Assembly (NCBI GenBank): GCA_024704765.1
Contig: JAKMXF010000338.1
Span: 69,133-133,132, forward strand
DNA from: Oopsacas minuta
Taxonomy: Eukaryota > Animalia > Porifera
Length of the DNA stretch: 64,000 nucleotides
Reading direction: 5' to 3'
Made by a program: the position numbers and the translations under genes. A model generated the notes under the pieces. The model was given only the letters and a program-made list of their open reading frames with translations. It searched no databases and had not been told where the DNA came from. The first letter of the stretch is position 1. Each line of letters starts with the position of its first letter. This document shows, piece after piece, positions 1-64,000 of the stretch.

Positions 1-977
1 CGGTAAGAGACCTCGCTATTCCGGGTAGGCCTCGTGTCACAACCAAAAGGCAAGACAATTTATTGGTCAGAAAATGCAAAAAGGATCGATTTAAGACTGC
101 AACTCAGATCAAAGCTGAAGTGTTATCAGAATATTCGATAAAACTTTCCACTTCAACAGTTCAGAGAAGGTTACGAGGGGCTGGACTGTTCGGACGAAAC
201 CGCGAAGGAAGCCCCGCCTTACTATCAAGCACAAAAGAGACCGACTTTCCTTCGCAAGATCGCACAAGAATTGGAATACTGAAGAATGGGCAAGAGTTGT
301 GTTCAGTGACGAATCTAGGTTCCTTCTGTATACTAATGACGGGAGAGCCTACGTCAGGAGGATGAAAGGGGAGGAGTTCTCAGAGAGGTGTCTTCAAAAA
401 ACTTGCAAGTTTAGTGGAGGTGGCATCATGGTTTGGGGATGCTTTTGCTGGAGTGGCGTAGGACTCTTGTGGAAAGTATCTGGGAAACTCAAGACAAATT
501 CCTACATTGATATATTGGAAAATGCACTAATCCCAAGCGTTGATTTGCATTCTCTACATTCTGACTGGACCTTTCAGCAAGACAACGCCCCATGCCATAA
601 GTCAAAGGGTACTAAGCAATGGTTTGGTGAGCAAAAAATAGAGGTTATGAATTGGCCTGCTCAGTCACCTGATCCAAATCCGATTGAGAATCTCTGGGAT
701 CACATTTCCCTCAGAATTCAAGAGAAAAGCCCATCCAACCACTCAGAGTTATGGAATGCCATATTAAGCACTTGGGATAGCATCGACATTAACAGGCTAC
801 ATACTCTAATTGAGAGTATGCCGCAAAGATGTAAAGCTGTAATTCAAGCAAGAGGAGGTACTACTAAATACTAACAACAATTTACTTGATTATAATAAAG
901 CATTATTGTTAAAATCAGTCATAGATATAAGAATTTGGGGTAAATTTATTCTGAGCAATTCTTTTTGACCGGCACTG
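1..977 (+). mobile_element. Tc1-like DNA transposon (DD34E), 5' end outside window
   Basis: Right end ...CTTTTTGACCGGCACTG (977) followed by TA at 978-979, a Tc1-type CAGTG terminus; carries the transposase at 63-874. Confidence 0.9.
63..874 (+). pseudogene. Tc1 transposase, frameshifted
   Basis: HTH segment (TATQIKAEV...STSTVQRRLRGAGLFGR) joins by a frameshift near 197 to RRKPRLTIKHKRDRLSFARSHKNW...VFSDESRF, GGGIMVWGCF and QQDNAPCH...WPAQSPDPNPIE; 34 residues counted between second D and E. Confidence 0.92.
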
Positions 978-1039
978 TAGATGAACCATAATCTATATTA
1001 TCTAATTTGCACGGTATGGACCTCCGATTAAGAAACCCT

Positions 1040-1659
1040 GGCATAGAATTATAGTACCGGTTTAATATATTATTCTATAATGGGAATCAATGTAGAAGCT
1101 GATCAATCTTCAACTGTAACCATGAAAGCTGCTTTGGTCACTCTATTAATCCTACCAAACACCCCTTTTCCAGATAGTTGCCTCCTCCATGGTACTTTCT
1201 TTTCCCAAACTTGCTTTCATCGATCTCAACGATGTACCTATGCCCTCCGATTTGTTCTGGATTAGAGAGATATATCTCCACACAGATATCCCTCAAGAAA
1301 TTAATCTAATCCATGATGGTGTTTGGAGACCACTTAAGATTTAGGGTTAAAAAATATGTACTTTGTAGTCCTTCTGCCCAAAAATACAAAATTCCACCAA
1401 CTGAGTAAGAAGAATATTCCATCCTCAAAGAATGATCCTTCTCGTAGGATGCAAATTTCTTATATCACTAAAATCTCCCTTCGTGCACCCTAGAAAATAC
1501 GCCTTCCGGCATGTTTGCCTCGCATTTACATCTCATATCTCTTGGTTATAATCCGTGAATCCTCAACCAATCGATACAATTGTCACGATTGATGGCTATC
1601 CTTAAGAATAATTCCTTCAATCTAATCTCATCGACGATCGGAAAAGATGTAGATATCAT
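1040..1659 (-). pseudogene. Merlin (IS1016/IS1595/ISXO2-like) transposase remnant
   Basis: Manual minus-strand translation across stops and frameshifts: CIDWLRIHGL*PRDMRCKC...SLREGSFFE...LYFWAEG...NPEQIGGHRYIVEIDESKFGKRKYHGG...VFGRINRVTKAAFMVTVED*SASTLIPIIE*YIKP. VEIDESKFGKRKY is the Merlin/ISXO2 catalytic motif. Not in the ORF track. Confidence 0.85.
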
Positions 1660-1825
1660 TACAGGTTTGTATAAGGGAGTAGCTATGAAATTATATTGTC
1701 TTCATGGTTTCACCCCTTCAGGTAATAGATCGATTCGGGAATGTTCTGTAGGAAAATAGGCATCCTAACTCCTGTTTTTCCAACCAACCAGTAGCACTTA
1801 TTTGCCCTAAGGAGACTATTGACAC

Positions 1826-4315
1826 TAGTGATATTGAACGAATATCATTTAAAATAATCGGTTTTCGAATAGTTAATTCGCAAAGTAACTGATTAATCGG
1901 TTATAATCGGTTAAACGCAATTATCATTATATTCTGTCTTTAATTGCTAGTACTCTCCTATATTTTAATTTATCAAATGAAATCAAATTAGATATAATAA
2001 TGAGTGAATGGCTAATAATGAAGAAATCCTAAAATCTAATAATGTATTATTACTTTCTCTTGCTTCTTGAAATAAGACTTTAAGATCATTAAGCTATCAA
2101 CCGAGTTTTCACTCAACCGTGATCTCAACTTCGTCACAAAAGTCCTGCTGCTGAGAAAGCACGTTCTGTCTCAATGCTTGTCGGAGGAATTGTATTCAGT
2201 ACTCCCTCTATAGAAGAAATATTTTTGGATTTGTCTCCAGTGGCTTCAAATAAGGCCATTTCCTTTATCAGAGATAGAAATCCAATATCTACTTTCGGGG
2301 TTCTTAAATGAGTTGTAGAATTTTGTATTGCTCTTTTAATTGGTCAGCGAGTAATATCGGTTAGCTACCTATTTCAACGTCTTCAATGTCTTCCGAAGTC
2401 TCCTCAGAATTTAAATTACACTATCGAATTGTTCAGTTCCATGCTGTGAATACATTTGTGAAAGGATCATTTTCATTGTCTTTTGCGCTTCTTTTCTTTT
2501 AATACACGGATCCTCGCTTATCGAATCAGGATTCAATAAATATTTCACAAGATTGATTAGATTAGATTGCCGCCTCTCGTCATATCTTTGTCTTAGGTTC
2601 TGCAATAATTGTAGGAGAACTCTGAACCAACCATTTCAAGTTTCTGGAACATAAAATAGAGTATCCCTTCTGCACTGAGTAAATTTGCGTCACGCTGGCA
2701 TAGAGCAGATAGTCCCATTTCGACGTGTTTTAAACAACTGCAAATGTTTTCCAACACTTGCCAATTAAGTTCACAAACTTCCATGTTTAAATTGAAGTCG
2801 AACATTGCTCTGCATAGTGGTTTTCTTACAGTTAACAATCGATTCATCATACCAATTAAGCTATTCCAACTAGTTTTGCAATCCATGACTAGATTTACAG
2901 CTTTTCGAAACCTTCCTTTATGTACGACTGAAGTACTTCATTTTTTCATAGGGACTTCCTAAATATATGAACGATATTTTGAAACTTAACGATAACAGTT
3001 TCTATATTTATTTTCAAAGGCGGGATAGACATGTCTTCATCAATTTCACCATCATCTTCATGTGAGAAAATTGATTCACCCTCAGTATCTTCTGCACCAC
3101 AACGGCCATCATTATATGAGTCAGAGATAGTCGACTGAATTTGAGATGTGCCAATTGGCTCTTCGTCCGTTCCTTCATCATAAATAGGAATCCTATTCTT
3201 GGAGTATAATACTGCAACTACTGCTAAATGTACCCCGTGAGCCAAACAAAGTTGCTGTTGAATACCACTTGGTCTTCCCATCTTCATCATCACAGGGGTT
3301 CCATCACAGGTGATGCTAACAATATGCTTCTGCAGCTCAATATTGAATTCAATCAATATCCTTTCCAAAAGCTCAAGAACCTTCTCAGCTGGCATCTTTC
3401 CATAAATACACTTCATTCCAAGGTTCCAAAAGTTATTGATGCTATGTATATTGACATTCATATATCGTTTATTTTGGATAGAAGTATATTCGTCCAAGGA
3501 CACGCTCATCCTTTTCCATTAGCAGGTAAAAACTGTAACTGAGAAGTGATTACTCCCTTAACATGATTTGCATAACTCCAAACCATTCTTGAAACTGTAG
3601 GATGGTCTGGAATTGGGGTGAAACCCTTTTCTTGTAACGAAGAACGGATAAATTTACTTTGGCTGATTTTTAGATAACTGAAACAATCCCCTGCAGCTAA
3701 CCTAGCAATTACCTCATCCAAACTTTGTTTTTTGGAAAATAATGGTAACAAACTTTGAGTACTATGTTTCTTCGAAGGGGGTTCGTTGTCAGAAATGTGA
3801 TTCAGGCACAATTGGATGTTATATGTCAAAAGATGATTTCTTAACCTAGTAGTTGTACTGCCTTTACAACTTACATTCTTCTTACAAATAAGGCATTTGG
3901 CTTCTTCCCCATATTTCACAAAATGTTTCCACACCTCAGACCTTTTAGCGATAATATCGTACAGTATTGTAAGTATAGAAGTAACGATTTATAGAAAAGC
4001 TAGAAGATTCAAAATTATACAGTAAAAATACGTTTACAGATAATTATACAAATAAATATGCATATCGCCATATATCTATGAACTACTATATATAGCAATT
4101 AGGTCTCTAGCCGTTAAAACATTATTCAAGAATACATAGAATGACAATTGTGTGATTTTTTAATAGAAATTCCAATAGAAATTTTATTGTGACTAAAACG
4201 TGAAATTGTGAAAATAACAGATTAATCGAAATAGAATAATCGGTTATCGTTAATAAGTAAAAATTCAATAAATCGATTAAATAATCCAATATTTACTAAT
4301 CGGTTACCATCACTA
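1826..4315 (-). mobile_element. hAT transposon with BED-finger transposase, decayed
   Basis: Ends TAGTGAT (1826) and ATCACTA (4315); 8-bp TSD ATTGACAC / ATTGACCT (6/8); AATCGGTT subterminal repeats at both ends; removing it restores the Transib-A reading frame (ET-IDLL). Confidence 0.88.
2036..3934 (-). pseudogene. hAT transposase (zf-BED + hATC dimerisation domain), frameshifted
   Basis: ORFs 3506-3934 (WKHF...AKCLICKK...TTTRLRNHL, BED finger), 2946-3509 (LDEYTS; TCDGTPVM; CLAHGVHL), 2593-2886 (DCKTSWNS), 2411-2605, and PPTSIETERAFSAAGLFVTKLRSRLS near 2100-2200. Confidence 0.9.
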
Positions 4316-5288
4316 ATTGACCTTCTAATAGAATTGAGCAAGTTACTAAACCCTGAAACTGTTGCACTAAATGAGAATAATTTTGATCACCTAAATGGCC
4401 ATGTTAAAGTGGAAGTCAAAGTTTCAGTGTTTGACGGAAAAACCTTAGCAACAATGACGGGTAAAGGAGGAGCGCCATGTATTGCCTACAAAGCAACCCG
4501 GAGCGATATCAATAGTATTACGAAAGTGGTTTCCGGGTTTCCTTCAGATTGTTCGATAGAGGATATCAGAGAGACAATCCGTGAGTTAACCTCTGGTGGA
4601 AAAGAGCTGATGAGCTACAATACAAATTAACGGTGTGGGATTACGCACGGACCTGCAAGTGACATCGATGTATTTCCTGCAGCACCTTTACATTCTTACG
4701 TAAGAATTTTAGATTGGTTTTTAAACCTCATTTACTGAATTGCAGCAGGAAAGTCCAAGTGGACTGAAGATCAAATGGTGCGAGATTATCGAGGTTTAGT
4801 ATGCAAGCATATCCATGACCTTACGAACTTATTATTCGACCAAGCAGGAGGAAGTGGGAACACAAGCACTGATAACATGGCAAGAACATTTTGTTCATAT
4901 ACAAACCCGTGTTTTAGGATCGCTTTATCATTGATAACAAATGTTTATAGAGATGCTTTGACAGAGATTGACAAGAATCTATCTGCATTACTCAGAGTTG
5001 CTAATAGTAATGAAGTTGTCGCTGTAGACAGATTTCGTGTGTTAAGTCAAGAAACCTACGTACTAACCTTACAAACCTTCCCTAGGCATCTATTAGAAAT
5101 ACACTCCACCAATTCTTAGCTCATGCCCATCAGTTTATTGAGAGAAATGACAGGGTAGGATTGTGTAGTCTTTCTGAACAAGGGTTAGAACAAGGACATA
5201 AGTTGGTCCGAGAGTTCTCAACACATTTGAGCAGGAAATCAGATTTCCTAAGTGGGTTAAGTGATGTTGCAATGAGGCTCTACATCTA

Positions 5289-6202
5289 CAGTCAAGGGAC
5301 AAAAGTATTCGACCACACAAATAAATTGTCATAAATTGTATACTCTTTCCCGCTCCTATATATTGTGTAGTCTATATTCGTAGCTGCTATCTAGTAATTT
5401 CCATAGAATAACGTATGTTTTTCAAGAATTTCAAAAAAATATTTTCGATTTACACTTTCTGAAGGTGTTGATTATGAATAATTATTAGATAATTATTGAT
5501 AATCAAATATGTGGTAATTTAAAGCCTATGAAGAATCTATAATTTCTGACTTGATATTTGAATTCTACATAGGCGAGTTACCCCAGATTGAAATTTCCAA
5601 TCGAATTGAACAACTTTTACCAAAGTTATAGAAGAATTCCAATTTGTCCCACTTGTGCCACCTTTTGCCCAAGGTGGCACAAGTGGCCGCTACCAAGAAG
5701 TTATTTTGTAATTCAAGGGTTAGCATAGTCATATCATTCGAAAATAGTACTTTGACTTATTCCTCCTAACCCTAGTTGATTTCCTTGTAGTGGCGCTTTT
5801 TCCTGCCACCTGTGCCACTTTTTCAAAAAGTGGCACAAGTGGGACAAATTGGAATTCTTCTATAACTTTGGTAAAAGTTGTTCAATTCGATTGGAAATTT
5901 CAATCTGGGGTAACTCGCCTATGTAGAATTCAAATATCAAGTCAGAAATTATAGATTCTTCATAGGCTTTAAATTACCACATATTTGATTATCAATAATT
6001 ATCTAATAATTATTCATAATCAACACCTTCAGAAAGTGTAAATCGAAAATATTTTTTTGAAATTCTTGAAAAACATACGTTATTCTATGGAAATTACTAG
6101 ATAGCAGCTACGAATATAGACTACACAATATATAGGAGCGGGAAAGAGTATACAATTTATGACAATTTATTTGTGTGGTCGAATACTTTTGTCCCTTGAC
6201 TG
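5289..6202. mobile_element. 914-bp foldback MITE with Tc1-type ends, copy 1
   Basis: TA|CAGTCAAGGGACAAAAGTATTCGACCACAC ... GTGTGGTCGAATACTTTTGTCCCTTGACTG|TA; ~375-bp arms that look identical by eye; ~160-bp centre with GTGGCAC palindromes; no coding capacity. Confidence 0.93.
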
Positions 6203-6689
6203 TATGGTTGGCCAATTCTGAATGAAAAGTTCAGAAGGATCATCATTTTTTCCACCTGTGGTCAAGTAGGCCATCAAAAGAATTGTGTACAAAGCAGGTA
6301 AGGTGAAAACGTTACAAATAATATTGATAGTGAAAATTCTCTCCTTCAAAATCCCATTGATCAACTATTCCTGCATTTAACATTAATTCATCAATAAGAT
6401 ATTCATATGTTAGTTATTCTTCAGTCACCATAGCCATTATATATTTATATTCTATTTCTTCTAATAAAAACTCAGTTTAGTGAATATCTAGATTTCTGTA
6501 TCACTGTATATGGTAATTACGAGTACGTCATATATTGAAAACCTGATGTGATACAACAAATTGAAATCGACTAAAAAACCGCAATAGTCGACTAATTATT
6601 CAGTAATAATGTATTTTATAAGCCTATCTCTAAAATTGAACGCGTAAAACCATAATACTAGTAATTCGGAATAATAGCCTACTGTGCGT

Positions 6690-7470
6690 AGGTATGAAGA
6701 ATGTCTGATTCTGAGAAAAAGGTCCACTGGTGGCACGCACCAGAGTATTGTCTTCTCCGATGGGAAGATTTTTACCGTAGAAATGGCATAAAGTCGCCAA
6801 AACAGTCGAATTCTTGCTCCAGATCAAAGGTCTATATCATCATCAATACGCACAATCAAAAGAACTCAGAAACTTGCATCGGTCATGGTTTGCGGAGCTA
6901 TTACCCCTGATGGTCGGACACCTCTGGTGTTCATTGACAAAGGGGTGAAAATTAACGAAGAGGTTTGTGCAGAGAGCATTTTAGAGAATGCATTGAAGCC
7001 TTGGGCTGGTGAGCACTTCAATGGCACGAATTGGGTGTTCCAGCAAGATTCCGTTCCCTCCCACAAAGCCAAAATGATATCTGAGTGGTAGAAACTCCCT
7101 GTACCGGAATTTATATCAACTGAAGAATGGTCGGCCTCTTCCCCACATCCAAACCCTATGGATTTCTATATATGGTCCATCTTAGAGTCCAGGGTATGTG
7201 CAAAGCCTCACAAGAATGTCGAAAGTCTGAAGTTTTCCTTGAGAAGAGAGTGGGATTTAATCAGTGAGGGCGTGTTGCGTGCTCCTGTCGATAATTTCTA
7301 TAAGCGATTGAGCCTATGTATCGCATCAAAGGGCAATGCATTCGAAGAGCAAGATTAATTTCGTATCCTTAGTATGTATATTCACTAATCCATTACGAAT
7401 TTCAACTACTATTATTGTAAAATAAGAAATATACTAGTTTATACTTGTTGCAGAACTTATTCCAACCCTG
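6690..7470 (+). mobile_element. maT/DD37D Tc1-mariner element, 5'-truncated
   Basis: IVFSDGKIFTVE...SVMVCGAITPDGRTPLVF...FQQDSVPSH...WSASSPHPNPMDFYIWSILE (37 residues between D and D); right end AACTTATTCCAACCCTG|TA at 7470. Confidence 0.88.
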
Positions 7471-7472
7471 TA

Positions 7473-7576
7473 GAATTGCATGGTGATTGTATAGGCCAAT
7501 AAAATCCATAGTGTGTGTATGCTATGTAGTATATAATTTACGTTTCTCGAGGTGCCAAGACTTTTGAATCACCCTG
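7473..7576. mobile_element. Terminal ~105-bp remnant of the DD37E family seen at 54163-55493
   Basis: Reverse complement (CAGGGTGATTCAAAAGTCTTGGCACCTCGAGAAACGTAAA...) closely matches 54163 onward; followed by TA. Confidence 0.75.
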
Positions 7577-8268
7577 TATGGTTGTTTGGGTATTGGAATA
7601 ACTAATAACCAGCAGAATATAGAATTTACAGAAAAAATTCTAAACGTATGAAAAAGATATTTTTCGAATTTTTGTTCGTCCGGATAATGAATGACATGAT
7701 GTTTTTGGGTAGCTATTGGCCAGCCTGGAAATAGATTAAATAGTTGACTAAATATAGTAACTAACGTATATATTGATAACTTTTTCAAAATTTGTCAAAC
7801 AATAGATGATGCACTTCAAACAATGAGAAAAATTCCAAATTATAACTTTTGTAAGGGGCAAACTAGACACCCAGAAAAGTACAAATGAATCTCTAGACTA
7901 ACCTATCACTAATGAAATTGTTGTTACATTGTGTTCGGAAATTATTGGGACTGATGATAAATTTATTATACTATGAATTCATGGCTCGTAGAGATTTCTC
8001 GTTTTAACACTAAGTTAAAATACATATAGTTGAAGAAATACCAGCATTATTATCACATTCTATCAATTATTAATTTTTTTCCCAGCATTGTCTAAACACA
8101 ATCTAATTCTTTTGGGCATTGAGGTGCAAAAGGGACGAGAAAATCTGGATCAAATGTTGCCCATATGTCCTGAATTGCCTGTTTAGTTGGCTTACAGTTT
8201 TAGGATGAAGTACAATCAACCTCCTTTTCAAAACTGCCCACAGATTCTCAATGGGCGTTAGGTCTGGA

Positions 8269-11200
8269 AGTGACCTACGTTATAATAAGGCCTGTTCACT
8301 AGTGCGATTTTTGGACCATGGATGTCGTTTAACTCCATTAAATTTTACTTCAAATAATCATGTATTTGATGTTATTCACCCAAATCGTGAACTTAAAAAT
8401 TGTTCTTAAGCGACTTTGAAGACCATGGATGCATTTAAGTCCTTATTTTTACAATAAATGTTATAGCTAGAGAAAATTAACTAAAATGTGAATCCATGAG
8501 ATAAAATATTATTGGGTTTAATACTAAGCATATTTCAAATAGTGAGTGCCTGATAATAGTACAAAATAATAAAAGATACGTATATTAAAGTGGTATGTGA
8601 TAAGTTAATTAGCCTTCAATTTCTTTAATTTTCGAGTATTTTCGACACACGGTTTCAAGGGTAGCTGGGAATTCATGTTCTTAATCTTATTTGATATAAG
8701 ACAGTTTGAAGTAGCAGTCAATAGTTTAGCTAATACATCCCACATGAGTGTACCACATTCGTCACACATCACTCTCCATACTTCAGCTTGTTCATCTTCT
8801 ATAAGACTTGTTGTTAACTGTATCAGGATACTTCTAGAAGGACCGGTTATAAAGTTATTGAATATGCTTGGTTGACTCTCGATAGAAGAGAATACTTTCC
8901 ATAGCGTAATAATTGCGTCTATGACATCACTACTTGGCCATTTTAGTGAGCCTCGGTCAATTATTTGAATTAATCGATATTCAGAACCTGAAGGTTCTTC
9001 AATTTCCATTTCTTTGTTTTTAGTGAGGAATAAGAGACATGATTGACATTTAGTAGAATGTTTGTAATAGGCATACACTGAGTAGCCTGCTATAAAGGAG
9101 AGTGATTGGAGTATTTGCTTGTTTAATTCTATCCCTGAATATCCCTGAATCGCCGAGAGATACATCTCCAAGCTGAAAGACGCATGGGAGTCTTGGCCAC
9201 AAGAGGATGAGCACGATTCTAAGAAGTTCTTAAGTGATATGCTATCTTCTACAGGCTTTTTCGAAAATAATTTGAGTATGCTGGACAACTTTATTCTCCG
9301 TTCTGTTTCAAGGACCTGGCAATAGCTAATGTGGCATTGTGCTCCTGACATCATCCTATACAAGTCAAAATGATGCTCAAGTGGGTCATTTTGCAAGAAC
9401 GAAGAAAGGACGTACGAATAGCCACAATTTCCAGTCAGATGGTTTACAATGCACGGGAGTGCAATACAAGAGTGACGGAAACTTGTAAAGGTTTGAGGAC
9501 TTAATTTACCTCTTTTGTCAGGCATGACTCGCCAACATTCAGCCCAATCAACTACACATTGAAGGAACATAAATCTGGTATCATTGTAGGTAAGTGGAAC
9601 TGAAAATTCATCTTTGTGAAGGATACCCTTGTTCGGAGTATTGATGTTGAATAGCTTCCTAACATTACAAATAATGGTAATAAAGTCTGTAGTCTGTGAA
9701 TTTGTAGAAGTGTGGTATCGCGATTGGTAGCTAACGTTTAATGCAGCGGCTGTAGATTCATCAAATATCCTTAAAGCTAAAGAAACATTTTGTCGTTCTA
9801 AAGTGGAAGGCCAACAAGCTTTAGAGTTTAATCTTGGAGCTAATTTAGCAACAGAGTGTTGGTCACTTTTATATAATTTGCGAATTTCTTCGAAAACTGC
9901 AGTGCTCGCAACTTGTATGTTCTCAAAATCTGGATAAGTGAATGTTTATTATAATCTATTTGGTTTAGCCAGTTATTACGTATCGATTTGATTATATGAA
10001 CAAAGTCAAAAAGCAAAAACAATGGCCGGTTTGAGTCCATAGGGTGAGGAACAATATGCTCTAGAAGTCGGCTGGGAGAAAATAACTTGAAAATGTTAAC
10101 GTTCATCGGGTAATTATCAGTACATAAAACGTGTACAGAGAGTCCACATGCTTCAACATCACGAATAACATCTTTGATGATAGGAAAGAGTACCTCAGCA
10201 GATGAGCTGGAACAGGGCAGTAAACGGACAATACTGGACCATCGTTTGGACAAACTTGATATCATGAAGGCAAAAACGGTTTTTGCAGGATCAGTAGGAT
10301 TCAAAGAAGATCCAATTATCTTACCTCCTTTGTATGTAAATGTGGATTTTACATGAATTTCATCCATCTGAATCACTACATTCGTTCCCATTTGTTAAAC
10401 TGAGTGACTGATTGTTTGAGATAGTTGGTGAACTCAGAATCCAAACCAAAATTAGAATATAAGCGCTTTAGAGTAGAAAGGTGCGGCAATGGTAGACAGT
10501 CCAGGGATTGAAGATATCTATAACAAACTGGCGAGATAAGCTGGCATTTGAGGGACAAGACAAGAGTTTGATGTTGTATCGCCTCATAGTTTTCGCGATC
10601 AAAGCGTTATCCAATTGGCATAGAATAAACTGAAGACTTGATAATAGAGGCTGTTGGTTTCCAGATTCTTCTCCAGTTGAAAGGGAGTCTATAGCTTTAC
10701 GAATGCTTCCGGTTGCCTCTCTGACATGGCGTTGGAATGTTTCAGGAGAATTAGTAGGGGCAGAATGGTTTTCAATTTCTTTAAGCAAATCGTTAAGTTG
10801 ACGAATATCATTTATCTGAGTGAGAGAAAGAGGAATGCGTATACCTTCGTAGAAACCCATAGTATGTAATGTTTCGGTAATAGTTAACGAGCATCTAATT
10901 GCAATCAAACTGTTATTCGTTATAGAACGTTTGAGTAAATTAAAGGAATTATCATCAGAAGACCAAACTAACCAATGATTAGGCAAACCCGAGTGCTTCG
11001 TTTTGGATACCAAGTTTTCCAGTGTGGTAATCTGAAAAAGTTCTTTGTCTTGGTTATACTGTAATAGACTCTCATTTATTGCAGTATCAATCAAATGCTG
11101 TTCTCTCAAATATCTATCAAATCTTGGAGGTATGGTGTCAGATGACGAAGAGAAATGAAGTGGACATCCAGGTAGAAATCTTGGCACTGCATCCTTCTGC

Positions 11201-11890
11201 AATTTAGGCTTAGCTGGTACTTCTAAGTATGTTCCATCTAGTTGATGGATAGAAAAACTGGTCTGAATTTCTTCGTCGAGGAAATGTTTTGAGCACACAA
11301 ACACATTCTTTAAGTCTCTGATACCTTCTCTACAGAGCGCTCGATGCCAACGATTGACAAGATCAGGTGGACCATTTGGCAACTTAAAGGCTGGAGTATA
11401 AGGTTCTCCTGCGTAATTACTCCGACATCCGGGGGCAGAACACCTGTTGGGCATGACAAGCTAATTGAAACTATAAAAAGGAGAAATCGAGAGGTAGATT
11501 AAAGAAATGCACATAACTGATAGAACAGGGTGGAGAGCGGCATTACAGAGATAAAAGCTAAGTTGTCTAAACAACTTAGGATAAAAGTACAAGAGGACAA
11601 GGTACAACGGGTAGTGAGTACGTAAATGTATTGTTTCAATAAATTGAATGTAACAAAAAGGTTGATTCATAAATTAATATAAATATTATGGGTTTCTAAG
11701 AAATACTTTTTACAAGCCTTCAACGAGATCCATGGTCTTTAAAATCGCCTAAGAACAATTTTTAAGTTCACGATTTGGGTGAGTAACATCAAATACATGA
11801 TTATTTGAAGTAAAATTTAATGGACTTAAACGACATCCATGGTCCAAAAAATCGCACTAGTGAACAGGCCTTATTATAACGTAGGTCACG
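8269..11890 (-). mobile_element. P-superfamily (THAP) transposon with ~160-bp TIRs and 7-bp TSD
   Basis: GTCTGGA at 8262-8268 and 11891-11897; near-identical inverted ends (A/C)GTGACCTACGTTATAATAAGGCCTGTTCACTAGTGCG... over ~160 bp. Confidence 0.92.
8605..11454 (-). pseudogene. THAP-domain P-element transposase (THAP9-like), disrupted
   Basis: THAP: MPNRCSAPGCRSNY...FKLP...W..AL.R...VCSKHF...KDAVP. Catalytic-region motifs QMDEIHVKSTFTY, CTDNYPMN, FDFVHIIKSIRNNW, QNDPLEHHF. Spread over ORFs 10468-11454, 10376-10558, 9840-10391 and 8605-9570. Confidence 0.92.
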
Positions 11891-13061
11891 GTCTGGATTA
11901 TTTGGCGGTCAATCAATTCTAAGCGGGACGAACTCCGTCTTCCACCCCTTAGCTGCTCTGCCAGTGTGTACAGGACCGTTATCCTCCTGTAAAACCCAGC
12001 TATCTCCGTATTTTGCGTTAGCCTCCTCAATAAGACACTCGCGAAGTGTGGAAATATACACCACCTGATCGAAATGTTCTGTGAATATCCTCAGATGTGT
12101 AGTCCCAATTATCGAAATTCCATTCCAAAGATGAACTTTAGATGGATGCCTGAAGGTTGGCAGATGAACCGTTTGTCCCTTTTTAATCCACAAGTTGACT
12201 CTTGCAGAGTCAAGCAAAACTGAACATTCATCAGTAAGAAGGTCTTACTCCAATCAAAACACTTCATTTCTTTACACCAGGCGATTCTTTTGGAAAGATG
12301 GAGGTCGGTGAGTGCTGGAACTCTGAGAGCCCGCTTGCTGACAAAGTTTTGCCTCTTTACCTGAGCATAAAGAGTACTTATGGATACAGGAGAGCTCAAT
12401 CTCGGTAGTATAGAGCGTAGAGGGTCCTCGGATTGCTTTGATACAAAGTAGCTATCCTTCTTTTGTCATTTGCCTTGATTTTTGAAGGCCGACCAGCACC
12501 CTTTTTGTACTGAAGGCTTTTTTATCTTTTATCAGATTCAAGACACGATATACAGTCTGCTTAGGTATTCTTGTTCACTGGCAGATATCCACTCCTTTGG
12601 TGATTCCTGCATTCTATAGTTTCTCTATTTGATTTCAACACTGTTGTTGGGTAGAGTGCATGTACATTGTACAAAATATGCAGTCTTAATGACGGAAATG
12701 GGGTCTCGAAATATATATAGGTATATTTGCTTGGGAATCACAATATTTCAACCAACAAACGAAATATTATGTGAAATATCGAATCTATTGGTTTTCTAGC
12801 AATTATAGGAAGTGCATATATACAGTAAGGTAAATGGTTGTATAATATGCGCATTACCTGATATACTTCATGGTGATTAAAGTTAATCATGAAAAGTCCC
12901 AATAATTTCCGAACATACTGTACAATATATTTTTAGTATCAGAAGATGTTTTTCACTCTGATACTCTAAGTGGACAAAGTATTTGAATTTTTGTGTTTAA
13001 TTATGCAAATATGGCGAACGATAGAAAAATTGAGCCCGTTGTGATCAATCATAAATTTATA

Positions 13062-14365
13062 CAAGGTGGTTCATAAGTTCTGTCACATTTTTTCGAGTGC
13101 GTAAATTTTCATTTCTGATGCTACAACAATAGTATTATCATATGAATATAATTACCAGATATTCAATAATAGTACTTCATAAGTGGTTTCCTAATATATT
13201 TCATTTCAGTGTTGAATAGCTTATGGAAATCGATAGGTGTGCTGTGATTAAATTCTTTCAGGCGAAACATAAAAGGAAATTTTAAAATGCTCAAAAAGGC
13301 CAGGGGAAGAAGGAAGTTATTACTATGGCCATAAGAGATATTCGGAGACTGGGAAAGTTGAAGATAGGGCGAGGACAGGTGGTCCGTGTTCTGTTGTGAC
13401 ACCAAAGGTGCGAAAGGCGGTGCGAGAACAAATTCGGAGAAACCCAGACGATCAATGCGTATATGGCATCAGTCCTCACCATATCCCATAGATCTGTCCA
13501 AAGAATCGTTAAAAATCAATTAGGAATCAGATCACTCATAAGGAAGACAGTGCACTTCCTTTTAAGTAAGATCATAGGAAAAGAGACCCGTTAGGAGCAA
13601 GGGTCTGCTAAAGCGGCACGCTGTTTGCGAGATAAACAACATTCACTTTCTGACGAGAAATTATTTACGATAAAGGACGCTAAGAATGCTCAAAATGACA
13701 AAATAATAGCACCTAGTGCTCAAGCAATCCCAGATGAGCTGCATTTCATCGGGCGAGTTCAAAAACCACAATCTGTCATGGTTTGGGCTGGAATATCGGT
13801 AATTGGTCGGAAATTCGTGATATTTGTCCCACCAGGGGTTAAAATTAATTCAATTTCAGATCGCGAGCTGATATTAGAACCAGTCCTGAAAGACCTAAAC
13901 GAGTCCATGTTTTCTGGAGAGTCATTTCTGTTTCAAAAGGACGGTGCGCCTGCCTACACCCCCAAAGTCACTCAGGATGGCTAAAAGAGAATATTCCCGA
14001 TTTTATCCCCAAAGGCGAATGGCCCCGCATACAGCCCCGATTTGAATCCAATAGATTACTCTATCTAGTTGATTTTGGAGGAAAAGGCTTGTGTTAAGGC
14101 CAACAACAATGTAGAATCTCTTAAGATGTCGTTGAGCAGAGAATGGGCTAAAATTCCTCAAAAAACACTGCATGCTGCGGTTGAGGCCTTTCCTGGCAGA
14201 TTAAAGGCTATAATTGGGAAGAGGGGAGGGTACATAGAATAGTGGTTATTTCTAGTATATTATTAGCATATAGTGTTAGTCTAATTAGAACATCAAGCAT
14301 GAATAGTATATTATGAATATATAAATGGGTCAACATAAATGTCACAGAACTTATGAACCATCCTG
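13062..14365 (+). mobile_element. maT/DD37D element, full length, decayed
   Basis: TIRs TA|CAAGGTGGTTCATAAGTTCTGTCACATTT and AAATGTCACAGAACTTATGAACCATCCTG|TA; SDEKLFT, QKPQSVMVWAGIS, FQKDGAPAY, PDLNPIDY. Confidence 0.9.
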
Positions 14366-14442
14366 TAGCCAATAGGTTATCTATTATTCTATTCTGATGT
14401 GTTTTCGTACTTATTTGTTATTATTATAGATTTTCTAGAATT

Positions 14443-15464
14443 ATGCCTAAACAAAAAGAGATTCCTCGTTTTCTTCGTGAACAAGCTATTGGGTTATTCA
14501 AAGGAGGTAGTAGTATCGCGAAAATTTCCCAGAAACTCCAAATAACCTGCTCGACTCTCCAATATATAATACATAGATGGAAAGCTATGTAGACAACGAA
14601 AAATTCGCCACTACAAGGACGACCTAGACTCCTTGGTGCGCGAGGGAAAAGACAACCTTAGTCGATTGTGAAAAGAAACAGGACATCTATTCTAAGATGT
14701 TTAACTCGCTTATTCAATAAAGGCAAGCCTAAAAATGTCTCTGAAAAAACAACATCACGAAATCTCCACGCGGCGGACTTCTGGGCTAGGAGGTCGTGTA
14801 AAAAGCCCTTGGTATCTACTGCAAACCAGAAAAAGAGGTTAGCTTTCTATAATAAATGTAATCTTGGAGACCTAATGATTGAAAATGTGATTGACTCCAG
14901 TGAATCTAAATTCAATTTAATTGGTACAGATGGTCGTAAAAGATTACGGCGGCAAAACACGAAAGGTACTTACCTGAGTCCACACAAACCTGTTGTAGGG
15001 GAGGAGGTTCTGTAGTGCTTTGGGATCTATAACCTATGAGAAATTAGGGCCGCAAATTCAGGTAAATGGAAGGCTAACTTCATTGACTTATATATCTGAC
15101 ATTTTAGAGCTCTTCTTCCTTTTTGGATTGTTTTCAGAAGGAGAAAGAAAGAAGCGTACACATGCAACACGATTCACCAATCCACAAAGGCAAGTCAGTT
15201 ATAGAATTGTTTGGGAAAAATAAAGTCGGAGAATTAGAGTGGCGCCACAATCCCAGACCTAAATCCTGTAGAAATATATGTGATACACTTCTAAGACGAG
15301 TTCGTGAAAGATTTATTCCCCCCAACAACCTGAAGGAGTTATTTCTTGCTCTAAAAGAAGAATGGGCTAGAATCCCGATGACAACAATAAATCACCTTTA
15401 CGGACCACTCCCGAAGAGATTAGACGAATTGAAAAAACAGAAAGGAAAGTCCACAACATATTAA
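14443..15464 (+). pseudogene. Heavily decayed Tc1-like transposase
   Basis: MPKQKEIPRFLREQAIGLF...GRPRLL; SESKFNLIGTDGRK; DSPIH...PDLNPVE; EEWARIPMTTINHLYGPLPKRLDEL...GKSTTY; candidate right end ...CATACACTG near 15570. Confidence 0.8.
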
Positions 15465-16693
15465 CCATTCGGCTTCATAGATTAGTTTTTAATGTGATCA
15501 AAACGGATTAATCTCTGTCCTTGATTGGAATAGTTTACATAATGGAATATTTTTACCACATCATACACTGATCAATACTACATGGCTACTAGAAATTCAG
15601 AACAGCCAACACATTCTAATTGGGATCTGGAAAATGAGCAAACACTCAGGGGAGATATCTCACTTCCAACTTACTCACACATGCAGGATCCATACCAATC
15701 GAGTGACGAGATCCTAAACGATAATGAGGGCGATGGTGATTTCTATTGCGTCCTACTATCACCACTAGCATTTACCAGCCAGACTATATCTACAAACTGA
15801 CATACCCTTGACTAGCCCAGTTACTCAATTAGCCGATAGCTCGCTTCCACAGTTACAAATACAGAGTCCAGCATCTACTGAAGAAGCTAGACCTAGTAGA
15901 CCACGACAGTTTATCTTCCCTCTTAAAGAACCTTTTACTAAGTGTACTAAAGGAAAGCGATCGTCTAGTCCTCCGATATCGATTCTTAGAGCACTATAGC
16001 CGATTAATTCACGCGAACAATACGATTGAATTGGATATTCAAACATGTGCAAAACTGGACTTTTTTAAGTCGGGAAAAATTATGCCAACATATGTTCTAA
16101 GGAGTGAGAAGTTTTTGGATACACATAAATGTTGAAATCACTTTGATATATTACGAAATACAAATGTTGTGATGTAAGTAGTCCGATGGTAATGACAGTC
16201 CATTGTCCAAAATTTCTATAGTGCTCCATTGCCTTAGTATGTAGAATGCTGTGGGTTATCAAACAGCGTTTAGTGCTTTTAGACGAAGTAGGAGAATCAT
16301 AGTCTGGCGAACGTAGGGTGATATCCCTTTTTGAAATTATAATTCTCTGTTTCCTCGTCTGCTTCTTTTTTGGATTCCTGGGAGTGACAAATAAGACGTC
16401 AGAATAAGTTGGAGATGGATGCTGGAGAAGAAAGATTCAGTCTCCATAGCAAAACCACGTGTTATGGGTGTTCTGGGAATAGAAGAATTGGAAGGTATAT
16501 CAGACTCATCATCTGAGGAATATCAGTCAGTAGTCTCCTGACTGAAGTGCAGGAGTAGGCAGAGGTGGTAACTCAGAAGCTCTAAAAACTGGAGACCTAG
16601 TTGAGTCAGCCTCAGAGCAACTGTTAAATGATCCTTCAGTTGGAGACATTTAAGCTAATATGAATATTTTGGTAAATAATGTAAATATGACTA

Positions 16694-18727
16694 CAGTAAT
16701 CTCCCGCTTAAGTACGCAACTTGTTCCGGGTGGCGAGTGCGTACTTAGCAAATTAGCACAATTTTCTGTCCTGTTTTACTTAATACTAGAAATAACGGTA
16801 CTTGAAAGTAGTTATTGTTTGTTAAACAATTACAGCCAACTAGCGATAGAAAATTTTTAGGTCCACCATTGTACAGTACAATTTTTTTCTGATTGCATAA
16901 TGTCAGGAAAAAGCAAATGCAAGCGTTTGAATGAATCACAGAGATTTCACGTCCTTGCCAGGGTAAGTGAGCCAACTCCTCCAAGTAAGCGAAGTCTTGC
17001 ACGAGAGTATGAAGTCAGTGAAGGCGCTATCCGAAAGCTTTGCGAGAACAGAGGAGTTATTCGAAAACGTTTTGCTTTGTTGTCCGGGGAGACTAAACAA
17101 AAAAATTTCGAGGTTCTCTTTGTCGGGTTTACGGACCTGGAAGACATGTTATACCTTTGGATTGATGACATGCGCCGTGCTAACCTGCCTGTTCCACCCT
17201 CTCTGGCCATCGCGAAAGCAAAGCAAACCGCTGAACAGTTATCGATTTCGGAGGATGATTTTAAAACATCATGGCAGTAGCTTAGCCGATTTAGGTAACG
17301 TCAAGGACTTCAGAAACTTCTACTTCATGGTGAAGGAGCAGGAGTAGAAAAACAGGATCCGGAACCTTTAGTTGCATTGAATAGCTTGTATGATATAATC
17401 GCGCAGTATGAACCTGAAAAAGTTTACAACATGGATGAAACAGGATTATTTTTTCGGCTGCTACCCAGATATGCTCTGCTACTGCCGTTTGAAGATGTCA
17501 ACTGCACCCGAGGCAAAAGAAAGATAAATAGGATTATCACTGGTTGTTTGTACGAATGCCACAAGGAATGCATAAAATTCCATGCACATTGATTGGGAAA
17601 CCGAAATCTCCGGCCTGTATAAAGAATCGGGACTAGCCGTTGAAGTACTTTAGCTAGGGCAAAGCGTGGATGGACGTTAACACTTGTTGGAAGTGGTTTA
17701 ATGAAGTGTTTTGTTCTGAAGTGAAAAAGAGAACAGGACGCCCGGATCTGTTATTAATGGACAATGCTCCAGGCCATTTTCAAGCTTTTGAACGGAATAA
17801 CTTCAGAGTAGTATTCTTCCCTCCAAATTGTACGAGCTAGAAGCAACCATGTGATATGGGAATCATCGCAGCACTGAAAAAGAGGTACAAATATTTGTAT
17901 CTCCAGGACGTTCTTGATTATTACGATCTTGTTGAGGACTTCAAAGCCCGGAAAAAAGAGCAAGCGAAAAGGCTCCCTAGAGGAGCTGCTGGTGTTGTTT
18001 ATGGTAAACTTGTTCATCTGCTAGATGCTGCTTTTTATGTTAAGCATGCATGGGATTTAGTATCTGACACGTCAATAAGCAACTCATTCATCAAGGCTGA
18101 GTTAGGTTCTTTAACATTGCAAGGTAGCGTTGATGAGGAGGTCAACGCGAAGTCTGATATTCTGCAAAGATTCAGGTCTGTGAATATTGTGATTGAGGAA
18201 GATGAACTCAATGAATTCATGCATATCCACGACAAAAACAACGAAAAGTATCCGCAAGCGAGGTTAGACTATGTTAATAGGTATTGGCTGCAATGCATAC
18301 AAAAAATGATGACTGACGACGATTGTGACGACCAAAGCAATGGTTCTGCACCAATCGTGAAGGAAGTGATATTAAACCGCTTTGAAGAACTTTATCGTAG
18401 AGTACTCGAAGTTGAGGACCAGTTATTGTGCACCGATGTACAAGCTCAAACGGGAGACGCTTATGGTGATCTAAAAAACACCTTCGAAAATTTTCAGCGT
18501 GAACTGCGACAAGTGGCATCTGAAGCTAAACGCAAAAGTGCACAAAACCTGCGTCAGCTCACGATGCATGATATGTTTAAACAGTGAGTAACTTTAGCAA
18601 AGCGTACATTTTAGTTTTGATTGGCATTATATATGTTTTTCAATAAATTGTTCTGAAAGTTGAACACAGAATTATTGACAAATTTTTGTGACTTAGCTGG
18701 GATGCGTACTTAAGCGGGAGGTTACTG
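16694..18727 (+). mobile_element. pogo/Tigger-like transposon
   Basis: TIRs TA|CAGTAATCTCCCGCTTAAGTACGCA and TGCGTACTTAAGCGGGAGGTTACTG; encodes the disrupted transposase at 16900-18587. Confidence 0.9.
16900..18587 (+). pseudogene. pogo transposase (CENP-B-type HTH + DDE_1, DD30D)
   Basis: RSLAREYEVSEGAIRK; LEDMLYLWIDDMR...AKAKQTAEQL; YNMDETGLFFRLLP; LLLMDNAPGH...FFPPNCTS*KQPCDMGII (30 residues between D and D). Confidence 0.9.
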
Positions 18728-19199
18728 GATGTTGTATTGATAAAAGAGCATGCAAAAAGTGAAAGTACAGATGATAAGTTTCTACGAAATGTGTGAAATC
18801 CTTTGGATTTTATGCAAAAATGTCCTGAGCTACATTGACAAACTAGTAATTGAAACCACTATGCAGTAATAGTGCTTTGTTATTTGTGGTTTCAAACTGG
18901 GGCATAGGGTGCCAAACAAAGGAGGGGCTCCACAACTACAGCTCCGACGAGTTTTTCCGTAATCCTCCGGCTTAACTTATGGTGATAAAGAATATAAGCT
19001 AAAGTTCACAAAATCAAGTTATTTTAGTCTAAAGTAGTCAAAAGATATGTTGTTCTGCCTTAACACAAGTTGCGTTCATGACACTTGAATGTATGACTGT
19101 CACTGGGGTGTCTTATTGTTAACTTGTTTTCAAATGTCGCAACAAAGTAAATGTGATCGTGAAGCATACATTTTATAGTGACTCATTTTCAAAATTCGC

Positions 19200-20830
19200 C
19201 ACATAGAAATTTTGATACTGAACTATACATGCAATTAGACTTAAATGCAAATTTCTCAAATTGAACTTGTGGTACTGAAATACACAAATGTTTTTGAATC
19301 AATTTCAAATTACGCACCATAGAAATTCTGATACTGAACAATACAGCGTGATACAAAAATACTGTTACAAATATAAAAGGGCTGAAAACAAAAACTATTG
19401 GAGCGATCGTTCTGATATTCTAAATTATGTTTAGATATACTATAATGTTGAAAATTAAGAAAGTACTACTCGAATATATTACATTTTGCCTTAATACAGC
19501 TCTTCAGACGGACGATGAAGGAGTCTATACTGCCACACACATGCTCATCCAGAATTTTTGACCACTCGCTTAATAATGTACTCTTAAGAACCTCAACTGA
19601 AAGATGGGGTGTAGCGTTAACCCTCTCCTCCAATATGAACCGTATAGATAAGTCTTGGGTTGTTAAGGTCTGGCGAACAAGGTAGCCACTTTTCGGAAGA
19701 AATGACCCGGAAAATTTGTCCTACACTACTTTTTAGTGGCTTTAGCGTTGTGAGGTGGGCAGGATCTTGCTGGAATACCCATAGGTCGTTTCCAAAATGT
19801 GATTGTGCCCAAGGCTTCAAAGAATTCTCGAGAATTAATTACCGATAAACTGATTCGTGGATTTCACACCTTGGGGAATAAATATCAAAGGTGTCCGACC
19901 AGTTGCAGTAACTCCAGGCCATACCACCGCTGAAGTTGGTTTCTGCGTTCTAGAGACTCGGAAAATAGATTCAGGCAACGTACGCTTATGGGTGGCTAAA
20001 ATCCTATGATTTTGCTTGTTAAGGACCTGCTGAATAGCAAATAATTTTTCATCAGAGAAAAGAATCTGCTTTTGTCGACCATTGGTGAAACGTGAAAGCA
20101 TGGCCTTGCATCTTTCCAACCTCATATTTTTATTTTTGGCTGTGGGGAGTTGTCTTTTTTAATCTTGTACGCTTTAACATTCAAATCATTACAAACAAGC
20201 CTCCGCATCGGTTCATACTTGTTTTTTTTCAATGACCATTTTCAGATACTTCGGGCGGGATTTTGTTTAATCCGTTGTAGCACCCTCTTAGTCAAAGAAA
20301 TTGTTCATGCAGTAAGTGCACGGTCAGGTTGTGGTCGGTCTAGCACGTCCACTGTATCAGCAAACCGTGACAAAGTTCGCGAAATAAACATCCTATTGTA
20401 ACTGAGCAAAGAGGCAATTTCACTTATGCATTTTCCGGCATTTAAAAATTCAATAAAAGCTGAATGACGAACCTCCATTACAAAATGTTGAAATTATAAA
20501 CTTCTAAGAGAGATATAGCTGGTGTGATTTATTGAGATAAAATAGATATGTAGTACAATATATTGGACAAGTTTCAACGCTATTGAATTGTATTCATCTA
20601 CAATATCGTAGTTTTAAAAGTTGTAACAGTATTTATGTGTCACTCTGTACAAATGTTTTTGAATCAATTTCAATTATCGCATGATAGAACTTGTGTTAAT
20701 GAAATAGACAAATTGTTTACTAAATTTCAAATTTCGGAACATAGGAAATGTGATCCTGAAGGATATATTTGGTAGGTACTCTTTTTCAGATTTCGACAGA
20801 CAGGAATTTTGATACGAACAATAAGAATCA
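19200..20830 (+). repeat. Degenerate ~60-bp tandem repeat (same unit as 41795-42775), split by a maT insertion
   Basis: Units like GAAATTTTGATACTGAAC.ATACAAATGTTTTTGAATCAATTTCAAATT at 19200-19343 and 20648-20830; the unit rejoins exactly across the maT TA duplication. Confidence 0.75.
19344..20647 (-). mobile_element. maT/DD37D element, full length, decayed
   Basis: TIRs TA|CAGCGTGATACAAAAATACTGTTACAA and TTGTAACAGTATTTATGTGTCACTCTG|TA; ILFSDEKLF, QKPTSAVVWPGVTATGRTPLIF, WVFQQDPA, WLPCSPDLN. Confidence 0.9.
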
Positions 20831-20902
20831 TTTTGAATTAAGTAATTCTAAACTATATAAATCTTCGAAAAGACTTCTACTGGTTAAATCATAAATTTAA
20901 AA

Positions 20903-21500
20903 ATGAACCTTCAACAGGATATAACTAAAACAAGATCGAAAAATTACTCGTCGGAAGAAGTAAATATATTAGTTGATCTTGCAGAAGAAAATAAATCTAG
21001 GCTATTTTGTAGCTTTAGTGCATCGCTAGCATTCGAAGAAAAAGCTTAACTTTGGCACCAAATTGCGAGTGGTTTAGCAAGTCAACACAGTGTGCATGGG
21101 TCTAGAGGTGATGTCACAAAGAAGTTGCCTAACCTTTTGTGCAAGCACAAACATCTAATGCTGATAAAGTCTAATCTATCAGAAAAACTGGGGGTGGACC
21201 AGCTGATGCAGAATTAACCCCATTGGAGGGAAAGATCTATGACATAAGGGATACAGAATGCTTCGTCGAAATTAGTTGTGGAATAGACGTCTCTGCTGAG
21301 GCACAGAGTTCCCAACTATCAGCAGATCAAATGCCAATAAGTCCTTCATTCCCATTTCATGGTAAAGTTTCAACAGCAGTTAGTAAGTAAAGACAACATC
21401 CACAGTTCGCAACGTCAATTGACGATGATACAGGACATATTCTTATTGCAAAAGATGATGAGAAGTTAGAACTTTTGAGAGAGATCAAAGAGAAATGGTC
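20903..21500 (+). pseudogene. Myb/SANT-like DNA-binding partner gene of a PIF/Harbinger element
   Basis: MNLQQDITKTRSKNYSSEEVNILVDLAEENKSRLF...*LWHQIA...KKLPNL, then by frameshift RKTGGGPADAELTPLEGKIYDI. Convergent with a Harbinger transposase. Not in the ORF track. Confidence 0.75.
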
Positions 21501-21759
21501 TCTATTGGGAACGTACACCAGTTACTGCCTGAAATGGTACAGAATCAAACAGCAATAATAAATCTCCTGGCACAACAATCGTTTCCATTCGTTGCTCCAA
21601 GCAGATTTCCAACGAATTTCCCTCCTGGTAATGCACCATAACTCACAATTTTTGATAAATTTAGTTGTTTTGCACAACTTGTATTTGTGTATTGCTAAGT
21701 TAGAAAGTAAGGTAATTGCGTTTTCCGTGTCTGCTGTAATTGTTATTATATAATCATGT

Positions 21760-22281
21760 TCAAATGAAACTACACTCGTTATAATAACTAATATCAAAAC
21801 TTAACCCCGAGTTTAAGTAAATAAAAGTGATACTATATCTTGTTTCGTCAATACTCCACTTCCTGAAGAATGAGGAGTGAGTCTCATGAATTTGTTCATC
21901 CAGTGTATCGATGTCAGTATCGAGGCCATAGTTGATACAAATGTTGTGTAGTACCATAGTTGCCATAATAATTATGCAACACTTTTCCTGACTGTAAGAA
22001 AGGAAACCTCCTGTTTTGTCCATTGAGCGCCAACGACTTTTCCAAATACCAAAAGAACATTCGATCGTTTTCCGAACTTTTACAAAAGATGGATCATATC
22101 TTCTTTGTCTAGCAGTGGTTGGGGATGGTAGTTGAGTAATGAGATTCGGTTTTAATCCATACGCACTATCACCCAATAAACCATCCATGAACTGTTGGTA
22201 TAGTGCCATTTGATATTGTTTCGTTTGCAGCTGATTGTCGCTATATGAATGCTTCATGTGTACTCCCGGGCCACACAACAA
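21760..22281 (-). pseudogene. PIF/Harbinger (HARBI1-like, DDE_Tnp_4) transposase, C-terminal part
   Basis: LLGDSAYGLKPNLITQ...VRKTIECSFGIWKSRWRSM...IIMATMVLHNIC. Confidence 0.88.
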
Positions 22282-23262
22282 CGGAATCTATGAAAGGATA
22301 TTCATGATCACAAATTGCTTGGATATTAATAGAATGAAACAACTTTCGATTGACATATAGAATGTGAAGCTAAGATTTCAGACTTAGAGAGGCAACTACA
22401 CATCACTAATTCACAGAATTCCTTAAACCACGAAAAAATTGAACTCCTTGAGACTCAATTAACTGAAAAAGATTCCCAGATTGTAAATTTTGGATTAGTG
22501 CTGGAAGAGATTAAAGAAAAGTACAACGATATATGTACCTCTTTTTATGACGTCCGTGCTATTTATACGAAATTATTTGATCACTGGTACTCTACTGTTC
22601 AGATTAACGAGGGCGTGCTTTACCTGATTTTTTCTAATCTCAGTAAATTAGCTAGCAACTAAATATTCTTTGAGCTGATTGTGGCTTCACAATCTATTAT
22701 TATTGATGGGGAGATCAATGAAGTTGAACTCTCGAGGCAAACTAATCCTAAGCGAAGAGCCGCAAGTCTCGCCAATCTTCGAGTTAGTCACCCTAAAGGT
22801 TCTATGTGGTCTCTACTTCGGTGTGATGATAAGAAATCCTTCCAAATAGGAACCAAGGTATCACACACATGGAAACCTATATCGGTAGTGTTCTCTATTC
22901 AGAAGACTCTTTATTCTTTTCTTCACCTTCTCGATTGTATATGATTGACTGTCTTGTGAAAAGCAATGAAACATATTTTCCTGAAACTCATGATTCTATG
23001 TATAGTTTAGAGGACGATTGGGTGTCTCATCCTTCACTTCTTAAGTCAAAATCTCTGAAAATATCTGCTGGGAATACGAGTGCGAAGAATTCATTTGGGA
23101 AACGTGGGATTACTTACATTGGCGTTTGCACCTTGGTTAAAGCCAATTCTGTTCAAACAAGAAAGATTATTGACCATCTGCTAAACTAATGTCGTTTCAA
23201 AGAATTTTTTGACCGATTTTAGAAATCTCTAGCTCAATCTTCATCTCTCAACATGCTCTATA

Positions 23263-23695
23263 ATGGCTCTTATAGCGATTTCTACCATCTTGCTAAAGGT
23301 TGGGGTGAAACATTCTATAATTGTATCGAATTCAAAATGCTTCTACTCGTTTGGTTATGATTGTCAAAAAATTCATTATACTTCTCCTATTCTATGGGAA
23401 CTTCGTTGGCCCATGGTAAAGAAGAGAGTAATTGATAACGTACAAGTGTCTAAATTTCCATTCCACAATCTACTTACTCAATATACTGCAACTTCAGCCG
23501 GAGATTAATCCAGACAGAACTCTTAGATCCGGAACTGTGAATGACTGTTATATACAGAAACATATTATAAACTTTGATGACGTAAGGGCGTTTTCCATAA
23601 TTGCTCCTAAATTGTGGAACTCTGAACCGATCAGTATTGGACAATCTACATCAGTTAATTTATTCACAAAAAGGTTAAATGTATTTATTCACTAG
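23263..23695 (+). mobile_element. 3' fragment of a CR1/L2-type LINE ORF2
   Basis: HYTSPILWELRWPMVKKR...ITYKCL...IYL...RTLRS...RAFSIIAPKLWNSEP...TSVNLFTKRL matches the typical HITP.L..LHWLP...RAFS..AP.LWN.LP tail. Confidence 0.7.
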
Positions 23696-23866
23696 TGAGT
23701 AAAATCTTTAATGGTTTTAGTTGAGATTTATTCACAAAGCGAGAATAGACTAATAATATTCCTTAATTTTTGCAGGATATACTCTATTTCTCATTTTAAC
23801 TTCTACCTGTACTAGGCTTATGAACTTGTATATATTGTCTGTACAGCGCGTTGAGATTTTTATGTA

Positions 23867-24783
23867 GAGCCAAGGGACAAAAGTATTCGACCACACAAAT
23901 ATATTGTCATAAATTGTATACTCTTTCCCGCTCCTATATATTGTGTAGTCTATATTCATAGCTGCTATCTAGTAATTTGTATCGATTAACATATGTTATT
24001 CAAGAATTTCAAAAGAATATTTTAGATTGACACTTTTTGAAGGTGTTAATTATTAATAATTATTAGATAATTATTGATAATCAAAATATGTGGTAATTCA
24101 AAACCTATTAAGAATCTATAATTTCTGACTTGATATTTAAATTCTACGTAGGCGAGTCACCCCAGATTGAAATTTCCAATCGGATAGAGCAATTTTTACT
24201 AGAGTTATAGATGAATTTCAATTTTGTGCCATTTGTGGCACCTTTTGCTGAAGGTGGCACAAGTGGCCGCTACCAAGAGGTTATTTTGGAATTCAAGGGT
24301 TAGCATAGTCATATCATTCGAAAATATTATTCCGACTTATTCCTCCCAACCCTAGTTGATTTCCTTGTAGTGGCGCTTTTTCCTGCCACCTGTGCCGCTT
24401 TTTTCAAAAAGTGGCACAAGTGGGACAAATTGAAATTCTTTTATAACTTTGGTAAAAATTGTTCTATCCCATTGGAAATTTCAATCTGGGGTAATTCGCC
24501 TACGTAGAATTCAAATATCAAGTCAGAAATTATAGATTCTTAATAGGTTTTGAATTACCACATATTTTGATTATCAATAATTATCTAATAATTATTGATA
24601 ATCAACACCTTCAAAAGGTGTCAATCTAAATATTTTTTTGAAATTCTTGAAAAACATATGTTATTCTATACAAATTACTAGATAGCAGCTACGAATATAG
24701 ACTACACAAAATATAGGAGCGGGAAAGAGTATACAATTTATAACAATATATTTGTGTGGTTGAATACTTTTGTCCCCTGACTG
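23867..24783. mobile_element. Foldback MITE, copy 2
   Basis: Collinear with 5289-6202; TA at both ends; its two arms differ from each other at several positions. Confidence 0.92.
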
Positions 24784-25418
24784 TATATTGCGCTCTAAAG
24801 AACTGTAATATTATGATTATTTCTAGTTAATTTATAGAAATTTCGATTTTATTAACTATATATCTTCATGTGCAATACAATCGAAATCGTTTTATTGGGC
24901 CCATTTACCAACCATAAAGGTTTTGATTTAATATAATTTCCTCATGGTTTCTTTGCCCATCGGAATTTCTTTTTTTCGTCGATTCAATGGGCAAGAACCT
25001 GATTTCAACTTTATGACTAAATTCTCTCATGTTGAGTGCAGATTTAGTTATACTAACATTTCACAAATGTTATGCTTCCACCCATACCACCGTACTTTTA
25101 TTTTGTAATCAGTTTGTGTATTATGAAGCCTGGTATTAAATACTCAATATTTGGCCGTATATTTTTTCGCCTTATTACCATATTTAATTTATTCCATCAT
25201 TTATTGTATTGAATAGAACCTAATTTCCCTTGCAGCGAACATTTAATGTTAGCATGCAAAAGGAAACAGACAAGTGAGTTTGTCTTATTTTCCGATGTAT
25301 ATTTATCAATAATTTGGAACAATAAATGTGATATTCCTTTTTGTAATGATAAATTGACTTGAATCTTTTTGGTTGTCATTATACATAGTACAGTCAAACT
25401 CTTATTATTATTGAATTA

Positions 25419-26560
25419 CAGGGTGTAACATAATTGATGACTTGCAGAAAAATATGCATAAATTATCGTTCGATGAATTCACTGTCCAATCTAATTTCCT
25501 ATATATCCCCCTTTATATTTGAGACATGTTTTAATCCTTCGGAAGTACCACTCACCAGATTGTCGAGAATTTCATGGGAGATCTGAGACCATGCCAGTTC
25601 AGCTGTTTTTCAAGCATGTTTAGATTGGTTGCTACTTCCATTTCATTAATTTTGCATTGGATGATGGTTCATAAATTCTCTATTCGGTTTAAGTCTGGCG
25701 AGTTGCCTGGTCAAATACCTTTCTCTCAAAAGGAATTCAAGTTGTATTTACAACAATCTTGAGTCTTTATGGCATTATGAGCTGGTGCCCCGTCCTGCTG
25801 AAAGATCTACCTGGACATGTTTGGGAGTAATCTTCTGACTAGAACAGATCCAGTCTTCCTTTTCCTCCTTAGTGCGATCTTCAGAGACTTCTTCAGTATT
25901 AGTCCGATATGATATTTTGCAGTAACTGTGCAGAACCTAGGTACAATATGCAGTCCTGATATCGCATTGTATGACATCATTGCCCAAACATGTATCTTAG
26001 AAGGAAATTTAATTTTCTCATAGGGGCCACTGATTCTTTCTCCCTTGCCCATACACGATCATTTTCTCTATTAGGTGTGTGGAATAATTCACAGGGGGAT
26101 TCACCAGAAAATAACACCATACACCAATCTTCAACAGTCGAATTGATTCTCTGTATCCAGAAAGAAATCCGATCTTTAATCTGTTTTTCGGAAAGTCTTG
26201 GCGGAATCGGTCTTTTATAACTAGTCGCTCCAATAGGATTCTTAGGATACCTTTGGATAGTCATATGTGATGCTATAATACTCTTAGACTTAAGTTTTCT
26301 CGACAATTTCCTTGTAGTTTGGTGTTTCTTTGTTAATGACTTAGAAATGGTGATTTTACCAATTTTTTATAAGGAAACCTTCCGTCCTCTACCATGTTTA
26401 TTTCCAATGAGATTCCCTTCTGGTATTGGGTCCACCATCGTCCGACAGTACGCAAGGATGCTCCAAGTAAATTGCAAACGCGGCTTTGCGTTATCCCACC
26501 TAATAACATCCCTACAGCCTGGTTTCGAATATTGATCATGTGTTCTTTGATTATGATATT
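25419..26560 (-). mobile_element. DD37E (TRT-like) Tc1-related element, decayed, one TIR missing
   Basis: TA|CAGGGTGTAACATAATTGATGAC; VLFSGESPCELFH, KIHVWAMMSY, FQQDGAPAHNA...*PGNSPDLNRIE (37 residues between D and E); ORFs 26333-26539, 25977-26306, 25807-26052. Confidence 0.85.
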
Positions 26561-28870
26561 GCTAAGATATTAGGGAGCATAAACTATTTGATATTTTTGG
26601 ACATAGACATGAACACTGGTTGGAAAAATGCATAAATAATGGTAACAAAGAATAGATATAATCGGATAATGGCGAAACTTTTACTATAGTTAAATAAATA
26701 TGAGTGCGGTTGTATAGTATATTGTAGGCCCAGTCGAGAAAAGTATAAATTATCGGTTCAACTTCTACTTAAGGGAAAAGTTGCCTTCACCATTTACTAG
26801 GAATATGCGAAACTTAAATTTGAAAATTATTTCCATTTGACTCTTGCGGTTTTATATTATGCTGTGTCACTTTCGCAAAATTGATTACATACTGTCCGAA
26901 TTTTCAAATTCCTTTGACTTAGCCCCTTTAATATGTCATTTGGTAATAGTAAGTCGCATATTTGCTATTGAATGGTGTAGTAATCGAATTTCTATGTCCA
27001 AGGATACTCAAGCTATCAAGATTTATTTGCATATTCTATCATAACCTAACGTTATTACCCACCCCCCTTTTTCCGATTATTTGAAAATTCTATATTCTTA
27101 GTAGAATTTGTTACAGACTCGCCAAACTTAGTATATTTCTTTATCTAGATCCAAGTTCATCAATAGGTCACCACAAAGAAATTTACCTACATTCCTTATC
27201 TCTTTTTCTTAACTCAGTTACCATTTATCTAGCATGGAATTTATGGTCAATTATAGTATCTATATAAATACTCGATCAAATTATTCATATTATTGAGTGA
27301 TCATATTCCTAAAATTTATTTATTTTTGGAATGGCAGAAAACACGTGTAGTAAAGTATTTCATCTTATTTTTGGCTATCCAGGACCCATACCAGAAAATC
27401 AACTTCCAATAAAACCAGATATATGTAATCATTATAGAATGCTTAGAAATGAAGATTCTAGATCAACTAGAGATGATATAAAAGAACTAACTGAAGTATT
27501 AGTATGTATCTATAATTTGGCTTCCATACCCACTATATCAGAGCTCAAATTAAAACAGTAAATCAATTCTGATATTATACAGAGAGCTAAATACTACGGA
27601 AAAAGTATCCAAAACAAGCAACAACCTGACCGTATACAGCCTATTATTTCCGATTTCAATGTCTTGTTCGATGTCTCAAGTTGCAAATGCCTAATTCAGG
27701 AAGGTAAGTATTTTTGTTCTCTCGATAAAAGATAACACGCCGTGAGTGGCCATTTCTCTTTGATCCGCGAAACACTCGAAAATTATTTATTTCCAGCTTG
27801 GATTGCATGACAACCTCTAAAAATAATGTTAAACTAAAAAGAAAACAGGCGCAATATGAAAGAGAAGAAATGGAAATGAAGAGATTACATGCAGTTCAAC
27901 CTTCGCAAGAATTTATAGCATCTGACTTCGAAGAGTTTTAATCTTTTTTACTCGAGTACATCTAATATTCACAAGTATACACGTAATCGTAATCAATTAC
28001 GAAATTTAGCCATAATGTGCGATAGATATCAAATTAGCAATCGGGCATGCGCAGCTATAGCTAACGCAGTGCTGCAGGGTTACGGTATTATCACACAGGA
28101 AGAAATTAGCGAAATTATTGATAGAAACAAACTCCGTAGATCTAGGTTCTCTGTGAGAAAGGAATTGTCTAATGAGGCTCACTAGACTATCAATGATATA
28201 TCTGCAATATATTTTGATGGTCGTAAAGATCAAACTCGAGTACTGGTAGAAAGAGAAGATGGACATTTGCATCAGGATACTGCAAATGAAGAACATTATA
28301 CTGTTTTATCTGAACGGAGAATCAGTATGTTGCCCATATAACACCAAGTTCTGGTAAAGCCAAAGATATAGCAAGGGAATTGACTGATCTTTGCAGGGAG
28401 CGTAATTCATATTTAATGGCGGTTGGAGCTGATGGAGCTCGTGTTAACACTGGAATCTACAATGGATGTATCAGATTACTCGAACAAGAGTTCACAAAAC
28501 CACTCCACTGGTTTATTTGCCAATTACATGGTAATGAACTTCCATTGAGGCATCTCTTTCAAATAGTAGATGGAAAAACCAGTGCACCCAATTCTTTTAA
28601 AGGAGTAATTGGTGAAGAACTTAATTGTGATTTTGCTTGCAAACCAATTACAGCGTATCATCATTAAGGCGGTAAAACTCAACTTATTGATTGCGATATT
28701 CTCAAGAATTTAAATAAAGATGAGAAATATCTATATAATATCTGTAATGCATTTCAGACCGGTATTTGCTCATCTGAACTGGCATCTATGCAACTTGTTC
28801 CTATACATCATGCTAGATAGACAACACTGGCCAACAGATTACTTAGGTCGTACATTTCTACGATACATCT

Positions 28871-31792
28871 CACAGTGTGGCAAAAAGGCGAAAATGAGGG
28901 ATTAGCCAAATTGTAACTTCAAATCGATAAGATTTGTATTATATTTATATATGAAATCGACCCCGTACATTTCACTGGACAAGTCAAATTTTTAATTATC
29001 TCACTCAAAATATGTGAGGATGACATCATCACTAAAATCACTAATTCATAATTTTAATAGACTATCAGGGATTCATTAAGGGTATCCTGTTCAGATGTTT
29101 CAAGCATGCTATCTTCGTTTGATTAGCCTTTCTAATACTTTTGTGACGATTTAAAACCAATACAGGGTCACTGAAGCACAAAAGTCTGACTAAAATATCA
29201 CGAAAGTTGTCAGAAAAGGATGTTTTTCTTGCTAAATTTTCTCTATACCTTCTGACATACTTATTGCAAGCCTCTAAGCATTCTTCAGAAAGGTTTTGTG
29301 GTCCATAACCATGATTATAGCAATAAATTATTTGAAAACAATGAGCAAGCAGTTTATGAGGAGAGGGAGAGATGCTTACCCAAGGAAAGTGATTTAAAAC
29401 AATTCATACGCTCCCTTGCAAAGATTTTCAAGACCATGACAATTAATGTGGTCTTTGCTGTTAACTATCCTCAAAATCACCGAGAGGTTGGTTTGAATCA
29501 TTTTAAGGGTTGGTTTATCAACTGGGTTAATAGTGGAAGTAGCGCATCTGAAGAAATCTTTTATCTCGGAAACAGTCTCGTGCAACATTACCAGTTGTTG
29601 AAGTCCCCCCTTGACTAGAAGGAACATCGATTTTGATACTACATTTGGCATCTATAATTGATCTTATTCGTTTCAAAGAATCCTGTACTTTTGTGCATGT
29701 AGGTGACCACTTTTTACAACCTGCGTCTAAGTGATATATGTTTAACATGTACCACCTAAAGACACAGAGATACGCATGCAATGGAGAAGCTGCTAAGATG
29801 TTTATTTCGGAAGTAGGGTGGTGGGTAATGCCACAGCGTTTTTTGGAAGGTAGGGCAAATATTTCGTCCTCATTAATATCGTGAAATAGTTGATTAGCAT
29901 CAGTAATGTATCTATTAATTGGAAAACCTGATCTGGCCCACTCTAAACTATTGATTTCCTTTCCTGTGGCCGTGCTAAGATGACATGATGCACCACCCGC
30001 TTCATCTAATAGACCTGCCATTTTGGTATCAAATATAGATCGAATAATTTCTACATTTATGTGACGATTTTCAACTGCAATTCCTTGTTCTACAATTAAT
30101 TTAGTTGCGGGATTTACGAGTGTATCCATAATAAATTTAACGTTTTCGTGATTCTCCTTCAACGCAATTAAGCAGACTGCTCTGAATGGAAAAGGTGAAT
30201 TGGGGGAAGTATTGACGTATAATGAGAAACCTGTGTTATCTGTTATACTAAGAATTTTAAATCCGAATATAATAATACTGTGTGTGTCTAAACCTAGATT
30301 TGAGTTCACTTGGTTGTAAGAATTGTGTGAGCCTCACCCAACTAGACCGTCTGCATTTCGAACTGACAAAGGATATTGTGAGTTGTTTACAATGGAATCG
30401 AAGCTTAAAAGATGTCGTTGAATTGTTAGTTCGAGTATTTCGAAATAAGGAACTGATACACCAATAGAGTTACCTTCAGGGTTAGTGACAAATAAAACGC
30501 TTTGTGAAAGAGAAATTTCTTGACGGTATTGCGATATTACTTTATAGGATGGGAATACGATATCTTGTTTCAGTAATTTCTTCAACTGTGTGTATTTGAA
30601 TGCTCCAATTTCGAGAAGATCTATTATATAACTTGACATAGGTGTCGAAACTTTCTTTACATTTCCGTACGTGCCTGTTGCGATTATTTCTTTGCATATA
30701 CTGGAAGTTTCTCGATCATATTCCTGGTTAGAAATTAATTCCAGAGCTAAAGCAGCAACTTTCTTCTCGTCAACCTGCTCCCTTTGGGCAACGAACTGAA
30801 TATGCTTAGGCAAAACGTTCAAACGGTTCGAGCAGCTTTCATTGTGAGTTTGAATAATGGTTTTCTGATCTCTGTTAGATTCTCTTCAATAAATGAGTGC
30901 TGCTCAGGGATAGAATCGACTGTGTCAATCGACATTTGTGATCCAGAGTTACAAGTGTTGATTGAATAAAACTCCATACCCTCCCAAACATTTAAGTTGT
31001 AAATCTTCTGGTAATGATCTCTGGATTTTCGAAGATTTCTTAATTTCCAACTAATAGTTTCAAACAGATCATCTGACAAGGAATGAACTTCAATTATCTG
31101 ACGAGCTGCACCAGAACAATTCCAACCATGTGATTTATAAATATCGTATGCTTCTTTTTGTGAAATAAATGTTTTATCCATTGAACTAGTGGAAGGAAGT
31201 ATTGTCTAGTAAGTATCAATAATGGGATAAATAACACAAGTTTGAAATTCAGCCGATCTCAGGGAAATTTGGATTGAAATTCGAAATGGGTGGGGAATGG
31301 GGCGCTAAAAATTGTATAAAATTAAGGGTAGTACAGTACTTTAACATTGTTAAAAATATAGGGGCCCCATAATGTACCCATTTAAAAATCTACCTCTGAG
31401 TATGTCGAAATACATCCCGAAATTTGGTAATTTTTGGGGTTTCGAAAAAGAGTTCTCTCAAAAATTTCTATTAAGTTTGGGAGGTATTAATGTTCAAAGT
31501 TATGATAGGGAATACTTATAAATGAATCGCGAATTGAATTACTTGCAAGTAGGCATTTGATTGCATCTACTGTTAGAATTTATGATAACGTAATTACAGT
31601 TCGGAAAATGTTTTGTAACCTTATAAAATTACGTCATTAGACAATGAGAATTTAAATTCACAAATAGAAGCTGAACCACAGTAAACACAATATAGTTGTA
31701 TTCTCGACAGACTATTGAACAATATTAGAACTATTATAGATAGTTATGGGACCACTAATAATTTGGCTAATTCTAAATGATGCCACACTGTG
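28871..31792 (-). mobile_element. Complete Transib/RAG1-like transposon with RSS-like asymmetric TIRs
   Basis: CATCT|CACAGTGTGGCA...TGCCACACTGTG|CATCT: perfect 5-bp TSD and identical terminal 12 bp; shared ATTAGCCAAATT block 23 bp (left) or 14 bp (right) after the heptamer. Confidence 0.95.
29065..31181 (-). pseudogene. RAG1-like/Transib transposase, ~700 codons, inactivated
   Basis: RKPLFKLTMKAARTRLNVL (frameshift ~30822); GLVG*GSHNSYNQ (first catalytic D appears as V, stop at 30334); NSPFPFRAVCLIALKEN; IFDTKM; SCHLSTAT; RCGITHHP; SPLHAYL; GGTSTTGNVAR; PHKLLAHCFQII; LSEECLEACNKYVRRYRENLARKTS; RLLCFSDP. Confidence 0.92.
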
Positions 31793-32438
31793 CATCTCAC
31801 ACCTGAATTATCTCGAATTGTCAATTTTATTGTCAATTATTATGCACCAGTTTGGTTTAGAATCAGGAGTTACCCGATTTGCACAGATGACCTAAAGGTA
31901 TTTTTTGCGATAGCTTTGTTGCGAGACCTATCGGAGTCTGACCAAGAATAATTTGTGATGTGATACAAGGAAACTCATATTTTAGTCATCCAGAAAATGT
32001 CCTCTTATCCATGCTTGCAGATAATGATGACCAAATTAGACAAAAAGCAATGAAGACTATTTTAGATATCCGAATTAACAGTTCATCATTTAGACCGATT
32101 TAAATTCGCACATTCAATCTTCCTTCAATAAGGTTCACTACCGAAACATATGTGAATTTGATTGATTGGGAAACCGCTTTTATCACAGAGTCGCCTTTAA
32201 CAAGATACCTCTCAAAAGAAGTACTAATTAATTGTGTAGGTGCTCCACTAGAAATTCCAGCATATCCATACCATACACAAGCTGTTGAAAGAACTATCCA
32301 ATTAGTGACTAAAAGTCCGTGTACAGTAACAGGAGAAGATGCGAGTCATGGATTAATTCTTTCAACTGTAACATCAAGAGAAGAAATGCCCGGATTTGAG
32401 TCAAAGAAAGATCATGCATGTTAAATAAACTTGATATA

Positions 32439-33816
32439 CAGTCTGTCAACTTGGAATTCGGAGGATTTTTGTTTTTCCCTAGCTAGAAGTACATTTAGTG
32501 TATTTCTATTCTAAATAAGTTATTAGAATCCTTAAACAATCAATTATATAGTAGGCCTAATAATTTATCATTTTTCCTTTACTTCTCTGTACTAATTTGG
32601 CTCTTTTTGGCATCGATGACCAAAATGGACGTAAAAATTCATGTACTAATGAATTCCATACTTCATTTAGCTCCCTTTCCAGCTCGTTTAACTTTCGAGT
32701 TGTTTTCAAATCGATTTCTCTCTTGAGCCACGGCTAGAGGTTCTCGATCGGATTCAAATCCGGACTACAAGCAGGCCAATCTCTCCTATGTATCCCTTTG
32801 TCCTCCAGGTACCCTTTAGCAAGGTTGCACGTGTGTTTAGAATCGTTGTCTTCCTGGAAAACCAATCCATCAGGGTACAAAACACTTGCTTATTCTACTT
32901 AACATTCATGCAGAATGTCGCAGTAAAGTCGCCCGGTGAGATTTTCTCTGAAAACCTCGATAGGAAACTTTCCACGTGCTGAAAACGCTCTCCAAACATG
33001 CAATTTCGGAGAGTGTTTCCTACTGGGGTTTACTAGTTTCGAATCACCTATACACCAGACACATACTCTGCCACCAGATAGCCAAATGGACATCTCATCA
33101 CTAAAAATCACTTTCTCCCAAACATCTGTTAGACTTAGCCCTATCGATACGATAAGCCTTATGGGTTTGTGTAAACATCGAAATCTTTCTAGCAACCTTG
33201 CGGGTGAAGCCACGCCGCTTCATCTCAATCCTCACAGCCTCGTGTGAGAACGATAGACCCCGCCTTTTGTTAAATTTGGAAGTCAACTTCCTCACAGATA
33301 ACCTAGGATTGTTGATTGCCAAACTAACAAGTGATCTAGCGTTATTTGCTTTGATCTGACGCTGTTTACGGGAACCAATCTTTCTAGCAACGGATTCAGC
33401 ATTCCTCAATTTGTAAACAGTGCGATAAACTATACATTTTGGAACTCCAGTTCTTCGATATAATTCCATACAATTCGTGATTCCAATGTCGAAAAGTATA
33501 TTGATATTGTTACGCTGTTCTTGCTCGTTCATTTTAAGGTTTGAATTGATGAAAGTAAAGAATTATTAGCGAAGAAATAGAAGTGTTGCGAGAATTTCAA
33601 GTGATAAATTTTATATAGAATATTTGATTAGTAACTAAGTATAAATTCAAATATTTTGTAACCGGAGTCAGCTAGAGAAGTTCAGTTGGTTAAGAAATGA
33701 CTAGAAATAGTTGAAAAACACAAGGTATCAATATTATTACGACAACCAATATGAAAATGCAATTAGGAACATTCTAACATCGAAAAAGATTTTCCCAATT
33801 TCAAGTTGACAAACTG
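32439..33816 (-). mobile_element. Tc1 (DD34E) element inserted just after the hATm-like stop codon
   Basis: TIRs TA|CAGTCTGTCAACTTGGAATT and AATTTCAAGTTGACAAACTG|TA; VIFSDEMS, KLHVW, FQEDNDSKH...WPACSPDLNPIE (34 residues between D and E); ORFs 33101-33532 and 32899-33213. Confidence 0.9.
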
Positions 33817-34456
33817 TAACATAATTGAATAATATAACTTAATTGAATCATATACCACGATAGATAAAAAGCTAATAATTCCAAATAATCGGAAATAATG
33901 GGGGCTAGGCAATAATATTAGGTTATAATAGAATATGCAGAAGAAATCTTGATAACTTGAGTATCCTTGGACATAGAAATTCGATTAATACACCATTCAA
34001 TAGCAAATATGCGACTTACTATTACCAAATAATATATATATAAAGGGGATAAGTAAAAGGAATTTGAAAATTCGGACAATATAAAATCAATTTTGGAAAG
34101 TGACACAGCAAGAATATAAAACCGCAAGGGTCAAAACGAAATATTTTTCAAATTTAAGTTTCGCATTTTCGTAGTAAATGGTAATGCCATCTTTTCCCTT
34201 TGGTAGAGGTTGAACCAGCGATTTAAACTTTCTCGATCCGTCTAGTATATACTGAGTGTTCAATAAGTTCGAGTAATCGATACAAAGCACTTACAGTACA
34301 GGCTGACACGAATTTATCTACAATTATAACTTAACCATAATCCGATTTAGCATTGATTACTAAGGAAATTGACGATACATTTCTTGTATAGAAGTGATTG
34401 ATATTACCTAAAACAATGATGTTACTAATAGTTAATCTTTTTCCCACCAGAGGTAA

Positions 34457-37400
34457 CTGTAAGCCCTCCAGTGGGGTCCAGGTGCGAAGCCCCTAGCCAC
34501 CCAACTAACTGCAATGTCATGTGTATTTTATTCTATTCTCACTGATTGAAGGTCTTTCCTATATTCCACTTGTTTCTAGTTTAGATTACTACATTTAATC
34601 TATATTATCTAATAGCGTATGCACGTATGTAGAATATCTGTTAAATTATTCATTCTGTATAGAATATTACAATCCAAAATCTAAATTACGATACTATACT
34701 ACAAAATTGATTTTGCGCTTTTTTGCAAGTCTAAATCGATAATTTACGTTAGATACATCAATTTCTATATCCTTATGAATATATACCAAAGCTAATCCGT
34801 TTAGTCGTTCGTCCAACATTTATGGTCTGAGCCTGTTTTTCAAAATTTTCATGGCACTAAAGCATCTTTCTGGAGTACATGTAGTAACAGGTAATGTCAA
34901 TGCTATTTGAAATAATTTCTTTACATTTACGAAGTGGAATGGCAAACTTGAAAGGGACACATGGATATCTCCCGTATCCACTTTTCTTTCAAATGATTGG
35001 AAGACTCTAAATTCCTCAAAAAATTTCATCTGTGTACAATTCAATAGTGTTTGATAGAAATAAACCACATTTTTTGAGTAAGTTTACATTTATTTCATGT
35101 GTTTGCAACAACCTATTCAATTGCAACGCAATCTTTGATTGACCTGAAAATCTCAAATTGAGATGCTCAATAACTCCATCTATGTAGGCAATCCAAATCT
35201 TTGGTCTGTAATTGTCACAGGTACTTTCACTTGTAAGATTCGAAGAAGTACTCATAGTTACACAAGATTCATCATATGATATACTGAGAATTCCTTTAGA
35301 CGAATTTCTTGGTTTAGACAGTGGTATTCCTAAGATTTGTGAGTATGATTCAACTGTACTGAATATATTAAGCTTACTCCCATTCCATTGTTGTGAACCC
35401 TCTCTCAATACGGCAAGCGTTTCTATTGTTGATTCAATTAATTGCATGCATTCAACATAATTTAGATTCACAGTCTGCAACATCTTGGAAAGAATAATAG
35501 TAATTGACATTACTTTCCCAAAACATGCTAGTGATGTCAAAAAGGAGGAAACTTTTAATAGAATTTAAGTGAGAAGGTGCTTGAGCTCAAGATTTACAAA
35601 TTGAAATGATTGTCGCTAATAATTCTTTCTAGGCCTTAAACAATAGATGAAATATTGGAACAGAATCTTATAATTGCATCATGTCTCTCAACAAACCTAG
35701 TGGAACAATATGAAATGAACTGTGCGTCGAAAATATTCCTTCTTCCAGAAGAATCATTGATATAATTTATCATCGCAGAAGCAATATCAAACATGTGTCT
35801 TATTTCTGTTAATTTTGAAGAATCATTAAGCACAAGGTTTAATCTGTGACTTGCACAGTGCAAGTATATTGCAAGTAGAGCATGTATCAGTATACGCGTA
35901 GTGACTCCTGGAATATGGCCTAACATGGTTGAACACCCGTCATAGCATTGAGCTATACAATTGTCAATATTCAACCCAATAGATGCAACACGACTTAGTA
36001 TTTCTTCAGTGATTGACTTAGCATCCACAAATTCCATTGCTCCGTAAGATATAAATTCTTCTTTGATAAATGCATCTTCAGATACATAGCGAATGCAGAA
36101 ACATAACTGCTCTTGGTGGGAACTATCAGTTGTCTCATCAGCAAGTATGGCAAAGTATCCAATTTTCTTTATTTCACTTACAATTGTTTTTAGAATTTCT
36201 TGGCCACACAGATCTATAAACGTGTTCTGGATAGTTTTTGAAATATACATCGCATTTTTATTGGTTTTTACTAAATGTTCCTTTAATAATTTGTCATCAC
36301 TTTCAACCCTAAAAGCTAATAAAGCATGGAAATTCCCAGATTGTCCAGAGATATCAACTTCATCATTTAATTGGCCATCATCCCTGTGGCCTCTTAGAGC
36401 AATACCCAATCTACCACACAAGATTATCGTTTTGATGATCGGAATAAGGCGTTCCATATTTTCATTTTCCTCGTCCTTACGTACTTCACAAATTGATGTT
36501 ACTATATTTTTTGAATTTTGCAGGTTGTAAACGAAAATGTCGGCTCGTTCTTGAGCAGATTTGTGGTAATCTTTTAAAATATGTTCTTTAACCTCATCAT
36601 GAATCTTTTTGTAATTTGTCAATGGAGTTTGAACAAATGAACCAACTTTTGGCAACTTTCCTTTATCATTTTCAACTTCTCTCGAAGTGAACTGTGCACA
36701 AGGAACACAAAAAACTCCCTTAAATAAAAACGAATATTTGAAACTATCAAATTTTCCAATGTTATGAGAAATGATAAATTGACCCTCTGAGTCTTCCTTT
36801 CACCCTTAGAAGCTGAACTGATAAGCTTTTAACCAAAAGGAAATGAAAAATTAAGATCAGACATGCGCTGTTTTGCGGGCAAATTTACTTTTATAAATCA
36901 GAGTGTGCAGGACAATATAAAAAACAATCATTCTCGCGGAACTTATACAAATGTCCGATATCATATAAATCTAGATCGGTATCCAAGGATGATCTCTCTG
37001 TTATACTTTCAGCAATGTAAGAAGAATCTTGATTTAACAGTGATCCTGGGTCTACCAACACCGTTTCTTGCATAGTTGTATCATCACCATCTATATTTAG
37101 ATTGACTCGGGGTTAGATGACTCACTGGAAGTAGCATTTGAACTCAAATAATCCAATAAACATTTTCTTTTGGGATCCATAATCAAATTTGGTATATCCA
37201 AATTTACAAATATGAGAAAAAGTCAAAGTACAAATAGCTATCAGGCCACACCCAAGCAAATTAAAAATGGTCAGGAAAAATTGAAGAGTGGTCAAACCTG
37301 CCCAAAGTTATACAAGCAAAGGTAAAGGTGAAGGCAATTACCTAACCTAGCGCTATATATATATGTACATTATACTAATTTCACAACCGAGAGAAGTTGA

Positions 37401-37564
37401 TTAGCAACAAATAATTGTACAAACGCTATAAATCAAAGACATGATTGAAATATTGAATAAAAAATAAAGATAATAATCAGAATGAATTCGAAAGACTGGG
37501 AGGCCAAAAGTCAGTTGGGGGGGGGGAATATATCCCCTTATCCCCCCTCCTGGATTCGCTACTG
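34457..37564 (-). mobile_element. hAT element (DUF4371/ZMYM1-like group), decayed, one terminus clipped
   Basis: End GGATTCGCTACTG (reverse complement CAGTAGCGAATCC) at 37564 with poly-G/poly-C subterminal hairpin; 34457-34700 matches the hAT end at 62596-62896 but lacks roughly its first 60 bp. Confidence 0.85.
34685..37180 (-). pseudogene. hAT transposase (DUF4371 + hATC), frameshifted; related to 47360-49822
   Basis: CGRLGIALRGHRDDG, ILADETTDSSHQEQL, CYDGCS, HCASHRLNLVL, STRFVERH, LPVTTCTPERCFS, RLNGLALVYIHKDI. Confidence 0.92.
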
Positions 37565-37663
37565 CCGACATCCTACTAGATGTTTCAAAACTGCATATTC
37601 CATGTTACCTAATCATCACCACCTGTGCAAAATGTTTACTTATCTACATCACAACATATACTA

Positions 37664-38994
37664 CGGGCGTTCAATAAGTAGTCATTATTTCAAATTATGT
37701 AAGTCGGGAAATTTCGACCCAGATAAAACTGATTGATCTAATAACAATCCATCTATTGTGAATTCAATAATGTACAGCGATTTTGATTTTGATGCCTCAT
37801 TCTAATATTGTACCTATTCACATTTTGACAGTTTATTATAGTAACATTTTTAATGGCTTCAAGAGTATAAATATCAAAATTGAACAGAGAACATACATGA
37901 AGATCAGAACACTGCTCAAAGTTTCACCAACAGATGTCTATAAAGATTTAGATGAAGTTTATAGGGATACAGCAATTCTATATCCCACTGTTGTTGATTG
38001 GGCTAGACGCTTACGTGAAGGTAGAATGTCCATTGAAAATGCGGCAAGAATAGAGAGACCAGTTTCCAGCGCCAGTGACAAAAATATCCTTGAGGTAACC
38101 GCGGTACTTGAAGAAGACACTCATATCACGCTTGTGGAGATAGCTGATGCGTTGGGATCTCAACGGGAACTGCTCAATCTATTGTACATGATAATATGGA
38201 ATTCCGAAAGATATGTGCTCGATTGGTGCCGCATTTACTAACTCAGGCCCAGAAAGTAAGGAGGGTCCAATGCGCTACTAAATTGCTCTCTGAGTTTGAT
38301 CGAGCTGACTTCAGGAGGTTATTTGAGATAGTAACAGGTGATGGAACTTGGGTATGTTATTCTGAGCCTTTATCAAAAGAAGCAAACAAAGTATGGGTGG
38401 TAAGAGGACAGGACGCACCAATGATCCCATGACATGACTTTCGGGACCTGAAGGTTATTTACTGTATATTTTTGATTCTAATGGTCCAGTTTGCCACATT
38501 TGTGTCCCCAACTACCAAACAATAACAGGCTCCTTCTATACCAATGAGTGTCTAAGAAAGGTTGGAAATCTTTACCAAAATCAATGGCCAAGGACTGGAA
38601 CTCGTGGGTTGCGAATATTGCATGATAACGCCCGACCGCAAAAGACAAAGCTGGTTAGAGAAAAGTTGGAAGCGGTGAAGATTGTGGAGCTAGATCACCC
38701 ACCATACTCGCTAGATCTACCTCCCTGTGACTTTTGGTTGTTTCCAAAGCTAAAGAAACATCTGTCAGGAGAGAAATTCGAGAGCCGAACTCAGATAGGA
38801 TCGGCGATTTTCCTGTGTATCAAAGGTGTACCAACCGGAGACTACAAAAATGTATTTTGTTGATAGGATAAAACGACTGAAATTGGTTTTACAGCAGGAA
38901 GGGGAATTTTTTGAGAAACTCCATCACTGAATACGCAATTATGCTAGAAAAATTTAGAATTACATAGTGATAACGACTACTTATTGAACGCCCG
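37664..38994 (+). mobile_element. mariner (DD34D), full length, decayed
   Basis: TIRs TA|CGGGCGTTCAATAAGTAGTC and GACTACTTATTGAACGCCCG|TA; KICARLVPHLLT, IVTGDGTWV, LHDNARP...HPPYSLDLPPCDFWLFPKLK (34 residues between D and D). Confidence 0.92.
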
Positions 38995-39059
38995 TAGTAT
39001 ATTATGAGAATTTAGTTGCTGCAATTGGGAATAAAAATTTGATCGGAACCATTGGCGAC

Positions 39060-39637
39060 TTCATTCTCTAAGAGAGGTTGTTTACACTATACTGCTATGT
39101 TATGCAATACTCCACAAGCGACTATGATGGGACAAACTTTATCTGGACTCATCCTGATCTCCATAAAGACAGTGGAATCTTCGTTTCCATCGCCCAAATG
39201 TCTGTTCAACAATAACCCTTGTCCTCTTATGTGCATAGTTGTAGTTAAATTGGGCAGTGGATAGTAGCTGGCGATAAGGAGTGAGTAAATATGGCCTCAT
39301 CATTTAACCGCTATCTCCTAATTTATGCTCCCCTATGAAAAGGTATTTTCAGCATGCATCCCAATACCTGAAATCTTCCAAAACCATGAATCGTGAACAG
39401 ACCCAGGAAGACGTGCCAATACATCGCAAAATGTTCCATCTGGTTGGCAAATAGTTTGGCATTAATTGAATTGGAAAATGCCGATTTATATAATCTGATT
39501 GATCTCCAGGGGGTCTTTGGATTTGTATGTGCGTTCTGTTAACTAATCCTGCTAAGCCTGGAAGTGTGCAATCTCATAAACCTTGTCTTTGACTTCTACC
39601 CTCTTGAGACCAGCAGGCAAACTAACAAACTGATGAT
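39060..39637 (-). pseudogene. Second PIF/Harbinger transposase remnant
   Basis: Manual translation: DVLARLPGSVHDS...[16 protein letters not shown]...[29 protein letters not shown]...[20 protein letters not shown]. Not in the ORF track. Confidence 0.85.
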
Positions 39638-40470
39638 CAAGGGTTGTTCAATAAGCAATGAGACTAATGTATCGATTTCATATTCTATTTAATACAACTC
39701 AAGGCATAATTAGATTACAAGCCAAAATTGATTGTCTAACCTAGATACAATATACTCTTTACTCTACTAGCATATTCTTCAGTAAAAAGTTCCATTTGTA
39801 CTGGCCACTGTTTTCAACTAATGGATTTTAGCAAAGAAGGAAAACGATAAATAATTTGGTACGTGTGAAAAGGGGGAAGGCTGGCTCAAATATTCCTCGT
39901 GAAATGCAGGAATTTTTCTGGTGATGAATGTCCTTCGAAAGCCACCATATATAGATAGATCGAACGTTTTGACAACGGCGATGAGGAACTCCACGATGAC
40001 CCTCGTCCAGGTCATCCAGATTCATCAAAAATCCGCAGTAATTTCGAGAGAGACAAACAATTTTGGACGAGGACAGACGAATAACCCTACGAAAGTTAAA
40101 AGAGAGGGTAGGTATATCAAAGCCACACTACACTCGAATATGACTGAAGATCTGGAGATGTCGAAGGTTACTGCGCGTTAGGTCCTAAATCTTTTTTCAA
40201 AAGGACAAAAACGCGCAAAAGGATCAGAGTTGGCAAAGAATTACTTTCAAGATGCAAGCAGAGGAAGACTTTTTGGATCGTATAGTAACGGGGGATGAAG
40301 CTTAGTTTCTTTATTATGAAGCAGAGAGCAAATCTCAATCGAAGCAATGGAAGAGACGTGATGATCCTCTACCCATCAAGGTAAATGCCCCAAAATCACC
40401 AGGGAAGAAGAGAATGGTTACAGTATTTTGGATAGGGACGGAATTACACACCTCGACTGGTTGTGCATAC
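39638..40470 (+). mobile_element. 5' half of a mariner element
   Basis: Candidate TIR CAAGGGTTGTTCAATAAG; CPSKATIYR*IERFDNGDEELHDDPRPGHP; KVTAR*V; GDEA*FLYYE.ESKSQSKQW; KRMVTVFWD; truncated thereafter. Confidence 0.78.
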
Positions 40471-41794
40471 ATTTTCAACTCTTTTCACTTTTGATAACTA
40501 GGTCCTAACAATATGAACCGTCTAGATATTGACTTTCCTACTACTTTCTATCTATATATTATTATTTTCCCTTTTTCTATCTACTCTTATATGACATCTA
40601 TGATGGACGCCTACATTCTATTATGTTTTATTGTCCATAATTAGCATAAACTATAATTGGTATACGACTTCTTTTTCAAACAGCTCCTATATCCAACCGC
40701 GTCCGAAGGCAGTATATTTTGTCGTAGCCCGTTCGTTGTGAAGAGTAAAGTTTACCATCCATTGTGAACTTGAAATAAGCTGCAGCGTTTCCGCTAATGA
40801 TTCCGCCAACATGATCCTCCTTAGGCTGGCAGCCTTAAATACTTTTGTCCTTGTTAAATATGCTAATTTCCCCTCGTCCCCACGTAACATAAATTGTTTT
40901 GCAATGACGTGTTCCAGGTACCGATCCTCCAAGTTTTCATTACTCGCATACATTTTTTAATCATGATTTGGTTATGAGTGTAGATTAGGGATCGTCTAGG
41001 AATCCCGGTTAATTCCCGGTTTTATTGGGATTCTGCTATTCGACCAGGATGTATCCGGGAAATTATGACATCTTAATATAATGAAATTCCCAAAGGAATT
41101 AATACTCAACTTATATTTATGGTTTAATGTTTTAATATTCCCATTTCCCGTTACTATTCAATAATTACTTTTCACTAGTAGTTTGAATTCCGGCCATTCT
41201 TTAGAACTAACCCTATTCCTAATCTCAGAATTGCAGTCTTTTAAGTCTGACAAAGTTCATAACTCGCTGAATCAATAGTTTACGTTGTTTATTATGTAGG
41301 TTTATGCCCTTTGAAATCTCGGCAAATTCTATGTTTTTGTTTGAATTATCATGCATAGTAAATTTTCCCTACTCTATTATTTTGATGGCAATACGTTAAT
41401 AATTCTTATTCATTATTGTTGTTGTGTGTGTTTTTGCTATTTATTTGAGATAATAGCTTAGTTTCGTAATAGTTGTTTAATACATCTTTCAATGAAGATG
41501 TACATACATTCAATCTCAGTTTTGCTGACGTAATTTCTATTAGGCTGATTTATCCAATAATTATCTTGCATAAAACAGTAATTCTTGAATTAATACTCAC
41601 TAAAGTCGGAGAGAGAATATTATATTGTATTAGTTATTACACTGGTTGTACTGCGAGAGAACCTCTTATTTCTATTCATCAATAAGGCTCTGCACTTTTC
41701 TCTGGATCAAAGAATAAGTATAAACAAGGATAGCTAATAGTTGCTGTTTTAATGCTACAAATATTGTAAATAATGGATAATGTGTGTTAGTGTG

Positions 41795-42775
41795 TGTTAT
41801 TGAATTAATTACAAATTTGGGACCACAGGCATTTTGACCTAAACTATACAAAAGTTTCTTGAATCAAATACAGGTTTCATAATATGGGAAAATGACACTG
41901 AACCATACAAATGTTTTTGAAACAATTACAAATTTTGTAACATGGTATTTTGCTACTGATCCATTCAAATGTTATTGAATGAATTACAAATTTCGCAATA
42001 TGGGAATATTTTGATACTGAACCATTCAAATGTCATTGAATTGAGTACAAATATGGTACCACAGGCATTTTGCTACTGAACATTACAAATGTTTTTGAAT
42101 CAATCGAAAATTTACAATCCAGGAATTTGAATACTGGACCATGCAAAAGTTTTGAATTTATCCCAAATTTAGCACCACAAGTATTTTGATAATGAAATAT
42201 ACTAATGTTGCTGAATGATGGACATAATCCTACAATTTGAATTTTGATGCTAACTTTACAAATACTTTTGAATAAATACAATTTTTCGTAAATTAGGAAT
42301 TTGTGACGCTGAACCGTTCAAATGTTATTGAAAGAAAGATATATTCGAAATAAGGAATTCTGATGCTAACTGTACAAATATTTTTGATCAGATAAAATTT
42401 TCAGAAAATAGGAATTTTGATACTGAACATACAAATCTTTTTGAATCAAACAAAGATTTGGCATTATGGGAATATTGTATAGTTCAGTATCACAATTTCC
42501 ATGTTACGAAATTTGCTGTTGATACAAAAATATTTATATAGTCAAGTATGAAAATCCCAATGTTCCGACATTTGCATTTGATTTGAAAACATTTGTACAG
42601 TTAGTATCAAAATTCCTGTGTTGCGAATTTGTAATTGATTCAAAAAATTTATATGGTCATGTATCACAATTCCAATTACGCGAAATCTGTAATTTATTCA
42701 AATAATAAGTATAGTTCGGCATCAAAACTCCTGTGTTGCGATATTTGTAATTGATTCAAAAATACTTGCTCAATT
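41795..42775. repeat. Palindromic array of a degenerate ~59-60-bp unit (~11 copies forward, ~5 inverted)
   Basis: Consensus approximately GGAATTTTGATACTGAACCATACAAATGTTTTTGAATCAATTACAAATTTCGCAACACA; orientation flips at ~42478. Confidence 0.85.
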
Positions 42776-42785
42776 GCCTGTATGA

Positions 42786-43483
42786 GAAAAAACTACCGAA
42801 GTGGCAAAAGTAACGGAGGGAGGACAACAAATAGTAATCAAAGAAGAAACTGAAGAGCTAGAGGATAAGAACTATGAGGGGATACCTGGAAAAGAAGAAA
42901 TAGTACAAAACTTTGGTGATAACGTCAAGCCAACGTGATCGGTAATATTTGTGTTAATAGATACACACGGGCGGTAGGAAGGAAAGCGATAAGAGACGAA
43001 TATTGACAAAACTACAACAGTGCAAACTTTAGTCAATATCTTTTCGGACAACCCCAATTTAATGGACATTCCTGTGGTGTTCATTATACAAGCATGTAGG
43101 GGACCAAAGCTTGAGGAGGCATGAATATGTGCTGATGGCATAAAAAATGATGAAGAGTTATAATTCTTAACGAAGCATAGTAATTTCCTGATGATCCACT
43201 CCACAACAGAAGGGTACAAGTCGATTAGGAGTGAGGAACAAGATTCATGGCTCTTAGAAATTCTATACAAATGCGTGACAATGCAAAAATATAGAAATCT
43301 ACATTTCTTGGAAGTTATACCCGTCTGTACTTTTGGGTCTTGAACAGTTATCGGGAGATTTCTCATGGAGCAAAAAAGGATCGGAAAGAAGCTAAGGACA
43401 TTACGGCAGTGTGGAAGACTGAGACACCAACATTCCATTCTACACTGATGAAAATCCTACGTATACCAGTGAAGGAAAAATGA
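42786..43483 (+). pseudogene. Caspase (peptidase C14) pseudogene
   Basis: One frame reads SVIFVLIDTHGR (His at 42966), IPVVFIIQACRG (43089-43103), SNFLMIHSTTEGYKSIR, DSWLLEIL; after a frameshift TETPTFHSTLMKILRI*. In-frame stops at 42936, 42975, 42990, 43122 and 43161. Confidence 0.85.
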
Positions 43484-43542
43484 AATTGAAAGTAAGTTAC
43501 TCAACCTTTGAGGAATTCGTAAGAGCCAATACGAGTACTACA

Positions 43543-44847
43543 CGAGGCCCACTCGAAAGGTTTTGTCATTTATATACTTAAATAATAAGTATTAAATATA
43601 TGGTCACATTTTTTCAAAATACTCGCCCTGACACTCTATACACCTTTTCTTCCGTTTAAACCAGGAATCAAAGCACATTTTCCACTCTTCTTACGTTATC
43701 TCCTCAATTGCTAAGAAAAGTGCCCCGGTCAACTTTTCATTGCTGAAAAATCTCCTCCCACGAAGTTGATCTTTGAGCATTGGGAATAACCAAAATCGCA
43801 AGGGGCTAGATCTGGATTGTAGGGTGGATGGGGTAGCGTTCCGATCCTATAATTCTCTAAAACTCACGAGTTCTTAGTGCTGTATGTGATGAAGCATTAT
43901 CGTGGTGAAGCAGGATTCCTTGGACACCTGACTTCTCATGTTATTTTTCGCTAGCACTGAATACTTTCGGAAGACATATTGTGGTATACCAATCAGCGGT
44001 GACTGTCTTTCTATCCTCAAGTGTAATTCCCTCAACAAATCTACTACGTCTAAAGAAAATCGCCCACATCTGTTTTCCGACTGATCTAATTCTCCGGACA
44101 TTTGTTGGAGGTAAACCACCTTCTTCGATCCACTCCTTAGATTGTCCCTTCGTTCTGGATCAGTGTGGTATATTCAAGTCTCATCGCCTGTGAGTATTTC
44201 AGAAAGAGCTCTAGAAGTTCCATTAACAAATCTTTAAGCATAATTTTGCACCAGCCCACTCGGCACTTTATCTGATCAGACGACAAAGAATACGGGATCC
44301 AACGTGCACATAACTTTCTAAGACCGAGCACTTTATGTAGATGACGTTTATACTCCCCGATGACAATTTAGTTTCATATTCTAACTGAGCGTAAGTTACA
44401 TGAGAGTCTTTTGTTACTTCGTCAACACCAGCTCTGCATTTTCGACCGTGTGTGTAATACTGGCCTACCAGGACGGAGGCCATCTTCAAAAATAAAATTT
44501 CCATGAATAGACTCTGAGTACCATCGCTCTACTGTTCTTAAACAAGGAACTATATTTGGTAAGTGCTTCTGCTAAGTTTCGTGTATTTCCAAACGGCTCT
44601 TCTCAAGTTTGAACAAAATTAAAATCATCGCTCTAAAATCGCGTTTTGTGAGGTTAGATTCTGGTTGGTTGAGGAATCGTACAAGTTATAGCTTTTAGAA
44701 ATCCAGCAATTCGAAAAGTACAAAAGATAAACTGATGAAATTTGTTGTGTAGGTAAACAATATGCGTCTAAATATATATAAAATAATTTTATTAGAAAAT
44801 ACGTGTGGTTTAATAATAAACGACAAAACTTTTCGAGTGCCCTTTTG
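43543..44847 (-). mobile_element. mariner (DD34D), full length, decayed
   Basis: TIRs CGAGGCCCACTCGAAAGGTTTTGTC and GACAAAACTTTTCGAGTGCCCTTTTG|TA; LRKLCARWIP, LTGDET, LHHDNASSH, HPPYNPDLAPCDF. Confidence 0.88.
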
Positions 44848-46151
44848 TATTAATTTTAGTTTGCTCTCCTCCGTAGATTGAAATTGGTACGATAAATTGG
44901 ACAGTGGCTCTGATCCTTGATAACATGTTGCAAACTAATCTATAGCGTCTTTTGAGGTTCATAGAGAGGTGTAAAATACGATTCATGTGAACGTATGCAC
45001 GGAGGTCGCACATCGTCGATGCCATTCGGGCATCTCAGCTTAAGGAGCTGCTCCAAAAATTGATTAAGTATTACTTCGAATGAATCACCTTCTTTAAAGG
45101 TGTGAAAATATGATAAATTAAATGACAACAATATAGAAAGGCCACTACAAATACCCCAGATAATATTTTTAGCTGTTAAAAGTTAAGAAGTTGGAAAGTT
45201 GGCTAATTATTTATCGTTATTTATTCTTATCAGCATTCTGCGTACAGATACTCAGTCTTTGTTTTGCAAATAAGTTTTGATTGAAGTTCTTAAGACAAAA
45301 TTGTTTTGACACTTGCCACAGAAGAAAATAATAGGCTGGATTATAAATTTAGGCCGGATTCATAATTTAAGCGGTATTTTACAATTCTGGGCGGAATTAT
45401 AGCAGGAATCTGAGGATACGGCGTGATAGAAAGACACCTTCTCTACGTCAATGCTAGTTATACCTTGCAATTTTCTAAATATACATAAGAAATTTCTGCA
45501 AAAAATTTGCAATTCAATAGGGAAAGTAATTTACATTAAAATGTTAATGATTCTAACACATAATAGCAGCAAGACAAAATCAGTAATAACTTACTCATAA
45601 ATTATCATACTAAATCACGAATTGCTAGTTCTTGATTTTGTAAAGAATTAGCAATTATGCAAAAGTTGTAATAATCATGTGTTACCCAATCTTGTCTGGA
45701 AGAGGTCGAAATGAATTGAGCATTCACATAAATAGGCCATTGGTATCCTAATTAGCTCTAATTATAACAAAGTACTCGCAACTCCGATTTCATTTCGTTG
45801 TAAGCTGAGTAAATTCGATTAGGATAGACTCCGATTTAGGATCACATTGTAAGAGGCTTATGTATTTGCATTGTTCTGTTTCTGGCGAAGTGACCAGAAT
45901 AGACTCCGCTTAAAGTCACTAGTTGGTCAATAAAGCAGGGTCTACTGTACGCTCAACTATCAAGTTAGGCTTATAATCTGATATTAGGCTTAGAGCAGTA
46001 TTAACTAGAATATGAATTCGAGAAATTAGTCTCATTACTTATTTAACAACCCTTGTATCAATACAATGAGAACACAAATATAAGACCTGAAGTAGACTTA
46101 AATATTCTTTATGACTCATGAAATGAATGGAAGGCAATAAATACTATTACA

Positions 46152-46329
46152 GGTCAAGGGTTTCATCAGATCCACTCAACTCATCCTGTTGGATTGTTTC
46201 AATTATTTCCTCTATCAGATCAAACTCATCAAGTTGATTTGGAGTAATCTCTACAGATTGATTGTCTGTTGACTGGTTTCCACGTCAGGGGGTAGAATAT
46301 ATGGAATCCCTTCATCACGCAATTTGCTA
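46152..46329. repeat. 178-bp inverted repeat, partner at 52011-52188
   Basis: GGTCAAGGGTTTCATCAG...TCACGCAATTTGCTA is the reverse complement of 52011-52188, with one mismatch seen. Confidence 0.9.
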
Positions 46330-47055
46330 GTTCATTTTGAGCGCTAAGCATCAGTAGTTGCCATCGATGTTCTCTTTCACAATCATAGTAGCAAGGCTGT
46401 TGGCAGGCAAAGCAAGCTCCGCGACTGTTAATTTTACAAATTAGGTATGTCCCTTTCGAAATTGACCTTTGAGATCAGTCATTTTGACAATTGGTTTTAC
46501 TTCATTATAATTAATAGCATTTGTGTACCGTTGTAATGGAAGGATTGGATTGAATGTGGATGATTTCTATTTCAGGATGTAAAGTTGCCACAGAGGGACG
46601 TGATGACACACTTTTTGAACTAGGCTAGCGTGTGTTTTCTGTTTGCGGCGCTATTGCATTGATGTTTCGCTTGCACTGAAGTTTTCAACAGTATATATTC
46701 TTTTACACATGCTCAATCAAGGATGTGAAGAAATATTTTGAGATAATGCGTTTGGATGTGAGCTGAATAGCGTGGTGTCGTGCCATGCGGTCATGTTTAT
46801 CTAGGCCTCCCATGCGATAATTATAAGCTTTCAGTAGTGTGGTCTTGGCATAGGCTCTCTTTCGTATTGTAATTCGGCGTCACGAATATTCTTGTGATTA
46901 AATTGTTTATCCTGTGGTGTTGTTAAAATTGTAGCCTGGAACATGAACCATATATATTTCGAAGTGAGATGATACTTATTGGTGACGAGAAATTCTAGAT
47001 CATGTGGTAGATTTTTGATTGATGAGTGCCGACCATACCAGTTCCTCGTGATCTT

Positions 47056-50000
47056 CAGTGGCGGATCTAGGGGGGGGTATGGGGGGTATGCATACCCCCC
47101 CACCAGCTTTGTGAAATTATTTATTTCGTCTACTCAGTAGAGTGAATAAAGTATATATCTTGTTATAACACAACCCTAATGAATTTATTTTCTCGACTAT
47201 ATACTTGTAATTCGGTAAATGTTCCTTCAATATTATTTCATTATTGCCTACTGTAGTTATTTAGGAGCCATAGGAATATAATTCTGATATAATTTTAGAA
47301 TATAAATTTCACCATATTTCTAACTATTTGTTTACCCTTTTTATAATTAGTATTTCTTTATGCTACGTAAGAAAGTTTGTTTGACCAAAGATCAGTCAAC
47401 TTTGAGCAACTTTTTTGCAAAGTCTCAACTTCCAGCTAATTCACAATTACCAGATATTGACTCAACAGATGTAGTTCAACATTTAGAAATGGACGAGTCT
47501 TATGATTCAATTTTGTCTAATACGGATAGTGCATCTTCTAACAATCCGCATGACATTGTTTCTATTTTCTCTAAGACGGAATATGATTGGGAACGTGACC
47601 GTAAAAAGAAGATCTCTGACCTTCAGAAGCAATACTTACTTTTGAATCACATAATGCCAGATTCCAACTTCAAATACCCTTACAGTGTGAGAAGTGGAAA
47701 ATGTTCTCAAAAGGTTTATCTCTCTTTGTCTCACTTAACAGGTAAAAACCACGCTTTTAAATATTCATTTGAAATGCAGGGTGTTGTATGCGTTCCATGT
47801 GTACTCTTTGCCAATATTGAAGTATCGAACGATCGTGGTAAATCAACGAAGTTAGGAGCCCTTGTATTACACCCATTTCGGAATTATAAAAAGGTACATG
47901 AGAAATTACGAGATCATCTCCGTAAACAGTACCATGTTATTTCTCAGGAGCGGGCTGATTTATTCTTAAACCATCTAGTAACAGGAAATTCTTTAAGCAT
48001 AATAAATCAATTGAGTGACACTCGGAGAAATCAAGTATTGGAAAACCGTCAACGCCTAATACCAATTGTGAAAACAATAATATTCTGTGGTAGACTCGGA
48101 ATTGCACTCCGTGGTCACAATGACGATGGCATTATCGACATTGGTACTGCGATTTCTGGGCGAGAAGGTAATTTCCGAGCATTGTTGGCATTTCGAGTGG
48201 ATAGTGGAGATTCTATACTGGAAGAACACTTGAATAATTCGAATAAAAATGCAACTTACGTATCTAAAACAATTCAAAATCGCCTTATTAAATTGTGTGG
48301 TGATCAAGTATTGGAAAAAATTGTGGATGAAGTTAAGGAGAGTATCTTTTTTTCTATTCTTGCAGATGAAACTACAGATAGTTCGCATCAAGAACAGTTG
48401 TGTATTGTACTACGCTATGTTTCCAGTGATTTTGTAGTAAAAGAGGAGTTCGTTGGGTTTGGTTCAGTTGATAACCTTTCAGCAAACTCGATAACGCACG
48501 AAATTTTGGAGAGGCTTGGTGAAATGGGTTTAAATATTCGAAATTGTGTTGGCCAAGGTTACGATGGTGCGTCATCATTTTCGGGTTACTTGAATGGCGT
48601 TGCTAAACAAATTAAAGAGAGTGCTCCAATGGCTGTATATGTCCATTGTGCTAGTCATGTCCTAAATCTCGTCTTAAATGAGAGTTCTTCAGTTCCTTCT
48701 ATACGGAATATGTTTGATACCATTTCCAATACTATAACTTTCGTAAACGAGTCTTCGAAACGAAAAGCAGTATTTCATGTTAACCTAATAAATTATTGCA
48801 CAACTAGATTCATACAACGTCATGATGCCATTGTTAGATTTTCAGAAAACTTTGAAAATGTTATACATGGTCTGGAAGATATATTAGCAGATAGTGAATT
48901 TAACAGCAAGACTCGTTCTTTGGCTTTATCGCACCTAAATTCCCTTAAAGATTCTACCTTTTTGATTGCACTAGCTTCTGCTAAAAAGGTTATGTCTCTG
49001 ACAATGATATTATCTAGGATTTTACAACAAGTTAACCTTGACTTTTGCCATGTATTTGCCATTCTTGATGCTACAATACTAGAATTACAAACAATGCTAG
49101 ATGACAAGGAAGAGAAAGATTGGAATAAACTGGAAAACTCAGTTTATAAAGAAGCTGAAAGATATGCTGTAATAGCTGGGGTTATTATTACAGCCCCCAG
49201 GCAAGCTTCTCACCATATCCAAAGTGTTTCATATAGTCAATCAGCTGTTCAATTAACGTATATAAATGAAACTATTCCAATCAACACCGAACAATTTTTT
49301 AAATGCTCTGTTTGGTATCCTTTTTTGAGCACAGTGATTGATCATCTTACAAAAAGGTTTTCGAAACAATCGAGGTCAACACTTGGATTATTCAAACTGA
49401 TAAATTCTGAATCAATAGACACTGATATACTTAAAGAGATTTACAATATGTATGAAATGGCTTTAAATTGCCAAGAAGAGGAATTATTCCAAGAATTAAA
49501 ACTATACCAGAGTTATCGAAAATCAATCCCTTTACCTGATTCACTAGACATTCTGCATTTATTACAGCATTTATCACCAATATTTACAAAATTAAAAATC
49601 ATTTTGCAAATTGCTGTCACTCTGCCTATTACAACTTGTTCAGCGGAGCGTTCTTTTAGCGCTATGAAAATCCTGAAATCCTATATTAGATCCACAATGA
49701 CGGATGACAGACTAACTGGTCTAGCACTGATGTATATTCATAAGGATATTCCATTAGATGTGGTTAAAATTATTAACACATTCGCAATTTCAGGAGATCA
49801 CCGCATGAATTTCGTAATTTAGTGTTATTATTAGTACTAGTAGGGTATATTATGTATTTAGGATTCAACCAATAGTTACTAATAATATTTAGCTATTACA
49901 TTCAGAAACTCTCATTATATATTAAACTATGAACACACATACATAATGTTTGTATTAAGAACACAATTATTTTGGAGTACCTTAGAATACTTGTCAAAAT

Positions 50001-50256
50001 GGTTAAATTGGTCATGGAGATTAAGCCTAACATAAAAATCGCATAAAATCCATACATCACTATGAAATATTTGTTGATGCTGGGTTAAAACACTACATAT
50101 TGAGAAATACTGGCTGTTATAGTATAATTACAATTTGTTAAAATAAGGGAAAAAACAAATAATGATAAAGTAAAAGAGCAAAATCCAATAATTGAATATT
50201 ATGACGTTTGGGTAGGCGGCATACCCCCCCACCAGATTTTTCTAGATCCGCCCCTG
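47056..50256 (+). mobile_element. Intact autonomous-looking hAT transposon, 3201 bp
   Basis: Perfect 8-bp TSD GTGATCTT (47048-47055 and 50257-50264); TIRs CAGTGGCGGATCTAG / CTAGATCCGCCCCTG (1 mismatch in 15); one uninterrupted ORF. Confidence 0.96.
47360..49822 (+). CDS. hAT transposase, 820 aa (ZMYM1/ZNF862/PRKRIR-like; DUF4371 + hATC)
   Basis: ATG start, no internal stops; CVPCVLF, RGHNDDG, ILADETTD, GQGYDGAS, HCASHVLNL, TTRFIQRH, LPITTCSAERSFS, RLTGLALMYIH. Confidence 0.95.
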   Translation: MLRKKVCLTKDQSTLSNFFAKSQLPANSQLPDIDSTDVVQHLEMDESYDSILSNTDSASSNNPHDIVSIFSKTEYDWERDRKKKISDLQKQYLLLNHIMPDSNFKYPYSVRSGKCSQKVYLSLSHLTGKNHAFKYSFEMQGVVCVPCVLFANIEVSNDRGKSTKLGALVLHPFRNYKKVHEKLRDHLRKQYHVISQERADLFLNHLVTGNSLSIINQLSDTRRNQVLENRQRLIPIVKTIIFCGRLGIALRGHNDDGIIDIGTAISGREGNFRALLAFRVDSGDSILEEHLNNSNKNATYVSKTIQNRLIKLCGDQVLEKIVDEVKESIFFSILADETTDSSHQEQLCIVLRYVSSDFVVKEEFVGFGSVDNLSANSITHEILERLGEMGLNIRNCVGQGYDGASSFSGYLNGVAKQIKESAPMAVYVHCASHVLNLVLNESSSVPSIRNMFDTISNTITFVNESSKRKAVFHVNLINYCTTRFIQRHDAIVRFSENFENVIHGLEDILADSEFNSKTRSLALSHLNSLKDSTFLIALASAKKVMSLTMILSRILQQVNLDFCHVFAILDATILELQTMLDDKEEKDWNKLENSVYKEAERYAVIAGVIITAPRQASHHIQSVSYSQSAVQLTYINETIPINTEQFFKCSVWYPFLSTVIDHLTKRFSKQSRSTLGLFKLINSESIDTDILKEIYNMYEMALNCQEEELFQELKLYQSYRKSIPLPDSLDILHLLQHLSPIFTKLKIILQIAVTLPITTCSAERSFSAMKILKSYIRSTMTDDRLTGLALMYIHKDIPLDVVKIINTFAISGDHRMNFVI

Positions 50257-51167
50257 GTGATCTTAGGTAGGCTGACAGGTCAAGACGGGAGAAGAATCTA
50301 TCACAATAGATTATATGTCCTTTATCAAAGTATGGGTTGGCTACCTGTGACACTGCATCGCGTAAACCAACTGATCTTACAGTGGAGCCTAAGTGTATAT
50401 CCTGGGCTATACTGTAACCGCAACAGATAAACCAGAGTTTGAAGCCATATTCAATTGGCTTCGCTTTGATGTAGTGACGCAGGGCACTCCTGCCATAGAA
50501 TTTATCCATGAACTCCTCAATGGAGAGTGGTCTAGCTGGTTGAATTAGATTTGACGAGTTATATTGACTGCGGTAAGAAGTGTACCAAGTTTCGCTAAAA
50601 AGCGTTCTACAGTCTTTAGGGATGAGCTTATTTGCTAATTATTTGCGAAGTGCAACCTAGTGAATAATTCTTCAAATCGTTTCTGTGCTGTATTCAGTTT
50701 GATTTAAGGTTTATGGAATACGTTTGAATCAGTAAAGTAACTACGACGATTAGGCATCTGTACAAGGGACGTCCGTGAGATGAAGCCAAAATAGCGGGGA
50801 ATCTCTTTATAGGTTGGCTCTTTCCACTTGTGTGGTGACAGATAAATTTTAATTTGCGATCGTAACACTTTGTTTGTTTTAGAATGCTCCTGAGTTTATA
50901 GGTTCGGATTATGGTGTCAAAGAAGTGGTTTGGTTCATCAGAGTCTAATTGGTAGATATCTTGTTCTGAGAGAGTGTTGTTGTACTGGGGGAGTAGGATT
51001 TAATTGGTGAGTCGGTTCTGGAATGACTAGAGGTACTTTTTGGAACTTTTCCTCTAGCTCCCTGATCACGTGTGTTGCATCCTTGAAAGGTTCGTGATAG
51101 TATGCGCCGCTACTAGCTCTTCTGGTGTAATTACTTGATTTCCAATGTCAAGTGCATGTTCTGAATC

Positions 51168-51854
51168 TCACAGTTGGAGATAGAATCGTTTTATGGTTGT
51201 TTCCAATTGGCCCATCCTTCTGCGACGGCTAGTATTCCCAATTTGTATTCTAGCCTCTTTATTGGCTTCGATGGCGTGCACTTGAAGATCAATGCGTTCC
51301 AGTACAGATGGAGATTGTCTAGGCAACTTTGTAATAAAGATGTGCCGTTTTCCCAGTTCATTGATTTTCAGGATGATATGTGGGAAATAGTTTTCTCGTG
51401 TCATTAATACGTACAAACTATGTGTTACCATTGATTGTAGGGTATTCGAAGCATTAACAAGATCAGCAATATCGTTGAAATTTTTAGAGCATTTTACTGA
51501 TTTGGGTGATCCAGTGTTGTGAAACGAAATACGTTCAGCTTTTCTTGTTACCGCTAGACTAAAATAGCGCTTTCCCACAACGGGTGTGCGTGTATTGGAA
51601 ATTTGTCCAGTTGAAAACGTTGTTACTGACTGATTGAGAGCCTTATAATTCTCTGTTACAATATTTGTGTCAGGATACTGGGATGTAGGGGTTGCTTGGA
51701 CGTAGGTTTGTGGTAATGAGAATGTTAGTTGAATAGTTAGGCTAGCAAGTGGCGAATGTAAGGGGTGCGGGATGTAGGTAGGATCGAATGTAGTAGGAAG
51801 GGATTCGAGGAGTTTGTAGAAAGCCACGCAATTCATCATTTCCAGTAGATACAT
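51168..51854 (-). CDS. Unassigned 228-aa ORF upstream of the piggyBac remnant, possibly its N-terminal part
   Basis: Open frame, Thr/Pro/Ser-rich N-terminal half, same strand as the piggyBac; no motif recognised. Confidence 0.3.
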   Translation of the reverse strand: MYLLEMMNCVAFYKLLESLPTTFDPTYIPHPLHSPLASLTIQLTFSLPQTYVQATPTSQYPDTNIVTENYKALNQSVTTFSTGQISNTRTPVVGKRYFSLAVTRKAERISFHNTGSPKSVKCSKNFNDIADLVNASNTLQSMVTHSLYVLMTRENYFPHIILKINELGKRHIFITKLPRQSPSVLERIDLQVHAIEANKEARIQIGNTSRRRRMGQLETTIKRFYLQL

Positions 51855-52010
51855 CTAAATCTTCATCATAGGATTGATGGCAATCTTTCATTTTGGTGGA
51901 CGTAGGGAAAGGTCGTTGCTACTAATACTCCTTCATCTGCTAGAGGCTGAAATAAATATGTCAGCTGATTGGGTACATCACCTTAATTAGACATCTGTAT
52001 ACAAATTAGG

Positions 52011-52188
52011 TAGCAATTTGCGTGATGAAGGGATTCCATATATTCTACCCCCTGACGTGGAAACCAGTCAACAGACAATCAATCTGTAGAGATTACTCCA
52101 AATCAACTTGATGAGTTTGATCTGATAGAGGAAATAATTGAAACAATCCAACAGGATGAGTTGAGTGGATCTGATGAAACCCTTGACC
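52011..52188. repeat. Inverted copy of 46152-46329, ending at an N
   Basis: Direct comparison by eye; stops at the N at 52189. Confidence 0.9.
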
Positions 52189-52189
52189 N
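52189..52189. other. Assembly ambiguity or gap (N)
   Basis: Literal n in the sequence, with unrelated repeats on either side. Confidence 0.85.
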
Positions 52190-52508
52190 AATCTCATTGG
52201 AAATTTAAATCTAGGGTAATTCGCCTACGTAGAATTCAAATATCAGGTCAGATATTACAGATTCTTAATAGGTTTTGATTTACCACATAATTCGATTATC
52301 AATAAATATCAAATAATTATTAATAATTAACACCTTCAAAAAGTGTAAATCGAAAATATTTTTTGAAATTCTCGAAAAACATGTGTTATTCTATGCAAAT
52401 TACTAGATTGCAGCTACGAATATAGACTACACAATATATAGGAGTGGGAAAGAGTATACAATTTGTGACAATATATTTGTGTTGTCGAATACTTTTGTCC
52501 CCTAACTG
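52190..52508. mobile_element. Foldback MITE, copy 3 (right arm only)
   Basis: Matches the right arm of 5289-6202; ends GAATACTTTTGTCCCCTAACTG|TA. Confidence 0.9.
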
Positions 52509-53009
52509 TATAATAAGCAAATTATATTTGAAGAACAGTGAATTTCCAAACAAGCAAAACAAATTTAACCGTTTGAAATATGTAATTAGTTTCAATTAGT
52601 TGGATTGTAAATGGGGTGGATAATCAACAACTGCAAGTCCATTGGAAACATTTTCAAGATCAACACATTTATACATTGCTCGTTAAAGATCTAATAATAA
52701 CATAATAAGTGTACTAAATATAGAAATTGAAGGATATATTTATGCGATATGGGAAACTATTAGTAGGACACTATAATTCGCTCGCTTATTTGGGTATAAA
52801 ATGCTCTGGACGATCTTGTTCAGATTAAACGGAGTCAACTGTATATGCTCTATCCAGACAAAAGTACTTGAGCACCACCAAATATTCAGTTGCGAGCAAA
52901 GATGGGAATGGAAATATTCAGCCATCAAAAGTTTATTGTGTTAGCATTAATAATGATTCAAAGTTGTGAAAACCAATTTCTGATAATATCATTATATTTG
53001 TATGTAGTT

Positions 53010-53399
53010 ATACCAAATGTGCCACTTATGGCACAAGTGGTACAAATTGAACAATAGCCATAAGCCATAAGGAAATGGCGTGAATGCTTGGATAATGGGA
53101 TCTAGGGTCATTCATAGTTAGAATCCAAATATAAGATTCATATGAAATCAATATATTTGTTGGTATCTGGTTTCCGATATTTAATACGCTCATTAAAATG
53201 TTAGTAAATTAAATTAACATCTCATGAATGTCAAAAAATCAAAAGATTTCACTTAAGTTAATGCTGTTGACACATCAAACTTTCGATATCTGTATATTTC
53301 AATTCCGGTCTTGGCTTCCAAACAGAATATTTTGTCGATAAATGGCACACTCAGTGCATCGATATTTGGTGGTATACGAATACTTTTGTCCAAGCAGTG
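53010..53399. mobile_element. Single arm of a related foldback MITE family
   Basis: Inner motif GTGCCACTTATGGCACAAGTGGTACAAATTG and terminus CGAATACTTTTGTCCAAGCAGTG|TA resemble the main MITE; the sequence between differs. Confidence 0.55.
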
Positions 53400-54162
53400 T
53401 ATATGGTTTTGAATTAACTAAATAATTCCCATGCATAATGAAATATAACAACAAATTTAACAGGACATATTTCGGGCTGTTAAGTAACCAAAAATTCCTT
53501 TCATGAATTTCTTTGAGACTTCGTATAGTCAACTGTTTATAAACTGTACAATATAAACAGTTGACTACACGAAGATACAAAAATATTCATAAAAATAATT
53601 TAAAGATTACACAATTTATGTATTATTCTCTTTACGACTAGCTTTCTCTCCATGGCAACGGGAAAATATGTACATTCCAGAAAACCTCTTGCTCATTCTT
53701 GCTGTTTCATCCGTTGGTGGTTATAACTCAACTAAATTTCAGGGACACTGATAGCTTGGAAATGTACAAAGCTCTATTATAATATAGGTCATGCTAAGGC
53801 GTATAAGTTAGAATGATTAGAATATCAAAAGCGTCAATTTCTTTTGAAGAAGCAAAATACTCATTACTTAAGTAAAATTCAGAATTTCCGTTTCATCAAA
53901 ACGTGGTTGATTAAGAAAAATTTGAATTTTTGGAAGTCGATCACTGTGAAGTAATTGCTTGGAAATGAAATGTGGGGTTTGTACTCTTGTATACTTACTA
54001 TACGAGCATCCCAAATTGATAATATGTTGATAATTCTGTTTGGACAAACGTATAAGTTGGTCAAATATAGCTGTTTAGATGCCATTCGATGATGACATAA
54101 ACAAAATAAACTTAAGTGAGAGAAATCTATATTAAGTCACAATAGTTGACCCATATGCAGTA

Positions 54163-55493
54163 CAGGGTGTTTCAAAAGTCTTGGCACCTCGAGTAACGTA
54201 AAATATATAATACAAAACACACACACACTATCGATTTTATTGGCCAATATAATCACCATCCAATTCTATTACTTTTCTAATCCTATCAGGCAGGCCACTA
54301 ACTAAATTATTAAAATATGAGCATCAATACTGACCCAGGCCAATTTGAAGTTCTGAATTAGGTTCTCAATTGTGCTCACTTGACCTAACTTATCCACCCT
54401 ATCAGTTCATATAGACCATAAATCCTCGAAAGGATTAAGGTCAGGAGAGTTGGCTGGACACTCGGCTTTCTTCCAAAAGCGGGGGAAATTGTTTGTGGAC
54501 CATTCTTGCGTAGCTTTAGCCGTGTGTGCTAAAGCACCGTCCTGCATGAATAAAAAACTCAACATGTTTAACAACATTGATCTTTCCACAATGCTACTTG
54601 ATTTAGAAGAACAGCCAATGGCATCAAGACAAGTAACCTCTAGTATATTATCACGGTATTATGCTGCCTCTACAGATTGCTTTTGAGGAATTATGTGCAA
54701 TTCTGACAAGACACGGTGCAACATCATGTCCCATACCATGACTTTAGCAAGAAACTTCACATTGAAAACTGGGCTGATATCTTCACCATTTTTGCTCCAC
54801 ACTCTATGGTTCTGTTGTTTTGGTGTTGAATATAGTTCGAAGGACGATTCGTCCGACAAAAGAACCTTTCTCCAATCTTCAATAGTCCAATCCTTATGAT
54901 TGTGGGCGAACAAAAGCCGATTTCCCTTGATCCTCTCAGTTTTCGCGGGATTTGGGGCCGTTTGAATCTTCTAGCATCAAGATTTTTTGTCAGATGTTGA
55001 AGAAGAAGCAGAATAGCCCTTTTCGGCTAAGCTCTTGGCAATATTTCGGGTTGAATGTCTTCGTTTCTCCAAAGAATCCGCTATTACTATTTTAGCGGCC
55101 TGAATTAAAGTTTTCGGAAGGCCAGACCTTACCTTTGTCTCTAATTAATGACCACATTTAGTTACTGCCCACCATCTTTTAACGGAACGTAATCCAGCAC
55201 CTAACCTCAGAGCAACATCTTTCAGTGATACACCAACTTCCAGCATGCTTATTGCATTAGAACGGACTGCAATTCCATGCTCTCCGACATTCATTATTCT
55301 AGTGTTTACGAATTACAAAAACAACGAAAAAATTGTGATTATCGACAATATATAAGGTATTAGGATGAATAATGCGTTAGAATACTTGAACTGACATTGT
55401 AATAAGGTACTTTTCAGATCCAACAGTATTCACATTGATAAACTAGATAGATGGTTTCATTAGAATAGGTGCCAAGACTTTTCTAACACCCTG
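54163..55493 (-). mobile_element. DD37E (TRT-like) element, full length, decayed
   Basis: 26-bp TIRs TA|CAGGGTGTTTCAAAAGTCTTGGCACC and GGTGCCAAGACTTTTCTAACACCCTG|TA; VLLSDESSFELY, KVMVW, FMQDGALAH...CPANSPDLNPFE (37 residues between D and E). Confidence 0.92.
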
Positions 55494-56864
55494 TATATTG
55501 TTTTGAAGTATGTAGTCAATGAAATACGTTACAGAGCATAGAATGAATTTTAGAATCTATATGCTATAACTTCTTAGTGACATGTAAGACGAATCATATG
55601 GCAAATTGGCAGAAGAAGTAGAGACAAAATGGATGAACAAAAATAAACAGGAAATGGAAACAACAAACGAAAATTCAACGAAAAAAAACTCAAATTAGAA
55701 CGGACATAAACATCCGCTCAGAAGGATGAATTGTACACAATTCACCTTTCACTACACCCCATCACAAGGAAATACAAAGTTCAAATGACAAATACTATGT
55801 AAGTTCCAAGAAACATACTTTCGAGAATAACGTCTTCGACACAATTTCCCATTTCGCAAAATTTCCAACTCTGTTTGTATCAATGAATTGTGCCCTTGCT
55901 ATGTGATTTCTTCCGACGAGAAATAGCTCCAGTAGCAGATCGAGGCCGTGTACTACTATCAATTTTCTTCCCTTCACTAACCAACTCAACATTCGATCGG
56001 GTCATACTCACTTCACAACATAACTCACTGTCACGCAGAGTTGGTTTCCTCTTATGCACCTTTGATTCAGAAACTGACTCCATATCAGAATGAGACTCGC
56101 AATTCTCTCCCATTATACTCACACGTGAAGAAATACGAGATGCTTCTTGATAATTGACATCATCCGATTTGAAAAGATAGTAAACTGTCGGTTTATTGTC
56201 TCCACTACCTGTTGACAATATTTCTCAGCAGCCCTATATATAATATCCTCAAATTGTTTATCATAAAGTTTCCTCGTCGGTAATTCATAAACGTCTTGAT
56301 AGCATGCAACATCTTGGTACATAATAAAATCCTGATTGACATTCTTATCTAACTGAACCTCATCATGTGTGCGAGTTTGGTTTCTAGGTAAGCATGGCCA
56401 GATGGATAGATTTCAACAGTTGGGTGGAATGTCACACTTCTGTGTATATTAGCCAATGAATTTGCTCCGTATGCCAGGATAACCTCAGAGGAAGTAACTC
56501 CAACAACTGAAGCATCACATGCTTCATTGGTTTCACGAACAAATGGTCATCATCTAAAATGTGAGAACATACCGCTGGTTCAGTATCTGTAGTTGCATTG
56601 GGACTGGTACTAGTTCGTCTATTCCTATGATAATGCCGTTCCAAACAAGGAATTCTATTGATTATCCTTTCCATAGTAGTCTTTTGAATTAAAGATTCCA
56701 CAAAGAAGAGAAAACCAAATTTCATCCATCTTTTCGAAAATAATCGCTCGCTTGAGTAGTGAATATCGCAAAGGGTACATGAACAAGTTATATTAGCTAA
56801 TTTCTTAAAATGGGGAAAACATACAAATTTATCAATTTGGAAGGTCAAGCAAGTTTAATAACTA

Positions 56865-56997
56865 CCGTATTGCTTCGAATAAGCTCCGGAGGTAAACGCT
56901 GAATGAAAATTAAATTCCACTAATTTCCACACCGAATAAGCGGTATTCTCATTCACGAAAGCAGAAAGTGGCGAGGCGCTTATTCGAAGCAATACGG
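56865..56997. mobile_element. 133-bp MITE (pogo/Tc2-like termini)
   Basis: TA|CCGTATTGCTTCGAATAAGC ... GCTTATTCGAAGCAATACGG|TA: perfect 20-bp TIRs. Confidence 0.85.
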
Positions 56998-59299
56998 TAT
57001 TTGAGATATGGTTTGATTTGCATCATGAATCTTTCAATTCCCGTATTTTCTCATGAGTATACATTAAGGAGACGAAAAAGCATCGAATGTGTCATTCTAT
57101 TTTATGTTCTGGATATTTTGTATCTACAGGTTGTGGGAAATATTAGGGAACAACAAAAATATTCTTTAACACGATTGACATAGGCAACTGTTGGACAATT
57201 GCTTCAATTCCACCGCCCGTATCAATACTTATGTGCAACAATTGTTGTCATTATATAGTAAATTTCTCTTGAAGTTTACCATCGGCTTATAAATTGGCTG
57301 TAATTGTGTCAATGGTATCTCTCTATATCATCATAGGTGCAAAATATGGCATTAACAATGCAAGAATTGGGTATATTTCATATTACTATGGTAAATCCGA
57401 AAGAAACATAGGGATTATCACGTCGAAAAAACGAGATAAAATAATGATGAAATTCCGCCCGCCCGCATTCCCAAAAAGATCCATTGTGGAGCTGAGACAA
57501 GATTGTTATTAACAGTAGCCTAATAGTGAAATATTTACTTAGGTGTTAAAATCGAATACTATAAATGTAATATTCATTGAGAATACTTATACAGAGCTCC
57601 GTTTTTTATATTATTAGTGTTTCCATAGCAAAACCCTAGTCACACATCTAAAGGTGAGTTTTAGAAATAAAAAACAACTCACCTTTCCCTCCACGTGAAA
57701 CCGTGCAACCAATACTAACAAACTGAGCTCTGCATAAGTATTCTCATATTCAATACCAAAATTGCAAAAGTTATAAATAAGTTTTCTAAATTGTCAGTTA
57801 TTGAATTCATAATCAACCTAGAAAACTTTCCAGTATAATTTACTTCTTTAGAACCACGATAAACTTTCGTCAGAAGAAATGTATCATACCTCCTAATAAG
57901 ATATGACCTGAAACGGTCGGTGTAAAAGAAATAATCCTAAAGTGTTCAGAGGTTTGGGTAACAAATTGTAATGAAAGCTTATTATTAACCAAGAAGAAAG
58001 GCGGTTGTTTTGGGATTGTCAATACCTAGTACTACATGTAACTTTAGCTGACTACGGTGGATTAAGTAATATAACGCAAGTAGTTTGATCTAACATTCAA
58101 TTCTAACTTTAACTGCAAATACGAAACTCTAATAGCTTAGACTTACAACCATTATTTGCAACCGGTGTAATCAATATCTAACGATCTTCTCTAGGTTGGA
58201 CTAAATCAAAACATCGTGAATACTTAAAATAGTGGCACGACTAGTCGCAGTAAAGTATTCACATAAGTAATGAAACCATGTTTATTTCTTTAGTTAGGCA
58301 AAAATAATACAGAAACCTATGTCAGACCATTTACCACATTTATCAATAAAGTTATCAATAGACACCTGAATATATACCTCATTATACAATCATGGCTCAA
58401 AGTTAATGGCAATTCTATATCATCTGTTATGAACTTAGAATATCTTACAGTTACTGGTGTGTATTACGTATGCAGACCAACAGTGCAGTGAAAATATTAG
58501 TGTTGCAGCGGTCCGGTCCGAGAGCAGTCCGAACCGGTCCCAAAAATTAGCCCTTTATCGGTCCGATCCTGAAATTAAATAGATCGGTCCAATCCGGTTC
58601 AAAATTTTGTAACCAGATGCAACCGTTGGAGATGTTATTAACAACCATATATATACACTATGGTAATCTTATGAAAAGGATCTTTGAGGTCCATTCCGGT
58701 CCGGTATGAAATTGTGGAACTGGCTACAACACCCAGCTGAATCAATATGTATTCGTCAAAGTCGAAATTACTACCCATGGACTTTGGAAATGTCTACTTT
58801 TGGGAGAAACACCGTGGGGGAAAAAGGCGTTAGAACTCTAAAGGACAAACAAAGATTCGAATCACATCTAGAACATTCTAGAACATTCTTAGAACATGTG
58901 AGAAGAAATTACACTACAAACAATCTAAACTATTCTACTCAGAAGAATAGGGTATTGTCTGGTTGCCTCGTGAAATATTGTATTTCCTTAAATATACATG
59001 CTCATAAAATAAATTTAATAAATATTCTCCCAAAAATGGTTGAATAGGAAAATCCTTATATCAAAAATAGCATCCTTACAGGGGATAAACAGCCAAATTT
59101 TTGAGGGATAAATGGACAGAAATGTGCACATCCTCACACACTTGTGCAGATAAATGTCTTTTTCCGAGAATAGAGAGAAAAATTGTCTATTTATGTTATT
59201 TTCAAAATGTGACGTTTCAAGTTTTCTCTGGTGAGTATAACAGTATTTTAAAGTCCACAACAAAGTAAACTGCGTCAAAGTGGGATTATTAATTTTAAT

Positions 59300-59981
59300 C
59301 AGGGTGATCATATGTGTTTGTTATTAAAAAAAGGACACTTTCTATGATTCAGAATGAAAGTCAACTCCGCTTAATCGGGACACATCTGTTACATGCCTTT
59401 TGTGCCGATTAAGCGGAGTTCCCGATCAACCGAAGAAATCATGTTAATGATAATACAACAGGGATTCTTTATTCTTGCAGTCACAGACTCCATAATTGCT
59501 TAAAGCCCAATTAAGCGGAATTTGTCCCAATTTAAGCGGAAATTTTGTACATTTACCTATACTTTGTTAAATTAGCTCAGATCAAGTGGACTTTCTTTTT
59601 CATTGGGGCAATAATTTCCACTCGATTACCAGAGTTTGTCCCGATTAACCGAAAATATTTAGTATTAACCTCAATGGAGATGATTTCATTGAACATTGAA
59701 CAATAATAGCATATGCTAATCTATGAAAATTAATTTTATATCAATAGACTAAAGAATTAAAACAGAATTAGTAATATGCTTATTCAATATGTAATAAAGT
59801 AGGTAAGAATAATGAACCGACTTATGAATTATAGAATCTAAAGAGAGAATCAATAGGGATATACAATAAGTTGCAATCTACTCTATGTAATACCGTGTTA
59901 CTTAAAGAGTCATTAGAATCCAGAGCAAAAAAGGTCAAAAAAAAGGACAGGTTGTCCAAAAAAGGACGTCTGGTCACCCTG
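59300..59981. mobile_element. Possible hAT-type non-autonomous element
   Basis: CAGGGTGATCATATGT ... GACGTCTGGTCACCCTG; flanks ATTTTAAT / ATTATAAC (6/8); AAAAGGAC subterminal motifs. Confidence 0.5.
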
Positions 59982-60681
59982 ATTATAACTTTTATGATAT
60001 TATTATTATTTTTGACTGTATTGGCATGAATTAGCAAGGAATATACATGCATGAGGCCTCTACGGTGCTAAATCAGCATTTCAAAACCTTATGGAAAACA
60101 CTGAGTAAGGGAGTTCCATATCTGCCAACCAGAGTGAACCATGGCACAAAATTGGGAAGGTGACCCACGACCCACCTGACAAATCTTTTTTGTGAAATGC
60201 TTTACAATATCAATATATCTTTGCTCACTCGATCCTGTTCATTAATCGGGTGGCACTGTATACCGAATATTCTAATATCCGATCGAAATTAAACAAACGA
60301 ATATTTGTTTTATAAGAAAAATCGTTTGAAACGAATGTTTGTTAACTATATTTTAATGGATCACATCTTATATTTTTCATTAAAAAGATACAAACTAAAG
60401 TCAGGTTTGATTATTATTAACCTCAAGATACAACTTGATTGTTATTCTAGACATTGTAATTTATTACCATTTTAAGATGGTTCGAGATGTTGCATCAGTA
60501 TCATGTTTTAATCAAGTATTGGTGTTTGGTTAAATGATGTAGGCTGGAAAATGGCTAAGCCATTAAACGAAAAATATTCGAATACTTGACCAAGAACAGA
60601 TTATATTAATTGCATTAATTCATCCGCTTAATCGAGCTAAAATCCCTAGAAGGATGTGACGTAATTAAGCGGAGTCGACTG
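59358..60681. mobile_element. pogo-type non-coding ends (possible deletion derivative)
   Basis: AAGTCAACTCCGCTTAAT ... ATTAAGCGGAGTCGACTG|TA, with internal repeats of ATTAAGCGGA. Confidence 0.55.
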
Positions 60682-60871
60682 TACATACAATTCTCAGATA
60701 TCTTTATTTCTTATTTGTTTGTTCATTTTTAAATTTCCAGCACGAATACATATTTCTATTCACTACTTGTTTTGTTGAGTATCGATCATTTCAATAATAA
60801 AAATTCTTTGCAATGATTTATAATCTAGAATGATGTTAACTTGTGTTATGCATATTAATTGTTTCCCCTCG

Positions 60872-61068
60872 CAGTGGCGGATCCACGGGGGGATAGGGGA
60901 ATATACCCCCCGCACCAGACTTTTGGCCTCCTAGTCTTTCTAATTAATTTTGATTATAATTTTATTTTTCATACAATATTTCAATCATGTCTTTAATTTA
61001 TAGCGTTTTACAATTATTTGTTGCTACTCAACTACTCTCGGTTGTGAAATTAGTATAATGGACATATA
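60872..61068 (+). mobile_element. 5' end of the hAT family at 34457-37564
   Basis: CAGTGGCGGATCC...; reverse complement of 37360-37564; interrupted by a MITE at TA 61069-61070. Confidence 0.85.
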
Positions 61069-61070
61069 TA

Positions 61071-61619
61071 CAGTCAGGGGACAAAAGTATCGGACCACAC
61101 AAAATATTGTCATAAATTGTGTACTCTTTCCCGCTCCTATATATTCTGTAGTGTATATCGTAGCTGCTGTCTAGTAATTGCATAGAATAACATGTTTTTC
61201 AAGAATTTTAAAACAATATTTTCGATATACACTTTTTGAAGGTGTTAATTATTAATAATTATTTGATAATTATTGATAATCGAATTATGTGGTAATTCAA
61301 AACCTATTAAGAATCTGCAATATCTGACATGATATTTGAATTCTACGTAGGCGAATTACCCTGGATTTAAATTTCCAATGAGATTGAACAATTTCTACCA
61401 AGGTTATAGAAGATTTCAATTTGTGCCACCTTTTGCCCAAGGTGGCACAAGTGGTCGTTACCCAGAGGTTATTTTGTAATTCAAGCGTTAGCATAATCAT
61501 ATCATTCGAAAATATTACTTCGACTGATTCCTCCTAGCCCTAGTTGCCTTCCTTGTAGTGGCGCTTTTTCCTGCCACCTGTGCCACTTTTTTCAAGAAGT
61601 GGCTCAAGTGGCACAAATT
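61071..61619. mobile_element. Foldback MITE, copy 4 (left arm + centre), cut by an N
   Basis: TA|CAGTCAGGGGACAAAAGTATCGGACCACAC...; collinear with copy 1 up to the N at 61620. Confidence 0.9.
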
Positions 61620-61620
61620 N
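61620..61620. other. Assembly ambiguity or gap (N)
   Basis: Literal n; the MITE does not continue beyond it. Confidence 0.85.
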
Positions 61621-62595
61621 AAGCAAACAACTTGAAGGCAACAATGATTTGAAATGTTTGATGGTGGATATAGGTGTTAAAAATGTCGTTTGGCAAATAG
61701 ACACGTTTTAACAGCTGCCGGCGCATGTAACAATGACCGAACCTTTTTAGGCTTATGGCATTGAAATTCTGATCCTAGAACAAATTTTCCCTGAAGTCAT
61801 GGTCCTATAGTGGACTATAATCCCATAGAAGATTGGCCATCAGGACCATTTTTCGCAGAGTGATTTTCCAATGACAGGTCTATTGAAGGGGAATCATATT
61901 AATCAATCAATTAGCATGATCCTCGCCCTTTCAATCTCAACGACCCATTTTATGATTTATAAGTTACAAACCACAGAGCTATAATCTATACTTTTATTCC
62001 CTAAATGCCGGTATAGATCCCAAATTCATACATAAACAATTTTGTCATGGAATTTCTGTTAGTACCAATATTTTTTCCTATCTTAAATTGTTCCCCAAGA
62101 CCACTATCGGGAGTGACCTACTATTTGGTTTCGCACAGCCATTGCCGGACCACTTTTTAATTGGTCTTATGAATTATCAATGTGTATAGGGCCTATTGAA
62201 CAGTATTGTTTGGCCAGACCAGTTTTATAGGAATCTAAGCTCAGGTAGGACCACTATTGAGAACGGTGCGACGCTCCTGGATAATACGTATTCCTAACGA
62301 AATATTTTGTGAATTGGCATTTATAAAATGAACATACTCTTCATGGTGATTTGTAAATCGACAAAAAAACATTTAAGGTAAAAAGAGAGTCCAATGACCT
62401 ATTCAACCATATTAACACATGATAATCAAAGTTGTTTTCGATCTGTGATGGTGATTTGTGTAAAGAAAGCCTCCATTTATACACTAGGCAATTTAGATTC
62501 AGCACACAATTAAAGATGATGTGATGTATAAAATGGTATAGCCTATCATAGGTTATCTAGATTGAATGTCAATTACTGACTGTGTTACGAGGGGA

Positions 62596-62896
62596 CAGTG
62601 GCAGATCCAGGAATCTCTGGTTGGGGGCATATCAACCCAACTGGGGGTCTGGGGGCTCTGTAAGCCCCCCAGTGGGGACAAGGGGCGAAGCCCTGGCCAC
62701 CCAACTAATTGCAATTTCATGTGAATTCTATTCTATTCTCACAAATTGAAGGTCTTTCCTATATTCCACTTGTATCCAGTTTAGATTACTATATTTAATT
62801 TATATGATCTAATAGCGTATGCGCGTATAGAAAATATCTGTAAAATAATTCATTGAGTATAGAATATAAAAATCTAAAATCTAAATTACGGTACCA
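62596..62896 (-). mobile_element. 3' end of the hAT family at 34457-37564
   Basis: CAGTGGCAGATCCAGG terminus; 62660-62895 closely matches 34457-34695 in the same orientation. Confidence 0.85.
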
Positions 62897-62898
62897 TC

Positions 62899-64000
62899 CA
62901 GGGTGTCCAGTAATTATTGATACCTTCATAAATTGTTACAAGTTTCAAAAACTACACACCATTTGTTCATTTCATTTACCTATATAATCTCATTCTAATT
63001 CTATGCATTTAGCAATTCTATTCGGCATGCCTACTATTAAAATTTCTTGGAGCGAAGAATGTAAGTTAGACCAAGCATTTTTCAGAAGAAATATAAAGTC
63101 TTGAAGGTTGTTCGGCTGGGGTGCTTCCTCAAGCTTCTGCTTCAGTATTGCCCAAAGATTTTCGATGGGTTCAGGTCTGGCGAATTACTTGGCCACACTT
63201 CTTTCTGCCAAAAATTACTTAAGAGTTTATAACAAGATTCTTGCGAAAATCTTGGCCCTGTGAGATGGAGCGCCATCTTGCATGAATATCGATTTCAACG
63301 GGTCTGGAAGCATTCTCTTCTGCAAGATATTTCCTGTCTTTCTTTTGCATTTAATTGCATCTTTACAGGTTTTGTCCAATATCTCATCCGTAGAATAGGC
63401 GGCATTTATATTTTGTTTAGGAGGTATTATGTGCAATTCAGAGACTGCTTGATAGCTTATCATGCCCCACACCATGACTCTTTGAGGAAATTTTACTGTT
63501 TGCTGAGGGGGCAAATTTGCTGAACTCTTTGCCCAAATTCGGTCATTTTGATGGTTGGAAGGATGAAAAAGTTCAAATGGAAACTTATCACTCCAAAGAA
63601 TGCATTTCCAATCATCCACTGACCAATTTCGATATTTTTGGCAGAACAAAAGTCTGTTTTCCTTATGTTTTGGTCTCAATTTCGGTTGTTTGGGCCTTTT
63701 GAAGGGTTGAGCGCCAATAGACTTCTTCAAATAAGAGTGTACAGTACTTTTCGAAATAGAATGTCCTTTAGATTCGAATTTTGCACTCACTTCCTTATGG
63801 ACTGATGTCTTTTTCCCAACGACATTGATATTATGATCTTTGCAACTGGATTCAATTTTGGCGGCCTTCCTGCACTAGGTCTATGATGGAGACTCTGGTT
63901 ATTGATATGGCGTTTCCATCACCTTTTAATAATGGCAATTCCCTTAGCAAGACCATTAGGCACATCTTCCTGTGCCATGCCGCCTTCTATCATACCAATT
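62899..64000 (-). mobile_element. DD37E (TRT-like) element running off the window end
   Basis: End CAGGGTGTCCAG; ORF 63227-63790 (ILWSDKFPFELFH, RVMVWGMIS, FMQDGAPSH), then frameshifted WPSNSPDLNP.ENLW; HTH region GRPPKL near 63870. Confidence 0.88.

Follow-up and report, generated by a model that had tools for sequence, protein, structure and literature searches.

For both HzTransib and RAG, nicking at the CAC of the heptamer, hairpin formation on the flanks and insertion with a 5-bp stagger are established. Members of the Transib superfamily (Kapitonov & Jurka 2005, PMC1131882), such as HzTransib of Helicoverpa zea (PDB 6pqn), are one-gene elements of about 3 kb that encode a RAG1-core-like DDE transposase of ~700 amino acids; they are flanked by a 5-bp duplication of the target site (TSD), have ends starting with CAC(A)GTG, are found nested in other transposons and have non-autonomous derivatives. 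Asymmetric 5' and 3' terminal inverted repeats (TIRs), a CTT1 tail and an equivalent of RAG1 alpha11-alpha12 are traits of the Subgroup I Transibs, among them the ctenophore MleTransib and Hydra Transib-9_HM, while the alpha11-alpha12 equivalent has been lost in the HzTransib-type Subgroup II (Tao et al. 2022, PMC9435367). The paper on the O. minuta genome (PMC10280926) gives only a total for RepeatMasker's combined class 'Mirage, P-element, Transib', 1.22% of the genome, and no sponge Transib was named in the literature searched.

We describe here a 2,922-bp Transib unit (28871-31792) of Oopsacas minuta, contig JAKMXF010000338.1, situated in a 64-kb stretch of DNA that was analysed as a whole (the window, to which all positions refer); the locus (L004) is 100% identical in GCA_024704765.1. 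The unit resembles the Transibs in the characteristics of the superfamily given above, and Transib5, Transib2_AG and TransibN1-3_AG in combining a short-spaced 5' end with a 23-spaced 3' end, but its host belongs to another phylum, Porifera (Hexactinellida). Our main reading, to which we assign a probability of roughly 87%, is that the unit is a young multi-copy Transib copy which was dead by inheritance, and that the dead lineage was moved in trans via bipartite, unequal ends.

Element ends and insertion site

The heptamers CACAGTG (28871-28877) and CACTGTG (31786-31792) were read directly from the sequence, as were the two copies of the TSD, CATCT, at 28866-28870 (left) and 31793-31797 (right). 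In the orientation of the gene, which is on the minus strand, the 3' TIR has its terminal 12 bp at 28871-28882 (plus strand) and the 5' TIR at 31781-31792 (minus strand). This inverted repeat, CACAGTGTGGCA, is perfect across its 12 bp, and at ≤1 mismatch it has two matches only in 64 kb (0.1 expected), both being element ends. An inverted-repeat search identified a second perfect 12-bp repeat, the inner box ATTAGCCAAATT, at 28901-28912 (3' end, plus strand) and 31760-31771 (5' end, minus strand). The spacing between heptamer and inner box is unequal, 14 bp at the 5' end of the gene (31772-31785) and 23 bp at its 3' end (28878-28900). Among the seven copies of the family discussed below the 3' spacer has the same length in all, the 5' spacer measures 14 bp in all but L003 (13 bp), and the 3' terminal 12 bp are unchanged in about five to six, with one substitution each in L001 and L006; because all seven are ~98% alike, the 14/23 spacing and the box are uninformative with respect to constraint. 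The heptamer is the consensus RSS heptamer, and the 5-bp TSD and the two unequal ends are also reminiscent of the RAG1 12/23 RSS system. The sponge inner box differs from the superfamily pattern, however, in that no A-rich nonamer is present and the shorter spacer has 14 bp instead of 12. CACAGTG ends of a second Transib in the window were sought at 1690/6301 and not seen there.

Excision of the unit together with one CATCT gives ...LLRSYISTIHLTPELSRIVNFIVNYYAPVWF... as one open frame. One Logan contig from the same organism joins 28865 directly to 31793 such that 2,927 bases (2,922 + 5) are absent; this empty-site contig represents a paralogous copy of the host repeat, about 5% diverged. In Logan contigs of paralogous host-repeat copies the insert is absent and CATCT is single, and further Logan contigs terminate with ...ACGATA ahead of 31793. 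The sequence and the paralogous empty site hence bear out the preliminary description of a 2,922-bp unit with CACAGTG...CACTGTG ends and a CATCT duplication, while the open frame and the empty-site contig agree with its claim that a host frame is restored upon removal of the unit and one CATCT. That this frame is 'hATm-like', as was also stated, corresponds to a weak motif match.

The left part of the host repeat (27313-28865, plus strand) is a decayed ORF in which a hAT-like D...CxxH motif is discernible, and the right part (31798-32421, plus strand) was delineated using the sequence and Logan contigs, the outer limits of both being provisional. Read depth over the left part is 3-6x that of the insert. 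No Pfam match was obtained for six pieces of the host repeat; an Atlas feature search pointed to DUF4371/FAM200-ZBED5 clusters at 0.86, rated as a lead only, and in a BLASTP comparison with the window's own intact hAT transposase the D...C.xH motif alone aligned (E = 0.14). The host repeat may therefore be a hAT element, an assignment that is weakly supported. The large ORFs of the window encode repeat proteins, hAT and THAP among them, and for this reason there is no evident single-copy gene in the window to serve as a baseline; estimating copy number from read depth was consequently rejected.

The transposase gene and its relatives

Within the 2,922 bp the 2.13-kb gene is preceded by a leader of 611 bp and followed by a trailer of 183 bp. 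The gene is a transposase pseudogene on the minus strand (29054-31181; ATG at 31179-31181, family-frame stop at 29054-29056); a read-through in which X marks the breaks has about 710 codons. We found no other ORF of at least 110 amino acids inside the unit, and no RAG2-like gene; with no second gene in the 2,922 bp there is indeed no room for one, as originally suggested. Parts of the transposon are annotated in several LOD99 gene models as 'hypothetical protein', and one of these models is called MULE transposase by UniRef.

The family profile matches HzTransib with 4.4e-68 (233 bits), BbRAG1L with 8e-43 (150 bits) and RAG1 with about 1e-30 (110 bits), and the alignment spans the RAG1 NBD through the C-terminus. 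As these are the best matches, membership in an unrelated DDE superfamily, which the preliminary description had raised as the result that would speak against it, is excluded, and the RAG1 core motifs listed there are recovered in the HMMER alignments to RAG1, BbRAG1L and HzTransib. With separate gene pieces the C-terminal one matched HzTransib (2.4e-8) and BbRAG1L (0.023), the core one matched HzTransib (2e-4) and the N-terminal plus middle one had no match in PDB. RAG1 was not matched in Pfam at E ≤1 by any of five gene pieces; full-length relatives do match Pfam RAG1 (PF12940), so that the lack of a match reflects only the shortness or divergence of the pieces. When the mixed alignment A1 was used for a word-based search, the first sequence dominated the result and no Oopsacas proteins were returned. 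The named full-length relatives are single-gene proteins from the ctenophores Mnemiopsis and Bolinopsis. On the strength of these sequence comparisons we classify the gene as encoding a Transib/RAG1-type transposase and the element as a Transib, not as a RAG1L/ProtoRAG-type element. Of the family assignment initially proposed, Transib/RAG1L-like, the Transib and RAG1-like character, the 5-bp TSD and the CAC-initial ends stand, whereas a RAG1L-type element does not.

HzTransib is the best match with a solved structure, but about 35 residues between the CxxC and the LH..L motif are extra in the sponge protein. Specifically, 48 residues (ARSGFPINRY...SEINIL) are opposite 13 residues of HzTransib, and in this region the profile alignment is continuous with RAG1 and BbRAG1L. 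The alignment with the solved HzTransib chain begins at profile position 163, and the N-terminal RAG1-NBD-like region of the sponge protein lies outside it. The asymmetric TIRs (14/23), the NBD-like region and the ctenophore origin of the named relatives are shared with the Subgroup I Transibs, and the 48-residue segment may correspond to their alpha11-alpha12 equivalent. Unlike these, the studied family and most families of the sponge clade have no CTT1 CCHC-type tail: the family-frame tail, ...NRHKSIRKA-X-SNEDSMLETSEQDTLNESLIVY, has no Cys/His knuckle, and the GRP(R/K) motif reads IRKP. A CCGHC-type knuckle (CTT1) is present in the distant relatives P0065, P0124, P0129 and P0170. In the transposase tree, which is unrooted and from which HzTransib and RAG1L are absent, the sponge clade is in the same part as the Mnemiopsis/Bolinopsis clade; the joining branch (SH-aLRT 87) is drawn unresolved. 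With ProtoRAG (BbRAG1L-RAG2L, PDB 6b40) and vertebrate RAG1 the sponge transposase has in common a homologous core, the D-D-E positions, the ZnC2/ZnH2 residues and the NBD-like region, but the element has neither a RAG2-like gene nor an A-rich nonamer and these matches score far below HzTransib; moreover, it is multi-copy and mobile and not domesticated as is vertebrate RAG1.

All lesions and residues of the gene are given for the minus strand. The first catalytic Asp is changed to Val (GAT to GTT, 30340-30342), at a residue that the alignment matches to the D of DGSG and to D600 of RAG1 ('CDGMGD'), and two codons downstream the TCA of the family (Ser of the DGSG motif) is replaced by TGA, an in-frame stop (30334-30336); both changes are common to five copies, while GAT is present at the former site in L006, a sister-lineage copy, and in many read contigs. 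A 2-bp deletion (29556-29564) shifts the frame in the same five copies of the dead sub-lineage, L005 and L006 keeping an extra AG. A 1-bp deletion at 29400-29406, also causing a frameshift, is present in six of the seven copies, and L006 and the sister-subfamily protein P0178 are in frame. Only three lesions are private to the studied copy. These are a 1-bp deletion in a short homopolymer run (30826-30829), which causes a frameshift in the NBD-like region (the other six copies keep the base, and nearly all read contigs have +T after 30826), a Cys to Ser change (TGC to AGC, 29974-29976) whereby the zinc-binding CxxC reads CHLS (29974-29985), and a 1-bp deletion that shifts the last ~22 codons, i.e. 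the acidic tail (29122-29125). CHLC is intact in P0176, P0177 and P0178, and the other contigs have 29976 T>A. Intact are the second catalytic Asp (FDTKM, 30028-30030), aligned with RAG1 D708 in 'YDEKL', and the catalytic Glu (SEECLEACNK, 29272-29274), aligned with the 'GNEAGNK' motif of HzTransib and BbRAG1L; the ZnH2 histidines are at 29356-29358 and 29341-29343. The lesions reported earlier (Asp to Val, stop, frameshifts and CxxC to CxxS) are all recovered, with four indels in total and the position of the first Asp given by alignment, and judging from them the gene of the studied copy cannot make an enzyme.

Copies of the family and mobilisation of a dead lineage

Six further copies, 96.6-98% identical, have their termini at identical bases. 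The preliminary description had pointed to other copies that do not end at CACAGTG with 5-bp TSDs as evidence against it; CACAGTG is present at both ends of all seven copies, all of which are 2.9 kb, and the TSD is perfect in four of them (CATCT, TGTGG, CGCAG and CTCTG), matches at 4/5 positions in one (AAGCC/AAGTC) and is missing in two (L001 and L002). The Val, the stop and the 2-bp deletion occur together in five copies at five loci, and three of these five have their own, distinct, perfect 5-bp duplications. Private substitutions amount to 0.4-1.1% per copy (about 1% in the studied copy) and are spread along the length. No homology was found between the flanks of the copies, and therefore they are not segmental duplicates. 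That five unrelated loci share the same three lesions argues that the dead lineage moved in trans and gives direct support to the earlier suggestion that the unit could be so mobilised. The sub-lineage would thus have kept spreading after the death of its enzyme, and we infer a trans-acting source.

Neither the seven copies nor a search of the protein collection (P0218 as query, 233-740 amino acids) yielded an intact transposase of the studied family, and in this search the best intact relative was P0220 (47% identical). It belongs to a sister family, represented by a 3,112-bp element (L007:1828-4939), with identical terminal 12 bp, a 5-bp TSD (TAGAG) and unequal ends of which the 3' end is 9 bp longer; its 710 amino acids equal the read-through length of the studied transposase, and in the tree the two are sisters with SH-aLRT 100. 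One alternative, which we regard as improbable, is that the transposase of a different Transib family such as this one moved the dead copies. The lack of an intact ORF in the studied family would fit such a source, as would the intact ORF, the 33 clustered member sequences, the perfect TSD and the shared CACAGTGTGGCA of the sister family; its inner box, however, is wholly different (GGGGAAATAGG vs ATTAGCCAAATT), the box spacing is about 9-10/18-19 vs 14/23 and the proteins are 55% identical only. Moreover, reads carry variants of the same family in which the Asp and Ser of the lesion sites are unchanged, and an autonomous source within the family may thus exist beyond the seven copies. Still less probable, in our view, is that the insertions were made while the lineage was autonomous and that gene conversion or ectopic recombination later spread the inactivating lesions over existing copies. 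L001 and L002 have no TSD, and the 5' flank of L001 and the 3' flank of L002 are both ATATA, a crosswise arrangement that suggests exchange between copies, or misassembly. Yet the three lesions, which extend over about 800 bp (30341, 30335 and ~29560), co-occur in five copies, each with private substitutions throughout its length and three with intact distinct TSDs, and star-like descent from one dead progenitor is the more economical explanation.

We give hardly any credence to a third reading, according to which the element is not a Transib but a ProtoRAG-type RAG-like transposon that has lost its RAG2-like gene. The NBD-like region, and a ~50-amino-acid segment after the CxxC that is absent from HzTransib, align with RAG1 and BbRAG1L in the profile comparison, which would be in keeping with it, but such RAG1-like traits have been described in Subgroup I Transibs (Tao et al. 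2022, PMC9435367). Furthermore, the score for HzTransib is far above those for BbRAG1L and RAG1, the seven copies and the sister family are all one-gene elements of 2.9-3.1 kb, and single-gene organisation also applies to the named ctenophore relatives.

For a Transib of the kind that we favour, mobilisation would start with the transposase binding the two ends, nicking at the CAC of each heptamer and leaving hairpins on the flanks, as in HzTransib and RAG, and the excised element would be re-inserted with a 5-bp stagger. The ends are bipartite and unequal, heptamer-14-box at the 5' end and heptamer-23-box at the 3' end, and the inner box is a likely docking site for the NBD-like N-terminal region. 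The studied copy inserted at CATCT within a decayed member of a repeat that is more abundant. It would have received the Asp to Val change, the stop and the 2-bp deletion from a dead progenitor, in addition to the 1-bp deletion common to six of the seven copies, and have gained its three private lesions afterwards. For the dead lineage to be mobilised by a transposase supplied in trans, the two ends alone would be required.

Transibs in glass sponges

Asymmetric ends, NBD-like regions and non-autonomous copies have already been published for Transibs; the picture of RAG origins is unchanged, and the element reported here, well documented as it is, is of a known kind and does not stand for a new principle. 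The family documented here, for which exact ends, TSDs and an empty site are available, extends the RAG1-related superfamily to Hexactinellida. It also provides natural test pieces, i.e. dead copies with intact ends alongside a sister family in which the enzyme is intact, the terminal 12 bp are equal and the box is another one, which could reveal how unequal ends are recognised without RAG2. Finally, a tentative and rather doubtful proposal is that one-gene Transibs have undergone a radiation private to glass sponges, in which CACAGTGTGGCA is constant, the inner box is family-specific and the 3' end is always 9 bp longer. If it were true that the NBD-like domain reads the box and enforces pairing of a short with a long end, one of the earliest-branching animal lineages would possess a 12/23-type rule that works without RAG2, and the families of the O. 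minuta genome would constitute a natural swap panel for how such a rule is read.

Ends of the element and its empty site

The element is bounded by the heptamers CACAGTG, starting at 28871, and CACTGTG, ending at 31792, both read directly from the sequence together with the CATCT that adjoins it on the left and on the right. The heptamers are part of a perfect 12-bp terminal inverted repeat, CACAGTGTGGCA, which, with up to one mismatch allowed, occurs only twice across the 64-kb window (0.1 expected). A second perfect inverted repeat, the inner 12-bp box ATTAGCCAAATT, is located at 28901-28912 and 31760-31771; in this copy heptamer and box are 23 bp apart on the left and 14 bp apart on the right.

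The preliminary description held that excision of the unit and one CATCT restores the frame of the interrupted host repeat. Indeed, deleting them in silico fuses the flanks into a single open frame, ...LLRSYISTIHLTPELSRIVNF..., and the same junction occurs among public-run contigs from the same organism, in a host-repeat paralogue with ≈5% divergence. In that paralogue, position 28865 joins 31793 directly and 2,927 bases are skipped (2,922 + 5), so that the empty site is precise and holds one CATCT; this is the strongest support for the insertion, and it is independent of the window. Additional contigs of public runs end with ...ACGATA directly before 31793.

Reads cover the host repeat 3-6 times as deeply as the insert. 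The earlier label for this repeat, hATm-like, is retained as plausibly hAT-like and not more firmly, because Pfam gave no match on the interrupted ORF, the Atlas feature search returned hAT-derived DUF4371/FAM200-ZBED5 clusters at 0.86 (a lead-grade score), and in BLASTP against the intact hAT transposase of the window the D...CxxH motif alone aligned (E = 0.14).

The window is a transposon-rich island. The hAT transposase is an apparently intact 820-aa ORF at 47360-49822 (+; DUF4371 1.3e-21, hAT dimerisation domain 1.4e-11), and a second DUF4371 ORF (35636-36655, -) and a THAP-domain ORF (10468-11454, -) are also present. Directly to the right of the host repeat lies a Tc1/mariner-type remnant (32734-33532, -) with a 143-aa HTH_Tnp_Tc3-like ORF and a DDE fragment (DNDSKH...DLNPIENL). 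Moreover, a second, divergent Transib-like gene is located at 4334-5119 (+): the ORF at 4334-4630 contains DGK and GGxxC motifs and shares 34% identity with the element core across 85 aa (E = 3e-13), and the ORF at 4775-5119 has a GG..T.N.AR motif. CACAGTG ends for this gene were looked for at 1690/6301 and none were seen.

The transposase gene and its active site

On the minus strand, five consecutive stop-to-stop pieces follow from an ATG at 31179-31181; with an X at each break the gene comprises 710 codons, the length of P0220, the intact protein of a sister family. The C-terminal piece matched the Helicoverpa zea transposase HzTransib (6pqn; 2.4e-8) and the ProtoRAG transposase BbRAG1L (6b40; 0.023) best, and the core piece HzTransib (2e-4). 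An exhaustive HMMER search with the core piece gave 404 relatives, some of them full-length at 590-780 aa and passing the Pfam RAG1 model. Protein relatives sharing 97% identity correspond to gene models of Oopsacas minuta. A profile of full-length relatives and window pieces matched HzTransib at 4.4e-68, BbRAG1L at 8e-43 and many RAG1 structures at ≈1e-30, with an alignment spanning from the RAG1 nonamer-binding domain (NBD) through the C-terminus, in agreement with the RAG1-like (Transib) identity proposed earlier.

The active site was assigned from alignments to RAG1, HzTransib and BbRAG1L. The first catalytic Asp, the D of DGSG, aligns with RAG1 CDGMGD (D600) at 30340-30342, the second (FDTKM) with YDEKL (D708) at 30028-30030, and the Glu (SEECLEACNK) with GNEAGNK/GNESGNK (E962) at 29272-29274. 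The zinc ligands are CxxC (29983-29985 and 29974-29976) and HxxxxH (29356-29358 and 29341-29343). The Val reported at 30340-30342 sits on the catalytic Asp itself, the neighbouring residue being excluded, and the list of lesions given previously is correct. Overall, the original observation is confirmed and its interpretation supported with corrections.

Other copies and probable mobilisation in trans

Apart from the window locus (recovered as L004, 100% identical, GCA_024704765.1 contig JAKMXF010000338.1), we recovered six further copies, with 96.6-98% identity to the window copy across positions 1-2922 and with the same start and end bases. Five are full-length (L001, L002, L003, L006 and L008); the sixth, L005 (2927-5324), has a 526-bp internal deletion that removes the region of the first catalytic Asp. 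L005 falls within a protein kinase C gene model, where it presumably occupies an intron. The 14/23 layout is common to all copies except for a 13-bp short spacer in one. No homology was found between the flanks of different copies. In gene orientation, perfect target-site duplications (TSDs) are AGATG (window copy), TGTGG, CGCAG and CTCTG, and one further TSD, AAGCC/AAGTC, matches at 4/5 positions.

L001 (ATATA/AGATG) and L002 (CTGTC/ATATA) have no TSD. ATATA is the 5' flank of L001 (3187-6110) and the 3' flank of L002 (2339-5258), as if two elements had swapped halves or were misjoined in the assembly. The L001 3' flank and the flank of the window copy have seven bases in common (AGATGTA), with homology no further. 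Spliced transposon fragments are annotated as O. minuta "hypothetical protein" models (LOD99_15110, LOD99_4803, LOD99_13838, LOD99_8571, LOD99_8819, LOD99_1807 and LOD99_9031, at L001, L002, L003, L006 and L008), one named "MULE transposase domain-containing" in UniRef.

The window copy, L001, L002, L003 and L008 share Asp to Val (GAT to GTT, 30341), Ser to stop (TCA to TGA, 30335), a 2-bp deletion near 29560 and a 1-bp deletion near 29402, the last also present in L005. Specific to the window copy are 1-bp deletions at 30826-30829 and 29122-29125 and a Cys to Ser change in CxxC (29974-29976), which reads CHLC in the related proteins P0176, P0177 and P0178. Its private substitutions (1.06%) are the highest of the dead group (others 0.4-0.8%). 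L006 retains the Asp, the Ser and both missing stretches and has frameshifts of its own.

Hence one inactivating set of lesions is found in five copies at five unrelated loci, three of the five with their own perfect TSDs, which argues that the element kept transposing after death of its gene and that transposase would have been supplied in trans, as the suggestion that another copy could mobilise it had anticipated. No intact ORF of the same family was found, either among the seven copies or among the proteins of 233-740 aa in the collection searched. In the reads, some same-family variants encode Asp at 30341 and Ser at 30335, including in a second organism by label. Run X5, labelled as organism B, has contigs 85-95% like the element and none like its flanks; these contigs encode Asp and Ser where the two lesions lie and end exactly at 31792/31793, and so a related Transib exists in another sample or species.

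Family context

In a quick ML tree (unrooted, without HzTransib and RAG1L rows) all Oopsacas rows group with the unnamed ENA rows in a single clade (SH-aLRT 100). Mnemiopsis and Bolinopsis proteins are found in a separate clade in the same region of the tree, and the branch joining the two (SH-aLRT 87) is drawn as a polytomy. P0220, at 55% identity, is the sister of the window family in this tree. Its element (L007:1828-4939; 33 clustered member sequences) encodes the intact 710-aa ORF, is flanked by a perfect TAGAG TSD and ends in the identical terminal 12 bp; the inner box, GGGGAAATAGG, is unlike that of the window family, with distances to the heptamers of ≈9-10 and ≈18-19 bp.

After CxxC, the sponge proteins are ≈35 residues longer than HzTransib, and the extra residues align to both RAG1 and BbRAG1L. 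An NBD-like region is present in them as well, where the GRP(R/K) motif is IRKP in the window family. A C-terminal CCHC knuckle is present in distant relatives and absent from the window family and most sponge-clade families. Subgroup I Transibs are characterised by asymmetric ends, equivalents of alpha11-alpha12 and the NBD, and CTT1 (Tao et al. 2022, PMC9435367); the window family has some of these traits but lacks CTT1.

Transibs are known to encode ≈700-aa transposases, to have 5-bp TSDs and CAC heptamers, in some families with a 5' end resembling RSS12 and a 3' end resembling RSS23, and to occur as nested insertions and non-autonomous copies (Kapitonov & Jurka 2005, PMC1131882); NBD-like regions and asymmetric ends have been described as well (Martin et al. 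2023; Tao et al. 2022, PMC9435367). The literature searched has no sponge Transib by name, and the O. minuta genome paper (PMC10280926) has a lumped RepeatMasker line alone. To this the present locus adds a clean empty site, a sponge-clade tree, identical tips versus family-specific inner boxes, and shared lesions suggesting mobilisation in trans.
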